From: Candidatus Poribacteria bacterium
Lineage (GTDB): Bacteria; Poribacteria; WGA-4E; PCPOR2b
Direction of reading: 5' to 3'
NCBI GenBank assembly: GCA_965215015.1
Contig: OZ244042.1
Span: 2,144,001 to 2,208,000, forward strand
DNA: 64,000 nucleotides
Shown here: piece after piece, positions 1-64,000 of the stretch
How positions within the stretch are numbered: the first letter of the stretch is position 1
Layout: each line of letters opens with the position of its first letter
Made by a program: the position numbers and the translations under genes
The notes under the pieces: model-generated
What the model saw: the letters and a program-made list of their open reading frames with translations, nothing else
Told to the model about the DNA's origin: nothing
Databases searched by the model: none

Positions 1-688
1 CCGCCTGACCGATGGGCCGACACTCCTTCTCGGCAATCTCGTAATACTCTTCAACCCAAAACTTAGCATCATCTGGATGGACAAACGCAAACGTTAAAGC
101 ACCCATACCGTTCCTCGCCGCATACCGCATGGTATCCCGACTGGGACAGGCAACCCAGATGGGCGGGTGTGGCTTCTGAGCGGGTTTTGGTAAAACGTTG
201 CGGGGTGGCATCGAAAAATACTTCCCCTCAAAACCGGCGTAGGGCGTTTGCACCATCATTTTAGCAGCTTCACGCGTACACTCCTCCCACATCTCACGTT
301 TCTGTTCAGGAGAGATCCTGAAACCGCCAAGTTCTATGTGCGAAGCGGATTCGCCGGTCCCCCACTCCACACGTCCGTTTGAAACGAGATCCAGCGTTGC
401 AATCCGCTCAGCGACACGTGCCGGGTGGTTGTATGCGGGCGGCATCAACACAATGCCGTGACCAAGCCGAATCTGCTTTGTCCGCTGACTGCACGCGGCC
501 AGGAACACTTCGGGAGCAGAGGAGTGGGAGTATTCCTCAAGGAAGTGGTGTTCGACCTCCCACACGTAATCATAACCGAGCCGATCTGCAAGTTCCACCT
601 GATCGAGGGCATCTTGAAACAACCTTAGTTCGTCGCCATCGTTCCACGGGCGCGGAATCTGGTGTTCGTAGAATATACCAAATTTCAC
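1..688 (-). CDS. LLM-class (luciferase-like) flavin-dependent oxidoreductase, 3' end outside window
   Basis: Manual translation from GTG at 688 (RBS GGAGG upstream): MKFGIFYEHQIPRPW...ADRLGYDYVWEVEHHFLEEYSHSSAPEV, a typical LLM N-terminus; absent from ORF track because it runs off the edge. Confidence 0.85.
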   Translation of the reverse strand, partial: MKFGIFYEHQIPRPWNDGDELRLFQDALDQVELADRLGYDYVWEVEHHFLEEYSHSSAPEVFLAACSQRTKQIRLGHGIVLMPPAYNHPARVAERIATLDLVSNGRVEWGTGESASHIELGGFRISPEQKREMWEECTREAAKMMVQTPYAGFEGKYFSMPPRNVLPKPAQKPHPPIWVACPSRDTMRYAARNGMGALTFAFVHPDDAKFWVEEYYEIAEKECRPIGQA

Positions 689-756
689 AAGGCACAACCT
701 CCACGTAATTTAACTACCGCTGATCATTCTTATGCTCGAAGTAATCTCAAGTACGC

Positions 757-1782
757 TTAGTTTTCCGAAGATTTAGAAGGGGGTGGACTCTCAGGGTGCC
801 AAATTCCAATCTCTTGGTAATAGCGAATTGAACCGGGGTGAAACGGTGTACCGGTGTTCTTGACAACGTTTTTGGGGTTAATTGCCTTGCCCGCAGGGTG
901 TGTCTTCACGACTTCGGCACGTTGTTCGTAGAGGATTTTGGTGAACTGGTAAACCGTCTCTGTGTCTACGTTCGCACCGGTAATCAGGTGCATGGCACCG
1001 ACATTCATGCCGTGGAAGGAGTTGTCTTGACCCCGGTACGTTCCTGAAGGGATAACCACAGCGTTAAAAAACGGGTAGTTTTCAAACAATCCCTGTTTCG
1101 CCGTGTCATCAAACGGGATGAAAAAGATGTTCTGGGACGCACTGGCTCGTGTAATCGATGCAGTTGGAACAGCCCCACCCAAGAACGCAGCGGCGGCGGA
1201 ACCGTCAGCGAGCATATCGACGGCACCGGCTTGGGTGTTGTGGAGCGGGGTAAAATCTTGGTAATTCACGCCATGTGCAGCCAAGATGGGCCCCAGAAAA
1301 TACTCAAATCCCGCGCCTGCAGGACCAACCACCACACGCTTTCCCCTTAGATCCGAAAGCTTTTTTACGCCAGAGGATTGTGGGGTAATAAAAAGGGCAA
1401 CATTGGGAGCAAGGGTCATCACTGTCCGAATCGGCTGCTCCCCTTTCCACGCCCCCTCCCCGCGAACTGCGAAATAAGAGATGGCAGCGTTGGCAAGGGC
1501 AAATTCTAACTCATCCTTGGCGAGACGTCGGATATTTTCCTGTGTGCCTTTGGTCGCTTCGGCGGAAACTTCCCAGTTCAGGTCACCTGTATGGTTGCTG
1601 ACGACCTGCGCGATTGCACCACCGACGACGAAAAATGCTCCACCCGGTGGTGCCGTGCCCACGCTGAGAAATTGGCGTTTTTGCGCGCTGGCACTGAAGG
1701 CAGCTAAACTTAGTGAAGTGATAAGCCCGATGATCACAAGGTAGTTCCAGTTAATTCGTTTGGTTTTTTTTCTTGAATTCAC
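757..1782 (-). CDS. TAXI-family TRAP transporter solute-binding protein
   Basis: Signal peptide; GTAPPGGAFF, ATKGTQENIRRL, DLRGKRVVVGPAGAG, PFHPGSIRYYQEIG motifs. Confidence 0.9.
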   Translation of the reverse strand: MNSRKKTKRINWNYLVIIGLITSLSLAAFSASAQKRQFLSVGTAPPGGAFFVVGGAIAQVVSNHTGDLNWEVSAEATKGTQENIRRLAKDELEFALANAAISYFAVRGEGAWKGEQPIRTVMTLAPNVALFITPQSSGVKKLSDLRGKRVVVGPAGAGFEYFLGPILAAHGVNYQDFTPLHNTQAGAVDMLADGSAAAAFLGGAVPTASITRASASQNIFFIPFDDTAKQGLFENYPFFNAVVIPSGTYRGQDNSFHGMNVGAMHLITGANVDTETVYQFTKILYEQRAEVVKTHPAGKAINPKNVVKNTGTPFHPGSIRYYQEIGIWHPESPPPSKSSEN

Positions 1783-2079
1783 TTGTTCACTCCTTTAATA
1801 AGAATAAATTAACCCACGTTGCTAGGTTCCGTTGACATTTGACAAATTAAGTCAATTCTGATGCACTTGAAGCAACTGTGGACTCCAGCTTTCTGTCAGT
1901 CTATATTGTGGTCAGGTACAAGCCCCCGATGGATCAGGCCTAAGAAGCCTACCCTATATTTCGTCGATTCCTGTATATGAACACCTCTCAGGTTTGAGAG
2001 CGTTCGTTTTATCGCTGCGAATCCACGGGAGGACAGCGGCAATATTGTCAACCTTCTCTCTGAGAGAAGTGGTATCGGT

Positions 2080-2305
2080 TTGACGTACTCCCAGCCCTAA
2101 AGGCTTGGGATTCTTACCTTTAGGAGTAGAATCGCTCTATCTAACAGGCGTCAAAGAGAGCCATCCGAAGATGGGCTTACCCCTTCTCCTGAGAAGGTGG
2201 ACGCCCCACCCTAAAGATATTGACCCCGGCGGCGCGATCTCCATCTAACTCTGTATCGCAGTTCAGACACTGCCATGTCCTGTCCCGCAGATTCAACGAT
2301 TGACA
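2080..2305 (-). mobile_element. tnpB: IS200/IS605-family remnant: 3' end of tnpB plus right end (omega-RNA scaffold region)
   Basis: Minus strand encodes LNLRDRTWQCLNCDTELDGDRAAGVNI (Zn-ribbon plus degenerate DRDxNAAxNI RuvC-III), then GAATCCCAAGCCTTTAGGGCTGGGAG hairpin ending in ...GTCAA. Confidence 0.75.
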
Positions 2306-2441
2306 AACCCCCAAGCCGAACACGCCCAAAACGGCGGCAAATGTCTGCCGCCTTTGGTGAAGGACACCCCTTGTCACGGCTTGTCCCCTGCCTGCCCCCC
2401 CACTTGCGAGGGGTTAGGTCGGAAGATTCTGATAAATTATG

Positions 2442-3518
2442 CTAGCCTATCCGATACCGTTCAACCGCATCCATATCAAGCCTCACACCCAGACCCGGTT
2501 TTTCTGGGACCTTTGCCAGTCCATCCTTAATAATCAACGATTCAGCAAGAAGTGAATGCTCTAGGAGTATGTAAAGTGAAACATGACTCAACGACGCATT
2601 GGGGAGAGCAGCAGCGAGGTGCACCATAAAGACCGCAGAGACACCTGTAAAACCCATCTGGAGCCAAAATGGCTTATTCGCAGCAGAAGCAATATTGGCA
2701 CATCGTAGAATGCCAGCGAGCCACCCACCCACCACATAATAATCATAGGCGGGCGAAGGGAGCGAAATTGTCGGCGGCGGTGAACCAAAATGGATTGCCA
2801 GCGGGAGACCGAGCTCTTTCTTCAGTCGTAGATACCCCTCAACGTCCTCTTGATTGATTGGGGATTCCAGACACTTGACGTGGGGATATTCTTTCAACCG
2901 CCGACCGAAAGAAAGGGCGCGCTCCACGGTTCCAAAGGTGGTGTTGGCATCAATTGTAAGCTCATAATCTTCTGGTGCTATCTCCGCAATGGCTTGTACC
3001 TGTTCCACTACATCGGTGTGGGCGCGGCGTTTAAATTTATGCACTCGAAAACCGCCTTCTAGCGCAATCCTTACCTCCTGCTGCAACACCTCCGGCGGAA
3101 AACACTGCGACCAATAGGCAATTGGAGCACTCTGCTGACATGGACCAAACAGCCGTGCCATCGGCAGCCCGACCGCCTGGCCCATCAGGTCATAAAAAGC
3201 GATCTGAAGCGGTCCAGCGGTATCGTCCATGATGAATTCAAAGGGGCTTCTCCCTAGATACGTCTGGATTTTGTCTTCGGAAATACTCGCGCCTTCGCCG
3301 ATTCCCACAAGCCCTTCGTCGGTGTGCACACGATAAATTGATGTTTCCACAGTGGGCACCGCTGATTCGCTCCACTGTCTTTCAAACTCACTTCTGTTCG
3401 CTTGAAATTCATCATCTGTTGCCCGGTTGCCGAGATTCCAACCTTTCCGAAGGGGTTCCCGTACACGCTCCAGATAAGGAATCTCCACAGTAATCTGCTC
3501 AATTTGGGTAATTTTCAC
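2442..3518 (-). CDS. Mandelate racemase/muconate lactonizing enzyme (enolase superfamily)
   Basis: MKITQIE start, VHTDEGLVGIGE, HKFK, IDAN, LESP, PEKPGLGVRLD. Confidence 0.85.
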   Translation of the reverse strand: MKITQIEQITVEIPYLERVREPLRKGWNLGNRATDDEFQANRSEFERQWSESAVPTVETSIYRVHTDEGLVGIGEGASISEDKIQTYLGRSPFEFIMDDTAGPLQIAFYDLMGQAVGLPMARLFGPCQQSAPIAYWSQCFPPEVLQQEVRIALEGGFRVHKFKRRAHTDVVEQVQAIAEIAPEDYELTIDANTTFGTVERALSFGRRLKEYPHVKCLESPINQEDVEGYLRLKKELGLPLAIHFGSPPPTISLPSPAYDYYVVGGWLAGILRCANIASAANKPFWLQMGFTGVSAVFMVHLAAALPNASLSHVSLYILLEHSLLAESLIIKDGLAKVPEKPGLGVRLDMDAVERYRIG

Positions 3519-3567
3519 GGTTTTTCCTTTCGCTTGGTCATTTTTATGGCCCCTGATGAACCTTACA

Positions 3568-4689
3568 TCATGCGCGCTTATCTCTCCAATGCGTCAACTG
3601 TTCTTCATCCAACTCGACACCCAACCCAGGACCTTCGGGGACGCGAGCGACTTGGGGGCCGAGAGCAAGGGGCTCCCGCAGCAGATCTGCTTCATGATAA
3701 AGCGGCCCAATAATGTCTGCCGGGTAGGTTTCGCTGTCAATGGTGGGCATCGCAGCTGCGACATGCAGCATCGCAGCACTCCCAATCCCCAATTCCAGAT
3801 TACTCCCGATACTACCAACTGCGCCGGCGGCTTTTGCAACATGCACAATTTCGAGGGTAGCACTCAGTCCACCGTGTTTGCCGGGGTACACGCTGAAGAC
3901 ATCAGCGGCACGCGCATTAGCCAGCAGCCACGCATCTGCAAGTGTGAAAAGGCTTTCATCCGCCATGATTGGGATATACGTCGCTTCCCTGAGTTGCGCG
4001 AGCGAGTCCGGGTTATCGGGAGAGATGGGTTGTTCCGCGAAAAGCATATCGTAAGGCTCAAGCTTGGGGAGCATACGACGGGCAGTATCCAAGCTCCAAC
4101 CACAATTGACATCAATGCCAATGGGAACTGCTTGCCCAGCAATCTCTCGCACAGCTTTAACGCGCTGCAAATCTGTCACCGGATCGAGACCGACCTTAAC
4201 TTTCAGGCAGCGTACCCCCCAATTGAGGAATCGCTCCGCCAGACTGACCGCTTGAGGAACATCGAACGCACCGACAACCATCTTAATTGGGATTTCGTCG
4301 CGGACCCGCCCGCCGAGCAGCTGATAAACGGGAACCCCCACCGCTTTTCCAGCTAAATCCCACAACGCCATTTCTACTGCCGCCTTTGTGAACGGGTTGA
4401 GCTTGATCTCTCTATCCATGACAGCTCGCAGCAAATTAATCTGGGTGGGGTCAGCACCGACCAACGCAGGGGCAATCAGTTCCTCAATGGCAGCGACGCA
4501 GCCGCGACTGGTTTCACCGCTCCAGCGAGGTGCTACTGTTGCTTCGCCCAGACCGACTAAGTCCGTATCGGTATGGATGCGAACGATGACATAAGGTGAG
4601 TCGATATGTTCGCCATGGGCGGTCTTCGTTGTCAACCCTGCCTTCAGGGGAACTCGGACAGGGATCGGTTCAATCTGTGTAATGTGCAT
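3568..4689 (-). CDS. Muconate/chloromuconate cycloisomerase-like enolase superfamily protein
   Basis: KVKVG, GIDVN, AEQP, MADES, PEGPGLGVELD; start placed at MHITQIE. Confidence 0.85.
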   Translation of the reverse strand: MHITQIEPIPVRVPLKAGLTTKTAHGEHIDSPYVIVRIHTDTDLVGLGEATVAPRWSGETSRGCVAAIEELIAPALVGADPTQINLLRAVMDREIKLNPFTKAAVEMALWDLAGKAVGVPVYQLLGGRVRDEIPIKMVVGAFDVPQAVSLAERFLNWGVRCLKVKVGLDPVTDLQRVKAVREIAGQAVPIGIDVNCGWSLDTARRMLPKLEPYDMLFAEQPISPDNPDSLAQLREATYIPIMADESLFTLADAWLLANARAADVFSVYPGKHGGLSATLEIVHVAKAAGAVGSIGSNLELGIGSAAMLHVAAAMPTIDSETYPADIIGPLYHEADLLREPLALGPQVARVPEGPGLGVELDEEQLTHWRDKRA

Positions 4690-4876
4690 GGCAAGCCTCT
4701 GTTTGCTTAGGGGCACAGTCGTAACCTAAGTTGCTGCCTATTGTAATCAGTCAGGATTCTTATCTCGATCCGATAGTTGGTAGGTTAGACTTCCGAGCCC
4801 GACCTCGTCCCAATCCGCGTAGGTCGGGCAAAATGCCGGACCTATGGGAATAATGGCAACTTATGTCCAGTCGAAA

Positions 4877-5770
4877 TTAATCGAATTGGATGAACTGTTT
4901 CCAATTTTCATAGATAATGTTGTGAATTGCTTCCTTGGGAAACTGGGGGAAGTTGCTTCCCTCGACGATAGCATTTACCTTGTGCTGACCGGCTATCACC
5001 TGCTCCGGGGTAGCCGAGGGAAAATCGGAACCGAAAATCAACTTATGCTCCACCCCGTACTCAAGGGCTGTAATAAACGCTTGATAGTGCCGCCACGGAC
5101 GATAGTGGAGGGCGGAGATGTCGACATACAGATTGGGATGTTTGCGAATCAGTACTACGCAATCGGTCTCCCACGGATGCCCCATGTGTGCAATGATCAT
5201 GCGAAGATTCGGACAAGCAACTGCGATATCCTCCAACATAATCGGGTTGGAGTATTTCAACGGTCCAGGGCGAACAAACGAGGTGCCCTGATGCCAGATC
5301 ACCGGGATGTCTAATGCTTCGGCCTTTTTGAAAAGTGGGAGATGTTTCGTATCCTGCGGGTCGAAATTCTGGTAAATAGGTGCAACTTTGAGGCCGCGAA
5401 GTCCAAGTTCCTCAACGTTGTAAACAAGTTGATCCACACAGTCTTCATCGTTTGGATCGACCGAACACCAGCCGATAAAGCGGTCTAAATGCTGGTTGAC
5501 AAAGTCCGCAATCAGCTCCTGCGGGATATTGATGCCGCAGAAGGGAGCTTTCAGCCCAAACACAATAACCTTATCACAGTTCCTGGTTGCTTCAAGTAAG
5601 GTTTCAGGCGTAGAATCGAAGGCGTTCTTTTCCTCTTCCTCCTCATCAGCGAAGTAAACGTCCGGCGTAATCCGCATCTTTGCTTTCTTAGCAGCAAGCG
5701 CAAACTCGACAAATTCCTCGGAATAGTGATCGGGATACCAACCGAGATTCGTGTGAATGTCAACAAGCAT
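4877..5770 (-). CDS. Amidohydrolase family protein (Amidohydro_2)
   Basis: VDIHT, GLRGLK, IWHQG, IAHMGHPW, LIFGSDFP metal-binding motifs. Confidence 0.85.
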   Translation of the reverse strand: MLVDIHTNLGWYPDHYSEEFVEFALAAKKAKMRITPDVYFADEEEEEKNAFDSTPETLLEATRNCDKVIVFGLKAPFCGINIPQELIADFVNQHLDRFIGWCSVDPNDEDCVDQLVYNVEELGLRGLKVAPIYQNFDPQDTKHLPLFKKAEALDIPVIWHQGTSFVRPGPLKYSNPIMLEDIAVACPNLRMIIAHMGHPWETDCVVLIRKHPNLYVDISALHYRPWRHYQAFITALEYGVEHKLIFGSDFPSATPEQVIAGQHKVNAIVEGSNFPQFPKEAIHNIIYENWKQFIQFD

Positions 5771-6151
5771 TAAAAACTCCTTTGAAAAATCTTGTACTGT
5801 TTGTCCCGGATTCTTTTCGGCCTATCCTACATAAAACGACAATCAGCTGAATTGGACGGGTATGCTACCACACCTCCATACGGAAGTCAATTCTTAAAAT
5901 CGGGGTTCGCAGGGTAATTGCATGTAAATAGTTGGTGTATATGACTTTGGCATACGATAATCGAAATGGACTCGTAGGCACAGATTTCCTAACCTGTAAT
6001 CCCCACTCCGTAATTGCTATAACAGATATCGGGGGTCACTCTTCCCAGCGCGTTGACAGGACGGACATTAACCGATTCAATGGAGGCGTACCTCTCGGAC
6101 TAGCGGACATATTTGAGGGGAACCCACAATTCTGAATTATGTCTGGTTAAA

Positions 6152-7638
6152 TCACAAGCGCGCCACCCAGCGGCGTAATTGCAACTCCAGATCGTTCGCA
6201 ACATCTGCATAATCTGCTAATATATTGTGCTGGTCATACGGATCTGACGCTCGACCGTACAGTTCGATGAGCGCATTGTCCTCCAGCATGACATGTAACC
6301 GCCACGCCGTGTCCTGAATAGACCATGAACGATCATGATGACCTGTGTAGGCATAGTCGCGCACACGGTCTGTCTCACCACGAATCAATGGCACTAGGCT
6401 ATGGCCGTGCAAGGGAACCGTCTCCGACCCCAGTTGTATGTCCTGTGGGAAGAGCTCCCTGGTCGGACGCGGGCCTGTGCGAGCCAAAGTCAGGTTTTTA
6501 CCAATGCCAAGAAAGTCTAAGAGGGTGGGAAACAGATCGGTCGGCTGAACAAGGGCGTCAATCACACCTTGATGCGAATTGGGAGACCCGAGGGCGTCCG
6601 GCAAACGAAACACCATCGGAATCCTCACCAACTCTTCATAGTTCCATGGTCTCGCCTTACGGATAATCCCATGCTCCCCAAACGGTTCCCCGTGATCGCT
6701 TAACCAGACGACCAGCGTATTTTCGAGCAATCCCAAATCTCGCACATAATCCACCAACATCCCTGCCCACTTGTCAGTAAACGTGACCTCCCCCGCGTAG
6801 AGCGAGCGGACGCGGACGATTTCATCAGGAGTGAGGTAGTCGTGTTCGCTCTTGGCCTTCGGTTCCGGGGTCAAGGGGCTGCCGATATTCGTACAGGGCC
6901 CTGCCACCGGATCGATGATGTCTTGTCCAGAGTAGTCGGCGGCTTTGTACATAGACCAGAACGGTTCCGGCGGATCCCACGGTTCATGTGGATCGAAGTA
7001 ATCCACCCAGAGGAAGAGCTTATCTTTTTTGCCTTGCTGGTTCACCACGGCATCGAGCCAACGAATCGCTTCATGGGTCACACGCGGGGCAAAAAAATCC
7101 TCCTCGATCTGGCATGTGGAACGGTTTTTCATGTATTGCTCAAATCGAGGTGCCCACAGTGCATCGGTATCATCTCCGCGTAAACGGTGCCAGATGTTTG
7201 TGTCAATGGGGCGGTCGTCGACAATCCACGGATCGTATTCCTGTCCACGCACAAAAACCGTCGTATCAAAACCGCGTCCTATATTGTACACCGGTTTATG
7301 CCCATGGTACACATCAGTGACCAAGGCACTGGTGTATCCGTGGCTCCAAAGGACTTCGGCAAGTAAATAATCCGATTCCTGAAAAGGCTGCCAAGGGCGG
7401 AACGGAAAGCCGACGCGTCCCGTCCACCATGTGGTGCGAGTCGGTATCGTGGGCAAGCTCTCGGCGTAGCAGTGCGAAAAGAGAATGCCTTCCGCCGCGA
7501 GGCGTCGAGATGAGGGGTGGCCGTCTTCTTTATACCCTCGGCAGTACCATATTCGACAGCGCGGATACCTCCCACGCCATCATAGCAACTACAATGGTCT
7601 GCCCGTAGTGAATCATTGACAATGCAAATGATGTTCAT
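6152..7638 (-). pseudogene. Sulfatase-like hydrolase interrupted by a 1-bp frameshift near 7500 (or sequencing error)
   Basis: N-terminal MNIICIVNDSLRADH...TPHLDA continues in another frame as AAEGILFSHCYAESLPTIPTR...FDPHEPWDPP...SDHGE. Confidence 0.8.
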
Positions 7639-7778
7639 TTTTACCTCCTATATAATTTTCCATCCTACCATATAACCCAAGTTGCTAGTAGTAGGCATAC
7701 TCTGGCCCGATGGGATCGGGATTCAAAGCAATATACCGTAACCGATGTGCAAATATGGAAACTTGACCTACGATCTAA

Positions 7779-7942
7779 CTAGGTTCTGTTGACATGTCAT
7801 CGCAACCGGATAATCGAGGACTGTGCAAAGACACACGGTCCTTTCGTAGGGGTTGGGGCTCCTAACCCGCTTTGGTCAATGGGCGAGGCGACCTCGCCCC
7901 TACGAGGACGGACAGTTTCACATAAATGTCAATACGCCCTAG
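7779..7942. mobile_element. MITE-like element with CTAG-terminated imperfect inverted repeats
   Basis: Left CTAGGTTCTGTTGACAT, right ATGTCAATACGCCCTAG; internal GTAGGGG...CCCCTAC palindrome; related ends at 1822, 23099 and 33367. Confidence 0.65.
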
Positions 7943-8039
7943 CAATTTGGATTATTTTGTAGAAAGCAAGTTGTGGCACAGATTTCCTAATCTGCGGTTA
8001 TGTCCCGATGCAAAATCGGAGGCGGCTGTGTGTCAATGT

Positions 8040-8237
8040 TAGGACTTACGTAGTCGAGTTTGTAGCAGTGTAATTCAACCCACGTCTTTAAGACAGTAGA
8101 CACGCTCCGCGTGCCTGCTACTGTTCAGATGAACTGGAGTTGCCCGATTCATCGGGCGTCGTGACTCATATAGATACCAACACTGTCGCACAGCAGTGTC
8201 AGGTGTTGGCTTTGAACGTTCAACTGCGTAGGGCCTA
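8040..8237 (-). mobile_element. MITE, TAGGA(C/G)TTACGCA family
   Basis: TIRs TAGGACTTACGTAG / CTGCGTAGGGCCTA; internal homology to the copies at 11246, 12028 and 57410; no clear TSD. Confidence 0.75.
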
Positions 8238-8365
8238 ACAATAAGGTAACCTTTGAAGCAATCGTAGAGCCTGCCCTCGATGAAATCGGGGTTAGCAAAC
8301 CTACGCCACGATCGGATTGCGATTAGTTGTCGAGTGTGGAAACTCGACACTACAAGAGCAGTCCG

Positions 8366-9538
8366 TTATAGGTAGGGCGGCCACTGCCAGCCCCTTTTTG
8401 TAGCAAACCAGAGTTCTTCTGGGGCCGGTTTCGGCCCTGCCTGTAGCCTCCTGAGAACATCTTCGTCGTATTGGATCCCGAAGCCAGGTTTCTTCGGAGG
8501 CGATATCTCGCCGTTTTTCGGAAGAATCGGGTCTATAACAGCCGAACCCTTGGGAGGCGGTGCGCTCCTGAAGCATTCAACGAACAGCCCGTTTGGCACA
8601 GCGGCCACCAACGATGCTGCGATCTCGGTGGTCGCATGGGGACACATAGGCAGACCGTATGAATCGGCAATGGCGGCGATCTTCACCCACTCGGTTACAC
8701 CACCGCACCGGACGATGTCTGCTTGGACGAACTGCACGCCACCCCGTTCCATCAACTCCCTGAACTCCCACTTCGTTGCGTGAGTTTCACCCAGGGCTAT
8801 CGGGATGCTTATCTCTGCGGCAAGTTTGATGTGATTCTCTAACTCATCGGGAGGCAGCGGCTCCTCGAGCCAGTAAATGTTATACTTCTCCAGCTTCTCC
8901 GCCATTCGTATGGCTGTATTGAGACTCCAGCCAGAGTTGACGTCCAGTGTCAGGTCTACATGTGGGCCAATGGTCTCCCTCACCAATTTGACCCGCTCCA
9001 CGTCTTCGTTCGGATTTCTCCTCCCGACCTTCATCTTCACCATCTTGAACCCAGCTTCGACGAACCCGGAATAGATGGCCACGAGTTCTTCCTCGCTGGC
9101 GAGGAGGCTGACGCTGCTTCCATAGGCTGCCACCGTGTCCCTGTGGGCACCAAGCAGTTTGTGAACCGGTTGGTTGAGAATCTTCCCTTTCAGGTCCCAC
9201 AAGGCGATGTCTATCGCGCCAATTACCGATAGAACAACGCCCCTTCTGCCCCACCGTACACTACCCCAGTATAGCTTATCCCAGATCCGCTCGGTATCGA
9301 GGGGATCCTCACCGACAACTAGCGGTTTGAACATATGCTCAATGAGCAGCTTGTTCAATGAGACACCTTCGGGTCCAACCTGCGGTTCGCCAATCGAGGC
9401 AAATCCTGTCATGCCTTCGTCAGTGGATATTTGCACGAGCGAATTCGCGCGAATCTCGGGATTCACCACCGTGGCGTCAGTACTCTGCTTGACGTTGGCA
9501 TACACGGGGTCGGATAGTTTTACATCTGTGACTTTCAC
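8366..9538 (-). CDS. Mandelate racemase/muconate lactonizing enzyme family protein
   Basis: AIDIALWDLKGK, KMKVG, LDVN, WLEEP, LGET, PGFGI. Confidence 0.9.
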   Translation of the reverse strand: MKVTDVKLSDPVYANVKQSTDATVVNPEIRANSLVQISTDEGMTGFASIGEPQVGPEGVSLNKLLIEHMFKPLVVGEDPLDTERIWDKLYWGSVRWGRRGVVLSVIGAIDIALWDLKGKILNQPVHKLLGAHRDTVAAYGSSVSLLASEEELVAIYSGFVEAGFKMVKMKVGRRNPNEDVERVKLVRETIGPHVDLTLDVNSGWSLNTAIRMAEKLEKYNIYWLEEPLPPDELENHIKLAAEISIPIALGETHATKWEFRELMERGGVQFVQADIVRCGGVTEWVKIAAIADSYGLPMCPHATTEIAASLVAAVPNGLFVECFRSAPPPKGSAVIDPILPKNGEISPPKKPGFGIQYDEDVLRRLQAGPKPAPEELWFATKRGWQWPPYL

Positions 9539-9712
9539 CTAAACTCTCTCCCTTCTATTTTCATTGGCTGGCGTCATGTAATCCCGGACGCTAACTCAGC
9601 CATTTCTAGTTGTGGGCTTCTTCTGTGTATCTCTTCGACCACATAATTACTCGGTAGTGCCGGAGTAAATCAAACACTTGGCTTGAACAAGATGGTAAGG
9701 TAATGACCGGAG

Positions 9713-10921
9713 CTATGCGCTTATCTGCGTCTCGTTCACCGCATACACCCTCTGGAATATGTCTTCGTCAACTTCCAACCCAAGACCCAGCGCGTTGGCA
9801 ACAGCGTACGAACCGTTCTCAAATGTAAAGTCGTCGGATTTGTATACGTTTGGTGCGCAGCGTTCATCTTCGATGGTAATGAACGATTCGGAAGCCGCTC
9901 CCCAGATCAGCGAGGCGCGAGTACCGAATACGCCGTTGTGGAAGCAGTGCGGCTGCGAGCTGACACCATAGCTGTCTAACTGTTCCTCGATTTCGTTCCA
10001 ACGTGAAAAACCATGCCTGACGATGTCCGGTTGGTAACCATCCATCAAACCGTCTTCCATCATGTCCACGTACACATCGCTGATTGGATCGGGGTCGACT
10101 TCACCGCACACCAACAACGCCTCCGAACCAACCTTCTCTTGGATGTTTCTGATCGCCCGATAGTCGTCGACGTTTGGAGGGACCATCTCCTCAAGCCAGA
10201 ACACGTCCGCAGGCTTTGTTTCTCGAATGAACATCTCCAGCAGGTCTAGGCGGTTCCTGTACCCGAAGTTACCGTCCGTCAATATCTTCGCGTCCGGCCC
10301 AATGGCTTCCCGCACGGCATAGATAACCTCGATATCGCGCCGAGCTCCCGCCTCTGGGTTCATCCAGCGACCGCACCGGCCGGTCTTGATTTTGAACTGC
10401 CTTCACCCAGCGTCAAACCCCTCTCTGGCTTGCTCAGCGACCAGTACTGCACCTTTTTCGGGGAAGTTCAGGTCGCTGAAGTAAAGGGTCGTGTCATAGG
10501 CATCTACGCGGTCACGCTTCTTGCCTCCAAGCAGCTCTAGGCAAGAGACACCCAGGGCCCTGCCAACCAAATCGTAGACGAGGATACTCATCCAGCCTTG
10601 GCCCCGGAACGCCCGTTTCGCCTCCTTTGTTGGGCCCGTGACACGTCCATTAGATACATGCAGGAACTCATCTAATCGCCTACCAAGAAGGACCTCTTTG
10701 AGCAGATTCATCACATCTGCCACAGACCCCTGTCCCCCGATTGCTCCGAGGTGCCCCTTGTTGATTGCTAGGCCCTCAACTCCACCATCCGTGCGAGCAC
10801 GGACAAGCCACTCGATTCCTATTGACCCGTGGCCCCAGTTGTAAGCATTCCTAGCAATTTCATGGGGGTAACGGGCAGGAATCGGGGTAACACTGATTTC
10901 GGTAATACGTTGCGATGTCAT
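9713..10921 (-). pseudogene. Enolase-superfamily gene with an in-frame TGA at 10403-10405
   Basis: ORFs 10403..10921 and 9713..10363 are in the same frame; reading through gives GFDAG*RQFKIKTGR (KxK motif), then TDGN, WLEE, CGE. Confidence 0.8.
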
Positions 10922-10967
10922 CTCTAATATACCTTACCTTTCATGACAAACCGACTGCTAAATAAGT

Positions 10968-11208
10968 GAGGAGGTGCTCGTAAAGTAGTAGGCCCGTTCC
11001 GTGTGTCGTAAACCCCACAACCGTTATGGCACATGGCTTGGCTAACACACAACTGCCATTAAAATTCTAACCATAACTTGAAGAACAAAGCACTGCCAAC
11101 CCCGGGGGCATCTTGCCTCATCTACCGCCTGAGCTCCCTATCTGTATCCGTGCAATCTGCTGCATCAGTTTAATCCGTGTCTCAGACAATAATTATGAGC
11201 ATCCCTCA
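10968..11208. mobile_element. MITE-like element with GAGG(G/A)GTGCTC(A/G)TAA ends
   Basis: Left GAGGAGGTGCTCGTAA, right TTATGAGCATCCCTCA; the same end motif occurs at ~21826, ~23159 and ~33410; 10967-11025 matches the reverse complement of 23117-23176. Confidence 0.55.
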
Positions 11209-11245
11209 TCTATATTTGACTCAGTTCTTTGTGTTCAGTATAATA

Positions 11246-11760
11246 TAGGGCTTACGCAGTTGAACGTTCAAAGGAAACACCAGAAAAGGGCGCGCAATGT
11301 TTATGGTCGGTTGAGCCATAATTATAGCGCAAGAGTCATGGTATCCCCGGTGACTCATCAAATACCAAGTGTATCACTCGACAGGGTTTGGTGAATTGAG
11401 CCGGGGGCTGTTGCACGACAGTGTTGGTATCTATACGACTCACGCCGCCCGATGAATCGGCAACTTCAGTTTATTATCCGCCAGTAGTAGGCCCGCGGCG
11501 CGTGCTATCCCCCCCGTTTCTTGCCCCTCTGCTGGTGTGGGACCTAAGGGAGTAGCCCCGCCTCTCCCCACACTTCTTTTCCCCTCCGCTTGCGGGTGGG
11601 TTAGGGGGGGAGCCCTACCCCTGCTGGCGTGGGGACTAAGGGGGTGATACCCCAGCCGGTATTTAGCAGGAGGAAGGGGGGACAGCATACGCCGTATGCC
11701 GACTCCCTTAAAGACGCAAGTTGAATGGCGTTACGACAAAACTCAAGGGCGTAACTCCTA
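11246..11760 (+). mobile_element. MITE, TAGGA(C/G)TTACGCA family, 6-bp TSD ATAATA
   Basis: TAGGGCTTACGCAG...GGCGTAACTCCTA flanked on both sides by ATAATA. Confidence 0.85.
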
Positions 11761-12027
11761 ATAATAATTCAAGTTGCTACCTATAGCAAGAACAAATCAA
11801 CCATTGCAAATTAGTATATCAGGAGATACTCTATATGTTTAAGTATCATTTCATCTCCTATTTGATGGGAATTTGCAAACAACGACAGCACTTCATTATA
11901 CTCAACACTCATCAGTTTGTTGATATTTATCTTCGGTTATCAAAATGTCTCTGCCCAACAGTGGATCGCCCTATGCTATTTTTCAACAGAGCTGCCTCAT
12001 CTGCCCAAATCCCGACAAGAAACTAGT

Positions 12028-12591
12028 TAGGATTACGCAGTTGAACGTTTAAACGAAACACCAAACACTACTGCGCTACTGTCCGGGTGGGTCGAGCCAG
12101 GATTATGGCGCAATGGTCCTGGTATCTTTCGGTGACTCATCAAATACTAGGTGTGTCACTCGACAGTGTTTGGTAAATTGAAAACACCAAGTATGTTGCG
12201 CGATAGAATATCAGACACTGTTATGCCCCATGATTGGCTCCATCCGCCCGGGAGATTGTGCAACGGTGGCGGTTGTCCACTGTTGCATGACAGTGTTGGT
12301 ATCTATACAACTTACGCCGCACAATGAATCGGACAACTCTAGTTCATCCGACAGTCGTATGCACGCTCCACGTCCCCTCCCCCTGCTAAATACCCGGTGG
12401 GTCGTCCCTCAGTTCCTAGCTCATTGAGCCTAGAGCGGTCTGATACCGTGTGAGTATTCGGGACTGAGGGGGGTATCCTGAATACCCACACGGTTTCCCC
12501 TCTGCTTGCGGGGCGAAGGGACACCGTATGCCGACTCCCTTAAAGACGCGGGTTGAATTGGGCGACTACAAACTCAAGTGCGTAACTCCTA
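12028..12591 (+). mobile_element. MITE, TAGGA(C/G)TTACGCA family
   Basis: TAGGATTACGCAG...TGCGTAACTCCTA; collinear blocks shared with 11246-11760; degenerate flanks ACTAGT/ACTTAT. Confidence 0.8.
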
Positions 12592-12638
12592 ACTTATAGC
12601 CTATCTATACCTACTTCACAGAAGGAGGACAAGCCAGA

Positions 12639-14090
12639 ATGTACAAAAAACAATACCCAGGGCCCAATGCGGAGGTCGAGGAAGCCTTAGCGAGGGTTTG
12701 CACGGGGCCACATCAAACACGGCCCTTGGGGGCAAAGACGGGGGATCCAATCAGACCATCGGCAATTCTTGAGACCATTCTGAGATCAGTCAAAGGAGAG
12801 TTGCCCGCAGATCAAGCGGTCTCAGAGGTTCAGATGGGCGCATTTTTCGCCGGGATGACAATTCGGAAGGGTTTCCCCAAAAAAACGCGATGGAGCACAG
12901 CCGAGATCGAGGCTTTTGACAAATACCGCCCGGATTTGGAACGGTTGATGCCTCCAGAGCTTAGGTTTATCATGCAACCGGAGTTGGGACATACCGATAC
13001 AAATCTCGATGAAACTGTCGTCGTAAAAGCCCTTGAAAAGATCTTGAGAGGCAATCATTTGACCTACGATGAAACGCGCCAGATGGGAAAAGCTATCCTG
13101 AATGGAGATGTGAAGGGAGCACTGAAGGGAGCAGCACTCATCGGCCAGCGTATGAACCTTGAGAGTTACGATGAGGTGCGCGGATATCTAGATGCAACTT
13201 TCAGTCGAGATCAGGTGCGCGAGGTTTCCATCGAGTCGCTGACGCATTTCGGCCAACCCTTCGATGGTGCGACGCGGTACTTTAGACCGACGCTGTTTAT
13301 CGCAGCCGTGAGAGCTGCGCTAGGCGAGCCATCGGTGCTGCACGGTGTGGATGAGATGCCTCCGAAAAGCGGAATCACAGAAGAGCAGCAGCTGCAGGTG
13401 CTCGGTGCTCGCACAAATCTCTCCCTTGACGAAGCGGCAAATCTAATCGAAGATCCAGAGGTTGGGTTTGCTTACGTGAGTCAGCGGGAATATGCGCCCG
13501 GTGCCTACAACATCCGGGAATTACGGGTTCATATCAAAAAGCGTCCCCCTTGGGCAGCGACGGAGAAAGCGCAGCAACTGTTCACTGCTTCCGGTGCAAA
13601 CTACATGGTGATTGGATACTATCACCCCGGTTATGAAACGCCATTGCTGCAGTTGATAGGGGAGCGCGGTTTCCGTGCAGGGCTTGTGGTCAAAGGTGAG
13701 GAGGGAACAAGCCACTACGCCTTGCGATTGGGGAATCCTTCGACAGAAAAGCGACAAGCCATAAATTATTCTCAAGGATTCCGCCGTATCGGTGAGCGAC
13801 GTGAGGATTTTTCGCTAGACATAGACCCGTCGGAGTTCGGATTCAATTACGAGAAAAACCCGCGCCTAGAAACGATAAATCCCGAAGCGTTTGCATCGGT
13901 AGGAATGGAGGCATTATCCGGTCAGAAAGGGCAGATATATGACAGGTTGGTGCTCAATACAGCGATGACCGATTACCTGTTGGGCATCTGCTCGGATCCA
14001 CACGAGGCCCTCGAACGGACCAAGGAAGCGATTGATAGCGGCCGTGCCCTAGCGCATCTGAAAACATACATCGCGAAAAGCCAACTCTGA
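12639..14090 (+). CDS. Anthranilate phosphoribosyltransferase-like protein (TrpD/YbiB-like family)
   Basis: QMGAFFAGMTIR, HFGQPFDGATR, LHGVDEMPPKSG, IKKRPPWAATEK, AIDSGRALAHL. Confidence 0.75.
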   Translation: MYKKQYPGPNAEVEEALARVCTGPHQTRPLGAKTGDPIRPSAILETILRSVKGELPADQAVSEVQMGAFFAGMTIRKGFPKKTRWSTAEIEAFDKYRPDLERLMPPELRFIMQPELGHTDTNLDETVVVKALEKILRGNHLTYDETRQMGKAILNGDVKGALKGAALIGQRMNLESYDEVRGYLDATFSRDQVREVSIESLTHFGQPFDGATRYFRPTLFIAAVRAALGEPSVLHGVDEMPPKSGITEEQQLQVLGARTNLSLDEAANLIEDPEVGFAYVSQREYAPGAYNIRELRVHIKKRPPWAATEKAQQLFTASGANYMVIGYYHPGYETPLLQLIGERGFRAGLVVKGEEGTSHYALRLGNPSTEKRQAINYSQGFRRIGERREDFSLDIDPSEFGFNYEKNPRLETINPEAFASVGMEALSGQKGQIYDRLVLNTAMTDYLLGICSDPHEALERTKEAIDSGRALAHLKTYIAKSQL

Positions 14091-14244
14091 GACCGATACC
14101 GACGCAAATTCGTTTGATACTAAATCCGATTGTTTTGTCGTAGCGGTCTCAGTAATTTTATAAAATTTCATTTTCGATAAGAATTGGAGGTACGCTAAAC
14201 ACCGGCTGAAACTTGGGTTATTTAGCGAGTGCATATCCGTTTGT

Positions 14245-15069
14245 TCACACCTCGACAACCCAAGGCGTGCGCTCTGGGTTGACACCGTAATGTTCCGCCC
14301 AATCTATCAAGGCTTGGGATGATGTGTCAACGTTCCGGTACGCACCTAAAAGTTGTTTGTCAATATCGCTGTTCACTCGTTCTATTACCCGTTCATCCGG
14401 CGGATCAAGGTTGACATCGACCTTCATCCATCGATAGGCATAGCCGTAGATTATCACCTTTGAAATAGAATCACTCAGGTTAGGCGCAGCGGTATGGAAC
14501 GTACGATTTTCAAAAAAGATAGCATCACCGGCGCGTAAACGCGAATCGACCACTGTCGGCGGGTCGGGTTCACCCTTGCGAATTGCCAATGGCTCAGTAT
14601 TCTGATGGCTCCCGCGTGCCATCAAGGTCATACCGGAGTCAGGCTCAAGAAAGTCTGTCAGACAATAGCAGACCTTTATTCCGACCCGCGGCAAGCCTTC
14701 ATGCCCCAAGTCTTCTGCAATGCCGATGTCACGGTGCCATCCCCGGTCGGGAGGCGTTGTGTCAGGAGGTTGGGGTTTCTTGTAGATTAGTGAAGCTGTG
14801 TGGAGATGGATATTGGGACTGAGTAACTGAACGACCCGTGAAACAGTAGTCGAGTTAGAGACGAGCGAGTCGAACGCCGCTTCCTGCACGATGCCATCGC
14901 GGCGTTGCAAATAGACGCTTTTTGGATCATCCATGAATGATTTCATCAATTGGTCTCCCGCTTCGGTCAGACGGGTAACGGTCTCGACATCAATAGCTTG
15001 TGGAATAATAAGAAAGCCATCTGCATCAAAGTCCCGGCGTTGCGCCTCAGTCAGCTGAAAGAAATCCAT
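14245..15069 (-). CDS. Phytanoyl-CoA dioxygenase (PhyH) family Fe(II)/2OG enzyme
   Basis: FDADGFLII, WHRD (HxD), ARGSH, AGDAIFFENRTFH. Confidence 0.9.
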   Translation of the reverse strand: MDFFQLTEAQRRDFDADGFLIIPQAIDVETVTRLTEAGDQLMKSFMDDPKSVYLQRRDGIVQEAAFDSLVSNSTTVSRVVQLLSPNIHLHTASLIYKKPQPPDTTPPDRGWHRDIGIAEDLGHEGLPRVGIKVCYCLTDFLEPDSGMTLMARGSHQNTEPLAIRKGEPDPPTVVDSRLRAGDAIFFENRTFHTAAPNLSDSISKVIIYGYAYRWMKVDVNLDPPDERVIERVNSDIDKQLLGAYRNVDTSSQALIDWAEHYGVNPERTPWVVEV

Positions 15070-15151
15070 TAAGTGATAAACCTCCTCTAATCATGGTATA
15101 TACGCCGAATTCCATGCCTCGCGCAAGTACAGCATATTTCCAATGTTATCA

Positions 15152-15400
15152 CTATACTCCCCTCCGGTCGGATAGCCATTGCTGAGCCTCCATCACTGTC
15201 ATTACAGGAGACTCATATCCCGTGCTACTTACCAAGAGCTCCCCACTTCGGATCTCTCCGCGTAAAAGGTTCACACCCGTCACCAGCTGCGCTAACGTGA
15301 AGTCGTTGGCGTAGCACAAAGCCCCTTGCAAAAAGACAAAAATTGCAACTATAGAGGATAAAAGAGAAGGACGCTTTTTCCAACAGTATTTCTTAAACAT
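15152..15400 (-). CDS. Short secreted-protein ORF, probably truncated
   Basis: RBS AAAGGAA, Sec-type signal peptide (LLSSIVAIFVFLQGALCYA), only ~50 aa of mature sequence. Confidence 0.45.
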   Translation of the reverse strand: MFKKYCWKKRPSLLSSIVAIFVFLQGALCYANDFTLAQLVTGVNLLRGEIRSGELLVSSTGYESPVMTVMEAQQWLSDRRGV

Positions 15401-15427
15401 CGTTAGGGGTTCCTTTCTATATTTGTA

Positions 15428-16132
15428 TCAATCAGACCCCGCCCCTTCGGCCTCTAACTGCAACGCAAAATCCTTAATCATGCCCTTAATCACTGACAAC
15501 TCCTCAAACCATTTATCCGTTTTCCGGTCTATTTCTGTCATCTTCTGACTATAGCTGTTCTCTAACGCCAAAACGGCTGCGACCGAATCATTCTCACGAC
15601 GTAGCTTCCGCAATTGGTGCCACTCTTCAATGGCTAGATATTCTTCAGGGGTCGGATTGGGGGAAAGCTTCTCCTCTATAATTTTTTGGAGTCGATTCAC
15701 CTCTATATCTAATGCCTTCTGCTTAGCCGGCAATTCCTGACCCAGACGTTCACTGGCCCGAGCCCACTCCATATTGGTTTCATTCCTCAATTTGGTGAGC
15801 TGATCGATTTCTGCCTCCACTTGCAATTGTCCAGCCCTGAGTAGAGCAATTGAGTTGCGAATCCTTTGTTCTCTCTCAGAGGCATCCGCTGCACTCGTCG
15901 CCTCCAAAGCGGCTTCTGCGTCATATATAACGATTTCCGGATCCGAATCCAGCTGGTTTCCGCGAACCGGCGGTGGTGTCGGTACATTGCTGATGGGCGG
16001 CGGTGGCTTGAACCGTTCATCATCCGACTGAAAACGCCAACTCTTCCCAAAGTAGCTGCCAATCATAAAGCTGCCAATCACAATCAGCACCACGACGCCC
16101 GTTCCTAAAATAACGCGCCAATCACGTTTCAT
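15428..16132 (-). CDS. Membrane-anchored coiled-coil hypothetical protein (paralog B)
   Basis: One N-terminal TM helix, Pro-rich linker, helical C-terminal region; RBS GGAGG; near-duplicate of 16220..16927. Confidence 0.8.
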   Translation of the reverse strand: MKRDWRVILGTGVVVLIVIGSFMIGSYFGKSWRFQSDDERFKPPPPISNVPTPPPVRGNQLDSDPEIVIYDAEAALEATSAADASEREQRIRNSIALLRAGQLQVEAEIDQLTKLRNETNMEWARASERLGQELPAKQKALDIEVNRLQKIIEEKLSPNPTPEEYLAIEEWHQLRKLRRENDSVAAVLALENSYSQKMTEIDRKTDKWFEELSVIKGMIKDFALQLEAEGAGSD

Positions 16133-16219
16133 GATTTTCCTCCGGAATACAGGGACTCCTCAGTGAGCGTAAAGCCAACGGCTGAGCCAATGGCTTTAAC
16201 GCAAAGGAGACTTGAAAAC

Positions 16220-16927
16220 TTACTCGGCCCCCTCGGACTCTAACTGCAACGCCAAATCCTTAATCCTATCCTTAATCACAGACCGTTCCTTAAATAATTC
16301 AGCCACTTTCCGGTCTATTTCTGTCATCTTCTGACTATAGCTGTTCTCTAACGCCCAAACGGCTTCGACCGAATCATTCTCACGAAGTAGCTTCCGCAAT
16401 TGGTGCCACTCTTCAAGGGCTAGATATTCTTCAGCGGTCGAATTGGGGGAAAGCTTCTCCTCTATAATTTTTTGGAGTCGATTCACCTCTATATCTAATG
16501 CCTTCTGCTTAGCCGGCAATTCCTTATCCTGCCGTACCGTGGCCCGACGCCACTCCATATTGATTTCATTCCCCAATTTGGTGAGTTGATTTATTTCTGC
16601 CTTCACTTGCAATTGTTCAGCCCTGAGTCGAACAATTGAGTTGCGAATCCTTTGTTCTCTCTCAGAGGCATCCGCTGCACTCGTCGCCTCCAAAGCGGCT
16701 TCTGCGTCATATATAACGATTTCCGGATCCGAATCCAGCTGGTTTCCGCGAACCGGCGGTGGTGTCGGTACATTGCTGATGGGCGGCGGTGGCTTGAGCC
16801 ATTCATCATCCGACTGAAAACGCCAACTCTTCCCAAAGTAGCTGCCAATCATAAAGCTGCCAATCACAATCAGCACCACGACGCCCGTTCCTAAAATAAC
16901 GCGCCAATCACGCCAATCACGTTTCAT
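16220..16927 (-). CDS. Membrane-anchored coiled-coil hypothetical protein (paralog A)
   Basis: Same architecture as 15428..16132; identical upstream RBS region. Confidence 0.8.
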   Translation of the reverse strand: MKRDWRDWRVILGTGVVVLIVIGSFMIGSYFGKSWRFQSDDEWLKPPPPISNVPTPPPVRGNQLDSDPEIVIYDAEAALEATSAADASEREQRIRNSIVRLRAEQLQVKAEINQLTKLGNEINMEWRRATVRQDKELPAKQKALDIEVNRLQKIIEEKLSPNSTAEEYLALEEWHQLRKLLRENDSVEAVWALENSYSQKMTEIDRKVAELFKERSVIKDRIKDLALQLESEGAE

Positions 16928-17044
16928 GATTTTCCTCCGGAATACAGGTTAGATAGTGAAGTGAACCGCCAAGAATGCACGTCCATAGCAGTTCACCATT
17001 AGATCACTGATATAGTTCAAAATGACAACGAAAGACACACTTGT

Positions 17045-17503
17045 TCAAGGACATCGAATAGAAAGGTTACATCGGATGCGATTCCCGCCTTGACCAGCAA
17101 ACGCGTTCGTGCATTCATAATCGAGAGTACAAAACTCACAATACCACATCTTCCAACCCGGGGGGTGCGTAGAACATCTACAATCGTAATAGCCTGTGCT
17201 TGCTATTTTGCAGTATTGGTTTCCGTAGATTTTCACGTATGGATCCGTTCCACAATACGACGGCCAAGGACAAATAGATCCAGTAGACTTACAGAATCCA
17301 CTCTCCCCACCTTTTGTACTGCCAATGTCGTAACAGTTGACAGATCCGCCTGCAATTTGAGACATCTCCTCCATGTCCAGCACAGTCAGCGTGGGAGAGT
17401 GGACCGCCGCCACCGCAGGAAGGCTGAGTGACAATAAAATACTAACACCAATTGAAAGAAAAAGCAAGCGCGATAAATTTTGACTCAAACCGAAATTAAA
17501 CAT
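17045..17503 (-). CDS. Secreted Cys-rich peptide precursor with signal peptide and double-glycine-type pro-segment
   Basis: GGAGGAAAATC-ATG start at 17503; hydrophobic signal, LDMEEMSQIAGG, then a 99-aa core with 12 Cys. Confidence 0.75.
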   Translation of the reverse strand: MFNFGLSQNLSRLLFLSIGVSILLSLSLPAVAAVHSPTLTVLDMEEMSQIAGGSVNCYDIGSTKGGESGFCKSTGSICPWPSYCGTDPYVKIYGNQYCKIASTGYYDCRCSTHPPGWKMWYCEFCTLDYECTNAFAGQGGNRIRCNLSIRCP

Positions 17504-17564
17504 GATTTTCCTCCAAGAATGTACTTCCATAGCAGTTCATTATCAGATAACGATTGTAGTGGGA

Positions 17565-17890
17565 CTAATAATCACCACAATCGTTTCCAACGTCACATTT
17601 GATGCGCCTCCCGCCGCCACCCATAAACTTGCGCTTGCACAACCCCGCAGGTTGCCAATCGGATTTGAGACATCGCTTACAATTATATGTCAGCCACGCG
17701 TTCCCATCGGTCCGACACCAACATCCGTGATGGCCTTGTTGTGCGTTTTGGCAGTACTCCGTTGCGCGAATTACGGTGTATTGACTATCCCCACATTGCG
17801 GATCGCCGAAACACTGACTTCCATCGGTTTTCACGTTTCACTCTCGGTCTTTGACCGAAGCACTTATCAACAGTTACAAACTAGCACCAT
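17565..17890 (-). pseudogene. 5'-degenerate paralog of the Cys-rich peptide gene
   Basis: 10 Cys with the same spacing as 17045..17503; upstream sequence resembles the paralog but has stops/frameshifts and no signal peptide. Confidence 0.65.
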
Positions 17891-17911
17891 TGGTCAATAT
17901 ACTCTCTCTTA

Positions 17912-19510
17912 TCATGTATATTCAAGTGCCAAATCCAACCCAAGAATCGTGACGATACTCTCAGGAAGGACGCCATCGTTTCGAGCCGCTAACTCTACGA
18001 TATTTCTGCCCGTCCGTAGCGGGGGTACCTGTACGTCGTACGCAAGCCGCGGACTCACGGCTTGTCGGAGCTGGCGATCCGTACCATCATCCGAGGCGGG
18101 GATGAATCGGCTGTCGGTCAGTGCCTCACCGTTTAACCGAATGAGCAAGGCATCCTTCCAAGAGACATCGTCGAACTCAACAATCAAGGTCGCTCTTGTC
18201 GGCGGATGCGCCGCAACATCGTCACCGACGATTAGCGGTAGACGGCCAATCACGCCGGTACGCAGTGCACCGCGCTTCGATTCTAGCGGCAGGAGACGAG
18301 GAGCGGATAGGTGTGCGTAGTAAGGCAGGATGCCACCTGTGGCACTATCAACGCTGAACAGCTTATCTTTGCCGACCAACATATTCGCGTCTCCTACTTC
18401 ATGTACACAAGCGTAACAGCGACGGCGAGTTTCAACCAACTGATCGCCGGTCATAAACTCGAACGGCGTCCCAAGATTCCAGAAGTAGAGGCCGCGAACA
18501 CCGGCACGATACCAGTTCGACGCCAATCCACGCACCAACGGCAGCGACTCTTTGCCCAAGTTCACACACGGGTAAATAGGCACACCGTACATTCGTCCTG
18601 CTTCAACCCATGTCTTAACCGGCAGAGACCACGGCGCATACCCACCACCGACAATGAGGATGTCAATTAGATCTTTTCTGAGCCACGCGTCCACATCCAG
18701 GCCGTTGTCAAGGCACGTGGTGAAAGTATCGGGTACACGCACGGCGATGAGCATAGATCTACCCCGCCTCCGCGCTGTCCCTTCCGTCAGGTTGCGGATC
18801 TCATCCATCATTGATGTGATGATATCGCCCTCGTCCAGCGTGCACGGCTCACCGCGCATCTGCCGACTGAATAACACAGGGTGGCGGATATAGTCCAACT
18901 CGAACCCATCCACGTCATAACGTTGGCAGATCTCTTTAATAATTTCGAGTTTGCGTTGACGCACCGCTTCATGCGAGAAGTCCTGGGCAGTCGTGTACAA
19001 TTCAAACGCTGGCAGGGTGCCGCGGGTATCAACCATGAACTCCGGATGTGTGCGTTTCCAGACAGTCATGGCGTTGGCGTCCATAAAACTGTCATGTACG
19101 TCGTTCATGCGTACCGATGCGAACGCATCCATGTCATGCTCGTGCGCGAAGTCGCAAACTAGCTGCAGCGGACAACGATACTCCCGCACCAGCGTCTTGA
19201 CGTTCTCTGTCACCCTGTGCCAATATTTGACCGGCGCACCTTGGGCGTCACCGTAGATCGGCTGCACCTTGCTGTCGTAAGCCGGGGCGTCGAATTGTCC
19301 ACACAACACCGACCAAGAGATGGTGCCGACCTGTGTTCCGGCAAGTGGCGCGATCCGATGCGCTAGAAAACCTTCAGGCGTGTTTGCGTCCTCCAGGGCC
19401 AGCTCATGTGTATCATCGTTGAAGATAACGCGCTGAGGTCGGTGTGCTGCCTCAAATCGGGCACGTTTGATACCGGGCCAATGAACCTTGGACCAACGAC
19501 TCGTGGACAT
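17912..19510 (-). CDS. Putative glycoside hydrolase-like TIM-barrel protein (GHL10-like)
   Basis: VIFNDD, ASVRMNDVHD, QDFSHEAVRQRKLEIIKEICQRYDVDGFELDYIRHP, GLYFWN. Confidence 0.65.
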   Translation of the reverse strand: MSTSRWSKVHWPGIKRARFEAAHRPQRVIFNDDTHELALEDANTPEGFLAHRIAPLAGTQVGTISWSVLCGQFDAPAYDSKVQPIYGDAQGAPVKYWHRVTENVKTLVREYRCPLQLVCDFAHEHDMDAFASVRMNDVHDSFMDANAMTVWKRTHPEFMVDTRGTLPAFELYTTAQDFSHEAVRQRKLEIIKEICQRYDVDGFELDYIRHPVLFSRQMRGEPCTLDEGDIITSMMDEIRNLTEGTARRRGRSMLIAVRVPDTFTTCLDNGLDVDAWLRKDLIDILIVGGGYAPWSLPVKTWVEAGRMYGVPIYPCVNLGKESLPLVRGLASNWYRAGVRGLYFWNLGTPFEFMTGDQLVETRRRCYACVHEVGDANMLVGKDKLFSVDSATGGILPYYAHLSAPRLLPLESKRGALRTGVIGRLPLIVGDDVAAHPPTRATLIVEFDDVSWKDALLIRLNGEALTDSRFIPASDDGTDRQLRQAVSPRLAYDVQVPPLRTGRNIVELAARNDGVLPESIVTILGLDLALEYT

Positions 19511-19537
19511 ATTTCCCTCCTATATTTTCAGACGTAT

Positions 19538-20662
19538 CTAAACTAGCCGCCAACGGATGATCACAAAGTCGGTGTTGCCGATGCAATTGTTCCAAGAACT
19601 CACATCGCCGTAGCAGGAGCCGGTCAGCGTCAACATCTCTTCCTCATCCAGACTGATTGTCGCCGCGTAGCCAGCCGCAGTGCCGTGACTGAGGTAGTAC
19701 ACCTCGTCCCGCCACGTCTCGCCGTTGTCATGGCTTACCACTGCCCTACCGCTACTCATCTCGCGGGGGTATCGGTGGTCAGTGACCACCACCGCACGGT
19801 TGCCCGATAAGCCAACACCGTATCCGTAGCACTGCCCCAGCACCGTGGCAAGTTGACGCGGCGGTGTCCATGTCTCACCTACGTCGTCCGAATGGGCGAC
19901 GAACACATGCTTGTATGGGAATGTGTGACCGGCTGCGAGTGCACCGGTCCGTTCTAACAAATCTGGAGGATCGTCGGGCAAACTCGGACGCTGGCAGCGA
20001 ATCGCTGCCAACAGTCTACCCGTTGGCAGTTGCGCGACATTGACCTCACAGCACCACTCGCCGAGCACCGAATACTCGGACCATGTGTGTCCACCATCCC
20101 GCGAACGGTAGATGCGACATACAGCGGGCGTTATCTCAGCTGCTTCGCTGTTGCCAATCCTGTCCGCCCCCACCAGCACCGGCACCAGCAGCGTGCCGTC
20201 GTCCAGGCGGGTCATGCTGAAGCCCAACGACAGCACATCCGACGTGCCGACCTCAATCCCCCCGATTCGCTGCCATGTTCTGCCCTCATCGTGCGATTTC
20301 CATATGGTCGGTGGTGTGCCGTTGATCGGCGGCTTGACGTTTAACATGGCACCCTCGTCGTTAAATGCGATCCGCCATCCGAGGCATATATCGGGATCGC
20401 GCTGGAGGTGCTCCCACGTTTTGCCGCCATCGGTTGACCTGTGCAGCAGCGTATGTTGAGCGGCATAGATCGTCCCATTCGGTGCTTGCGTTAGGCACAG
20501 CCGCTGAGTATGTCCCTTCAGATCACGCGGCAGCCGAATCTTTTCCACAGAAACCTTCTCTAATTTTTTGTCGCGGGCGTGGAGGATATAATCCTTCGCC
20601 TGCATCGCTCGCAGTTCATCAGGTTGAATGGATACTCCGCCCATATTGTGTGTTGAGAGCAT
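19538..20662 (-). CDS. Sialidase-like BNR/Asp-box beta-propeller protein
   Basis: Five Asp-boxes: STDGGKTW, SHDEGRTW, SRDGGHTW, SDDVGETW, SHDNGETW. Confidence 0.85.
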   Translation of the reverse strand: MLSTHNMGGVSIQPDELRAMQAKDYILHARDKKLEKVSVEKIRLPRDLKGHTQRLCLTQAPNGTIYAAQHTLLHRSTDGGKTWEHLQRDPDICLGWRIAFNDEGAMLNVKPPINGTPPTIWKSHDEGRTWQRIGGIEVGTSDVLSLGFSMTRLDDGTLLVPVLVGADRIGNSEAAEITPAVCRIYRSRDGGHTWSEYSVLGEWCCEVNVAQLPTGRLLAAIRCQRPSLPDDPPDLLERTGALAAGHTFPYKHVFVAHSDDVGETWTPPRQLATVLGQCYGYGVGLSGNRAVVVTDHRYPREMSSGRAVVSHDNGETWRDEVYYLSHGTAAGYAATISLDEEEMLTLTGSCYGDVSSWNNCIGNTDFVIIRWRLV

Positions 20663-20949
20663 GGCGTCTCCTTTCTTTAATCTGCTATTTAGGTTGACTG
20701 TTAAAATGGATTGGCGAGGGGGCTAGCTCCTATGCCCTGCGCTTCACTTACAAGTGTGCCGACAAAAGTTGTGCCTACGAGGAAAAGGATTAAGAATGTG
20801 AGGATTTGGGTAAATTTCTTGCGTCTTGATTTCACAGAAAATTTCCTTTCTTTTTTAACTGGTTCGGTGTTGTCTGAAATTTAAGAGATCGCCTGAGTAT
20901 CTATATTGGCTGCAGGGGATTCCCCCTGTTCCTTTAATATCCATAGATT

Positions 20950-21171
20950 TCAGTTCTTTCTGAAACCTTTAATTATCCAATAGATTACCAAGAAGCCAAT
21001 ATGTCCAATGGCAAAGCAGATGAGGAAAGTGGCAAAGCAGATGAGGAAAGTTTCAACCACATTGTCGTAGTAAATGATGGAGCCCCATATGATAACAGCC
21101 GGCAGGAGTGAAAGCACCAACCATAAGCGATTAAAGCCTCTGTGATAGTTGTTTAGCCATCGAATTGCCAT
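20950..21171 (-). CDS. Small two-TM membrane protein
   Basis: RBS AAAGGAG then MAIRWLNNYHRGFNRLWLVLS...WIIKGFRKN; contains a 21-bp tandem duplication (21010-21051, TFLICFA x2). Confidence 0.6.
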   Translation of the reverse strand: MAIRWLNNYHRGFNRLWLVLSLLPAVIIWGSIIYYDNVVETFLICFATFLICFAIGHIGFLVIYWIIKGFRKN

Positions 21172-21899
21172 CGTTATTACTTCTCCTTTCGATATCTGAA
21201 CCGAGCGACTATGCCCCGTTTTAAGACCTCTATTTTGGCGTAAAGATTGAGAAATAACCTTGTAAAAGAGAGGGCACCAATCATGAAATATGGACAAGCC
21301 CTATGTGTGGCTGCGGATATATTACATTTGGGAACCGTTTGGATAATACTCCAAGAAACAACCTATACATACAGGGTAACTCTCATAGCGTTATACGTTC
21401 TGGGTCATATAATGTCCGTTATCGGAGGCGCGATTGTACAGTATAGCATCGAAACTACGGCTGTAAGCCAGATGAACAAATTAAGGAGCACTTCTCTTGG
21501 TGCTTTGCACCTTCTTTTAACATGAGCCCTCTCTTTTTGTACCTTTCTGCGGAAATAGAACACAGTCTCTTCCACCCCAACGATAAGCCCTACGCCACCA
21601 AGTAAGAGGAAGAATATCGCTATGATGATTCTGATTGGGGGCTATTCCGAAAAATTCATATATGTTTTTACCGCTATTATGAGCCCCCTTCACATAAATC
21701 CCCCTGTTTGTAGTAGCGCAATTCATTGCGCGTTTGTTCCTATCGGTGTCCGCCGCCGCACCTTCAATCATTTCTCAATCCGTGTCATCTGAGCCATCTG
21801 CTGAATCCCTGATTCAGACAATAATTATGAGCACCCCTTACATAAATATAAGCGGATTTATTCATATTTTCGCGTAACTGTAAGCACCCGTTCCAGAAA

Positions 21900-22055
21900 C
21901 ATGGGGAGGGACAAAAACATTTTGGCAACCCTAAAAATGGGCTATCCGGAGGCAGCGGCTCTGGGGTTGTGCCATCAAGTGTGATGAAAATACGACCGGT
22001 TCGCGCTTCAGTCAGCAAGGCCTCATGGTCGATAATACTGCCCCCCGTTCTGCTA
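21900..22055 (-). pseudogene. Remnant of a D-2-hydroxyacid dehydrogenase C-terminus
   Basis: RTGGSIIDHEALLTEARTGRIFITLDGTTPEPLPPDSPFLGLPKCF resembles the NTARGxxxDxxAL...LDVxxPEPLP...PH motif. Confidence 0.6.
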
Positions 22056-22097
22056 ACCCTGCTTTGGCTAAAATATCTTCCCTAATTTGACACTAAC

Positions 22098-22871
22098 TCA
22101 CCGCTTCTGGGCAGCCAACCACTCCTCATACTCTTTTCTGCCTTCTTCGTTAAACGGATAATATTTCCGCAAATCCCCGCCCTCCCGTAGTTTCATACGG
22201 ACAAAGACCTCATGCTCCTCGCGCTCACCGGCAATGCTGAGGATGCGCGGTATCAGCCGAGGCGGCACGACAATAGCCCCACCATCGTCCGCCATGATTA
22301 TATCCCCAGGATTCACCAAAACCTTGCCGCAACCGATGGGAAGGTTGAAGTCAGCGGGAAAGAGGTTTAGATGCCCCGCCCCACCGGTAGTCACAGCGGT
22401 CGACCAGACCGGCACCTTCAGTTCTCGGAAGATCGGCACAGAATCCCGGATACCAGCGTCAATGACGACACCAGTCCCGCCCTGCGCTTGAAAATAGGTC
22501 ATCAACATCTCTCCAAAGCAGCCGGTGGCGAGATCACCTCTACCATCAACCACAATCACGTCGCCAGCCCGCACTTCAAACATCACCTCCCACAGGGCGG
22601 AGGTTTTCTCACCGGCTTCCTCACCTTCAGGTTCCGATTCTTCGGAGGACGCCCCCGGTATCTGATAGCCTCTCATCTGGTCTTCGCGCTGTGGTGTGAA
22701 ACGGAGCGTCAGTGCGGGACCAACAATTTTACTCCCGGGCACACGAGCAATGGGACCCTCCATAAAGGTTCGGCGCACACCCAACGCTTCCATAGTGGAG
22801 GTGACAGCATCGGTTCCTAACTCATACAACGCCTCGATGATTCCAGGTGCGGGTCGTTTGATAGTGGACAT
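22098..22871 (-). CDS. RraA-like / HMG-CHA aldolase family protein
   Basis: IVGPALTLRF, GDVIVVDGRG, FGEML, GVVIDAGIRD, VNPGDIIMADDGG. Confidence 0.85.
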   Translation of the reverse strand: MSTIKRPAPGIIEALYELGTDAVTSTMEALGVRRTFMEGPIARVPGSKIVGPALTLRFTPQREDQMRGYQIPGASSEESEPEGEEAGEKTSALWEVMFEVRAGDVIVVDGRGDLATGCFGEMLMTYFQAQGGTGVVIDAGIRDSVPIFRELKVPVWSTAVTTGGAGHLNLFPADFNLPIGCGKVLVNPGDIIMADDGGAIVVPPRLIPRILSIAGEREEHEVFVRMKLREGGDLRKYYPFNEEGRKEYEEWLAAQKR

Positions 22872-23098
22872 ATTACACTCCTCTAAACCTGCTCACAGAT
22901 TGGCGGATTTCACAGGCGGGCTGGACAGCAAGGGGGATTAGGTCATTGACACCGTCTGTCAAATTCGCGATTAGATTTTCCTCACTGACTTTAGAAATAT
23001 ACGACAGCCATTTTACTCCTTTGTTATGCTTGGGTCAACAGCAAAAATCACCTCGAAAAAACGTACACATTTTCCACGCGAAAATGGAAGTATGGTTT

Positions 23099-23224
23099 CT
23101 AGGTTCCATTGACATTAACGATTGTGTGGTTTACGGCACGCGGATTGTTCCTACTGCTTTATGAGCACTCCTCATTTATATTTTAACGGCGGCATGTCAA
23201 TTTGTCAAAGGTCAACAGCTCCAG
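23099..23224. mobile_element. MITE-like element, CTAG-end family
   Basis: CTAGGTTCCATTGACAT ... AGGTCAACAGCTCCAG imperfect TIR; interior shared with the 10968 element. Confidence 0.55.
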
Positions 23225-23313
23225 ATGGATGGTGGCAAAAATTCTGCTTTTCGATCTCTTTTTCGACTCATTTCTGTTACAATATCAAAAACCAGCAAGG
23301 AGGGTATTTGCCA

Positions 23314-24780
23314 ATGATATCTGTCGCTTCCGCAATGCTTACACTATCAAGAGACTCAGTTACACAAGTGGTTTCACCGATTGACATCGGCGATCGGTTG
23401 GAACTGTTCGTTGACGATTATCTGATTGATGAAATGTCCGGCTCAACGCAAAGATTACACCATCCGCAACCACAAGACGTTGCCTGTGTTCATGATAACC
23501 CATGGGAGGGTAGCACCTGCGGCTATAAAACTGTGTTTCAAGACGGTAATCTTTACCGGATGTATTACCGGGGGAGTCACGTCATTTATACAACCGAAGG
23601 CTTTGACGATCCTCACCCGCAGGTAGTCTGCTACGCCGAAAGCCACGATGGAATACACTGGACCAAGCCGGAGCTCGGCTTGATCGCGTTCGATGGTGGG
23701 AAGCAGAACAACATCATCTGGGAAGGAGTTGGATCACACAACTTCGCACCTTTTAAGGACGAGAATCCCGATTGCAAGCCGGACGAAAAGTACAAGGCAC
23801 TCGGCTCAGGTGAGGGTGGTTTATATGCTTTCAAGTCTGCCGATGGCATCCACTGGGCACTCATGAACGATGAACCAGTCATTACCAAAGGGGCGTTTGA
23901 CTCACAGAACCTCGCCTTTTGGGATAGGGTGCGCGGCGAATACCGTGAATACCATCGCGATTTTCGTCAGGGACGCGATATCCGCACAGGGACATCAAAA
24001 AATTTTCTCAATTGGTCTGAGCCTGAATGGCTGGACTATTCGCCCAGCCGGGTCAGCGAACTCTACACGAATCAGATTATTCCATACTACCGTGCCCCGC
24101 ACATCTTCCTCGGCTTTCCAACCCGATACACCGATCGGGGATGGGCAGAATCGACGAAAGCTTTGCCGCAACTTGAGTATCGCCGCCTCCGAGGCTATGT
24201 GTCCCAGCGCGAGGGAACAGCGGTGACGGATGGAATGTTCATGAGCAGTCGGGATGGACACCATTTCAACATTTGGCCCGAATCGTTTATCCGTCCCGGA
24301 CTGCGGTTGAGGGGTAACTGGTTCTACGGCGACAACTATCAAAATTGGGGATTGGTGGAGACAAAGTCGCACATTGAGGGCGCGCCCGATGAGATTTCCA
24401 TCTATGCCAGCGAAGATTCGCATCAGGGTCCCGATTGTCGCTGGCGGCGTTACACGCTCCGAATTGATGGATTTGTCTCAATGCAGGCACCGTTAAGCGG
24501 TGGGGAATTTGTAACAAAGCCTCTAATCTTCAAAGGGGACCATCTCGCCATTAACTTCTCAACCTCTGGGGTGGGCAGTATTCAGGCCGAAGTTCAGGAT
24601 GCGTCTGGCGACGCCATCCCCGGCTTCAGATTGGACGATTGTCCAGAGGTTTTTGGTGATGACCTCGAACGGATAGTAACGTGGAAGAATGGGGCGGAAG
24701 TCAGTCGGCTTTCAGGGCAGCCCCTCCGGCTGCGATTTCTGTTAAAGGACGCAGACCTCTATTCGATTCGGTTCAGTTAA
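23314..24780 (+). CDS. Putative five-bladed beta-propeller glycoside hydrolase-like protein
   Basis: RBS GGAGG; RLELFVDDYLID, YRMYYRG, YAESHDGIHWTKPELG, FDSQN, LRIDGFVS, DADLYSIRF. Confidence 0.7.
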   Translation: MISVASAMLTLSRDSVTQVVSPIDIGDRLELFVDDYLIDEMSGSTQRLHHPQPQDVACVHDNPWEGSTCGYKTVFQDGNLYRMYYRGSHVIYTTEGFDDPHPQVVCYAESHDGIHWTKPELGLIAFDGGKQNNIIWEGVGSHNFAPFKDENPDCKPDEKYKALGSGEGGLYAFKSADGIHWALMNDEPVITKGAFDSQNLAFWDRVRGEYREYHRDFRQGRDIRTGTSKNFLNWSEPEWLDYSPSRVSELYTNQIIPYYRAPHIFLGFPTRYTDRGWAESTKALPQLEYRRLRGYVSQREGTAVTDGMFMSSRDGHHFNIWPESFIRPGLRLRGNWFYGDNYQNWGLVETKSHIEGAPDEISIYASEDSHQGPDCRWRRYTLRIDGFVSMQAPLSGGEFVTKPLIFKGDHLAINFSTSGVGSIQAEVQDASGDAIPGFRLDDCPEVFGDDLERIVTWKNGAEVSRLSGQPLRLRFLLKDADLYSIRFS

Positions 24781-24801
24781 TCCATCGAATTTTACAGTAG
24801 A

Positions 24802-24967
24802 TAGGAACTTACGCGGTTCAACCCTCAAAGCCGTGTCGAGCGGCGATAAATCGCCGAACGACACCTTTGCCAACGCCCGATGAATCGGGCAACTACAGCA
24901 AGAGCGCCATTAAGGAATCCGTAGTGAACACCGATTGTTGTTCACTGCGGAAGTGCGTAACTCCTTA
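24802..24967 (+). mobile_element. MITE, TAGGA(C/G)TTACGCA family, 6-bp TSD AGTAGA
   Basis: TAGGAACTTACGCG...TGCGTAACTCCTTA flanked by AGTAGA; near reverse-complement of 27190-27317. Confidence 0.85.
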
Positions 24968-24984
24968 AGTAGATATAAAATAGA

Positions 24985-25015
24985 GGAACCAAGTTTTTGA
25001 CAAAAACTCGGTTTC
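24985..25015. terminator. Hairpin between convergent genes (terminator or REP-like)
   Basis: GGAACCAAGTTTTTG-A-CAAAAACTCGGTTTC inverted repeat. Confidence 0.4.
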
Positions 25016-25063
25016 TACGCTTGTGCTTGCCGACGTAGCAGACTCGGATTAAATTACGTTGAG

Positions 25064-26086
25064 TTATGGGATAGGTGCGTCTTCACGCAGCAGCCCTTCA
25101 GCCTTTAGCTCGCTCCAAAGATTTGCAGGGATGGGATGTTTAAATATTTCGACATTCGATTGAACGTGCTCTGGCATGAGAGCCCCCGGAATGGCTGCGG
25201 CGACGATTGGATGTGCTAGTGGGAACTGTAGTGCTGCTGCCCGCAGCGGCACGTTATGCCGATCGCAGACAGCTTGGATGCGCCGCGTTTTTTCCAATAC
25301 TTCAGGAGGTGCCGGGGCGTAGGCGTAATACGCATTCTCCGTCGCACCTGTCGCTAGAATGCCGGAGGCAAACACTGCGCCAATCACCACGCCGATACCG
25401 CGTTCCTCGCACTGTGGAAATTCAGCGTCCAAGACATCCTGATCTAATAGCGTATATGGCATCGCAACGATAAAGAAATCAAGGTCTACCATTTCCAAAA
25501 AGCGTGGGATAGTGCCCATCTGATTCACACCAGCTCCCACCCCTTTGATTTGCCCGGTGGAACGCAGTTCCTCAAGCGCGCGCCAACCGCTAGTACCGAG
25601 CTGCACCATGTGAGCGTTGATTCGCGTATCGTTCACGTGAAATAGGTGGTCGAGATCGTGGATGAGCAGGAGATCGACGGAATTCAGACTGAGCCGCTGA
25701 AGGCTGTCTTCGTAGGAACGCATAATCCCGTCGTAGCTATAGTCAAAATAGAGATCGAAAGGCAATCCCCCAGCCCACATCCCTTTGTCGAAATGATCGA
25801 GGTCACGCGTTGCCCGCAGCACACGCCCGATTTTCGTAGAAAGCACAAAATCCTTACGTGGTTGCTGGCGGAGAAAATGTCCGAAACGATGTTCGCTTTT
25901 CCCGTAACCGTAGAACGGTGCTGTATCAAAGTAGCGCAAGCCGGCCTTCCATGCTGCTTGCAGTGTGGTCTGTGCTTGCGTTTCGCTGAGAATCTCAAAG
26001 AGATCTCCTAGCGGTGCCCCGCCGAAACCTAATTGGGTTAAAGGGACCCCTGTACTTCCTAAGTGGTTTGTTGTTATGTTACCCAT
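25064..26086 (-). CDS. Aldo/keto reductase (D-threo-aldose 1-dehydrogenase-like)
   Basis: LGFGGAPLG, YFDTAPFYGYGKSE, LSTKIGR, FDYSYDG, LLIHD. Confidence 0.9.
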   Translation of the reverse strand: MGNITTNHLGSTGVPLTQLGFGGAPLGDLFEILSETQAQTTLQAAWKAGLRYFDTAPFYGYGKSEHRFGHFLRQQPRKDFVLSTKIGRVLRATRDLDHFDKGMWAGGLPFDLYFDYSYDGIMRSYEDSLQRLSLNSVDLLLIHDLDHLFHVNDTRINAHMVQLGTSGWRALEELRSTGQIKGVGAGVNQMGTIPRFLEMVDLDFFIVAMPYTLLDQDVLDAEFPQCEERGIGVVIGAVFASGILATGATENAYYAYAPAPPEVLEKTRRIQAVCDRHNVPLRAAALQFPLAHPIVAAAIPGALMPEHVQSNVEIFKHPIPANLWSELKAEGLLREDAPIP

Positions 26087-26226
26087 TTACATCCCTCCAA
26101 GCTAAGTTGGTATTTGTTATTAGTAAGATGATCCCCAATTCGTATCTTAGATACCAATGATTTTCTCACAACCCTCGCCAGATTTCAAGCATTTTTTAAG
26201 TCAAGCGATTCCTCGCGAGGATAAAA

Positions 26227-26949
26227 TTAAAGATTCGCGTCAAATCGATAAGTTGGTTCCCAACCTAGCAGCCTTTCTGTCCGTGCCACATCCCCTTTTT
26301 TATAACCCCCTGGTGTAGCGAATATGTAAAAACATTCGTAGCCGATATTCGGTGCCTCTAGGGCACATTGCAGCGCGAACGCAACATCTCGTCTATCAAT
26401 CGTGCCAAAATAGTAGCCGTTTACAGGATGACCGTCAGTCGTAATCATTTTATCTGAATCAATAATACCCCATGGACGGATACAGGCGATGGAAAGGCCA
26501 TATTGTTCATGATAATTTCGGGCGAGTTCTTCTTGCAGCAGCTTGGAAAGATCGTAAGAGCTGGAGGCTTTCAGAGGATATAGATCGTGGGTGAGGAAAG
26601 TATCCTCCGGATAGCCACCATGGACCGCTCCACTGGATGTATGGACGAATCGCTGGATCTCACAGACACGGGCGGCTTCAAGAAGGTTGAATATACCCCG
26701 TACATTAATATCAAAGCCTGGACCCTCCATGTCGTAACTACCATTGGGGGCCATAATCGTGTTCACGACCGCGTCATGACCAGCCATTACAGCTTCAAGC
26801 GTCGTATAGTCAAGTACATCCCCTTGAACGATATTGTCGTAACCGTCCACCGGACGAATGTCAAAGGCAGTCACTTCATGGTCCTGGCTCAAAATATTGA
26901 CCGCAGCGCATCCCACAAAGCCGGCTGCGCCTGTCAGCAGTATTTTCAT
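26227..26949 (-). CDS. NAD-dependent epimerase/dehydratase
   Basis: ILLTGAAGFVG, HTSSGAV, YDLSK (YxxxK). Confidence 0.85.
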   Translation of the reverse strand: MKILLTGAAGFVGCAAVNILSQDHEVTAFDIRPVDGYDNIVQGDVLDYTTLEAVMAGHDAVVNTIMAPNGSYDMEGPGFDINVRGIFNLLEAARVCEIQRFVHTSSGAVHGGYPEDTFLTHDLYPLKASSSYDLSKLLQEELARNYHEQYGLSIACIRPWGIIDSDKMITTDGHPVNGYYFGTIDRRDVAFALQCALEAPNIGYECFYIFATPGGYKKGDVARTERLLGWEPTYRFDANL

Positions 26950-27189
26950 AATTGTAATTTCCTCAATTTTATATGCTAGATTACTCACGCAAAGGTTAGG
27001 GACTGTTCACATGCTGCATGTTTCAAGTTTGTCTAACACATTATTGGTTATAACCTCTTAGCTTGTCAAGAGATTCACCGACGAGGTTGTTAGGAGGCAT
27101 AATTTTTCCGTTGACGCGATGCCCAAGCATCTGTATTATAGAGACCCTTGAGGTGAAAACCTCACAGAGGAACGCAATGTAAAAAGAAA

Positions 27190-27317
27190 TAGGAGTTACG
27201 CACTTCAGTATGGATTCTCTGCTGTAGTTGCCCGATTCATCGGGCGTTGTCAATGGTGTCGTTCAGCGATTTATCGCCGCTTGACACGGCTTTGAGGGTT
27301 GAACCGCGTAAGTCCTA
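27190..27317 (-). mobile_element. MITE, TAGGA(C/G)TTACGCA family, 6-bp TSD AAGAAA
   Basis: TAGGAGTTACGCA...CGCGTAAGTCCTA flanked by AAGAAA on both sides. Confidence 0.85.
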
Positions 27318-27447
27318 AAGAAAGGGCAACGTACGAAGAGAAACCGTAGGGGCGCGGCCACCCCGACCACACTTGTCAAAAACCCGAATTCTATGGCACG
27401 ATTTCTTAACATGGGCGCAAAATAAAACCAAAGGAAGCCAAGCAATA

Positions 27448-28254
27448 ATGGAAAACAGCGGAACGCGATTAGCAGGCAAAGTTGCTATTGTCACCGGAGC
27501 AGGGAGCCGTACCCCGGTGGAGGGCGTTGGACGAGCGACATCAATTCTTTTTACTAGGCAAGGTGCTAAGGTCTTGCTGGTGGACCGGAATCTCTCAAAT
27601 GCGGAGAAAACCCTTGCTGTGGTTGAGAAAGAAGGCGGGGAGGCGTCAATTTGCGTTGCTGACGTTTCCCAAAACGACGACTGCCAAGCGATGGTTGAAG
27701 CGGCCGTTGAGCGATACGGTGAGTTGCATATCCTATTTAATAGTGCCGCTATCGGCGGGGCAGGAACCGTTGTTGATGTAGATCCAGAGGTCTGGGATGA
27801 TGTAATGGCGGTTAATCTCAAGGGTATGATGCTAGCATCTAAGCACGCTATTCCCAAGATGATTGAAGCAGGTGGGGGCTCAATTATCAATATCGCTTCA
27901 ATTGATGGACTGCGAGCGAATATTTGGCGCAACATCCCCTACGCTGTATCGAAAGGCGGTGCGGTTTCCTTGACGCGCAATATGGCGGTACATCATGGAC
28001 GAGATAACATTCGGGTCAACTGCATCGCGCCGGGGCACATTTACGCCCCAATGACGACCGGCATTTCCGATGAGCTGCGCGATCTCCGCCGTCGATCGGG
28101 TCCTTTGGGGACAGAAGGTACTGCTTGGGATATTGCGTGGGCAGGACTATTCCTCGCTAGCGATGAATCCCGTTGGATTTCCGGAGTGCTGCTTCCCATT
28201 GATGCTGGGCTGCTTGCAACAACGCCGCTGGCGATGTTGTCCCATTTACAGTGA
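27448..28254 (+). CDS. Short-chain dehydrogenase/reductase
   Basis: VAIVTGAGS...GVG, YAVSKGG, IRVNCIAPG. Confidence 0.9.
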   Translation: MENSGTRLAGKVAIVTGAGSRTPVEGVGRATSILFTRQGAKVLLVDRNLSNAEKTLAVVEKEGGEASICVADVSQNDDCQAMVEAAVERYGELHILFNSAAIGGAGTVVDVDPEVWDDVMAVNLKGMMLASKHAIPKMIEAGGGSIINIASIDGLRANIWRNIPYAVSKGGAVSLTRNMAVHHGRDNIRVNCIAPGHIYAPMTTGISDELRDLRRRSGPLGTEGTAWDIAWAGLFLASDESRWISGVLLPIDAGLLATTPLAMLSHLQ

Positions 28255-28374
28255 TGGCCCCCCCCTTAGTCAGAAGAAGACACGCAGGGGTGATATAGAA
28301 TCAGTCGGAACCGCTGAGGGCTTCATCAATGCCTACCTGGTAGAATTCTCCTGCAAGCGAAAGATGTTAGCAAT

Positions 28375-29175
28375 ATGCAAGGAACCAATCAGCTTTTTGA
28401 TCATCCCAAACCGATCATCGGCGTGATTCATCTGCCCCCGCTAATCGGCAGTCCCCAATCGAGGCAGCTTTTCCGCGAAATTCGTGCCCGTGCACTTTCA
28501 GATGCAAGAACGTTAATTGATAATGGAATTGATGGGGTTATCATTGAGAATTATGGAGATGCACCCTTCTATCCGGATAGTGTTGAACCTCATACCGTTG
28601 CGGCACTAACACTTGTTGCGAACGAAATCCGGGAACGTCATTCGCAGACACCGATCGGGCTCAACGTCCTGCGCAACGACGCGAAATCGGCGATCGCAAT
28701 CGCGACGGTTACGGACGCAAATTTTATCCGTGTGAACGTGCACACCGGCGCGATGCTCACCGACCAAGGTATTATCCAAGGAAGGGCGCACGAAACCTTA
28801 CGCTACCGATCCACCCTCAAAAGCAAGGTTAAAATTTTCGCCGATATTGCCGTGAAACATGCCGTGCCACTTGCATCAACCGATATCCTCACCAGTGCGG
28901 AGGATACGTATCATCGCGGACTCGCGGACGCACTGATCGTTACGGGAACGGCAACTGGCAAAAGGGCAGATCTCGGTCAATTAAAAACTGTGAAATCAAG
29001 AGTCCCGCAAGCCAGCGTTTTCGCTGGCAGCGGGGTGACAATTAATAACCTCACCGAGGTGTTGCAGCATGCGGACGGCGTTATTGTCGGCACCTCAATC
29101 AAACACAAGGGTGTGACTACAAACGAAGTTGATCCCGACCGCGTACGCGCACTGATCAAAGCACGTGAAGAATAG
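28375..29175 (+). CDS. BtpA/SgcQ family protein
   Basis: IIGVIHLPPL, IENYGDAPF, GLNVLRND, ADIAVKHA, VTGTATG, ADGVIVGTSIK. Confidence 0.9.
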   Translation: MQGTNQLFDHPKPIIGVIHLPPLIGSPQSRQLFREIRARALSDARTLIDNGIDGVIIENYGDAPFYPDSVEPHTVAALTLVANEIRERHSQTPIGLNVLRNDAKSAIAIATVTDANFIRVNVHTGAMLTDQGIIQGRAHETLRYRSTLKSKVKIFADIAVKHAVPLASTDILTSAEDTYHRGLADALIVTGTATGKRADLGQLKTVKSRVPQASVFAGSGVTINNLTEVLQHADGVIVGTSIKHKGVTTNEVDPDRVRALIKAREE

Positions 29176-29225
29176 ATGTTTCCAGAGATCTGAGACCTAC
29201 ATCACGGCGGATACGGACTGTTGAA

Positions 29226-30128
29226 TCACGCTGCCAATGCCTTCATGAGATCGGCGTGGGCAAGATGCCAATCCTCGATATGGTTGAGGAGCACCGCAGA
29301 AGTCAATGTGCTGTCATCTTCGCGTCCGACGGTCGCGTGAATCTCTATCCGTTTCGCGTCTCTATGGGTACGGTTGCGGATAAAGGTGTTCCATTCATCG
29401 GCTTTTTCCCGATCAATTTCACCGCCATTCTGTTCTAACACCCATGCTTCAAACTGAGTGTAGCTCGGGAGGTTTTCACGGATGTAGGCAACAGCATTAG
29501 TGGGTGCGATTTGGAGCACGCGTAAGACTCGCGGATCCAAGCCGTTTTCTGTCATGTCCGGATAGTCGGGATGGAGGCGACCTTTCGCTTTCAACCAAAC
29601 TTTGAGCCACGTCCGAGGTAACTGGCAGACCTCCAAAGTGCCGTAATCGATATTCGCAATCAGCGGTACAACGCGCCCTGTGAGTGCCGCGAAATCATCG
29701 TCCAAGTGACGGTCATAGAAGAGCTGCCAATCCTGTAGGTTGTTCAGGATTACAGCGGACGTGATGCCGGCACCATCAGGAAGCCCGATGTCATTATACG
29801 TCTCTTCAATTTTCGCCGGGCGGTGATCACGGGAACGGACTCGTTCGTTCCAATCCGCCACTGCCTGTTGGTCAATCTTCCCACCCTTTTGCTGGAGAAT
29901 CCATGCCTCAAATTCGAGATAGTTCGGCATATTATCTCGCAGGTAGGAGAGTGTCGTTTCTTTGTCTAAATCCAAAACTTCGAGGATTGATGTGTCAAGC
30001 CCACCGCTGCAGTCTGGATATTCCGCATCGAGCAGTCCGGCCTTTCTAAGGGTGACTTTCCACCAGAACCGTGGGAGTTGGCAGGCTCCTAAGGGACCAT
30101 AGCCGATGTTACTGATAAGGGGAACCAT
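29226..30128 (-). CDS. Hypothetical protein with two tandem DUF5069-like domains
   Basis: Internal repeat VPLIxxxxYGxLxxCQLPRxWxK...GLD...FEAW...WN...TSAVxLNxxxDW twice. Confidence 0.65.
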   Translation of the reverse strand: MVPLISNIGYGPLGACQLPRFWWKVTLRKAGLLDAEYPDCSGGLDTSILEVLDLDKETTLSYLRDNMPNYLEFEAWILQQKGGKIDQQAVADWNERVRSRDHRPAKIEETYNDIGLPDGAGITSAVILNNLQDWQLFYDRHLDDDFAALTGRVVPLIANIDYGTLEVCQLPRTWLKVWLKAKGRLHPDYPDMTENGLDPRVLRVLQIAPTNAVAYIRENLPSYTQFEAWVLEQNGGEIDREKADEWNTFIRNRTHRDAKRIEIHATVGREDDSTLTSAVLLNHIEDWHLAHADLMKALAA

Positions 30129-30257
30129 ATTATGCTCCTTGTCTTAATTTGATGTTTGTAAATTCGATCTCAACTCATCTCACTCCAAAGGTTGTTTGGT
30201 TCACTGTATCATAATTTTACTGACTGGATCAACCCCAGATTGAGTTTTCATTTAACC

Positions 30258-30286
30258 TTGACAATGCAGCACGTTTAGCATATGCT
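30258..30286 (+). promoter_or_regulatory. Sigma70-type promoter of mogA
   Basis: TTGACA-17 bp-TATGCT. Confidence 0.55.
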
Positions 30287-30342
30287 ATATCAACCGGATT
30301 TTAAATAAATTTCTACAGTGTTCAATTCTGAGGAGAACAGAG

Positions 30343-30867
30343 ATGGCAGAAAGAACTTCAGCGAGCACCGAGCAGCACCGGGAAATGGCTGCGGAACACG
30401 GGCCTGTGCTCGTAGCAATCGTTACCGTCAGTGATACACGCACACCGGAAACCGATAAGAACGCGGCTTACCTCCGCGAACAATTAGCGGCAGGCGGAAA
30501 TGAAGTCGTGGGATATCGCATCATCAAAGATGAACCGGATCAGGTCAAAGCTGTGCTGGACGACTTTGCAGCAGGGGACGCGCGCATGATTCTTTTCAAC
30601 GGCGGTACAGGTATTGCCCCGCGCGATACAACCTTTGACGTATTGAATCAAGCCCTAGAGAAAACCCTACCCGGTTTTGGCGAGCTCTTCCGAATGTTTA
30701 GCTATGACCAAGTCGGAGCAGCGGCGATGCTATCACGTGCTACCGCCGGTGTATATCGAGGGAAGGTGGTTATCTCTACACCCGGCTCAACGGCTGCAGT
30801 GCAGCTGGCGTGGGAAAAACTGATCGGACCAGAGCTGCAGCATCTGGCGTGGGAGGTCGGACGGTAG
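30343..30867 (+). CDS. moaB: MogA/MoaB molybdenum cofactor biosynthesis protein
   Basis: [45 protein letters not shown]. Confidence 0.85.
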
Positions 30868-30894
30868 GAAAACAAAGATGTTTTATTAATTAGA

Positions 30895-31149
30895 TTACTT
30901 TTCCTTTGCCAACCTATGGCAGATATGGCAGTTGCCGACGTTGAGATGCGGCATGGTTGGCGATTGCTCGGTCCCACGAAGATGACACTTCAGACAAGCG
31001 GCTGGATCTGTGTAGATCCGGTGGTCTGGAATGTTGGAACGAGCAGGAGCTGCGTTGAAGAAAAGGATGATCATTACAATTGTAAAAATAATTCCGATGA
31101 CGCTGACAATAATCAACAGCGTTCGCGCACTGGCTTCTTCCGTTGGCAC
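30895..31149 (-). CDS. Small membrane-anchored diheme c-type cytochrome
   Basis: N-terminal TM helix; CLKCH and CHICH heme-binding motifs; RBS AAGGA. Confidence 0.7.
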   Translation of the reverse strand: MPTEEASARTLLIIVSVIGIIFTIVMIILFFNAAPARSNIPDHRIYTDPAACLKCHLRGTEQSPTMPHLNVGNCHICHRLAKEK

Positions 31150-31193
31150 GTTTTAGTCCTTTTATCCTTTAGTCAAAATAGGAAAATCGAAAA

Positions 31194-31670
31194 TTGAAAT
31201 GGAAAATTGAAGTTAGTTACAAACCCGAAACCCCAGATGCCATTGGACAAAGTATCCTTCAGGATATCACCGATCTCGGACTTGCCGGTGTAGAATCCGT
31301 CCACACCGTTCAAATCTACTGGATCGAGGGAGAAGTTAACTCACATGCGATCGAGCGAATCTGTGCGGAACTTCTCGCCGATCCGGTGGCGCAGAACTAC
31401 GTTTATAGCCGTTCTGACAATCATACCCCAAGACAAAATGAGGGTTCCGTATGGACCATTGAGGTGCGGTTGAAACCGGGTGTAACAGATGCCGTTGGCA
31501 ATAGTGTTCTCAAGGGGCTGCGTGATATGGAAATTCCAGATGTCCAAACCGCACAAACAGGACAAAAATATCAGATACACGGCTGCTTAGATCAAGCCAA
31601 ACTTGAAATGATTGCACAGCAGCTGCTTGCGAACGACGTTATACAAATATTTGAGATCTGGCAGGGTTAG
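31194..31670 (+). CDS. purS: Tandem PurS-like domain protein (FGAM synthase accessory subunit)
   Basis: Two repeats of IEVxxKPxxxDAxG...LLAxxV. Confidence 0.7.
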   Translation: MKWKIEVSYKPETPDAIGQSILQDITDLGLAGVESVHTVQIYWIEGEVNSHAIERICAELLADPVAQNYVYSRSDNHTPRQNEGSVWTIEVRLKPGVTDAVGNSVLKGLRDMEIPDVQTAQTGQKYQIHGCLDQAKLEMIAQQLLANDVIQIFEIWQG

Positions 31671-31724
31671 TGTGCTGCCAGTCCGTAAGGACTTGCTTCC
31701 GAGTTCATCAAGGCACTGATGACA

Positions 31725-33083
31725 TCATTTCTTACCCACTAGCCTTTTGGTCTTCCATGCTCCTCGTCTAAACCACAACCACATCAACATACCTTGTACA
31801 ACGTTTGATAAGGCGATGCCAATCCAGACTCCCGTAATTCCCACTAAATAGGAAAGCGAGATTACTAGCATCAATCCAATACCGAGTTGACAGATGAATG
31901 TCATCACCATCGGGGAAACGGTATCCCCAGCACCGTTGAGGGCACGACCAAATACGATAGAAATGGCAATAAACGCAAAGGTGGCTGATAGGTAACGGAG
32001 GTAAACACTCCCGATAGTGATAACTTCCGTTTGTCCGGTAAATATCCTAATGCAAAAATGGGGAAAAAGAAATAATAGGCTTCCAAGTGCAGCCATGAGC
32101 ACCGTTGCCAATCCTCCGGCAAGATTGGCAGATTTTTCTGCCCTGTCAATCTGACCGGCTCCGATATTCTGGCCCGTCATTGGGGCGACAGCGTTTGCGA
32201 ATCCGAAACCCAGGTGCATTACGAGGATGCGGAGACGCATACAGATGGCGTAGGCAGACACAGCGTTCGTTCCATAAATCGCTACAACTCGAATAAATCC
32301 CAACCGGGAGGCGTGTCTCAGAAATCCTTGCATCGAGCTAAAAATTCCAAGGCGCAGAATTTGCCCCATTGCTGACAGGTCAATGCGACGCTTAACATGC
32401 TTTAGTGAGATAGCGCTGCGCCCGATGAAGCAGAAGTAAAGAAAAATCACAACCCCAGCACTCCTGCCAATCACGCTTGCATACGCGGAGCCCGCGACTC
32501 CTAGACGCGGGAATTTCCAAATGCCAAATATGAGTAAAGGATCCAGAGCGATGTTTAGGACCGTTGAAACAATCATGATCACCATCGGTGTCATTGAATC
32601 CCCGCCCGCTCTGAAAAGGGAACCTAACGTCATCGACATGAACATCATGATACCACCAAGCAGTGTGATACGCAAGTAAGGTACGCCCAATCGTACCACT
32701 TCTTCCTCTGCTCCGAGTAACCTTAAGCCAATTTCAGCCAGTGGAAAGCCTATACACGCAATTGCAAGGGGGCATACAACGCTCAAAATGAGTGCCTGCA
32801 TCGCGATATTCTCCCCTCGCTCTCTCTGTTGTGCACCGATTGACTGAGAGACCAAAACGACCGTTCCCATGGAGATACCGAGTGAAAGCACACTAATCAA
32901 CCGCTGAAGATTCGAGCTCATATCAACGGCGGCAATCGCTGCGGCTCCCAATTTCCCAACGAAGATCATATCAACTACACTGAAAGAATCCTGCAAAATA
33001 TTGCTGAGAGCAATGGGCCAAGCGAGATGTACAAGGTTCTTGAAAATACTTCCTTGGGTCAAGTCATGCTTCGATTTCTTCAT
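31725..33083 (-). CDS. MATE family efflux transporter
   Basis: DLTQGSIFKNLVHLAWP, VDMIFVGKLG, GDSMTPM, NIALDPLLIFG, GQNIGAG. Confidence 0.9.
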   Translation of the reverse strand: MKKSKHDLTQGSIFKNLVHLAWPIALSNILQDSFSVVDMIFVGKLGAAAIAAVDMSSNLQRLISVLSLGISMGTVVLVSQSIGAQQRERGENIAMQALILSVVCPLAIACIGFPLAEIGLRLLGAEEEVVRLGVPYLRITLLGGIMMFMSMTLGSLFRAGGDSMTPMVIMIVSTVLNIALDPLLIFGIWKFPRLGVAGSAYASVIGRSAGVVIFLYFCFIGRSAISLKHVKRRIDLSAMGQILRLGIFSSMQGFLRHASRLGFIRVVAIYGTNAVSAYAICMRLRILVMHLGFGFANAVAPMTGQNIGAGQIDRAEKSANLAGGLATVLMAALGSLLFLFPHFCIRIFTGQTEVITIGSVYLRYLSATFAFIAISIVFGRALNGAGDTVSPMVMTFICQLGIGLMLVISLSYLVGITGVWIGIALSNVVQGMLMWLWFRRGAWKTKRLVGKK

Positions 33084-33535
33084 AGCTGGGGCTGTCTCTC
33101 CGGTGTGTTGATGCGCTTTCGACGACTCAAATCTCCCTTTGTTTAGCAATTTTCATCGAATACACGAAAATATCTTTCCTTCATTTTCTTAATTTCTGGG
33201 GCAATTCCACTCTCATAACTTAGATTGACAGATGCAAACTAAAACCGATACATTTGCCAATTCGTTAGAATTGTATCAATTGTTCTTGTTCTTATTGTGC
33301 CATATCTTCACAAAATTCGGCAAGAATTATCCGTTTGAAGCTCGATTGATAATTTTCAAAAAAAAACTAGGTTCTGTTGACATTCGATAAATTGAGCCGA
33401 TCTCCGTGCTTATGAGCACCCCTCCTAGAACATTGCGCTATGGAATACCAGATACTGCTGAGCCACACGATTGGATCCATCCGCCCGGAACATTGCGTTA
33501 TAGCGAAATTATATGAAAAAATCATTGAAAAACTA

Positions 33536-33620
33536 TTGACAGATTATTAATAATCGTTTATGGTATTAACCCCTATCGCACATATTGTATGGGAAAAGAA
33601 ATTATACACAATACATTGGT
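33536..33620 (+). promoter_or_regulatory. nrdR-nrdJ promoter with tandem NrdR boxes
   Basis: TTGACA(33536)-17 bp-TATGGT; boxes ATCGCACATATTGTA (33575) and ACACAATACATTGGT (33606), 31 bp apart, resembling the acaCwAtATaTwGtg consensus. Confidence 0.65.
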
Positions 33621-33625
33621 GTTCT

Positions 33626-34081
33626 ATGAAATGTCCATACTGCAATGGTTCAAGCATAAGAGTCATCGACAAACGGGATACTGATGGAGGGACTGCCATC
33701 CGTAGACGCCGAGTGTGTCTCAATTGCTCAAAGCGGTTTACAACCTATGAGCGGGCTGAAGTATTAGATCTTTTCATTATTAAGAAGGACCAGCGCCGCG
33801 AAGCTTTTAATCGACAAAAGCTAAGGCGCAATATCATGAAGGCGTGTGAAAAACGCTTGATTAGTCAAGAAACTATCGATCGCTTGATTGGGGAGGTCGA
33901 ACAAAAACTCATCAGTATGCACAAATCCGAAATCGAAAGCCATATTATTGGTGAAATTGTTATGGACGCTCTCAAAAATTTGGATAGTGTCGCATATATT
34001 CGATTCGCTTCTGTTTACCGTGATTTCAAGGATGCGGCAGATTTTGAAAACGAGCTCCGCCAATTGGCACCCGATGATTAG
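33626..34081 (+). CDS. nrdR: Transcriptional repressor NrdR
   Basis: MKCPYC, IRRRRVCLNCSKRFTTYE, ATP-cone, VAYIRFASVY. Confidence 0.95.
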   Translation: MKCPYCNGSSIRVIDKRDTDGGTAIRRRRVCLNCSKRFTTYERAEVLDLFIIKKDQRREAFNRQKLRRNIMKACEKRLISQETIDRLIGEVEQKLISMHKSEIESHIIGEIVMDALKNLDSVAYIRFASVYRDFKDAADFENELRQLAPDD

Positions 34082-34202
34082 ATTAATGAAACCGAGGGTT
34101 CAGAGAGAACGTCAAACTAAGGGGTGTTATAAACGAATTACAGGTAGGTCTCTTAGGTCTCTGAATCCACTATAGAAAGGAATCAAAAAGAAAGGAGTCA
34201 AA

Positions 34203-37200
34203 ATGTCCCAAACCAAAGATTTTGGTGTTAAGCAGGATTCGATCGCCACCGCGCCATCGGATGAAACTGCTGACATCAAACCCTCTTCTCTTCTTGAGGA
34301 AACTACACAAAAACGGGGCTTGAAAATCGATCGACGGTATACCACGTCCGATGTGCATCCATTCGATGCAATTGGGTGGGAACCTCGGAGTTCGGTAATC
34401 TATAATGAAAAAGGCGAAGTCATCTTCGAGAAAAAAGCGGTCGAGGTCCCGTCAAACTGGTCGCAATTAGCAGCGGATATTGCGGTGTCCAAATATTTCC
34501 GTAAAGCAGGAGTACCTAAAATGGAGAGCGAAACAAGCGTTCGTCAACTCATCCAACGCGTCGCTCATACCATCCGCCACGCAGGTGAAACACTTGGCGG
34601 TTACTTCGCTACACCAAGCGATGCCGAGTCCTTTGAAATGGAACTGACAGATCTGCTCGTCGCGCAACGCGGTGCATTTAATTCGCCAGTCTGGTTTAAC
34701 TGCGGCCTGTATCATCAGTATGGGATTGTTGGAGGAACAGGTAATTGGTATTGGGATTTTGAAAAAAACAGTGTGGCCCAGACACAAAATAACTACGACC
34801 ACCCGCAATGCAGCGCGTGCTTTATCCAATCTATTGAAGATGACCTGATGTCGCTTTTCGAGTTGGTCAAAAATGAGGCGCGTGTCTTTAAGTACGGTTC
34901 GGGGACTGGAACGAATTTTTCCAAGATTCGAGGGCGGCAAGAAAAACTCTCCGGCGGCGGCACGAGCAGTGGATTGATGTCTTTTCTCGAGGTTTTTGAC
35001 CGCGGGGCAGGGGCGACCAAATCTGGAGGGACTACCCGGCGCGCGGCAAAGATGGTATGCCTCGATATGGATCATCCAGAAATCATTGATTTCATCAACT
35101 GGAAGGTAAATGAGGAAAAAAAGGTGGCCGCGCTCGTCGCCGCTGGTTATTCCTCTGACTTCAATGGGGAGGCGTATAAGACTGTTTCCGGGCAAAACTC
35201 AAATAACTCTGTCCGACTTACGGACGAATTTATGAATGCCTATCTGCGTGGGGACAAATGGCATACGAGGTTCCGTACAACGGGCGAAATCTGTGAAACA
35301 TTTGAAACCAAAGATCTCATGCGTCAAATCTCCGAAGCCGCTTGGGCTTGCGCGGATCCAGGTGTACAGTTTGACACGACGATTAACAACTGGCATACCT
35401 GCGCGAATACCGATCGAATTTATAGTAGTAATCCATGTTCAGAATATATGTTCCTTGACGGCACCGCATGTAATCTCGCTTCTATCAATCTGCTCAAATT
35501 CGTCGATGAAGATGGAACCTTCGATGTGGACGGGTTCAAGCATGCCTGCCGAATCTTCTTCATCGGTCAGGAAATTCTTATTGATTTCTCCTCCTATCCG
35601 ACCCGCCCCATTGCTCAAAACAGCCACGACTATCGACCGATCGGATTGGGATATGCGAATCTGGGGACTTTGTTGATGATCAATGGTATCCCTTACGATA
35701 GCGAACAGGGGTATGCCATCGCCGGCGCGCTTACGGCGATTCTCTGTGGTGAGGCATATCGGACATCCGCTGAGATGGCTGCAATCAAAGGTCCCTTCCC
35801 CGGATTCGATAAGAACCGCGAGCCGATGCTGCATGTGATGAATAAACATCGTGCCGCAGCCTATGACTTGAACCTGAATGTCTGCCCACCTTACCTTTTG
35901 AAGGCGGCACAACAAACATGGGATGATGCAGTTGAGATGGGTGAACGGTATGGCTATCGGAATGCACAAGCGACAGTGTTAGCACCTACCGGGACCATAG
36001 GGCTGCTGATGGAATGCGACACGACTGGTGTTGAACCCGAATTCGCGCTTGTGAAATTCAAGAAGTTGGCGGGCGGCGGTTACTTTAAGATTATCAACCA
36101 ATCCGTGCCCCGTGCGTTGAAAAAGCTCGGTTATACGGACGAAGAGATTGACGCCATCGTGACTTATGTGCAGGGTACTTCCTCGCTGATCGGTTCCTCC
36201 TATATTAATAATATTTCACTTAAACAAAAGGGTTTGACTGACGAGGAGATCGGTCAGATTGAAGCGACGTTACCCTCCGTCTTTGAATTAACGCATGCGT
36301 TTAACGCCTACACCGTCGGAGAGGAAGGGATGGAACGTCTCGGATTTGGTCCGGAGCAATATAACGCGCAGGATTTTAATCTCTTGAGTAAATTGGGATT
36401 TACTCAACAGCAAATTGAAGAAGCAAACAACATAATTTGTGGTATGATGACCATTGAAGGTGCACCGCATCTGAAAGCGGAACATCTACCCGTCTTTGAT
36501 TGTGCCAACAAATGTGGGAAGTACGGTCAGCGTTATATTGAGCCGATGGCGCATGTTCGCATGGTCGCCGCGACGCAGCCATTCCTGAGTGGGTCGATAT
36601 CCAAAACCATCAACATGCCCCACGAAACAACAGTTGAAGAGGTCGAAAACCTTTACGTTGAGGCATGGAAACTGGGATTGAAAGCGGTAGCACTCTATCG
36701 GGATGGATCGAAATTGTCCCAACCTCTCAGCACAACAAGAGCAGAAGCGGCGGAGGAGGAATCGGAGGCTCGGCCAATCCGCCGCCGTCTGCCCAACGAA
36801 CGTAATTCCATTACCCACAAATTCAGCATTGCGGGTCATGAAGGCTACATCACCGTTGGATTTTACGAAGATGGCAGCCCCGGCGAGGTGTTTCTCAAAA
36901 TGTCGAAGGAAGGCTCAGTCATCTCCGGATTGATGGATACTATCGCGACAATGACCTCTATCTCCTTACAATACGGCGTTCCGTTGGAGTCGCTGGTCAG
37001 TAAGTTCAGCCATGTCCGATTTGAGCCTGAGGGATTCACCAATAATAAGGATATCCCGATAGCTAAATCAATCATTGACTATGTATTCCGCTGGCTGGGA
37101 CTGAAATTCTTGCCTCAAAGTGAAAGTGAAATGCTTGCCGAGGGAGACGGAAGCCTCGGTGATCAACTTGCCCAACCACAGCAGCTGCACCCTTATGGGG

Positions 37201-37367
37201 AGGACATCAATCAGGAAGAAACCGCCCAAAGACTGGAAGCACGCGAGAAACGGGTCGCAGCGATGCAGTCAGATGCCCCTCCTTGCCACGATTGCGGGAC
37301 CATCATGGTGCGAAACGGCACCTGTTATCGCTGTCTGAATTGCGGCGCGACGAGTGGGTGTTCGTAG
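34203..37367 (+). CDS. nrdJ: Vitamin B12-dependent (class II) ribonucleotide reductase with TSCPD and C-terminal Zn-finger domains
   Basis: FNSPVWFN, PQCSACFI, TTRRAAKM, SNPCSEY, APTGTIG, SGSISKTIN, CxxC...CxxCGATSGCS. Confidence 0.95.
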   Translation: MSQTKDFGVKQDSIATAPSDETADIKPSSLLEETTQKRGLKIDRRYTTSDVHPFDAIGWEPRSSVIYNEKGEVIFEKKAVEVPSNWSQLAADIAVSKYFRKAGVPKMESETSVRQLIQRVAHTIRHAGETLGGYFATPSDAESFEMELTDLLVAQRGAFNSPVWFNCGLYHQYGIVGGTGNWYWDFEKNSVAQTQNNYDHPQCSACFIQSIEDDLMSLFELVKNEARVFKYGSGTGTNFSKIRGRQEKLSGGGTSSGLMSFLEVFDRGAGATKSGGTTRRAAKMVCLDMDHPEIIDFINWKVNEEKKVAALVAAGYSSDFNGEAYKTVSGQNSNNSVRLTDEFMNAYLRGDKWHTRFRTTGEICETFETKDLMRQISEAAWACADPGVQFDTTINNWHTCANTDRIYSSNPCSEYMFLDGTACNLASINLLKFVDEDGTFDVDGFKHACRIFFIGQEILIDFSSYPTRPIAQNSHDYRPIGLGYANLGTLLMINGIPYDSEQGYAIAGALTAILCGEAYRTSAEMAAIKGPFPGFDKNREPMLHVMNKHRAAAYDLNLNVCPPYLLKAAQQTWDDAVEMGERYGYRNAQATVLAPTGTIGLLMECDTTGVEPEFALVKFKKLAGGGYFKIINQSVPRALKKLGYTDEEIDAIVTYVQGTSSLIGSSYINNISLKQKGLTDEEIGQIEATLPSVFELTHAFNAYTVGEEGMERLGFGPEQYNAQDFNLLSKLGFTQQQIEEANNIICGMMTIEGAPHLKAEHLPVFDCANKCGKYGQRYIEPMAHVRMVAATQPFLSGSISKTINMPHETTVEEVENLYVEAWKLGLKAVALYRDGSKLSQPLSTTRAEAAEEESEARPIRRRLPNERNSITHKFSIAGHEGYITVGFYEDGSPGEVFLKMSKEGSVISGLMDTIATMTSISLQYGVPLESLVSKFSHVRFEPEGFTNNKDIPIAKSIIDYVFRWLGLKFLPQSESEMLAEGDGSLGDQLAQPQQLHPYGEDINQEETAQRLEAREKRVAAMQSDAPPCHDCGTIMVRNGTCYRCLNCGATSGCS

Positions 37368-37456
37368 GACTGAAACATGGAAAGGGTGAACTCAACAATC
37401 AGAAATATCGTTGAAAAAGCGTATAAAAAAGAAACCAACAAGTGCGGGACCCAAGG

Positions 37457-38209
37457 ATGAAAACTGAGACCTTCACCCGTTTTGCCTCCAAGTCCGAAAA
37501 TTACGCAAAGCACCGTCCTGATTACGCCCCCGAAGCAATTCAAGCAATAATTGAACATACAAAGCTAATACCGGCATCCGTGATTGCAGACATCGGTGCA
37601 GGAACAGGCATTGTGGCCCGGCATTTCGTCGAAAGTGGTAACTCCGTCTACGCTGTTGAACCGAATCCAGAAATGCGGCAGAGGGCAGAGATTGAACTTG
37701 GAAAGCGTCCAAATTTTCATAGCGTAAATGGGAATTCGGAGGGGACGACGCTGCAGGAGGCAAGCATTGACTTGATTACAGTCGGGCAAGCAATCCGGTG
37801 GTTTGATCCAGAGCCAAGCAAGCAGGAGTTTCTACGAATCCTGAAACCCAATGGCTGGTTTTCCATTCTCCAGCATTCACGGTGTCGTGATAACCTGACT
37901 CAAGCAATCAGCCAAGTATGTAGTGCCCAAAATGGATGGCAACGTTCCAATGCTCCTAAAGGTCCTCTTTATGAATGGTGGTTTGGTGAAGACGGTCGGT
38001 TCCTATATCTTCAATTTCCGAACCCACGCACTTTTGATCTAGAGAATTTGATCGGATTGGAATTATCCAACTCACATGCACCTGACGAAAGCCACCCTGC
38101 CCATCCTGCTTTTGTTGATGCCTTGCATAGCGTGTTTGAGAGTTTTCAGGATGGGGGCACGATTACAATGAACTTCACGACCCATCTCTATGTAGGGTTG
38201 ATAAGCTGA
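37457..38209 (+). CDS. Class I SAM-dependent methyltransferase
   Basis: YAKHRPDY, IADIGAGTG, AVEPNPEM, DLITVGQA, RILKPNG. Confidence 0.9.
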   Translation: MKTETFTRFASKSENYAKHRPDYAPEAIQAIIEHTKLIPASVIADIGAGTGIVARHFVESGNSVYAVEPNPEMRQRAEIELGKRPNFHSVNGNSEGTTLQEASIDLITVGQAIRWFDPEPSKQEFLRILKPNGWFSILQHSRCRDNLTQAISQVCSAQNGWQRSNAPKGPLYEWWFGEDGRFLYLQFPNPRTFDLENLIGLELSNSHAPDESHPAHPAFVDALHSVFESFQDGGTITMNFTTHLYVGLIS

Positions 38210-38305
38210 AGCTAGAGATTCAGATGCAATCGCTCTTGTTTTGACGGTCATTTGACTCAAACCTATACTAAATCCAAATGCTACAGAGATTGCTTCGTAG
38301 TCCAA

Positions 38306-39208
38306 TCACCCGTAGATCACGCGTAGAAGATTGAAGCCGATTACCCCCGCCACAATCAAAACGATGAACGCAAAGCAGAAGCGGACTGAATCCCCCTGTA
38401 TTCTTTGATTAACGATTGCTCCAATTTGTGCACAGATTGTGGACCCGACCAGCAAAAACACAACCAGCCATAAATTGACATTGCCCCGCATTGCATGGAT
38501 AGCAGTCCCATAAACAGCAGAAAAAAATACGATGAGCGAAACCGTGCCAACTGCTGTGTGCGTTTCAACGCCATATCCGTAGATTAGCAGCGGCACGAAG
38601 AGGACGCCGCCGCCAATCCCAAGCAACCCTGTGAAAACACCGATGACGAGTGCTGAGTAAACAACGGCCGGGAGCGAAATTTGGGGCACTCCGCTGTTGG
38701 GAAGGGAAACATAAGGTGGGATACGGAGGCCTTGAAGTAAGCCGTGCGGTTGCCTGTGATCGTTTTTCCTTCTGCGAATCAGTGATTCTATGAGAATCAA
38801 TCCTGAAACGGTGATAAGCACTCCGAAGAAGAGCCATTGTAGGTAAAATTGAAGTGCTGGAATTGATTGCTTGCTCACATTGATTGGTCCCAACCTATCC
38901 AGCCAGTCGAGCAGATATACTCCAAGCTCGATGCCGACAAAATTACCCCCCACAATCATCAATGCCAGTTTTGCATCAATGTCACCGAACTTCCAATACC
39001 GCAATACCGTAGAGAAAGTGGTGCCGGCCGTCCGAGAAAGCGTGCTCCCGATGCAGATTGGGAAGGGGATGCCAAATAAGATATTAAGGACCGGGGTGAT
39101 TAGCGGACCGCCGCCGATTCCAAAGAAACCTGACAAGAAACCGCTGATACACCCTAAACTAATCAACCCCAAGATATTAACAGGTATGCCACTGATATCG
39201 ACGTTCAT
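38306..39208 (-). CDS. Sulfite exporter TauE/SafE family membrane protein
   Basis: Two GxxxGxxGIGGG repeats, multiple TM helices. Confidence 0.9.
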   Translation of the reverse strand: MNVDISGIPVNILGLISLGCISGFLSGFFGIGGGPLITPVLNILFGIPFPICIGSTLSRTAGTTFSTVLRYWKFGDIDAKLALMIVGGNFVGIELGVYLLDWLDRLGPINVSKQSIPALQFYLQWLFFGVLITVSGLILIESLIRRRKNDHRQPHGLLQGLRIPPYVSLPNSGVPQISLPAVVYSALVIGVFTGLLGIGGGVLFVPLLIYGYGVETHTAVGTVSLIVFFSAVYGTAIHAMRGNVNLWLVVFLLVGSTICAQIGAIVNQRIQGDSVRFCFAFIVLIVAGVIGFNLLRVIYG

Positions 39209-39222
39209 CTAGCGTTATGGAC

Positions 39223-39363
39223 TCAAATGTGATAATCGATTCTAGGGTTGGGGGGAGTTGAACGACCAGTACGACGACCTAGAAGGACAAAGATCCAGTG
39301 AATAAGCCCGCCCCAACCAATCGGGAAGAGTAAACAGATTAGAACGTTAAAAATGACTTCCAT
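39223..39363 (-). CDS. 46-aa single-TM small protein upstream of tauE (not in ORF track)
   Basis: GGAG RBS, ATG at 39363: MEVIFNVLICLLFPIGWGGLIHWIFVLLGRRTGRSTPPNPRIDYHI*, ending 14 bp before the tauE start. Confidence 0.6.
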   Translation of the reverse strand: MEVIFNVLICLLFPIGWGGLIHWIFVLLGRRTGRSTPPNPRIDYHI

Positions 39364-39594
39364 GCACGACTCCAATTCGATGCAATATCAAAATCTGCTC
39401 GTAACGCCCAGTAGAAGTAGGGGTAATTTCTTGTTTGCCCCTCACGGATAGGCACCTACCCCTGACAACTTGAGAGCTCTAGACCTCTATCAGTAGAGAC
39501 ATTAGGGACTTACGCCATCGTGTACTCATACATTGCAAGTATAGACTAAAGTTGTGGTATTGTCAAAGGGAAAAATTGATCGAAGTCTTTTTGC

Positions 39595-39623
39595 TTGCAT
39601 TTCCCATAGGGGTGTGCTACAAT
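39595..39623 (+). promoter_or_regulatory. Sigma70-type promoter of the EF-G paralog
   Basis: TTGCAT-17 bp-TACAAT with an extended TG. Confidence 0.5.
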
Positions 39624-39723
39624 CACCAACGTGAAATGTAAAGGGCGTTCCTCTCACGTTTCATACATCACGTTGCGTATTTCTATGATGTTTGTGGTTA
39701 AACTGAGACCGTAAGGAGTTTTC

Positions 39724-41796
39724 TTGATGAAGGAATATCAGACGGAACAGATTCGGAATATCGGCATTATTGGGCATTCGGGAACAGGCAAGACTTCACT
39801 CATCGAAGCGATACTCTATAATGGGGGCGCAATCGAGCGAATGGGACAAGTTGATAATGGGAGTTCAGTTTCAGATTATGCTCCAGATGAGATTGAACGC
39901 AAAATGACCATTAACTGTTCTGTGTGTGTCGCTGAGTGGAAAGGGCACAAGTTTAACATTATTGATACGCCCGGTGCCGAGGATTTCTATGGAGATCTCG
40001 AGAGCGTACTGCGGGTAGTAGATGCCGTTATTGTAGTGATTGATGCAACAACCGGTGTTGAAGGGGGGACGGAGAAAGTATGGGAAGCGGCTGATAGATA
40101 TGGACTCCCACGGATAATCTTTATCAACAAAATGGATAAAGAGAATGCCAGTTTTGAAAATGCGCTCGCGAGCGTTGATGAGATTCTTGAAGCCCAAACA
40201 ACTGCGACACAAGTGCCAATTGGTAAAGAAACTGACTTTAAAGGCGTCATCGATCTCATCCAGATGGGAGCGTTCACAGAACCGCAGGATAATAGACCTT
40301 CAGCAAAATCAGATGTTCCTTCCGAACTTGAAGCGCAGGTGGAAGAGATGCGGGAGCAGCTTGTTGAGGTTGCAGCAGAAAGCGACGATGAGTTGATTGA
40401 AAAGTTCTTTGAAGGTGAACTCACCGACGAGGAAATTGGTACTGGACTTCGTACGGGATTATGTGCCAATCAGTTCGTACCCGTACTCTGTGGTGATGCC
40501 CTGCGAAATATTGGCGTTCAACCCCTGATGGACATAGTCACCAACTGCTGCCCATCTCCGGTTGATGCCAGACCGATTACAGCAATTGACGGCGAAACAA
40601 CCTATGAGGCCTCCCCGGACTCGCCATTGGCGGCGTTGGTGTTTAAGACGTTGGCAGATCCGTTCGCTGGACGACTGAGCTTCTTCCGGGTTTATTCTGG
40701 CGTCTTAAATAGCGATTCTCAGGTTTACAACGCGACGAAAGGTGAGAATGAACGAATCGGCAAGCTCGCATTCATGAATGGGAAAACCGCTACTAACGTG
40801 CTCCAAGTATCCGCAGGCGATATCGGAGTTGTTTCTAAACTGACGCTTGCACAAACAGACGACACATTTTGCGACGTAGGAAGTTCGTTCCAACTTCCCG
40901 GCTGCGAATTCCCTAAGCCTGTTATCTCGTTCGCCATTAAGCCTGCACGAGAAGGGGATGATGAGAAACTGAGTTCGACCCTCTCCCGGATGATGGAAGA
41001 AGACCCATCATTCCAGATCGAACGGAATAGCACAACGAAACAGTTGCTGGTCTCCGGGCTTGGCGAGATACATCTCACCGTCATACGCAATCGAATGCGC
41101 GACAAGTTTGGCATCGAAACTGAAGTCGAAATACCGAAGGTCGCCTACCAGGAAACGATTCGTGGTAGGGCGAACGGTATTCAAGCGAGGTATAAACGTC
41201 AGTCTGGCGGGCGCGGGCAATTCGGGGAGGTCTGGATAAACCTGTCCCCACTCCAACGAGGTAGCGGATTTGAATTTGTCAACAAGATTGTGGGGGGCTC
41301 GATTCCGCGTAATTATATCCCCGCGGTTGAGAAAGGCATCCGTGAGTCGATGGCTCAAGGTCTGATTGCCGGGTATCCCTTCGTTGACGCTCAAGTGGAG
41401 CTCTACGACGGTAAGCATCACCCTGTTGATTCCTCTGATATGGCTTTTCAGATTGCTGGTTCTTTTGCGTTTCGAGACGCAGCAAACCAATCCAATCCAG
41501 TGCTGCTTGAGCCAATCATGAACGTCACAATCTCTGTTCCAGAACAGTTCATGGGGGATATTATCGGCGACCTCAATAGCAAACGGGGCCGAATCATGGG
41601 GGTTGAACAGGCGGGCAAACGGCAGGTCATTCAAGCGACCGTCCCGTTGGCAGAAATGTTCCGGTATTCGATAGACCTTAAATCAATTACGAGTGCGCGG
41701 GGCAGCTTCACGATGGAGTTTTCAAATTACGAGGAGATGCCGGATGAACTAGCCCAAAAGGTAATTGCTGAAGCAAAATCAGAGGCGGAAGAGTAA
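39724..41796 (+). CDS. fusA: Elongation factor G-like protein (EF-G2 type)
   Basis: GHSGTGKTS, IDTPG, NKMD, RQSGGRGQFG, HPVDSSDMAF, LLEPIM; stand-alone location and non-canonical G1/G2 indicate a paralog. Confidence 0.9.
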   Translation: MMKEYQTEQIRNIGIIGHSGTGKTSLIEAILYNGGAIERMGQVDNGSSVSDYAPDEIERKMTINCSVCVAEWKGHKFNIIDTPGAEDFYGDLESVLRVVDAVIVVIDATTGVEGGTEKVWEAADRYGLPRIIFINKMDKENASFENALASVDEILEAQTTATQVPIGKETDFKGVIDLIQMGAFTEPQDNRPSAKSDVPSELEAQVEEMREQLVEVAAESDDELIEKFFEGELTDEEIGTGLRTGLCANQFVPVLCGDALRNIGVQPLMDIVTNCCPSPVDARPITAIDGETTYEASPDSPLAALVFKTLADPFAGRLSFFRVYSGVLNSDSQVYNATKGENERIGKLAFMNGKTATNVLQVSAGDIGVVSKLTLAQTDDTFCDVGSSFQLPGCEFPKPVISFAIKPAREGDDEKLSSTLSRMMEEDPSFQIERNSTTKQLLVSGLGEIHLTVIRNRMRDKFGIETEVEIPKVAYQETIRGRANGIQARYKRQSGGRGQFGEVWINLSPLQRGSGFEFVNKIVGGSIPRNYIPAVEKGIRESMAQGLIAGYPFVDAQVELYDGKHHPVDSSDMAFQIAGSFAFRDAANQSNPVLLEPIMNVTISVPEQFMGDIIGDLNSKRGRIMGVEQAGKRQVIQATVPLAEMFRYSIDLKSITSARGSFTMEFSNYEEMPDELAQKVIAEAKSEAEE

Positions 41797-41886
41797 AAGG
41801 TCGTAACTCAACTATCGCTCTACGAAGCATACCACTATTCCGCGGTCCACCTTAGAAGCAGGTAAGGAAAGTTAGAGGAAGCTTTT

Positions 41887-42594
41887 ATGGGCAGATATGC
41901 CTACTATTACAATCTTGCTAAAACTCATCTGGATCAAGGAGATTCTGGTCGTGCCCTCATAAACTTTACCTTAGCACAGCGACAGAATCCCAATCGTGTC
42001 GAGGCCTATTACGCTCGTGCTACGGTTCACCAGCTGAGAGGCAATCATGATCGCGCCAATGCAGATTTGACCACGGCACAGAACCTCACGAGAATTTCCT
42101 TTGCTGAGTTTGATTTAACGAAGGCCAACGAATTTGTAGAGAGCGATGCCGGATTAAGCCTTATAGAAAACCAGGACGCGAACCCTAGTGATATTCTTAT
42201 AAGGAAACTCGGCGAGATTGCCTTTGCTAAATTTCTATATGAGCATGATAAGGCATTCTTGAATGATGCCAATCAACTTCTAACATGGGATGATGTTTAT
42301 ACATCGGACAGACTGAATCTCCAGACTTGCGACGGCCAAACTGTTGATGTTAAGGCATCCAAATTCCAAAGCATAGTGGTTCCATATAATAATAAACCAA
42401 GGGATTATTACGTCGGAGTTGGAATTTCAACGGATAAGACAATAGGTACAGTGGAGGGTTTTATTCATAGAGATGGACTAAAGCCCTCTGAGTCTAACAT
42501 TCCCGATCCATGTCTTCAAAGAAAATTTGAATCACTTAAATGTATCGAAGACTTGCTTGAAATGATGCCTGAGGCAGAAAACGGTGCGAGCTAG
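41887..42594 (+). CDS. TPR-repeat protein fused to a PD-(D/E)xK nuclease-like domain
   Basis: N-terminal ~65 aa TPR (AYYYNLAK...AYYARATV...ANADL); C-terminal [11 protein letters not shown]...D...VDVKAS; paralog of the RpoB C-terminal extension. Confidence 0.7.
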   Translation: MGRYAYYYNLAKTHLDQGDSGRALINFTLAQRQNPNRVEAYYARATVHQLRGNHDRANADLTTAQNLTRISFAEFDLTKANEFVESDAGLSLIENQDANPSDILIRKLGEIAFAKFLYEHDKAFLNDANQLLTWDDVYTSDRLNLQTCDGQTVDVKASKFQSIVVPYNNKPRDYYVGVGISTDKTIGTVEGFIHRDGLKPSESNIPDPCLQRKFESLKCIEDLLEMMPEAENGAS

Positions 42595-42675
42595 GTCCCA
42601 CGGGAGAATAATAAACAAATGTGCCCCCTATCCCCAATACCTGCCCTTGTGATGGTGGGTATGCACCCCATTAGA
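42078..42675 (+). repeat. ~600-bp direct repeat, copy 1 (copy 2 at 52427-53033)
   Basis: Nucleotide alignment by eye, including ~80 bp past the stop codon. Confidence 0.95.
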
Positions 42676-42736
42676 AACGGATAAGATCTCTCTCGTTCTT
42701 ACCGAAAAAACTTTAGGTCTGTTCACGCATTACCTA

Positions 42737-45700
42737 TCACGTTCGGATCTCACTCCCAAACCTTGCCGAAACAACCTTTGACACGCCCGCCTGCTCCATC
42801 GTCACACCGTACATGACATCGGCAGTTTCCATCGTCCGTTTATTGTGGGTAATAATAATAAACTGTGTCTGCTGGGCGTATTTCCGAATGAGGTTGGTGA
42901 AGCGGAGCACGTTCGCTTCGTCAAGCGCAGCATCAACTTCATCTAGAACACAGAAGGGGCTCGGCTTAATCTTAAACACGGCGAAGAGCAGGGCAATGGC
43001 GACAAGGGACCGCTCACCGCCGGAGAGTTGCGTGATACTCTGTGGCCGCTTCCCCGGCGGACAGGCGATGATATCAATTCCCGATTCTAACACGTCAGAT
43101 GCTTCTGTCAAACGTAACTCCGTTTCCCCACCCCCAAAAAGTTCCTCAAAGACCTCTTGAAAGTTGGCGCGTATCTGCTCAAACGCACCGAGGAACGCTT
43201 CACGTGAGGTCTGGTTAATCTTTTGAATGGCTTGGTTGACCGATTCGAGCGACTTCTCGAGGTCTTGGCGCTGGGTGACGAGGAAATCTTCACGCTGCTT
43301 GTGCTCCTTATACTCCTCAATCGCCACAAGATTAACAGAGCCCATCCCTTCAATCTCGGCTTTCAGCGTATCAATCTGTCCCATCAACTCCAGGTCGTCA
43401 ACCGGATTATCCTCGACTTCAATCTGATCAATTGTGATTTGGTACTTATCGAGGATTCGGGCGGAGATTGCCTTCAATTGCATCTGCAACTGGGTCGTCG
43501 TGACCTCTAGGTGATGCCGTAGGCGATTATGCTTATCAAATTCCCTTCTGGCTTTGCGCATCAGCTTCTGCGCTTCTGCAATCTGTTTGATTAAACCTGT
43601 ATGCTCCTCCTCTAGCTGTCTCACATTTTCCGCCGCCTCAAATTTTTCCTGCTCTATCTGGAGAAATTTGCGTTGCGCTGCGTCAATTTGTGAAGAGAGC
43701 TCTTGGCGGGTTTGGTCATCTGAATCGATAACCCCCTGATGCTCGGCGATACTGTCGTGAATCTGTGCCTGATTTTTTTGAAGATTTAGGAGCTCAGAGC
43801 TCAAGCTCTGCAATTTTTCCCGTTTCCCTGCTAAAGCAATTTCAAGTTCTTGGCAGGAACCGATGACTTCATCCCGTTTATTCTTTTCGCTCTGAATCTG
43901 CTCCGACAACCGCTTGATGCGTCGTGCTAATGTGCGGCGCGCCTTGGCTGCGTCCTCCAATTCAGACTGCAGGGCGTCCTGATCGGCTTTTGCTTTTTCC
44001 GTTTCCTGATGCAGACCTACCTCTTCCTTTTCTACATCATTCAATTGTTCTTCAAGTTGGCTAATTTGCCGTTGTCCCTGTTCCAAAACTTTTGACAAAC
44101 TCGCATGCTCAATTCGGTGCGTTTGCTCCTGTGTAATGAGGGTTTGCCGGGTCTGTTGGAGTTCCACCAACTTGCCAGCAAGTTTTTTGCTTCTGCCATC
44201 CTTTGCATTGAGCTGGCTTGTCAGTTGGTTAATGCGTTCCTGTAGATCTTCTAGCTCCCTTGAGCGGCTCAGGAGTCCACTAGTTGAACCAGTGTTATGC
44301 CCACCCGTAACTGCGCCAGAAGTATTGATTAATTCTCCCTCCAGTGTGACGAGGCGCGCACGGTGACGGAAACGCCGTGTCAGGTTTATTGCTGTGTCAA
44401 GGTCTTCGACTACAACTGTATTTCCTAGCAGTTGCTGAACTGCAACCTCATATTTTGAGTCGTAGTCTAGGAGTTCAGCTGCCAGACCGATTACACCAAC
44501 CTCCTCTAGCAGACCATCGCCGTGGAACGAGCGAGTCCGCAGAATATCCAAGGGCAAGAAGGTCACTCGACCGGCTTTCGTCCGTTTGAGAAACTCAATA
44601 CCGGACTGAGCGTCTTCAGCGGTTTCTGTAACGATGTTTTGAATAGCACTCCCCAATGCTACCTCGATGGCTAACTCGTAGTCTGATTCGGTTCGGATGA
44701 GCTCGGCGATGACGCCACAAATCCCGCCAAAGCGTTCTGGCTCTATTTCGCGGACTTTAAGAATCGCGCGTACACCTGTGTAGTAACCTTCATGGACGGC
44801 TTGCAAATCCCGTAATGACTTAAACCGTGAAACGCTGGTACCGAGTGAATCCTGCATCCCACGCAGTTCGGATTCTAGCTTGCGGAGCTCCGCTTGGTGG
44901 CGTTGGATTTTTTCTTCAGCTTTCTGCCGGGCCATCTCAAGGCGAAGCAGGTCGGCGTTAAGCTGCTGTTCACGTTGGTGTGCCTTTGTATAATCCGATT
45001 TTTCTGCTTCTAGTTCAGTGTCTAAAGCGTTTGAGCGTTCCGTAATTCGATCCAGATTAGCAGCTGAATACTCCAGTTTGTTGTTAAGGGACGCAAGCTG
45101 CGTTTCCAGTTGTGAGACTTGATGGGTCGTTTCAAGCAATTTTTCCTGTGTTGTTTCTACGGAACCTTCGGCTTCCGTCACCCGCCTATTGAGTTCGGTC
45201 AAAACTCGCCGCCGCGCGGTCAGTCGGCTTTCCTCTAACTGAAGTGAAACGTCAACCTGTCTGTGTTCTTGCTCGCGGTCCTCCTTTTGCTCTTTAAGTT
45301 CTGATGACTGTCTCTCCAATGATTCGATTGCCTGAAGTGCCCGTTGGCGCTGCTGCTGAATATTTAGCTGACGTTCCTTGTAAAGTGCAATTTGCCGTTC
45401 CGTTTGTTCAATCTCACTCGCAAATTGGCTCACAACCCCTTGCCCATTACGAATTAAGTTATCTAACTCGGAGCGGCGGGCTGTCGCATCCTCAATCTGC
45501 TGCTCTGTGGAATCGATCTGCTCATTGGCTGCTGTCACCGCAAGCATCAATTCATCTAAGCTGAGTTGGGTTTGAGTCAATTCCTTGGCAAACCGCCCAT
45601 GCTCCCGACGGTTGAGGTCCAGTTCAAGGTTTTTCAGTTGACCGTGGAGTTGTTGATAACGTTCGGCTTGTTCGGCTTGCCGCCTGAGCGATTCAGTTTC

Positions 45701-46300
45701 ACGCTGCAATTCGTGGATAACATCATTAATCCGCACAAGGTTCCGCTCAGTTTCTTCTAGCTTTTTAAGGGCCGCTTTTTTGCGGTGCTTATATTTGGTG
45801 ATGCCCGCAACTTCGTCGAACAGGAAGCGGCGCTCTTCGGGACGGGTATTGAGAATGAGATCAATCTTACTCTGCTCCATGACAGAGTACGCATCGACGC
45901 CGATCCCTGTGTCCATAAAGAGCTCTGTAATATCTCGTAGCAAACACGGGGTATCGTTGATGAAATATGTGCTTTCACCGCTACGTGTCAGTTGACGGCA
46001 AACTGCAATCTCCGGGGATTCAAACGCAAGTTGTCCCTCAATGTTGGTGAAATGAAGGGAAGCCTGTGCCCGTTGTGCTGGTTTAAAGTTCGATCCACCG
46101 TTAAAAAGGAGATCTTGCATATTGGCACAACGCAGGGCGCGGGGGCTCTGTTGGCCCAAGACCCAACGAATTGCGTCTGACACATTGCTCTTACCACAGC
46201 CATTTGGTCCCACAATAGTTGTAACTCCAGGCTCTAGTATTAACTCCACATCTTCGGCGAAGCTCTTGAAACCACTGATTTTAATTTTATTGATATGCAA
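42737..46300 (-). CDS. smc: Chromosome segregation protein SMC
   Basis: GFKSFA, GPNGCGKSN, hinge GRVTFLPL, LSGGE, LDEVDAALD. Confidence 0.97.
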   Translation of the reverse strand: MHINKIKISGFKSFAEDVELILEPGVTTIVGPNGCGKSNVSDAIRWVLGQQSPRALRCANMQDLLFNGGSNFKPAQRAQASLHFTNIEGQLAFESPEIAVCRQLTRSGESTYFINDTPCLLRDITELFMDTGIGVDAYSVMEQSKIDLILNTRPEERRFLFDEVAGITKYKHRKKAALKKLEETERNLVRINDVIHELQRETESLRRQAEQAERYQQLHGQLKNLELDLNRREHGRFAKELTQTQLSLDELMLAVTAANEQIDSTEQQIEDATARRSELDNLIRNGQGVVSQFASEIEQTERQIALYKERQLNIQQQRQRALQAIESLERQSSELKEQKEDREQEHRQVDVSLQLEESRLTARRRVLTELNRRVTEAEGSVETTQEKLLETTHQVSQLETQLASLNNKLEYSAANLDRITERSNALDTELEAEKSDYTKAHQREQQLNADLLRLEMARQKAEEKIQRHQAELRKLESELRGMQDSLGTSVSRFKSLRDLQAVHEGYYTGVRAILKVREIEPERFGGICGVIAELIRTESDYELAIEVALGSAIQNIVTETAEDAQSGIEFLKRTKAGRVTFLPLDILRTRSFHGDGLLEEVGVIGLAAELLDYDSKYEVAVQQLLGNTVVVEDLDTAINLTRRFRHRARLVTLEGELINTSGAVTGGHNTGSTSGLLSRSRELEDLQERINQLTSQLNAKDGRSKKLAGKLVELQQTRQTLITQEQTHRIEHASLSKVLEQGQRQISQLEEQLNDVEKEEVGLHQETEKAKADQDALQSELEDAAKARRTLARRIKRLSEQIQSEKNKRDEVIGSCQELEIALAGKREKLQSLSSELLNLQKNQAQIHDSIAEHQGVIDSDDQTRQELSSQIDAAQRKFLQIEQEKFEAAENVRQLEEEHTGLIKQIAEAQKLMRKARREFDKHNRLRHHLEVTTTQLQMQLKAISARILDKYQITIDQIEVEDNPVDDLELMGQIDTLKAEIEGMGSVNLVAIEEYKEHKQREDFLVTQRQDLEKSLESVNQAIQKINQTSREAFLGAFEQIRANFQEVFEELFGGGETELRLTEASDVLESGIDIIACPPGKRPQSITQLSGGERSLVAIALLFAVFKIKPSPFCVLDEVDAALDEANVLRFTNLIRKYAQQTQFIIITHNKRTMETADVMYGVTMEQAGVSKVVSARFGSEIRT

Positions 46301-46432
46301 CGGATGTTCCTCCTTCGATGGGCAACTCGCAAGTTACATTTTCATTAACGCAAGTTAAGCAATACGGTTTCGGTCTTACGTTAGAAAAGTCGGTTGCATG
46401 TCAATAGAGTACACCCATGTCAATCATCTCCT

Positions 46433-47569
46433 TTAATCCTTGGAAAAGCTCTGATTCAAGGCATCTTTAATCTCTGTAATGACTTCTGTATCCGCTTCCA
46501 TGTCTAAACGTGCTTGTAACGCTTTTCTTGCAGCCTTACCCCCAATTTGCCCTAATGCCCATGCAGCATGGCCGCGGACCAAGGGCTCGCGATCGTTCAA
46601 CGCTTTTTTGAGGGCAGGCACCGCAGCTCGATTTTTCCAATTGCCAAGCGCAACTGCAACATTTCGGAGAAAACCCCGTCGCTTCGCTCGCTTGACTGGA
46701 CTGTTTCTAAAACGTCTGCTAAACTGTTCCTGCGTCATGTTAATCAATGAAAGCAGCGTAGGCGTGAAATTTCCCTGGCGTGGATAAAAGGCACGCTCTT
46801 TTGTCGGCACAGCTTTGCTGTTCCAAGGGCAAACTTCCTGACAGATGTCGCAACCGAAGATTAGGTTGTCCATCTGCGGACGGAGCCCTCGGGGGATGCT
46901 CCCCTTCAATTCAATGGTAAGGTAGGAAATACATAGCCGGGAATCGAGGATGTTCGGTGCTAGGATTGCGTCTGTAGGACATGCCTCAATACAGCGGGTG
47001 CACGTGCCGCAACTGCCACGAAGCAGCGGTGTGTCTGTGTCCAACTTGATACTGACCAAGATACCCGCGAGAAAAAACCAAGAACCGGCTCGCCAGTTAA
47101 TCACATTTGTATTTTTAGCAATCCATCCGATGCCCGCGCGTTCCGCGTACTCACGTTCAAGGACCGGGGCGGTATCTACATAAACTCTGGTTTTGACCTT
47201 TTCTTCAGCGGTTCTTTGGATAAATATCGCCAACCGATCTAATTTCGATCGGATAAGACTGTGGTAATCCGTTCCCCACGCATACCGAGAAATCTGTCCG
47301 CGCGATGGATCCGCCACAAGTGACTTAGGGGGGGCGAGCGTGTAGTAATTAATCGCCAACGCGATAATTGATTGGGCTTCGGGGAGGATTTGGCGTGGAT
47401 CCCGCTTCAGCGGTAGATGCCTTTCTAGGTAACCCATCTCTCCGGCATAACCGTCTTTCAACCACTGTTCGTAGCGATCAATCGTCTGGCTTGGTTCAAC
47501 TGGGATAATACCAGCCAATTCAAATCCAAGTTTTTGTGCCTGAACCTTTATCTGTTCTGTCAGATTCAT
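46433..47569 (-). CDS. queG: Epoxyqueuosine reductase
   Basis: ISRYAWGTDYH, VDTAPVLERE, CGTCTRCIEACPT, CISYLTIE, GCDICQEVCPWN, C-terminal HEAT repeats. Confidence 0.95.
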   Translation of the reverse strand: MNLTEQIKVQAQKLGFELAGIIPVEPSQTIDRYEQWLKDGYAGEMGYLERHLPLKRDPRQILPEAQSIIALAINYYTLAPPKSLVADPSRGQISRYAWGTDYHSLIRSKLDRLAIFIQRTAEEKVKTRVYVDTAPVLEREYAERAGIGWIAKNTNVINWRAGSWFFLAGILVSIKLDTDTPLLRGSCGTCTRCIEACPTDAILAPNILDSRLCISYLTIELKGSIPRGLRPQMDNLIFGCDICQEVCPWNSKAVPTKERAFYPRQGNFTPTLLSLINMTQEQFSRRFRNSPVKRAKRRGFLRNVAVALGNWKNRAAVPALKKALNDREPLVRGHAAWALGQIGGKAARKALQARLDMEADTEVITEIKDALNQSFSKD

Positions 47570-47716
47570 ACTTAGTCATGGGGGTGTCAAGCTGCCATTA
47601 GCAAAATAACACGATTTCTATAAAATATATAAAATGAAAGGGAGTTCATGAAAATCTTGCCGTTATCGTAGCAGCCATTTTTTCCAAAGTCAAAGAAATT
47701 ATTCCAAAAAAAATAC

Positions 47717-47745
47717 TTGACATAAAACAATAATTATTATACAAT
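47717..47745 (+). promoter_or_regulatory. Sigma70-type promoter of rpoBC
   Basis: TTGACA-17 bp-TACAAT with an A-tract upstream. Confidence 0.7.
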
Positions 47746-47831
47746 ATCATGTTACGCCTGTTTTTCAGGAACAAAATTCAGAAACGCCCCTATCTTCCAA
47801 ATCTCAAGAATCTCTAAGGTCAGGTGAAAGC

Positions 47832-50800
47832 ATGCCCCATCCCGTCAAATATGGCAAGCGTGAAAGATTATCTTTTGCAAAAATTCCGGAGATTATGAAT
47901 CTCCCCGATCTCATCGAGGTTCAAAAATCCTCCTACGACGAATTTCTTCAACAAAATATCCCCCCAGAAAAGCGTAAAGATAAAGGCTTACAAGCCGTTT
48001 TCAACGAAATCTTTCCAATCCCCGATTTCAGCGAAACTTCCGAACTTCAGTTCGTTAGTTATTCACTCGGTGCCCCTAAGTACGACATTAACGAATGCCA
48101 ATCCCGTGGGTTCAATTATGCCCTGCCGGTGAAGGTTCGTGTCCAATTGGTTCTCAGAGAAAAAGATCAGGACACCGGTGAAAATCAGCTGATTGATATC
48201 AAGGAAAATGAAGTCTATATGGGCGAAATCCCCTTGATGACGGAAAACGGTACTTTCATCATCAACGGCTCTGAACGGGTGATTGTCAGCCAGCTACAAC
48301 GATCTCCCGGTGCAACGTTTGGGGAAGATACCCACACCAGTGGACAGACACTCAACACTGCGAAGATTATTCCGTATCGAGGGGCGTGGATTGAATTTGA
48401 GTGCGACATCAAAGATCTGATTTATGTCCGGCTCGATCGACGAAAAAAAATGCTCGTAACTGTTCTGCTCCGGGCACTGGGTTGGGAAACCGATGAAACC
48501 ATCCTCCATCTGTATGCCAAGACAGAGTGTGTTCAGCTCGATGATTCCCTGATTGGTCGGGTGACGGCTGCTCCTGTTGAATATTCTGTCCCTGAAGATA
48601 TCTTGCTTGAAGCAAATACAAACACAGAGCGTGTCAATCTAGCTGACGCTCCAATTGGTCGGTTGATAGCTACTCCTGTCGAATACAAGCACCCTGATAC
48701 TGGAAAAGAGGTCTTGCTTGAAGCAAATACGAAATTGACAGCAGAGCAGATTTCGGATTTGCTTCAAGCAGATATCAGCGAAGTTGTAGTTGAAGCAAAT
48801 ACAAACACAGAGCGTGTCAATCTAGCTGACGCTCCAATTGGTCGGTTGATAGCTACTCCTGTCGAATACAAACATCCTGATACTGGAAAAGAGGTCTTGC
48901 TTGAAGCAAATACGAAATTGACAGCAGAGCAGATTTCGGATTTGCTTCAAGCAGATATCAGCGAAGTTGAAGTTATTCCTGTCGAATACAAATTACTCGA
49001 AGCAAATGTGGAGTTGACAGAAGAGGCAATAGACGATTTGCTTGAGGCAGGTATCAGCGAAGTTGAAGTTTTAGACGCAGATGATGCAGAAGAAATCCGT
49101 TTTCTGCGAAATACGCTCAATCGTGATCTCCAATCGGAGTATAAACTGCCGTTAATTTTTAAAGTGCCATCAGACCTCCAAAGTGATTTGACAGATAATG
49201 CACCGGTGTCAGAGACATGGCGTCAACAGTTTAAAGACAGTGGCACCTCTCTGTCCTCTACCGCGATCATGCAGGTAAAAACAGCAGATCGCCGTTGGCG
49301 TGTATTAAACAAGAATAATAGAGAGAACTTTACCATTGAGAAAATAGGGGATACCCTCAACGTCTATCGGGGAAGTATCCAAGACTTGGCGGTGGTTGAA
49401 ATCTTTCGTAAGCTGCAACCGGGCGACCCGCCTACAATCGAGAGCGCGCACAACCGATTTGAAAAGCTATTTTTCGATTCAGTGCGCTACGATCTCGCAA
49501 AGGTAGGGCGGTATAAGCTTAATGAAAAGCTTGGCAACCTTTCCCTGTATCGGAACGAGGACGAAGTAGTAGATGAAACGATTCGTGTCCTGCGTGCGGC
49601 GGACATCGCCGCGGTTCTCCAATACCTGATACAGGTGCAGAATGGAAACGGAGAGATGGACGATATCGATCACCTCGGTAATCGTCGAGTTCGCGCTGTC
49701 GGAGAACTGTTGCAGAACCAGGTGCGGATGGGGATGCTGCGAGTTACCCGGGCGACGCGAGAGCGGTTGACAGTTCAAGACTTGGAAAGTGTAACCCCTG
49801 CCGACTTGATTAATCCTAAACCCTTGACCGCTGCGATCAAAGATTTCTTCGGATCGAGTCAACTTTCCCAATTCATGCAGCAAGCCAATCCGCTAGACGA
49901 GTTAACCCATAAACGCCGCTTGAGTGCATTGGGCCCCGGCGGACTGCATCGGGAACGTGCAACCTTTGAGGTACGGGATGTCCATCGTACTCACTACGGA
50001 CGAGTCTGCCCGATTGAGACACCTGAAGGCCCTTCGGTGGGGTTAATTGTTTCCTTAAGTACCTACGCGCGGGTCAATGCCTACGGCTTTATGGAAACAC
50101 CTTATCGCAAGGTGTCTGAGGGCAAAGCAATCAATCGGATCGATTATTTGTCCGCCGATAAAGAAGATACGTTCACCATTGCACAGGCACATGCTGTCCT
50201 CGATGAGGACGGAACGATGGAAGGCGACCTGATGGTTACACGGCAAAAGGACGATTTTCCCCGGAAGTTAGCACCAGAAATCGATTACATTGATGTCTCC
50301 CCGAAACAAATCGTTGGTGTTTCTGCCGCGCTCATTCCCTTCCTTGAGCATAACGATGCGAACCGTGCATTGATGGGGAGTAACATGCAGAGACAAGCTG
50401 TACCGCTCATCCGGCCAGAAGCTCCGTTGATTGGGACTGGTATGGAACATAAAGCTGCTCGCGATTCTGGGGCAGTTGTACTGGCAAAGCGGGATGGCAT
50501 TGCAGAAAGCGTCTCTGCATCTGAAATCATTATCCGCACGGATGATGCCTTCCGGATTGCTCATGGAGAGCAGTCGTTCAGCGAAATGGGCTACGATGTT
50601 TATCGCTTGACCACCTTCAAGCGATCCAACAGTGGGACCAGCCTCCACCAACGCCCATGTATAAATGTCGGAGAACAGATAAAAGCCGGTCAAGTGATTG
50701 CCGATGGCACCTCAACAGAGAATGGAGAGCTGGCCCTCGGCAGCAATATCCTAATCGCATTCATGTCTTGGGAAGGATATAATTATGAGGATGCTATCCT

Positions 50801-52952
50801 CCTCAACGAGTCACTCATCGCTGACGATACTTACACCTCTATTCACATCGAAGAGTTTGAGGTAGAAGCGCGTGATACGAAGATGGGATCCGAAGAGATT
50901 ACTCGAGATATTCCAAACGTTTCTGAGGAAGCTTTGGCGCAGTTAGATGAGGAGGGGATTATTCGCATCGGTTCAATTGTCCGTCCGGGAAGCATTCTTG
51001 TGGGCAAGGTGACCCCGAAGGGAGAGAGTGACCTCGGCCCCGAAGAAAAACTGCTGCGTGCAATCTTTGGTGAGAAAGTCGGCGAAGTGCGCGACGCTTC
51101 CAAGTATGTCAAGCCCGGCACCGAGGGGGTTGTTGTTGATGTCAAGGTCTTCTCTCGGAAAGAGCGGGACGGGGACCGTCAAACGGAATTACGGGAGATC
51201 GCGAAAAAGAAAGAGGTGGAGAAGGAATGGGAGGCGAAATGTGGATTAATTAACCAACGCAAGGACGACGAGATCCGCAACATACTGCTCGGTCAAAAAC
51301 TCGCTAGCAGTGTTTCTAACGACACAGAACTCATTGCTAGGCGGGGAAAGATTGTAACAGAAGAGTTGCTGGAAACGGGCGTTCCGTTGGAACAATTTCA
51401 TGTTAGGGATGCTGAGGCAATGGAGCTCATCCAACGCATTCAACAGTTGGCGCAGGGGCGTATTGATGCCCTGACGGAAGAAAAGAAAGCACAAATTGAG
51501 AAAATCGAGAAGGGCGACGAGTTGAAGCCGGGGCTTCTCAAACTGGTGAAAGTTTATGTAGCGATCCGTCGAAAGATCTCTGTCGGCGATAAAATGTCCG
51601 GGAGACACGGCAATAAGGGAGTCGTTTCAAAGATTCTCCCACAAGAGGATATGCCCTATCTGGAAGACGGTACGCCAATCCAAATCATCATGAATCCGTT
51701 GGGGGTTCCGGGGCGCATGAATGCGGGACAGATTCTGGAAACGCATTTGGGGAGGGCGGCAAAGGAACTTGGATTATATATTACCACGCCGGTCTTTGAT
51801 GGGGCGGAGGACCCGGAAATTCGTAAGCTCTTACGAGAGGCAGGGCTGCCCGAACACGGAAAAGCGAAGTTGTATGATGGTCGAACCGGGGAACCCTTTG
51901 CCCAAGAAGTGACTGTCGGATATACTTACATTCTCAAGCTCAATCACTTGGTAGATAATAAAATCCACGCCCGCAGCACAGGACCCTATTCGTTGGTGAC
52001 TCAGCAACCGCTCGGTGGCAAGGCACAGCAAGGTGGCCAACGTCTCGGTGAAATGGAGGTGTGGGCATTGGAAGCATATGGGGCTGCCTACACCCTTCAA
52101 GAATTACTCACAATTAAATCCGATGATGTCATTGGAAGGAGCAAAATCTACGAAGCGATTGTCAAAGGAGAAAATGCCCCCGCGCCCGGCACTCCAGAGT
52201 CATTTAACGTTCTCGTGAAGGAATTACAAAGCCTTTGTCTAGATGTAGACCTAGAACAGACATCTGATGCCCCAGATACTTTTGATGCCCCAGATACTTT
52301 TGATCTTACGCCTGAGAAACAGAACCTGCAGACATCTAATGCCCCAGATACTTTTGACCTTGCCCCTGAGAAACAGAACCTGCAGACATCTGATGCCCCA
52401 GATACTTTTGATCTTGCCCCTGAGAAACAGGACCCCACGAGAATTTCCTTTACTGAGATTGATTTAAAGAAGGCCAACGAATTTGCAGAGAGCGATGCCA
52501 GATCAAACCTTATAGAAAACGAGAACGCGAACCGTGAGTATATTCGTATAGGGAAACTCGGTGAGATTGCCTTTGCTAAATTTCTAGATAAGCATGATAA
52601 GGCATTCTTGAATGACGCCAATCAACTTCTAACATGGGATGATGTTTATACATTGGACAGACTGAATCTCCAGACTTGCGACGGTCAAACCGTTGATGTT
52701 AAGGCATCCACATACCAAAGCATATTGGTTCCATGTAATAATGAATCCAAAGATTATTACGTCGGGGTTAAAATTTCACTGGATAGGAATAGGAAAATAG
52801 GTACAGTGAAGGGTTTTATTGATAGAGATGGACTAAAGCCATTTACTCACCCTGACATTGATAAGCCATGTCTTCAAGGAGAATTTGGATCACTTGAATG
52901 TATCGAAGCCTTGCTTGAAATGATGCCTGAGGCAGAAAACGGCGCGAACTAG
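47832..52952 (+). CDS. rpoB: DNA-directed RNA polymerase beta subunit with insertions and a C-terminal fused domain
   Basis: [67 protein letters not shown], then a ~230-aa extension. Confidence 0.97.
48607..48969 (+). repeat. 183-bp in-frame tandem duplication within rpoB
   Basis: [59 protein letters not shown] twice; the copies differ at AAGCAC/AAACAT (silent). Confidence 0.95.
52257..52430 (+). repeat. 54-bp tandem repeat (~3 units plus an 18-bp sub-duplication) encoding the RpoB linker
   Basis: [18 protein letters not shown] units starting at 52257, 52329 and 52383. Confidence 0.95.
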
Positions 52953-53033
52953 GGCCCACGAGAAAATAATAAACAAATATGCCCCCTATCCCCAATACTT
53001 GCCCTTGTGATGGTGGGTATGCACCCCATTAGA
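52427..53033 (+). repeat. ~600-bp direct repeat, copy 2 (copy 1 at 42078-42675)
   Basis: Homology covers the RpoB extension and 3' non-coding DNA up to ...CACCCCATTAGA. Confidence 0.95.
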
Positions 53034-53144
53034 TTGGGAGTCGGAACATGATGTATGAAGTGTGGAAGAGGAGAAGTCCGAAAAAATAGAAGTGCTTCTC
53101 TTCTAATCTTCTAATCTTCTAATCGTTAATAAGGGAGAATAGCC

Positions 53145-56100
53145 ATGTCAAATCAGATCCAAGAACGAACAACACAGGCGGGAAATCTGAACAATTTTGA
53201 TGCGATTTCAATCCGAATCGCTTCGCCAGAATACATTAAGGAATGGGCAAAAAATACAGCATGTCACCAGCGGACTAGTGGATGCACGACCAGTAACTGT
53301 GCATGTGGCGAAGTCCGGAAACCTGAAACAATTAACTATCGCACATTTCGGCCCGAACGAGATGGCTTGTTCTGTGAGGCGATTTTTGGGCCACAAAAGG
53401 ACTGGGAATGTGGATGCGGTAAGTACAAACGAATTAAACACAAAGGGGTAATCTGTGATCGATGCGGTGTTGAAGTGACTCAGCAGAGGGTGCGCCGTGA
53501 ACGGATGGGGTATATCGAATTGGCAGCACCGGTATCGCATATCTGGTTTTTCAAAGGATTGCCTTCCCGGATTGGATTGTTTTTAGATCTCCCATTTCGT
53601 GATATTGAGCGGGTTATCTATTTTGAGTCGTTCATCGTATTAGAAGTCAGCGATCCAGACTGTGACCTTGGGGAAAAACAGCTCCTCACAGAGCGGGAGT
53701 ACACGCAATATCGAACTAAATTTCCCGATGGCTTCCGTGCCGACATGGGTGCCGATGCGATCCAAGAACTGTTGGAGCGAATTGATTTAGATCAGGAGAT
53801 CGCAACCCTGCGCGCCGAACTTGAGGGGACCAAGAGCGAGCAAAAAAAACGGAAGCTGCGCAAGCGGTTGGAATTGGTGAGGGGCTTCAAACAGTCAGGC
53901 AATCTGCCGCACTGGATGATTCTTACCGTGATTCCGGTAATTCCACCCGACCTACGTCCGCTCGTAGCTCTCGACGGAGGACGGTTTGCCACTAGCGATT
54001 TGAATGATCTGTACCGGCGGGTGATTAATCGGAATAACCGGCTAAAACGTCTCATGGAACTCCGGGCACCAGAAGTGATTATCCGCAATGAGAAACGAAT
54101 GCTCCAAGAAGCAGTTGATGCGCTACTCGACAATGGCCGTCATGGTCGCATGGTAAAAGGCCCGGGCAATCGTGGCCTGAAATCCCTTTCCGATATGCTC
54201 AAGGGGAAACCGGGACGTTTTCGTCAAAACTTGCTCGGCAAGCGCGTGGATTATTCGGGACGGACGGTCATTGTGGTTGGACCAGAACTCCAGTTGCACC
54301 AGTGTGGCTTGCCAAAGAAGATGGCCTTGGAGTTGTTTAAGCCGTTTATCATTCATAAGCTGCAAGCAAAAGGCTATGCCCACACTATCAAACGGGCGAA
54401 AAATATGGCAGAGCAGATCTCGCCAGAGGTGTGGGAGGTGTTGGAAGAGGTCATTGACGAGCATCCCGTGCTCCTGAACCGGGCGCCAACGCTACACCGA
54501 CTTGGGATTCAAGCGTTCCAACCCGTGCTTGTCGAAGGAAAAGCAATTCGAGTCAACCCACTCGTGTGTGAAGCATTCAATGCGGATTTTGATGGAGATC
54601 AGATGGCAGTGCATGTCCCATTAAGTGTTGAGGCACAGGTTGAAGCAAAACTACTGATGATGGCAACGCGAAATCTTCTCAAGCCGGCACATGGTGGAGC
54701 CATTGCGGTGCCGAACCGAGATGTTGCAATGGGGTGCGGCTTCCTCACAAAAGCTGTTCCAGAAAAGGAATGGGAGAGAGTATGCCAAGTGTCAACCCCG
54801 CGAATCTATCGAGATCCGGAAGAGATTATTCTCGCACACGATTGCGATGCCCTTGGACTACATGATCCGGTAAAACTCTACCTCGATGGGGCTACGCAGC
54901 CAATCGAAACAACCGTGGGACGAGTCATCTTTAACCAGGTTGTTCCTAATGAGTTGTTGTTCACAGATGTCAAGACGCAACAAACGCTGCCATTTGCCAA
55001 CCAAGAGATGGGTTCGCGCGATCTCTCAAATTTAGTGTCTCGTGCTTTTGAGGAGTTGGGAAATCGCCAAACTGTGGGGTTTATAGATGACTTGAAGCGG
55101 CTGGGTTTTCATTACGCAACCCTTGCCGGACTCTCTATTGCTATGCAGGATATGATCATCCCACACCAAAAGGGGGAGTTGATAAGGGAAGCACGGAAGC
55201 AGGTCGAACAGATCGAAGAGGACTTCCAAAGAGGCGACATGGACATGAGTGAGGGTGAACGCTACAACAAAGTGATTGATGTTTGGCATCAACTGATCGA
55301 ACAAATCGAAACCGCCTTGTTTGATGGGTTGGAACAGGGACGGGAGGATGAGGTTGAAGGATTTAATCCTGTTCATATCATGGTGGACTCAGGCGCGATT
55401 TCTCGAAGCAAGCGGGATTCAATTCGCCAACTGGCAGGCTTGCGCGGATTGATGGCAAAGCCTTCCGGAGAGATTATCGAACAACCAATTGAGTCTTGCT
55501 TCCACGAAGGGTTGTCGGTGCTTGAATACTTCATCTCGACCCACGGGGCGCGGAAGGGACTTGCCGACACCGCGATTAAGACTGCTAGTAGTGGTTACCT
55601 GACGCGGAAGTTGGTTGATGTTGCACAAGACGTAATGATAACAACCGTGGACTGCGAAACGCTTGGCGGTGTTACTAAAACGACGGATGAAGAAGAGGAG
55701 AGTCCGTTCTCAGAACGGATTTTCGGGCGCACAGCAGCCGACGACATCGTCGACTTGAGCACAAATGAGGTGCTAGTGCCAAAGGACGAGTTGATTACCC
55801 AACACGCAGCAAAGAAAATTGAGGCAGTTGGTATCCCTGAAGTCCGCGTCCGATCTGTTTTGACCTGCGAAGCCCCCAAAGGCGCGTGCGCCAAATGTTA
55901 CGGCACCGATTTGACAAGCGGCCATTTGGTCGATGTCGGGGAGGCAATCGGTATTATTGCAGCACAATCAATTGGGGAGCCGGGGACCCAGTTAACTATG
56001 CGAACGTTCCACACAGGTGGCACCGTCAGTGGTGGTGGGTCCCAATCAAGGATTGAAGCTCGGCATGATGGGAAGGTTCAATATCACAATGTCAGGTTTA

Positions 56101-57389
56101 TTGAACGTCCTGTTGAAGAGGGGCAGCAGTCCGATGTGGAGACAGAAAAGATTGTCCTTTCCCGAAATGCACAGATCCAGATTATTGATGTGCATGGATA
56201 TGCAGTCGAGCGGCACGCTGCTGATGTCGGCGCACGATTATACGTCGAAGATGGGCAAAAAGTGACTAAAGGAAATTCCCAAAATGGGAAACAGGCAACA
56301 TTGTTGCTTGAGTGGGATCCATATCAAGTGCCGATTCTGACAGAACATGCCGGACGCGTCGTGTTCAAGAATATTGTTGAAGGCAAAACGATGCGTGAGG
56401 ACAAAGCCACCGGTTCAGCAGAACGGGTTATTATCGAACACAGAGGCGAGGATCAGCCGCAAATTGAGATTCAGGATGAGGCCGGGGAAGTCCTGATTAG
56501 CTATCAGATGCCAACAGGAGCCCACCTTTCAGTTACAGATGAGGAGCAGGTGGAACAGGGAGCTGTCTTAGCGCGGTTGCCGCGTGAAAAAGGGCAGAGC
56601 CGAGATATTGTAACAGGGTTGCCACGAGTCACTGAGCTCTTTGAGGCACGGCGACCGAAAGACGCCGCTGTGATCTCCGAGATTGAGGGATATGTCGAAC
56701 TAGAGGGGGCTAGCCGTGGGGTGCGCACCCTACGGGTGGTGAATGGAGACCTCCAGAAGAGCCGTCGCATTCCACAGGGCAAGCACCTAATTGTGCAGAA
56801 TAATGATAGGGTCGCTGCCGGAGAGCGGTTGACAGATGGGCCAATCAATCCGCACGATATCCTGGAAGTAAAAGGGAAGGAAGCGGTACAGAACTACCTG
56901 GTCAATGAAGTCCAAGATGTTTACAGAACACAAGGCGAGCGCATCAACGATAAGCACATTGAGGTCATTGTGCGGCAGATGCTGAGTAAGGTAAGAATTG
57001 AGAGTCCAGGTGATACAGAGTTTCTCGAAGAAGAAGAAATAGAACGGGCAAGGTTCCATCGAGCGAACCAAGTTGTTGAACATAACGGCGGGCAGCCTGC
57101 AACGGCTGACTCAATCTTACAAGGAATCACGAAGGCATCCCTATCCACGGAAAGCTTCATCTCTGCTGCTTCGTTCCAGCAAACAACCAATGTGCTAACG
57201 ACAGCTTCGGTTGCCGGTAAACAGGATCGGCTCGTTGGTCTGAAGGAAAATGTTATTATGGGACATCTTATCCCCGCAGGAACCGGGTTATCTAAGTTCC
57301 GGAAGATTCGCACTTTCCCCACAACGGAAGCACAGCCTGAGTTTACTGATTCTTTATCATCCCCGGTTGATGAACCGGCAGCGGATTGA
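53145..57389 (+). CDS. rpoC: DNA-directed RNA polymerase beta' subunit
   Basis: KPETINYRT, Zn-finger CGCG...[38 protein letters not shown]. Confidence 0.98.
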
Positions 57390-57409
57390 GCCTGAGTAGT
57401 CTAATATCT

Positions 57410-57739
57410 TAGTACTTACGCAGTTGACCTCTCGACGCCAACACCAGAAAAGGGCGCGCGATGTTCATCGTTGGCTGAGCCAAACTGGTGTGCTAGAGTC
57501 ATGGTATCCTCAGCGATTGATCGCCGGTGAAGATGCCTCTCAACGCCCGATAAATCAGGCAACTCCAGTTCGTCCGACAATAGTAGGGATACGCCGCTGT
57601 GCTGTACCCTGCTTGCGCTCCTCCCTCCGCTTGCGGGGGGCTTACCGGAGGAAGGGGAGTGACAGTATACGCCGTATGCCGACTCCCTTAAAGCCGCGGG
57701 TTGAACCGCACTGCTACAAACTCAAGTGCGTAACTCCTA
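57410..57739 (+). mobile_element. MITE, TAGGA(C/G)TTACGCA family, TSD (A)TATCT
   Basis: TAGTACTTACGCAG...TGCGTAACTCCTA between convergent rpoC and HAD genes; flanks ATATCT / TATCT. Confidence 0.85.
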
Positions 57740-57742
57740 TAT

Positions 57743-58582
57743 CTACTCGGCAGTTGACAGAAAATTGCCCAATGTTTTCCACGAGTTGACGAGCAGAATG
57801 GTTCCCCGATAAGACAGTGATGAATCAAATCGCGTTCCCTCTTGGAGCCGCAGGGTTGGGACACGAAATCGTTCAATCGTTTGTATCGCTGTGCGGTTCT
57901 GCCCAATCAGTACCCCTAAATCTGCGTCGAGGATAGCGAGAAAATCTGAGATCGAATCTCCAATATACAGTGTCCGTGTTACTCCCCCGTCCCCGATTTC
58001 ATCAGGATTCGGGGGATTTTTCTTTTGTTCCCTGAACTTTCTTAACTTATCCCGTGCCGAAACCACATTCAGGTGGATATCACCGGTCGAACGTCCTGCC
58101 GCATTATACATCAAACTGTTGGCGATTACCCGATTGCATAGCTCTTCCGTCGCACCTTGAATCAAAGCCTCCGACCAATTAGCGGATAAGATCTCAACCT
58201 CAACGCCATTCGCTCGCATAGCGGATAGCACCCAGCCAACCCCCGGTTTCTTGACGACATTCCGTCCAACTGCTCTTAACCCTTCCCTTGTAAGCCCTTC
58301 CAGAAAGCGTTTCGCCATCACCTTTTGTATAGATGCTGTTTCCAGTTCCTCAAAGGCTTTCAGGAAATCCACGATTGAATGACAACGGTTCAGCCACCCA
58401 TCGGCTATCTGACGATACCGCACCCAATACCATTCCACCATCTCTCGCCAAGCTGTGAGGAACTGTGCTTTTTCATGCTTACGGTTTTCAGCCGCTGTAT
58501 GCACAAGGATGCTGATGGTATCTCGTTCCGATATCGTTTCGTCAAAATCGGTGATGAGTTTATCTATTGGATATTTTGGCAT
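57743..58582 (-). CDS. HAD-superfamily phosphatase
   Basis: DFDETIS motif I, ILSANWS, YIGDSISD motif IV. Confidence 0.8.
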   Translation of the reverse strand: MPKYPIDKLITDFDETISERDTISILVHTAAENRKHEKAQFLTAWREMVEWYWVRYRQIADGWLNRCHSIVDFLKAFEELETASIQKVMAKRFLEGLTREGLRAVGRNVVKKPGVGWVLSAMRANGVEVEILSANWSEALIQGATEELCNRVIANSLMYNAAGRSTGDIHLNVVSARDKLRKFREQKKNPPNPDEIGDGGVTRTLYIGDSISDFLAILDADLGVLIGQNRTAIQTIERFRVPTLRLQEGTRFDSSLSYRGTILLVNSWKTLGNFLSTAE

Positions 58583-59026
58583 ACTTCAATCCCGCTTTGA
58601 GTTTTTCCTATACCTCTCAGAGAGGTGTCTGGAGCGGGTGAACCGATCTTGTCGTTTCTGAAAAGAGGGAGGGTTTGTTTGCGCCAGACACAGTATCCAA
58701 AAGCTTTACCATTAATTGTCTGTTTTCTCCCTTAGGGAAACTGGATTATCATATCGAAATCCGGTTGAGTCCCCAATCAAACAGTAAGCGCACGGTTTTG
58801 TCCTATAACCTTGGTCAGGGTGAGTGCTAAAATTGATTGAAATCGGACACCTCGCAATGAAAAGGCTGAACTGATGAGACTTCTCAAGCAAAAACACGGG
58901 CTTACTACCCCCACAAGCCCCGCCTAACCTGTATCTGAGTCAGGTGGGCCTAGCCCCGGTTCATAATGCAACATGGCAGGTGTAGTTAGGAGAGAGCACC
59001 CCCTTTAGCCTTGTATTTACAATGTA

Positions 59027-60049
59027 TTACTGCGGCTTAAATTGTACTACTAATTTCTCCGCCCATGTTTGGTTGGCGTCAATGGTCCGTCCGGCATTAT
59101 GTGGTGTATGGACGACATTATGCCGTCCCAGGAGGGGGTCGTCTAACGGAAGCGGCTCGACATCCCAGACATCAGCGGCAAGACTCAATTCGTCAGTAAG
59201 AACCCGCCTTCGCAACGCCTCCATATCACAAATCCCTGCACGCGTTGCCAAAACCACTAGACAACCTTTCGGCAGCGCGTTGATATGCTCTGCGGTGACA
59301 ATGCCCCGCGTTGATTCTAACAAAGGCACCATCGGTGCGAAGATTTCAGCGTCTTTAACGAGTTCAGAGAGGTACCATTCCTTCCGAGAACCCGCGCGGT
59401 GAAAACAGGGCTCACTGGCATACGGATCCCAAACCGCTACATCTGCACCCAGCATGTTCACAAAGCTGGCGTAGCGACTGCTAATGTTTCCGGCACCGAC
59501 AATACGCACCCGTTTTCCGGCAATCGTGCCACTGGTAAAGTTTGAATCATCACCAAATTGATGTCCACGCCCCCCGGGACGACCCATGCCGTTGGGTGCT
59601 TCGTAGTCCCAAGGTTCTAGGCTGCTAAGGATTGCACGATGTAGTTGTGGGATGCGCCGTAAGCCGCACAGCGTCAGTGCAAGACCGTACTCCGCCACAG
59701 TTTGTCCCCAAAAGCCCTCGGTCGGATGATTATAAACCGTGATTCCTACCTGCTGGATATGTTCCTGAATCGGTCCCTCTGATATACTACTACCGTAGCT
59801 CCCTTGGAAGGTCGCCTCCTCTAGCACGGTAAAACGCTGCAGACACTCCAACGTTACAGGTACACTAAGACATGCAAGTCGTTTAACTTCAGTGGGCTGT
59901 GAAGCAATCTCACCGAAGTGTCGCTGGTCACCGGGTTCAAGACGTATAAACTCAACTTTTCCCTGCGCCTGCCACAGTGTGTGAAAGTGATCGGCTGCAA
60001 AGGGCCAAACGCCATCAAATCTGGGATGGACCACAATTAAGCTGCTCAT
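59027..60049 (-). CDS. D-2-hydroxyacid dehydrogenase family protein
   Basis: IVGAGNI, ATRAG, AADVWDVEPLP, TPHNAG. Confidence 0.85.
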   Translation of the reverse strand: MSSLIVVHPRFDGVWPFAADHFHTLWQAQGKVEFIRLEPGDQRHFGEIASQPTEVKRLACLSVPVTLECLQRFTVLEEATFQGSYGSSISEGPIQEHIQQVGITVYNHPTEGFWGQTVAEYGLALTLCGLRRIPQLHRAILSSLEPWDYEAPNGMGRPGGRGHQFGDDSNFTSGTIAGKRVRIVGAGNISSRYASFVNMLGADVAVWDPYASEPCFHRAGSRKEWYLSELVKDAEIFAPMVPLLESTRGIVTAEHINALPKGCLVVLATRAGICDMEALRRRVLTDELSLAADVWDVEPLPLDDPLLGRHNVVHTPHNAGRTIDANQTWAEKLVVQFKPQ

Positions 60050-60198
60050 TGTTAATGCTCCTTTCTGATAATAATTTCAATCAATGCCTTCCGCATTATA
60101 ATTAGCCATGTATTCTCGTAAGGAGATTTAGTGACTTTGTCGTCACGAAAAGAAACAAATCTTTCGATCTGGATCTGGTATGAGCCACACGTTGGAAA

Positions 60199-61257
60199 TT
60201 AAACGCCTGTAAGTAGTTGAATGTATGCCCGAGCGACTTTCAAATCTTCCAACGCCTCCTCCGAAGTGCAAGGGGGATTCGCCTCTCCCTTGATAGCAGT
60301 CACGAAGTTGATTGCTTGTTGCCGCATGGCGTGTACCAAAGGGAGTTGTGGCCCGATGGTCTCTGGAGTAATGCCGTTACCGGGATCTCGTAGTATCTCA
60401 ACACGACCGGGACGGTTACTCGCTAGCGGTGCTGGTAATTCAATTTTTATATAACCCTGTTCAAAACATACGAGCGCAGATTCCTGCCAATCAATTGTTG
60501 TGCTGTAAGGAGACATTTCAATGGCACAGGCGATACCGCTCTCACTCTGCCCTGCCAATAGTACACCAGAAGGATCCGCATACGCGACCGTGTAGGGTTC
60601 TCCAAGCAGGTAGCGTATTAGATTAATCTGATGGATGTAATAGTTGACGAAGCCGTTATATTGGTTGCGAACTTCATCAGTCATATCAGCGGCAGGTGCG
60701 TCCCATTCCAATGCAGGAGGTGAGGAATCGTCTCGAATCAGGTCATTGAAACCACCTGCCACCCAGTCCCCGGAAGGCATTAGAATGCGAACGTACGTCA
60801 TTTTTCCAAGTTCACCCGATGCTTTGAGACGTTCGATTTCTGACCTGGCGTACATCGTTGCTAAGTCGCTGCGTTTGTGGTAGCCGACCATGTGCCACGT
60901 CCCACTCCTCCTCATGGCCTCCACAATTTTTTCACCCGCTTCGATGGAAGCGGCAAGCGGTTTCTCTGTAAAGACTGGAACCCCCGCCTTGAGAAGTTCA
61001 GGCACAAGTATCCCATATCGACCAAAAGGTTGGGCAGCCACAATACCATCCAGTGTTTCATTTTGCAGCATCTCTTCGTGCGTGGGATAGGTATTTGGGA
61101 TACCGTAGCGGGGAGCGACCTTTCGGCGCAGCGATTCACGTATCTCAGCGATCGCAACAACCTGACAAATATCCAGATTCGCATAATTCTTCAGGTGGGC
61201 GCATTGTCCCATGTTGCCAACACCGACGAATCCAATTTTAACTTTCTGCTCCGGCAT
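60199..61257 (-). CDS. Gfo/Idh/MocA family oxidoreductase
   Basis: IGFVGVGNMG, VFTEKPLA, VGYHKR. Confidence 0.9.
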   Translation of the reverse strand: MPEQKVKIGFVGVGNMGQCAHLKNYANLDICQVVAIAEIRESLRRKVAPRYGIPNTYPTHEEMLQNETLDGIVAAQPFGRYGILVPELLKAGVPVFTEKPLAASIEAGEKIVEAMRRSGTWHMVGYHKRSDLATMYARSEIERLKASGELGKMTYVRILMPSGDWVAGGFNDLIRDDSSPPALEWDAPAADMTDEVRNQYNGFVNYYIHQINLIRYLLGEPYTVAYADPSGVLLAGQSESGIACAIEMSPYSTTIDWQESALVCFEQGYIKIELPAPLASNRPGRVEILRDPGNGITPETIGPQLPLVHAMRQQAINFVTAIKGEANPPCTSEEALEDLKVARAYIQLLTGV

Positions 61258-61554
61258 ATTATGATTCCTTCCTGAAACATATCTTATCAAATTTCCCGGA
61301 CACGGTCAATCTCAAAATCGCAGCTGTCCGTAGGGGAATTGTATGGAAATAGTATGCAGGACTTTGGCATACACCGATGGAAATGTACTCATAGCCACGG
61401 GTTTCCCAACCTGTGATCCCCCTCGGATTAGAAAATCCCTATTTCATCGAGGACCGCCACTCCGCCACGACAGCGGTTAGCTCTAGTTTCTGATTGGTCA
61501 CTTGCTTAATTCCTATAACAGATGGAATTCTCCTACATCTGTCCACTGCTGATA

Positions 61555-61583
61555 TTGACAAAGTTTCTCAGTACCCTTATAAT
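61555..61583 (+). promoter_or_regulatory. Consensus sigma70 promoter
   Basis: Perfect TTGACA-17 bp-TATAAT upstream of 61667. Confidence 0.75.
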
Positions 61584-61666
61584 GAACACCTACCTAACGA
61601 AATAGACACATGGAATCATCTGAAAATCCTTAATTCACAATCGATAATAGCCGGAGGAGATCGATA

Positions 61667-62725
61667 ATGCCAGTTTTCACAGCGGAGGTATTGGCACAAA
61701 CAGGCCTGAAGGTGTTCCGTGCCATGGGTATCTCTGATGCAGAGTCTGAAGTCGTGACACGCTCAATGGTTGACGCCAATCTGGTCGGCCATGACTCACA
61801 CGGGATCATTCACTTACCAAAGTATGTTCGCGAAATCGAGGAAGCCCTGATTCAGCCGGGGGCGACGATTAAAGTTAAACGAGAATCTCCTTCGATGGCA
61901 GCACTAGATGGAAATTGGGGATTTGGGCCCGTAATTGCGACACATGGGATGAAATTAGCGATTGAAAAGGCAAAGGCGACCGACGTTAGTACGGTTACCA
62001 TCTCCCGTTCTAATGAAACCGGTAGGTTGGGAGGATACGTGCTGATCGCGGCGGCGGAGATGATGATCGGGATTTTGACAGTGAATGACCATGGCGGTGG
62101 TCAAAATGTCGCGCCTTATGGGGGAATCGAAGGACGGCTTTCGACCAATCCGCTGGCTTGTGCCATCCCGGTTGAGGGACGGGAGCCTATTTTGTTGGAT
62201 ATGTCCACCAGTGTCGTTGCAGCAGGAAAAGTGCGTGTGCAACGACATCGAAAGGAACCTGCTCCGGAGGGATGGCTTATTGATGCTTCGGGAAATCCGA
62301 CAACCAACGTCGAGGATTTTTATGGATCTCCCCCCGGTGCGCTGCTTCCTTTTGGAGGAATCGCCGCGCAAAAAGGATTTGGACTCGGTGTCGTCGTCGA
62401 TATTCTCTCTGGAGCGTTGAGTGGCGCAGGCTGCACTTGTAAAGAGGGTTCAAGGGTGGGCAATGGTGTGTTCATCACAGTCATCAACATCTCCAGTTTT
62501 GTAGACCTTTCGGAGTTCAACGCGGAGGTCAATCGCTTCATCGACTACATCAAGTCTGCGAAACGTTCTCCCGGTGTCGAGGCAATTCGTATCCCGGGCG
62601 AGCGCGGTAGGAGTGAACAAGAGAGACGGAGGCGGGAGGGAATCTTTATCGAAGAAAACACATGGGAGCAAATTCAAGCGGTTATGCGAAAATATCAACT
62701 TCCAATTCCTGATTCGTTGACATAG
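61667..62725 (+). CDS. Ldh_2 family (malate/L-sulfolactate/L-lactate type 2) oxidoreductase
   Basis: ANLVGHDSHG, LDGNWGFG, STNPLA, LDMSTS, LLPFGG, KGFGL, RIPGE. Confidence 0.9.
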   Translation: MPVFTAEVLAQTGLKVFRAMGISDAESEVVTRSMVDANLVGHDSHGIIHLPKYVREIEEALIQPGATIKVKRESPSMAALDGNWGFGPVIATHGMKLAIEKAKATDVSTVTISRSNETGRLGGYVLIAAAEMMIGILTVNDHGGGQNVAPYGGIEGRLSTNPLACAIPVEGREPILLDMSTSVVAAGKVRVQRHRKEPAPEGWLIDASGNPTTNVEDFYGSPPGALLPFGGIAAQKGFGLGVVVDILSGALSGAGCTCKEGSRVGNGVFITVINISSFVDLSEFNAEVNRFIDYIKSAKRSPGVEAIRIPGERGRSEQERRRREGIFIEENTWEQIQAVMRKYQLPIPDSLT

Positions 62726-62934
62726 CCGGTTTCGATTGCAAATCTATCGGATTTTGTTCGCGCTTCCGTCTCCAGTAAAGCCTCTAAGCGTCAATCCATA
62801 AACGCTTTAGGTAGGGAGAACTCTTGCTTTTTTTCACCAACTGTGCTACTTTAGGGTTTATTGATGCTATTGTCCTAATGCAAAGGTCAGTCGACAGACA
62901 TTTCATTCCTCCAGTCGAGATTTCTATACTGTAA

Positions 62935-62957
62935 TAGGAGTTACGCACTTGAGTTTG
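62935..62957 (-). repeat. Solo end of the TAGGA(C/G)TTACGCA MITE family
   Basis: TAGGAGTTACGCACTTGAGTTTG is the exact reverse complement of the 12591 and 57739 ends; another solo end at ~39503. Confidence 0.6.
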
Positions 62958-63003
62958 CTGGACGTATCCCGAACTTGGGGCGCAAAGTATACAGGGAGAT
63001 CTT

Positions 63004-64000
63004 ATGAAAACCGGACAAGCTGCTATAAAGCTCCTTCGTTACCGCCCAGGACTGTTTCTGCTCACGATACTGTTTCGGGGTGCAGATGACCTTGTTCCAT
63101 TTCTGACTGGGTTGGTCATGAAAGCGTTCTTCGATGCACTCACAGGTGAAGCTCAAGCGGGATTCACCCCATGGACGCTTGTCGCACTGTTTATCGCTGT
63201 CGAGATTGGGGACCGGATCGTCCTGTTTGGATCTGCTGTCGTTTGGCCCCGTTGGTGGTACGCAGTAGAATCGCTTCTTCGTAAAAACCTGATGGCTGCC
63301 CTGCTTGACGTGCGGACGCCACGCCGAATTTCAAGCACTTCTGGTGAAGTAACCAACCGTTTCCGCGATGATGTGGGAACAGTTGTTAGATACTTGGAGC
63401 GATACATTCATCTATGGGGCAACCTCATTTTTGCCGCGCTCGCTATTGTCTGGATGGCGCGGATAAACGTGATGATTACATTTGTTACGGTCATTCCGTC
63501 TATACTCGTTGTAATTATTATTGATGCAGCAAGGAAATATATCCATAAATATCGAACAGCACAGCGGGTCGCCACGGCACAGTCGACAAACTTCATCAAT
63601 GAAATGTTCCAAGCAGTATTGGCAATCAAGGTCGCAACGATGGAGTCAAATATCATCTCGCACTTTCGCCGGCTTAACGATGCACGGCGGAAGTCCACCC
63701 TGATAGATAACCTATTTGAACAACTGCTGCGATCGATTAATCAAAATCTTGGTAACGTGGCAACGGGAGTGATTCTCATACTGGTTGCGGAGAGGATGAA
63801 ATCGGGCGACTTTACCGTTGGAGATATTGCTCTTTTCATGACCTACGTGGGCGAAGTCGCTAGAAGTGGTTCATTACTGGGTACGGTGATGACACACCAT
63901 GCACGCGCACAAATTTCCTTTGGTCGAATGGAGCGAATCATTGATGAAACATCGCCAAGCGTACTCGCCCAACATAGTCCGGTCTACCTCCGGGGCGATC
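63004..64000 (+). CDS. ABC transporter permease/ATP-binding protein, N-terminal TM domain (runs off window)
   Basis: Manual translation MKTGQAAIKLLRYRPGLFLL...KAFFDALTG...SGEVTNRFRDDV...AVLAIKVA...DFTVGDIALFMTY. Confidence 0.8.
   Translation, partial: MKTGQAAIKLLRYRPGLFLLTILFRGADDLVPFLTGLVMKAFFDALTGEAQAGFTPWTLVALFIAVEIGDRIVLFGSAVVWPRWWYAVESLLRKNLMAALLDVRTPRRISSTSGEVTNRFRDDVGTVVRYLERYIHLWGNLIFAALAIVWMARINVMITFVTVIPSILVVIIIDAARKYIHKYRTAQRVATAQSTNFINEMFQAVLAIKVATMESNIISHFRRLNDARRKSTLIDNLFEQLLRSINQNLGNVATGVILILVAERMKSGDFTVGDIALFMTYVGEVARSGSLLGTVMTHHARAQISFGRMERIIDETSPSVLAQHSPVYLRGD

What the first reader, a model, noticed from the sequence alone, without database searches (positions are those of the whole stretch)
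41887..42675. Second copy of the RpoB-fused domain, on a TPR protein, diverging mainly by amino-acid changes
Seen: 42078-42675 and 52427-53033 are direct repeats 10.3 kb apart that include ~80 bp of 3' non-coding DNA, so a DNA cassette (domain + stop + 3' region) was copied. By-eye comparison gives roughly 45 changed residues against about 7 silent codon changes, plus in-frame indels totalling 9 bp. The putative catalytic core ([11 protein letters not shown] to VDVKAS) is nearly invariant and both frames are intact. The divergence argues against a simple assembly duplicate. Inference: diversifying selection on a swappable effector domain attached either to a TPR sensor (behind EF-G2) or to RNAP itself. 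This may be a two-component system, or a donor cassette for gene conversion. The repeats bracket smc-queG-rpoB, so deletion by recombination would be lethal.
Basis: partly seen in the sequence, partly recalled or inferred. Interest (0 to 1): 0.8.

Follow-up and report, generated by a model that had tools for sequence, protein, structure and literature searches.

The report
Restriction-type nuclease domain copied onto RpoB
In one sponge-associated Poribacteria species the nuclease half of a small accessory gene was copied onto the end of the essential RNA polymerase beta-subunit gene and has stayed intact, an unusual architecture whose function is unknown and for which diversifying selection is not shown.

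Summary
Windows 42064-42675 and 52413-53033 are two copies of one ~610-nt segment (nuclease-like domain, stop codon, 81 nt of 3' non-coding DNA), the only two in the 5.94-Mb genome. The domain is a PD-(D/E)xK restriction-endonuclease-like fold with an invariant E...D...DxK set. Distant standalone relatives mostly sit beside DNA methyltransferases.

The donor form, two TPR repeats plus the nuclease domain, is an accessory gene in the EF-G/smc spacer. It recurs in metagenomes and has been deleted in a sister species. The RpoB fusion was found only in this species: 0 of 29 other RpoB genes searched carry it. A contig from a second study bridges the junction, so it is not an assembly artefact.

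Pairwise dN/dS is 1.31 (95% bootstrap 0.72-2.84; Fisher P 0.62), so diversifying selection is not demonstrated. The RpoB copy changes about three times faster than the TPR copy but avoids family-invariant positions. No gene-conversion tract was seen. Function is inferred only, and the dimer prediction never ran.

The parts
41887..42594 (+). Accessory gene, 235 aa: two TPR repeats (residues 1-69) followed by a PD-(D/E)xK restriction-endonuclease-like domain (residues 65-235). This is the donor-type copy.
   Evidence: ORF. Pfam TPR_2/TPR_17 over cut-off. AF2 model pLDDT 89.2, pTM 0.86. TPR matches at Z about 14 on residues 1-69. 11 metagenomic proteins share the TPR + domain layout.
42064..42675 (+). 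Repeat copy A: last codons of the TPR part, the whole nuclease domain, the stop codon and 81 nt of 3' non-coding DNA.
42595..42675 (+). 3' non-coding part of copy A (81 nt, 5 differences from copy B). No significant RNA structure and no + strand terminator.
47832..52952 (+). rpoB, 1706 aa, the only canonical rpoB of the genome. It carries the C-terminal linker and nuclease domain.
   Evidence: Pfam Rpb2 domains 1, 2, 3, 45, 6, 7. Single strong RpoB match in G000.
52278..52439 (+). Three tandem 54-nt units (83-89% alike) encoding an acidic, proline-rich linker. Each unit joins a piece of the native RpoB tail to the first bases of the copied segment, so the triplication came after the fusion.
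52413..53033 (+). Repeat copy B, inserted in frame into the 3' end of rpoB. It replaces the last 8 native codons and most of the native rpoB-rpoC spacer.
52428..52949 (+). Nuclease-like domain on RpoB (residues 1533-1706). E46, D72, D90 and K92 (domain numbering) are intact.
53145..57389 (+). rpoC, 192 nt downstream of the extended rpoB.
39724..41796 (+). EF-G paralogue, upstream neighbour of the TPR-nuclease gene.
42737..46300 (-). smc, convergent with the TPR-nuclease gene. With queG (46433-47569, -) and rpoB it lies between the two repeat copies.

Best explanation
SHOWN. The organism is a Poribacteria species. Its accessory gene in the variable spacer between an EF-G paralogue and smc encodes two TPR repeats plus a PD-(D/E)xK restriction-endonuclease-like domain.

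A ~610-nt piece of that gene, or of a very close allele, was copied 10.3 kb downstream into the 3' end of the only rpoB. The piece starts exactly at the TPR/nuclease boundary and includes the stop codon and 81 nt of 3' DNA. The join shows only a few bases of microhomology. It replaced the last 8 codons and most of the rpoB-rpoC spacer.

The junction was then tandemly triplicated, giving a ~55-residue acidic linker. The event is young: dS is about 0.11, against 0.76-1.28 between rpoB genes of the genus.

Since then the RpoB-borne copy has kept its reading frame, its E...D...DxK residues and the family-invariant positions. It has changed about three times faster than the TPR copy at variable positions.

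INFERRED. The domain is kept as a folded, probably still catalytic, nuclease module tethered by a flexible linker to the beta C-terminus. Natural beta-beta' fusions show that this terminus lies next to the beta' N-terminus (recalled). The faster change reflects relaxed or redirected constraint after loss of the TPR partner, not proven diversifying selection.

Most likely working model: a solitary restriction-type nuclease delivered to DNA by RNA polymerase itself, or pairing with the free TPR-nuclease as type II enzymes pair. The genome's very large methyltransferase set would protect self DNA.

The confidence given covers the whole statement. The shown part alone I hold at about 0.85, and the inferred functional part at about 0.3.
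For: Repeat and codon counts.

Only two copies in the genome.

Fold:
- AF2 model pLDDT 85.6, pTM 0.85.
- All 7 PDB chains with Z >= 5 are PD-(D/E)xK nucleases: I-Ssp6803I 6.3, Hjc 6.1, DpnI 6.0, Hjc 5.7, Hje 5.7, D212 5.6, NhoI 5.5.
- 50 BFVD matches at E <= 0.001, TM up to 0.73, two of the top ten named restriction endonuclease.
- E46, D72, D90 and K92 are invariant in 15 of 15 sequences.

Context of standalone relatives: 8 of 10 contexts with enough flank lie beside DNA methyltransferases.

Donor is the TPR form:
- 11 metagenomic TPR + domain proteins.
- A sister genome keeps the first 27 nt of the ORF at the same site, followed by a deletion.
- Both window copies lack an 18-residue insertion that most members of their clade carry.

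Fusion is derived: none of 29 other RpoB matches runs past query residue 200 of 406, and the domain starts at 233. All 9 relatives read in frame end in a shared 22-residue tail.

Fusion is real: a 477-nt contig of a second study covers 52177-52653 with 0 differences. A 195-nt contig of a third study covers 52242-52436. A 9216-nt contig covers 48940-53400.

Constraint:
- RpoB-derived changes hit 3 of 51 family-invariant columns against 24 of 118 variable ones, P 0.021.
- 1 of 27 polarised RpoB-derived changes lies in columns 41-99.
- Core omega is 0.38 while its dS (0.116) equals the overall dS.
- Both indels are multiples of three.
- P(no stop) under 31-62 random substitutions is 0.38-0.15.

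Asymmetry: 30 versus 9 unique changes with outgroup P0003, P 0.0008. Terminal branches are 0.31 versus 0.095.

Age.

Methyltransferases: 43 N6_N4 and 29 Eco57I-type matches over cut-off in the genome.
Against: No activity, expression or protein-level evidence exists. No RNA run was listed.

The fusion is known from one species only, so it could be a tolerated accident.

Whole-domain omega of 1.31 contrasts with 0.01-0.02 in the adjacent RpoB core, so constraint on the appended domain is weak overall.

Seven family-invariant positions of the TPR subfamily did change in the RpoB copy.

The structural matches are middling (Z <= 6.3). The tool warns that Z under 8 can be a common arrangement. Foldseek against the PDB gave nothing at E <= 0.001. 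Only one of the five AF2 models was confident: 85.6 against 65.1-36.5.

No methyltransferase lies next to either copy or anywhere in the window. The best own-genome match to the methylase that accompanies a Poribacteria homologue is only 31-34% identical.

The outgroup tests are not independent. The core/flank partitions were chosen after seeing the data.

Placement of the RpoB copy as sister of the TPR copy is unresolved in the protein tree.
Confidence: 0.5

Rival explanations
1. Tolerated passenger. An illegitimate recombination accident appended a now functionless domain to a fusion-tolerant terminus of beta. The domain is drifting and will eventually decay.
For: Whole-domain omega is 1.31, not distinguishable from 1. 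The RpoB copy evolves about three times faster than the TPR copy. It occurs in a single species. The join has only microhomology and no mobile-element features. Survival without a stop codon is not very improbable under drift, 0.15-0.38.
Against: RpoB-derived changes avoid family-invariant columns, 3/51 against 24/118, P 0.021. Only 1 of 27 lies in the catalytic segment, although synonymous divergence there is as high as elsewhere. Both indels keep the frame. The linker was elongated after the fusion and its units have themselves diverged 11-17% without breaking the frame.
Confidence: 0.3
2. First reader's model. Diversifying selection acts on a swappable effector cassette, and the TPR copy serves as a donor for gene conversion of the RpoB tail, or the two act as a two-component pair.
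For: 44 non-synonymous against 7 synonymous-only codons. The first 40 codons have Nd 16.8 against Sd 0.2, Fisher P 0.02. TPR-family members from metagenomes are only 61-89% identical to each other and look mosaic, for example P0014 against P0004 and P0012.
Against: Overall omega is not above 1 (P 0.62; 18% of bootstraps are at or below 1). The N-terminal excess gives P 0.077 once the choice of window is allowed for. There is no conversion tract. There are only two copies and no other fusion partner. No immunity-like gene follows either copy.
Confidence: 0.1
3. Selfish homing-type nuclease. The domain cuts a site near the end of rpoB in cassette-free genomes and is copied in by repair.
For: The best solved-structure match is the PD-(D/E)xK homing endonuclease I-Ssp6803I, Z 6.3. 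Many structural relatives are small phage proteins. The target is a highly conserved essential gene.
Against: A single occurrence: 0 of 17 same-genus RpoB genes carry it. The copied piece starts inside the donor ORF and has no start codon or promoter of its own. Most standalone relatives sit in methyltransferase operons, not in introns, inteins or intergenic homing sites.
Confidence: 0.06
4. Assembly artefact. One copy was misplaced or two strains were collapsed.
For: The genome is a metagenome-type single-contig assembly, and repeats are a classic source of misjoins.
Against: The copies differ by about 12% and by two indels. The rpoB copy is in frame with a junction-specific triplicated linker. 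Contigs from runs of three different studies match the junction region at 100%, and the one from the second study spans core, linker and 215 nt of the domain.
Confidence: 0.02

Closest known systems
Small type II restriction endonucleases of R-M operons (uncharacterised family; no Pfam, NCBIfam or PADLOC model)
   Same: Same sequence family (profile E 1e-13 to 1e-23) and same size of domain (150-220 aa). The E...D...DxK motif is shared. Relatives lie beside N6/N4, Eco57I-type and C5 DNA methyltransferases in Poribacteria, Streptococcus, a Streptococcus prophage and Lactiplantibacillus plasmids.
   Different: Neither window copy has a methyltransferase neighbour. One is fused to two TPR repeats and the other to RNA polymerase beta.
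I-Ssp6803I (PDB 2ost) and archaeal Hjc resolvases, minimal PD-(D/E)xK nucleases
   Same: Best solved-structure matches: Z 6.3 (rmsd 3.6 over 107 residues) and Z 6.1 (rmsd 3.4 over 101 residues).
   Different: Sequence identity is 10-12% and Z is below the level the tool treats as clear. There is no intron or junction-resolvase context.
Eukaryotic Rpb5 N-terminal 'jaw' domain, a PD-(D/E)xK fold built into RNA polymerase
   Same: It is a restriction-fold domain attached to a multisubunit RNA polymerase subunit (Steczkiewicz et al. 2012, PMC3424549, passages read).
   Different: Rpb5's domain is listed there without nuclease function, is ancient and is fixed in eukaryotes. Here the catalytic residues are intact, the host subunit is beta, and the event is recent and confined to one species. 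Rpb5 was not among the 50 listed structural matches.
Cap-snatching endonucleases of influenza PA and bunya/arenavirus L proteins
   Same: These are active PD-(D/E)xK nucleases covalently joined to an RNA polymerase (PMC3424549). Influenza and Dhori PA endonucleases appear as weak structural matches, Z 2.9-3.5.
   Different: They belong to viral RNA-dependent polymerases, sit at the N-terminus and cleave RNA. No homology beyond the superfamily is shown.
Lineage-specific insertion domains of bacterial RNAP beta (BEAN/SBHM-type) and natural beta-beta' fusions
   Same: They are lineage-restricted additions to beta. This same rpoB also has a large repeat-bearing N-terminal insertion.
   Different: Catalogued beta insertions are internal and are not nucleases. 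The 2024 survey PMC11515920 has no occurrence of 'nuclease', 'fusion' or 'restriction', and it masks terminal extensions (passages).

Membership tests
PD-(D/E)xK (restriction endonuclease-like) superfamily | Alpha/beta core fold shared with solved members | tested here: met
   All 7 PDB chains with Z >= 5 are PD-(D/E)xK nucleases, covering residues about 35-166. There are 50 BFVD matches at E <= 0.001. Caveat: Z is at most 6.3 and only one AF2 model of five is confident.
PD-(D/E)xK (restriction endonuclease-like) superfamily | Catalytic acidic residues and lysine in the E ... D ... (D/E)xK order | tested here: met
   E46 lies in the long helix and D90-x-K92 in a strand. D72 is invariant. All four are invariant in 15 of 15 sequences, including both window copies. 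D72 is modelled in a short helix rather than a strand, so the geometry is not confirmed.
PD-(D/E)xK (restriction endonuclease-like) superfamily | Metal-dependent phosphodiester cleavage | not testable with these tools
   Needs an enzyme assay.
Type II restriction-modification system | Endonuclease gene adjacent to a cognate DNA methyltransferase | tested here: not met
   The neighbours are the EF-G paralogue and smc, and rpoB and rpoC. No PF01555, PF00145 or PF07669 match lies inside the window. The feature is met for 8 of 10 contexts of standalone relatives.
Polymorphic toxin / C-terminal cassette systems | Toxin domain followed by an immunity gene, with further silent cassettes | tested here: not met
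   81 nt of non-coding DNA follow each copy, then smc or rpoC. There are only two copies in the genome.
Homing endonuclease (I-Ssp6803I type) | Residence in an intron or intein, or free-standing with its own expression signals beside its target | tested here: not met
   It is an in-frame C-terminal fusion without its own start codon, and the only promoter-like hit is on the minus strand. The structural likeness is Z 6.3.
TPR repeat proteins (N-terminal part of the 235-aa protein) | Helix-turn-helix repeats of 34 residues matching TPR profiles and structures | tested here: met
   Pfam TPR_2 scores 28.3 bits against a cut-off of 27, and TPR_17 scores 25.3 against 24.4. The model has four helices in residues 3-67. 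TPR structures match at Z 13-14 with rmsd 0.6-1.7 over 66-69 residues.

The most novel reading that the evidence does not exclude
A bacterial RNA polymerase carries an active restriction-type nuclease on a flexible tether at the beta C-terminus. Transcription would then deliver the nuclease, alone or paired with the free TPR-nuclease, to unmodified invading DNA. Alternatively, this is an early, still catalytic stage of the kind of domestication that gave eukaryotic Rpb5 its nuclease-fold jaw.
Probability: 0.2. Interest if true: 0.85.

Novelty: new variant of a known kind. Interest (0 to 1): 0.55.

Why it matters
Additions to the bacterial RNA polymerase core are rare, usually old and usually non-enzymatic. 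Here a recent, datable event put an apparently intact nuclease module on the only beta subunit of a free-standing genome, and the donor gene is still present 10 kb away for comparison.

If the tail is functional, it would be a way of coupling DNA cleavage or DNA recognition to transcription that has not been described for bacteria. I found no such report in three full-text searches or in the passages of the beta-insertion survey PMC11515920.

If it is a passenger, it still gives a natural measure of how much foreign protein the beta C-terminus tolerates, and of how a domain evolves after losing its partner.

Tried and rejected
Complex prediction (RpoB-borne domain with the TPR protein's domain). 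It never ran, so dimerisation is untested.

RNA evidence. No RNA holder was listed for the junction.

Searches for other RpoB-length proteins with the domain.
- Length class 'longer' gave 0 of 352 candidates.
- The region 1500-1706 of RpoB gave 0 of 334 candidates.
- These do not even return the window's own RpoB, probably because it sits in a 90% cluster represented by a tail-less RpoB, so they are weak.

Profile searches. The profile of alignment A3 kept the TPR columns, so most of the 2242 hits are TPR proteins. Only 27 of the 150 listed match the nuclease part, all 76-320 aa. The same pollution affects, where 432 matches were not listed.

Family libraries and structure searches.
- Pfam, NCBIfam and PADLOC gave no family for the domain. 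The only hits were sub-threshold DUF1822 matches, E 0.089-0.0013.
- Foldseek against the PDB gave no match at E <= 0.001.

Other ideas tested.
- A charge shift in the RpoB copy is rejected: net charge is -10 against -12.
- The 3' non-coding segment as a terminator or structured RNA is rejected: z 0.3, and no + strand terminator.
- A cognate methyltransferase was not found: the best match is 31-34% identical.
- Hydrophobic-to-polar replacement in the N-terminal helices, as a sign of a lost TPR interface, was seen in only 3 of 11 changes. That is too few to use.

Limits on the codon tests. Branch-site codon tests were therefore impossible.

Context loci left out. L023 was not scanned because its ORF layout is the same as L022. 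L020 and L025 are too short for context. L008 and L013 were not read because they lie in the other orientation.
Full report
OBSERVATION. The repeat is real.
- The repeat finder reports three collinear blocks 10349-10358 nt apart at 90-92% identity.
- The pairwise alignment joins them into one segment, about 42064-42675 and 52413-53033, with two gaps of 6 and 3 nt.
- Over that block there are 72 mismatches and 15 gapped columns in 621 columns.
- Copy A is the 3' two-thirds of a 235-aa ORF (41887-42594). Copy B is the 3' end of a 1706-aa rpoB (47832-52952).
- Each copy continues for 81 nt past its stop codon, with 5 differences.
- The proteins share 127 of 174 residues.
- In the 5.94-Mb single-contig genome the domain and the 3' segment occur only at these two places.
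- NCBIfam confirms the neighbours: an EF-G paralogue, smc, queG and rpoC.

WHAT THE DOMAIN IS.

No Pfam, NCBIfam or PADLOC family matches it.

Structure.
- An AlphaFold2 model built on a 15-sequence alignment reaches pLDDT 85.6 and pTM 0.85. The other four models were poorer, 65-36.
- Foldseek finds nothing at E <= 0.001 in the PDB; the best match is NaeI at 0.03.
- The Foldseek-independent search gives seven chains at Z >= 5, all PD-(D/E)xK nucleases: I-Ssp6803I 6.3, Hjc 6.1, DpnI 6.0, Hjc 5.7, Hje 5.7, D212 5.6, NhoI 5.5. The tool itself calls these Z values middling.
- Against predicted viral structures there are 50 matches at E <= 0.001, with TM up to 0.73. Most are small unnamed phage proteins and a few are named restriction endonuclease.
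- The Atlas look-up likewise points to small viral proteins and DUF1822.

Catalytic residues. The alignment shows E46, D72, D90 and K92 invariant in 15 of 15 sequences.

Genomic context of distant standalone relatives (150-220 aa). Eight of ten contexts with enough flank lie beside DNA methyltransferases:
- one Poribacteria MAG, with an overlapping N6_N4 methylase;
- Streptococcus infantis, four metagenome contigs and a Lactiplantibacillus plasmid, each with an Eco57I-type plus a C5 methylase;
- a Streptococcus prophage with three methylases.

The two exceptions are a same-genus genome (neighbours a WD40 protein) and a prophage-like site next to Sipho_Gp157. Several of the eight share one operon layout and are not independent.

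I conclude that the domain is a restriction-endonuclease-like PD-(D/E)xK module. The family has no curated name.

THE DONOR GENE.

The 235-aa protein starts with two canonical TPR repeats: Pfam over cut-off, and Z about 14 to TPR structures on residues 1-69. It is predicted as one compact body, with pLDDT 89.2 and pTM 0.86.

Twelve metagenomic relatives were found. Eleven have the same TPR + domain layout. One lacks the TPR and carries a different C-terminal extension.

Representative genomes.
- The domain was found in only 2 of 41 genomes, G000 and G014, in the first search.
- Among the listed rows for 176 Poribacteria genomes it appears in G000, G014, G111 and G092, plus a fragment in G062 (432 rows were unlisted).

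The EF-G/smc spacer in 19 other genomes of the genus.
- The EF-G and smc flanks lie 52-333 nt apart in 14 genomes.
- They lie 0.9, 3.1 and 9.7 kb apart in three genomes.
- They are on separate contigs in one genome and unmatched in one.
- One of the longer spacers holds an unrelated membrane-protein ORF.
- The nearest genome, G003, keeps the ribosome-binding region and the first 27 nt of the TPR ORF, and then runs straight into the smc end. The gene was therefore present at this site and was deleted there.

It is thus an accessory gene in a variable spacer.

THE FUSION.

The fusion is derived.
- RpoB of 29 other genomes aligns only up to residue 176-200 of a 406-residue query whose nuclease domain starts at 233.
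- Nine same-genus rpoB genes read in frame all end in a shared 22-residue acidic tail. Two loci were in the other orientation and were not read.

What was replaced and added.
- In the window the last 8 codons of that tail and most of the 260-280-nt rpoB-rpoC spacer are replaced by the copied segment.
- The three 54-nt linker units each combine native tail sequence with the first nine bases of the copied segment. Units 1 and 2 retain the donor's version of those bases. The triplication therefore followed the fusion.
- The 3' segment has no significant fold (z 0.3) and no + strand terminator.

Support from reads.
- A 9216-nt contig of run X1, possibly the source sample, covers 48940-53400.
- A 477-nt contig of X5, from a different study, covers 52177-52653: core, linker and 215 nt of the domain.
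- A 195-nt contig of X7, from a third study, covers 52242-52436.
- All three have 0 differences.
- A loose end in X7 at 53130 carries the relatives' type of spacer. I read this as another species in that sample.

SELECTION.

Whole domain. Nei-Gojobori counts are Sd 10.7 of 107.7 sites and Nd 51.3 of 405.3 sites. This gives dS 0.106, dN 0.139 and omega 1.31. The bootstrap 95% interval is 0.72-2.84, 18% of replicates are at or below 1, and Fisher P is 0.62.

By region (partition chosen after seeing the data).
- Columns 1-40: Sd 0.2, Nd 16.8, P 0.02.
- Columns 41-99: omega 0.38 with dS 0.116.
- Columns 100-174: omega 1.23.
- A permutation over all 40-codon windows gives P 0.077 for the strongest window.

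Polarised changes.
- With the other family members as outgroup, the RpoB copy has 30 unique changes against 9 for the TPR copy (outgroup P0003, P 0.0008).
- The direction is the same for all 13 outgroups and P is below 0.05 for 10 of them. These tests are not independent.
- In a maximum-likelihood tree the terminal branches are 0.31 and 0.095, and the position of the RpoB copy is an unresolved polytomy.
- RpoB-derived changes fall on 3 of 51 columns invariant in all 13 other sequences, against 24 of 118 variable ones (P 0.021). On the TPR subfamily alone the figures are 7 of 76 against 20 of 93 (P 0.035).
- Only 1 of 27 lies in columns 41-99.

Gene conversion. The longest identical run between the copies is 37 nt, as expected for evenly spread differences (P 0.47). 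There is no conversion tract.

Comparison with the adjacent RpoB core. Against nine relatives the core has dS 0.76-1.28 and omega 0.010-0.024. The duplication is therefore roughly 7-12 times younger than those species splits, and the appended domain is far less constrained than beta itself.

Taken together, the core is under purifying selection in both copies. Change on the periphery of the RpoB copy is relaxed or redirected. Diversifying selection is not demonstrated.

MECHANISM (inferred).

The genome holds 43 N6_N4 and 29 Eco57I-type methyltransferase matches over cut-off and two C5 methylases. None is in the window, and none is close to the methylase that accompanies a Poribacteria relative (31-34% identity).

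A solitary restriction-type nuclease could therefore be harmless to self DNA, but no cognate methylase is identified.

My working model is a folded, probably catalytic nuclease held on a ~55-residue acidic linker at the beta C-terminus. It would act on DNA engaged by RNA polymerase, or pair with the free TPR-nuclease.

That the beta C-terminus lies beside the beta' N-terminus and tolerates fusion is recalled from the natural beta-beta' fusions of Helicobacter and Wolbachia. It was not tested here.

The main rival is a tolerated passenger.

COMPARISON WITH THE LITERATURE.

The PD-(D/E)xK survey PMC3424549 (passages) lists two kinds of precedent:
- the Rpb5 N-terminal domain, a restriction-fold part of eukaryotic RNA polymerases;
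- the cap-snatching endonucleases joined to viral polymerases.

These are the nearest analogues in principle, not relatives.

The survey of beta and beta' insertion domains, PMC11515920 (passages), does not mention nucleases or terminal fusions. Full-text searches (listings only) turned up no report of an RpoB-nuclease fusion.

Earlier notes of this scan on archaeal RpoH/Rpb5 jaws led me to check the Rpb5 point.

VERDICT. This is a real, recent, single-lineage domain fusion of a restriction-type nuclease to RNA polymerase beta. The core is conserved and the function is unknown.

Noticed in passing
outside the window: G000:C1:848737-851856 (-), locus L050 1238-4357: A 1039-aa ORF carries both beta-type (Rpb2_6 E 8e-40, Rpb2_3) and beta'-type (Rpb1_2 E 2e-18) Pfam domains. 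It is a compact single-chain two-barrel RNA-polymerase-like protein. Similar 1024-1067-aa frames are present in seven other genomes of the genus.
   Followed up: partly
window 48514-49070 (inside rpoB): The N-terminal part of rpoB holds a 183-nt tandem duplication (48607-48789 / 48790-48972, 98% identical) plus older related units. RpoB frames in the genus range from 1379 to 1797 aa, so this insertion is expanding and contracting.
   Followed up: no
whole genome G000: The load of DNA methyltransferases is very large: 43 N6_N4_Mtase and 29 Eco57I-type matches over cut-off. Many of the latter sit in 1100-1200-aa frames typical of fused restriction-modification enzymes.
   Followed up: no
EF-G/smc spacer, window 41797-42736, and loci L027, L034: The convergent spacer is a variable slot in the genus. 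It is 52-333 nt in 14 genomes and 0.9, 3.1 and 9.7 kb in three. G018 has an unrelated 238-aa membrane-protein ORF there, and G003 has a deletion remnant of the TPR-nuclease gene.
   Followed up: partly
proteins P0004, P0012, P0014, P0013 (metagenomic relatives): TPR-nuclease alleles look mosaic: P0014 follows P0004 in its first half and P0012 in its second. An 18-residue insertion is present in about half of them. P0013 replaces the TPR with nothing and adds a 110-residue C-terminal extension with no family match.
   Followed up: no
locus L017 8155-9318 (-) and 9640-11253 (+): In the Poribacteria MAG where the nuclease sits in a methylase operon, a Schlafen/AlbA_2 protein and a second N6_N4 methylase lie within 4 kb. 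This suggests a defence island.
   Followed up: no
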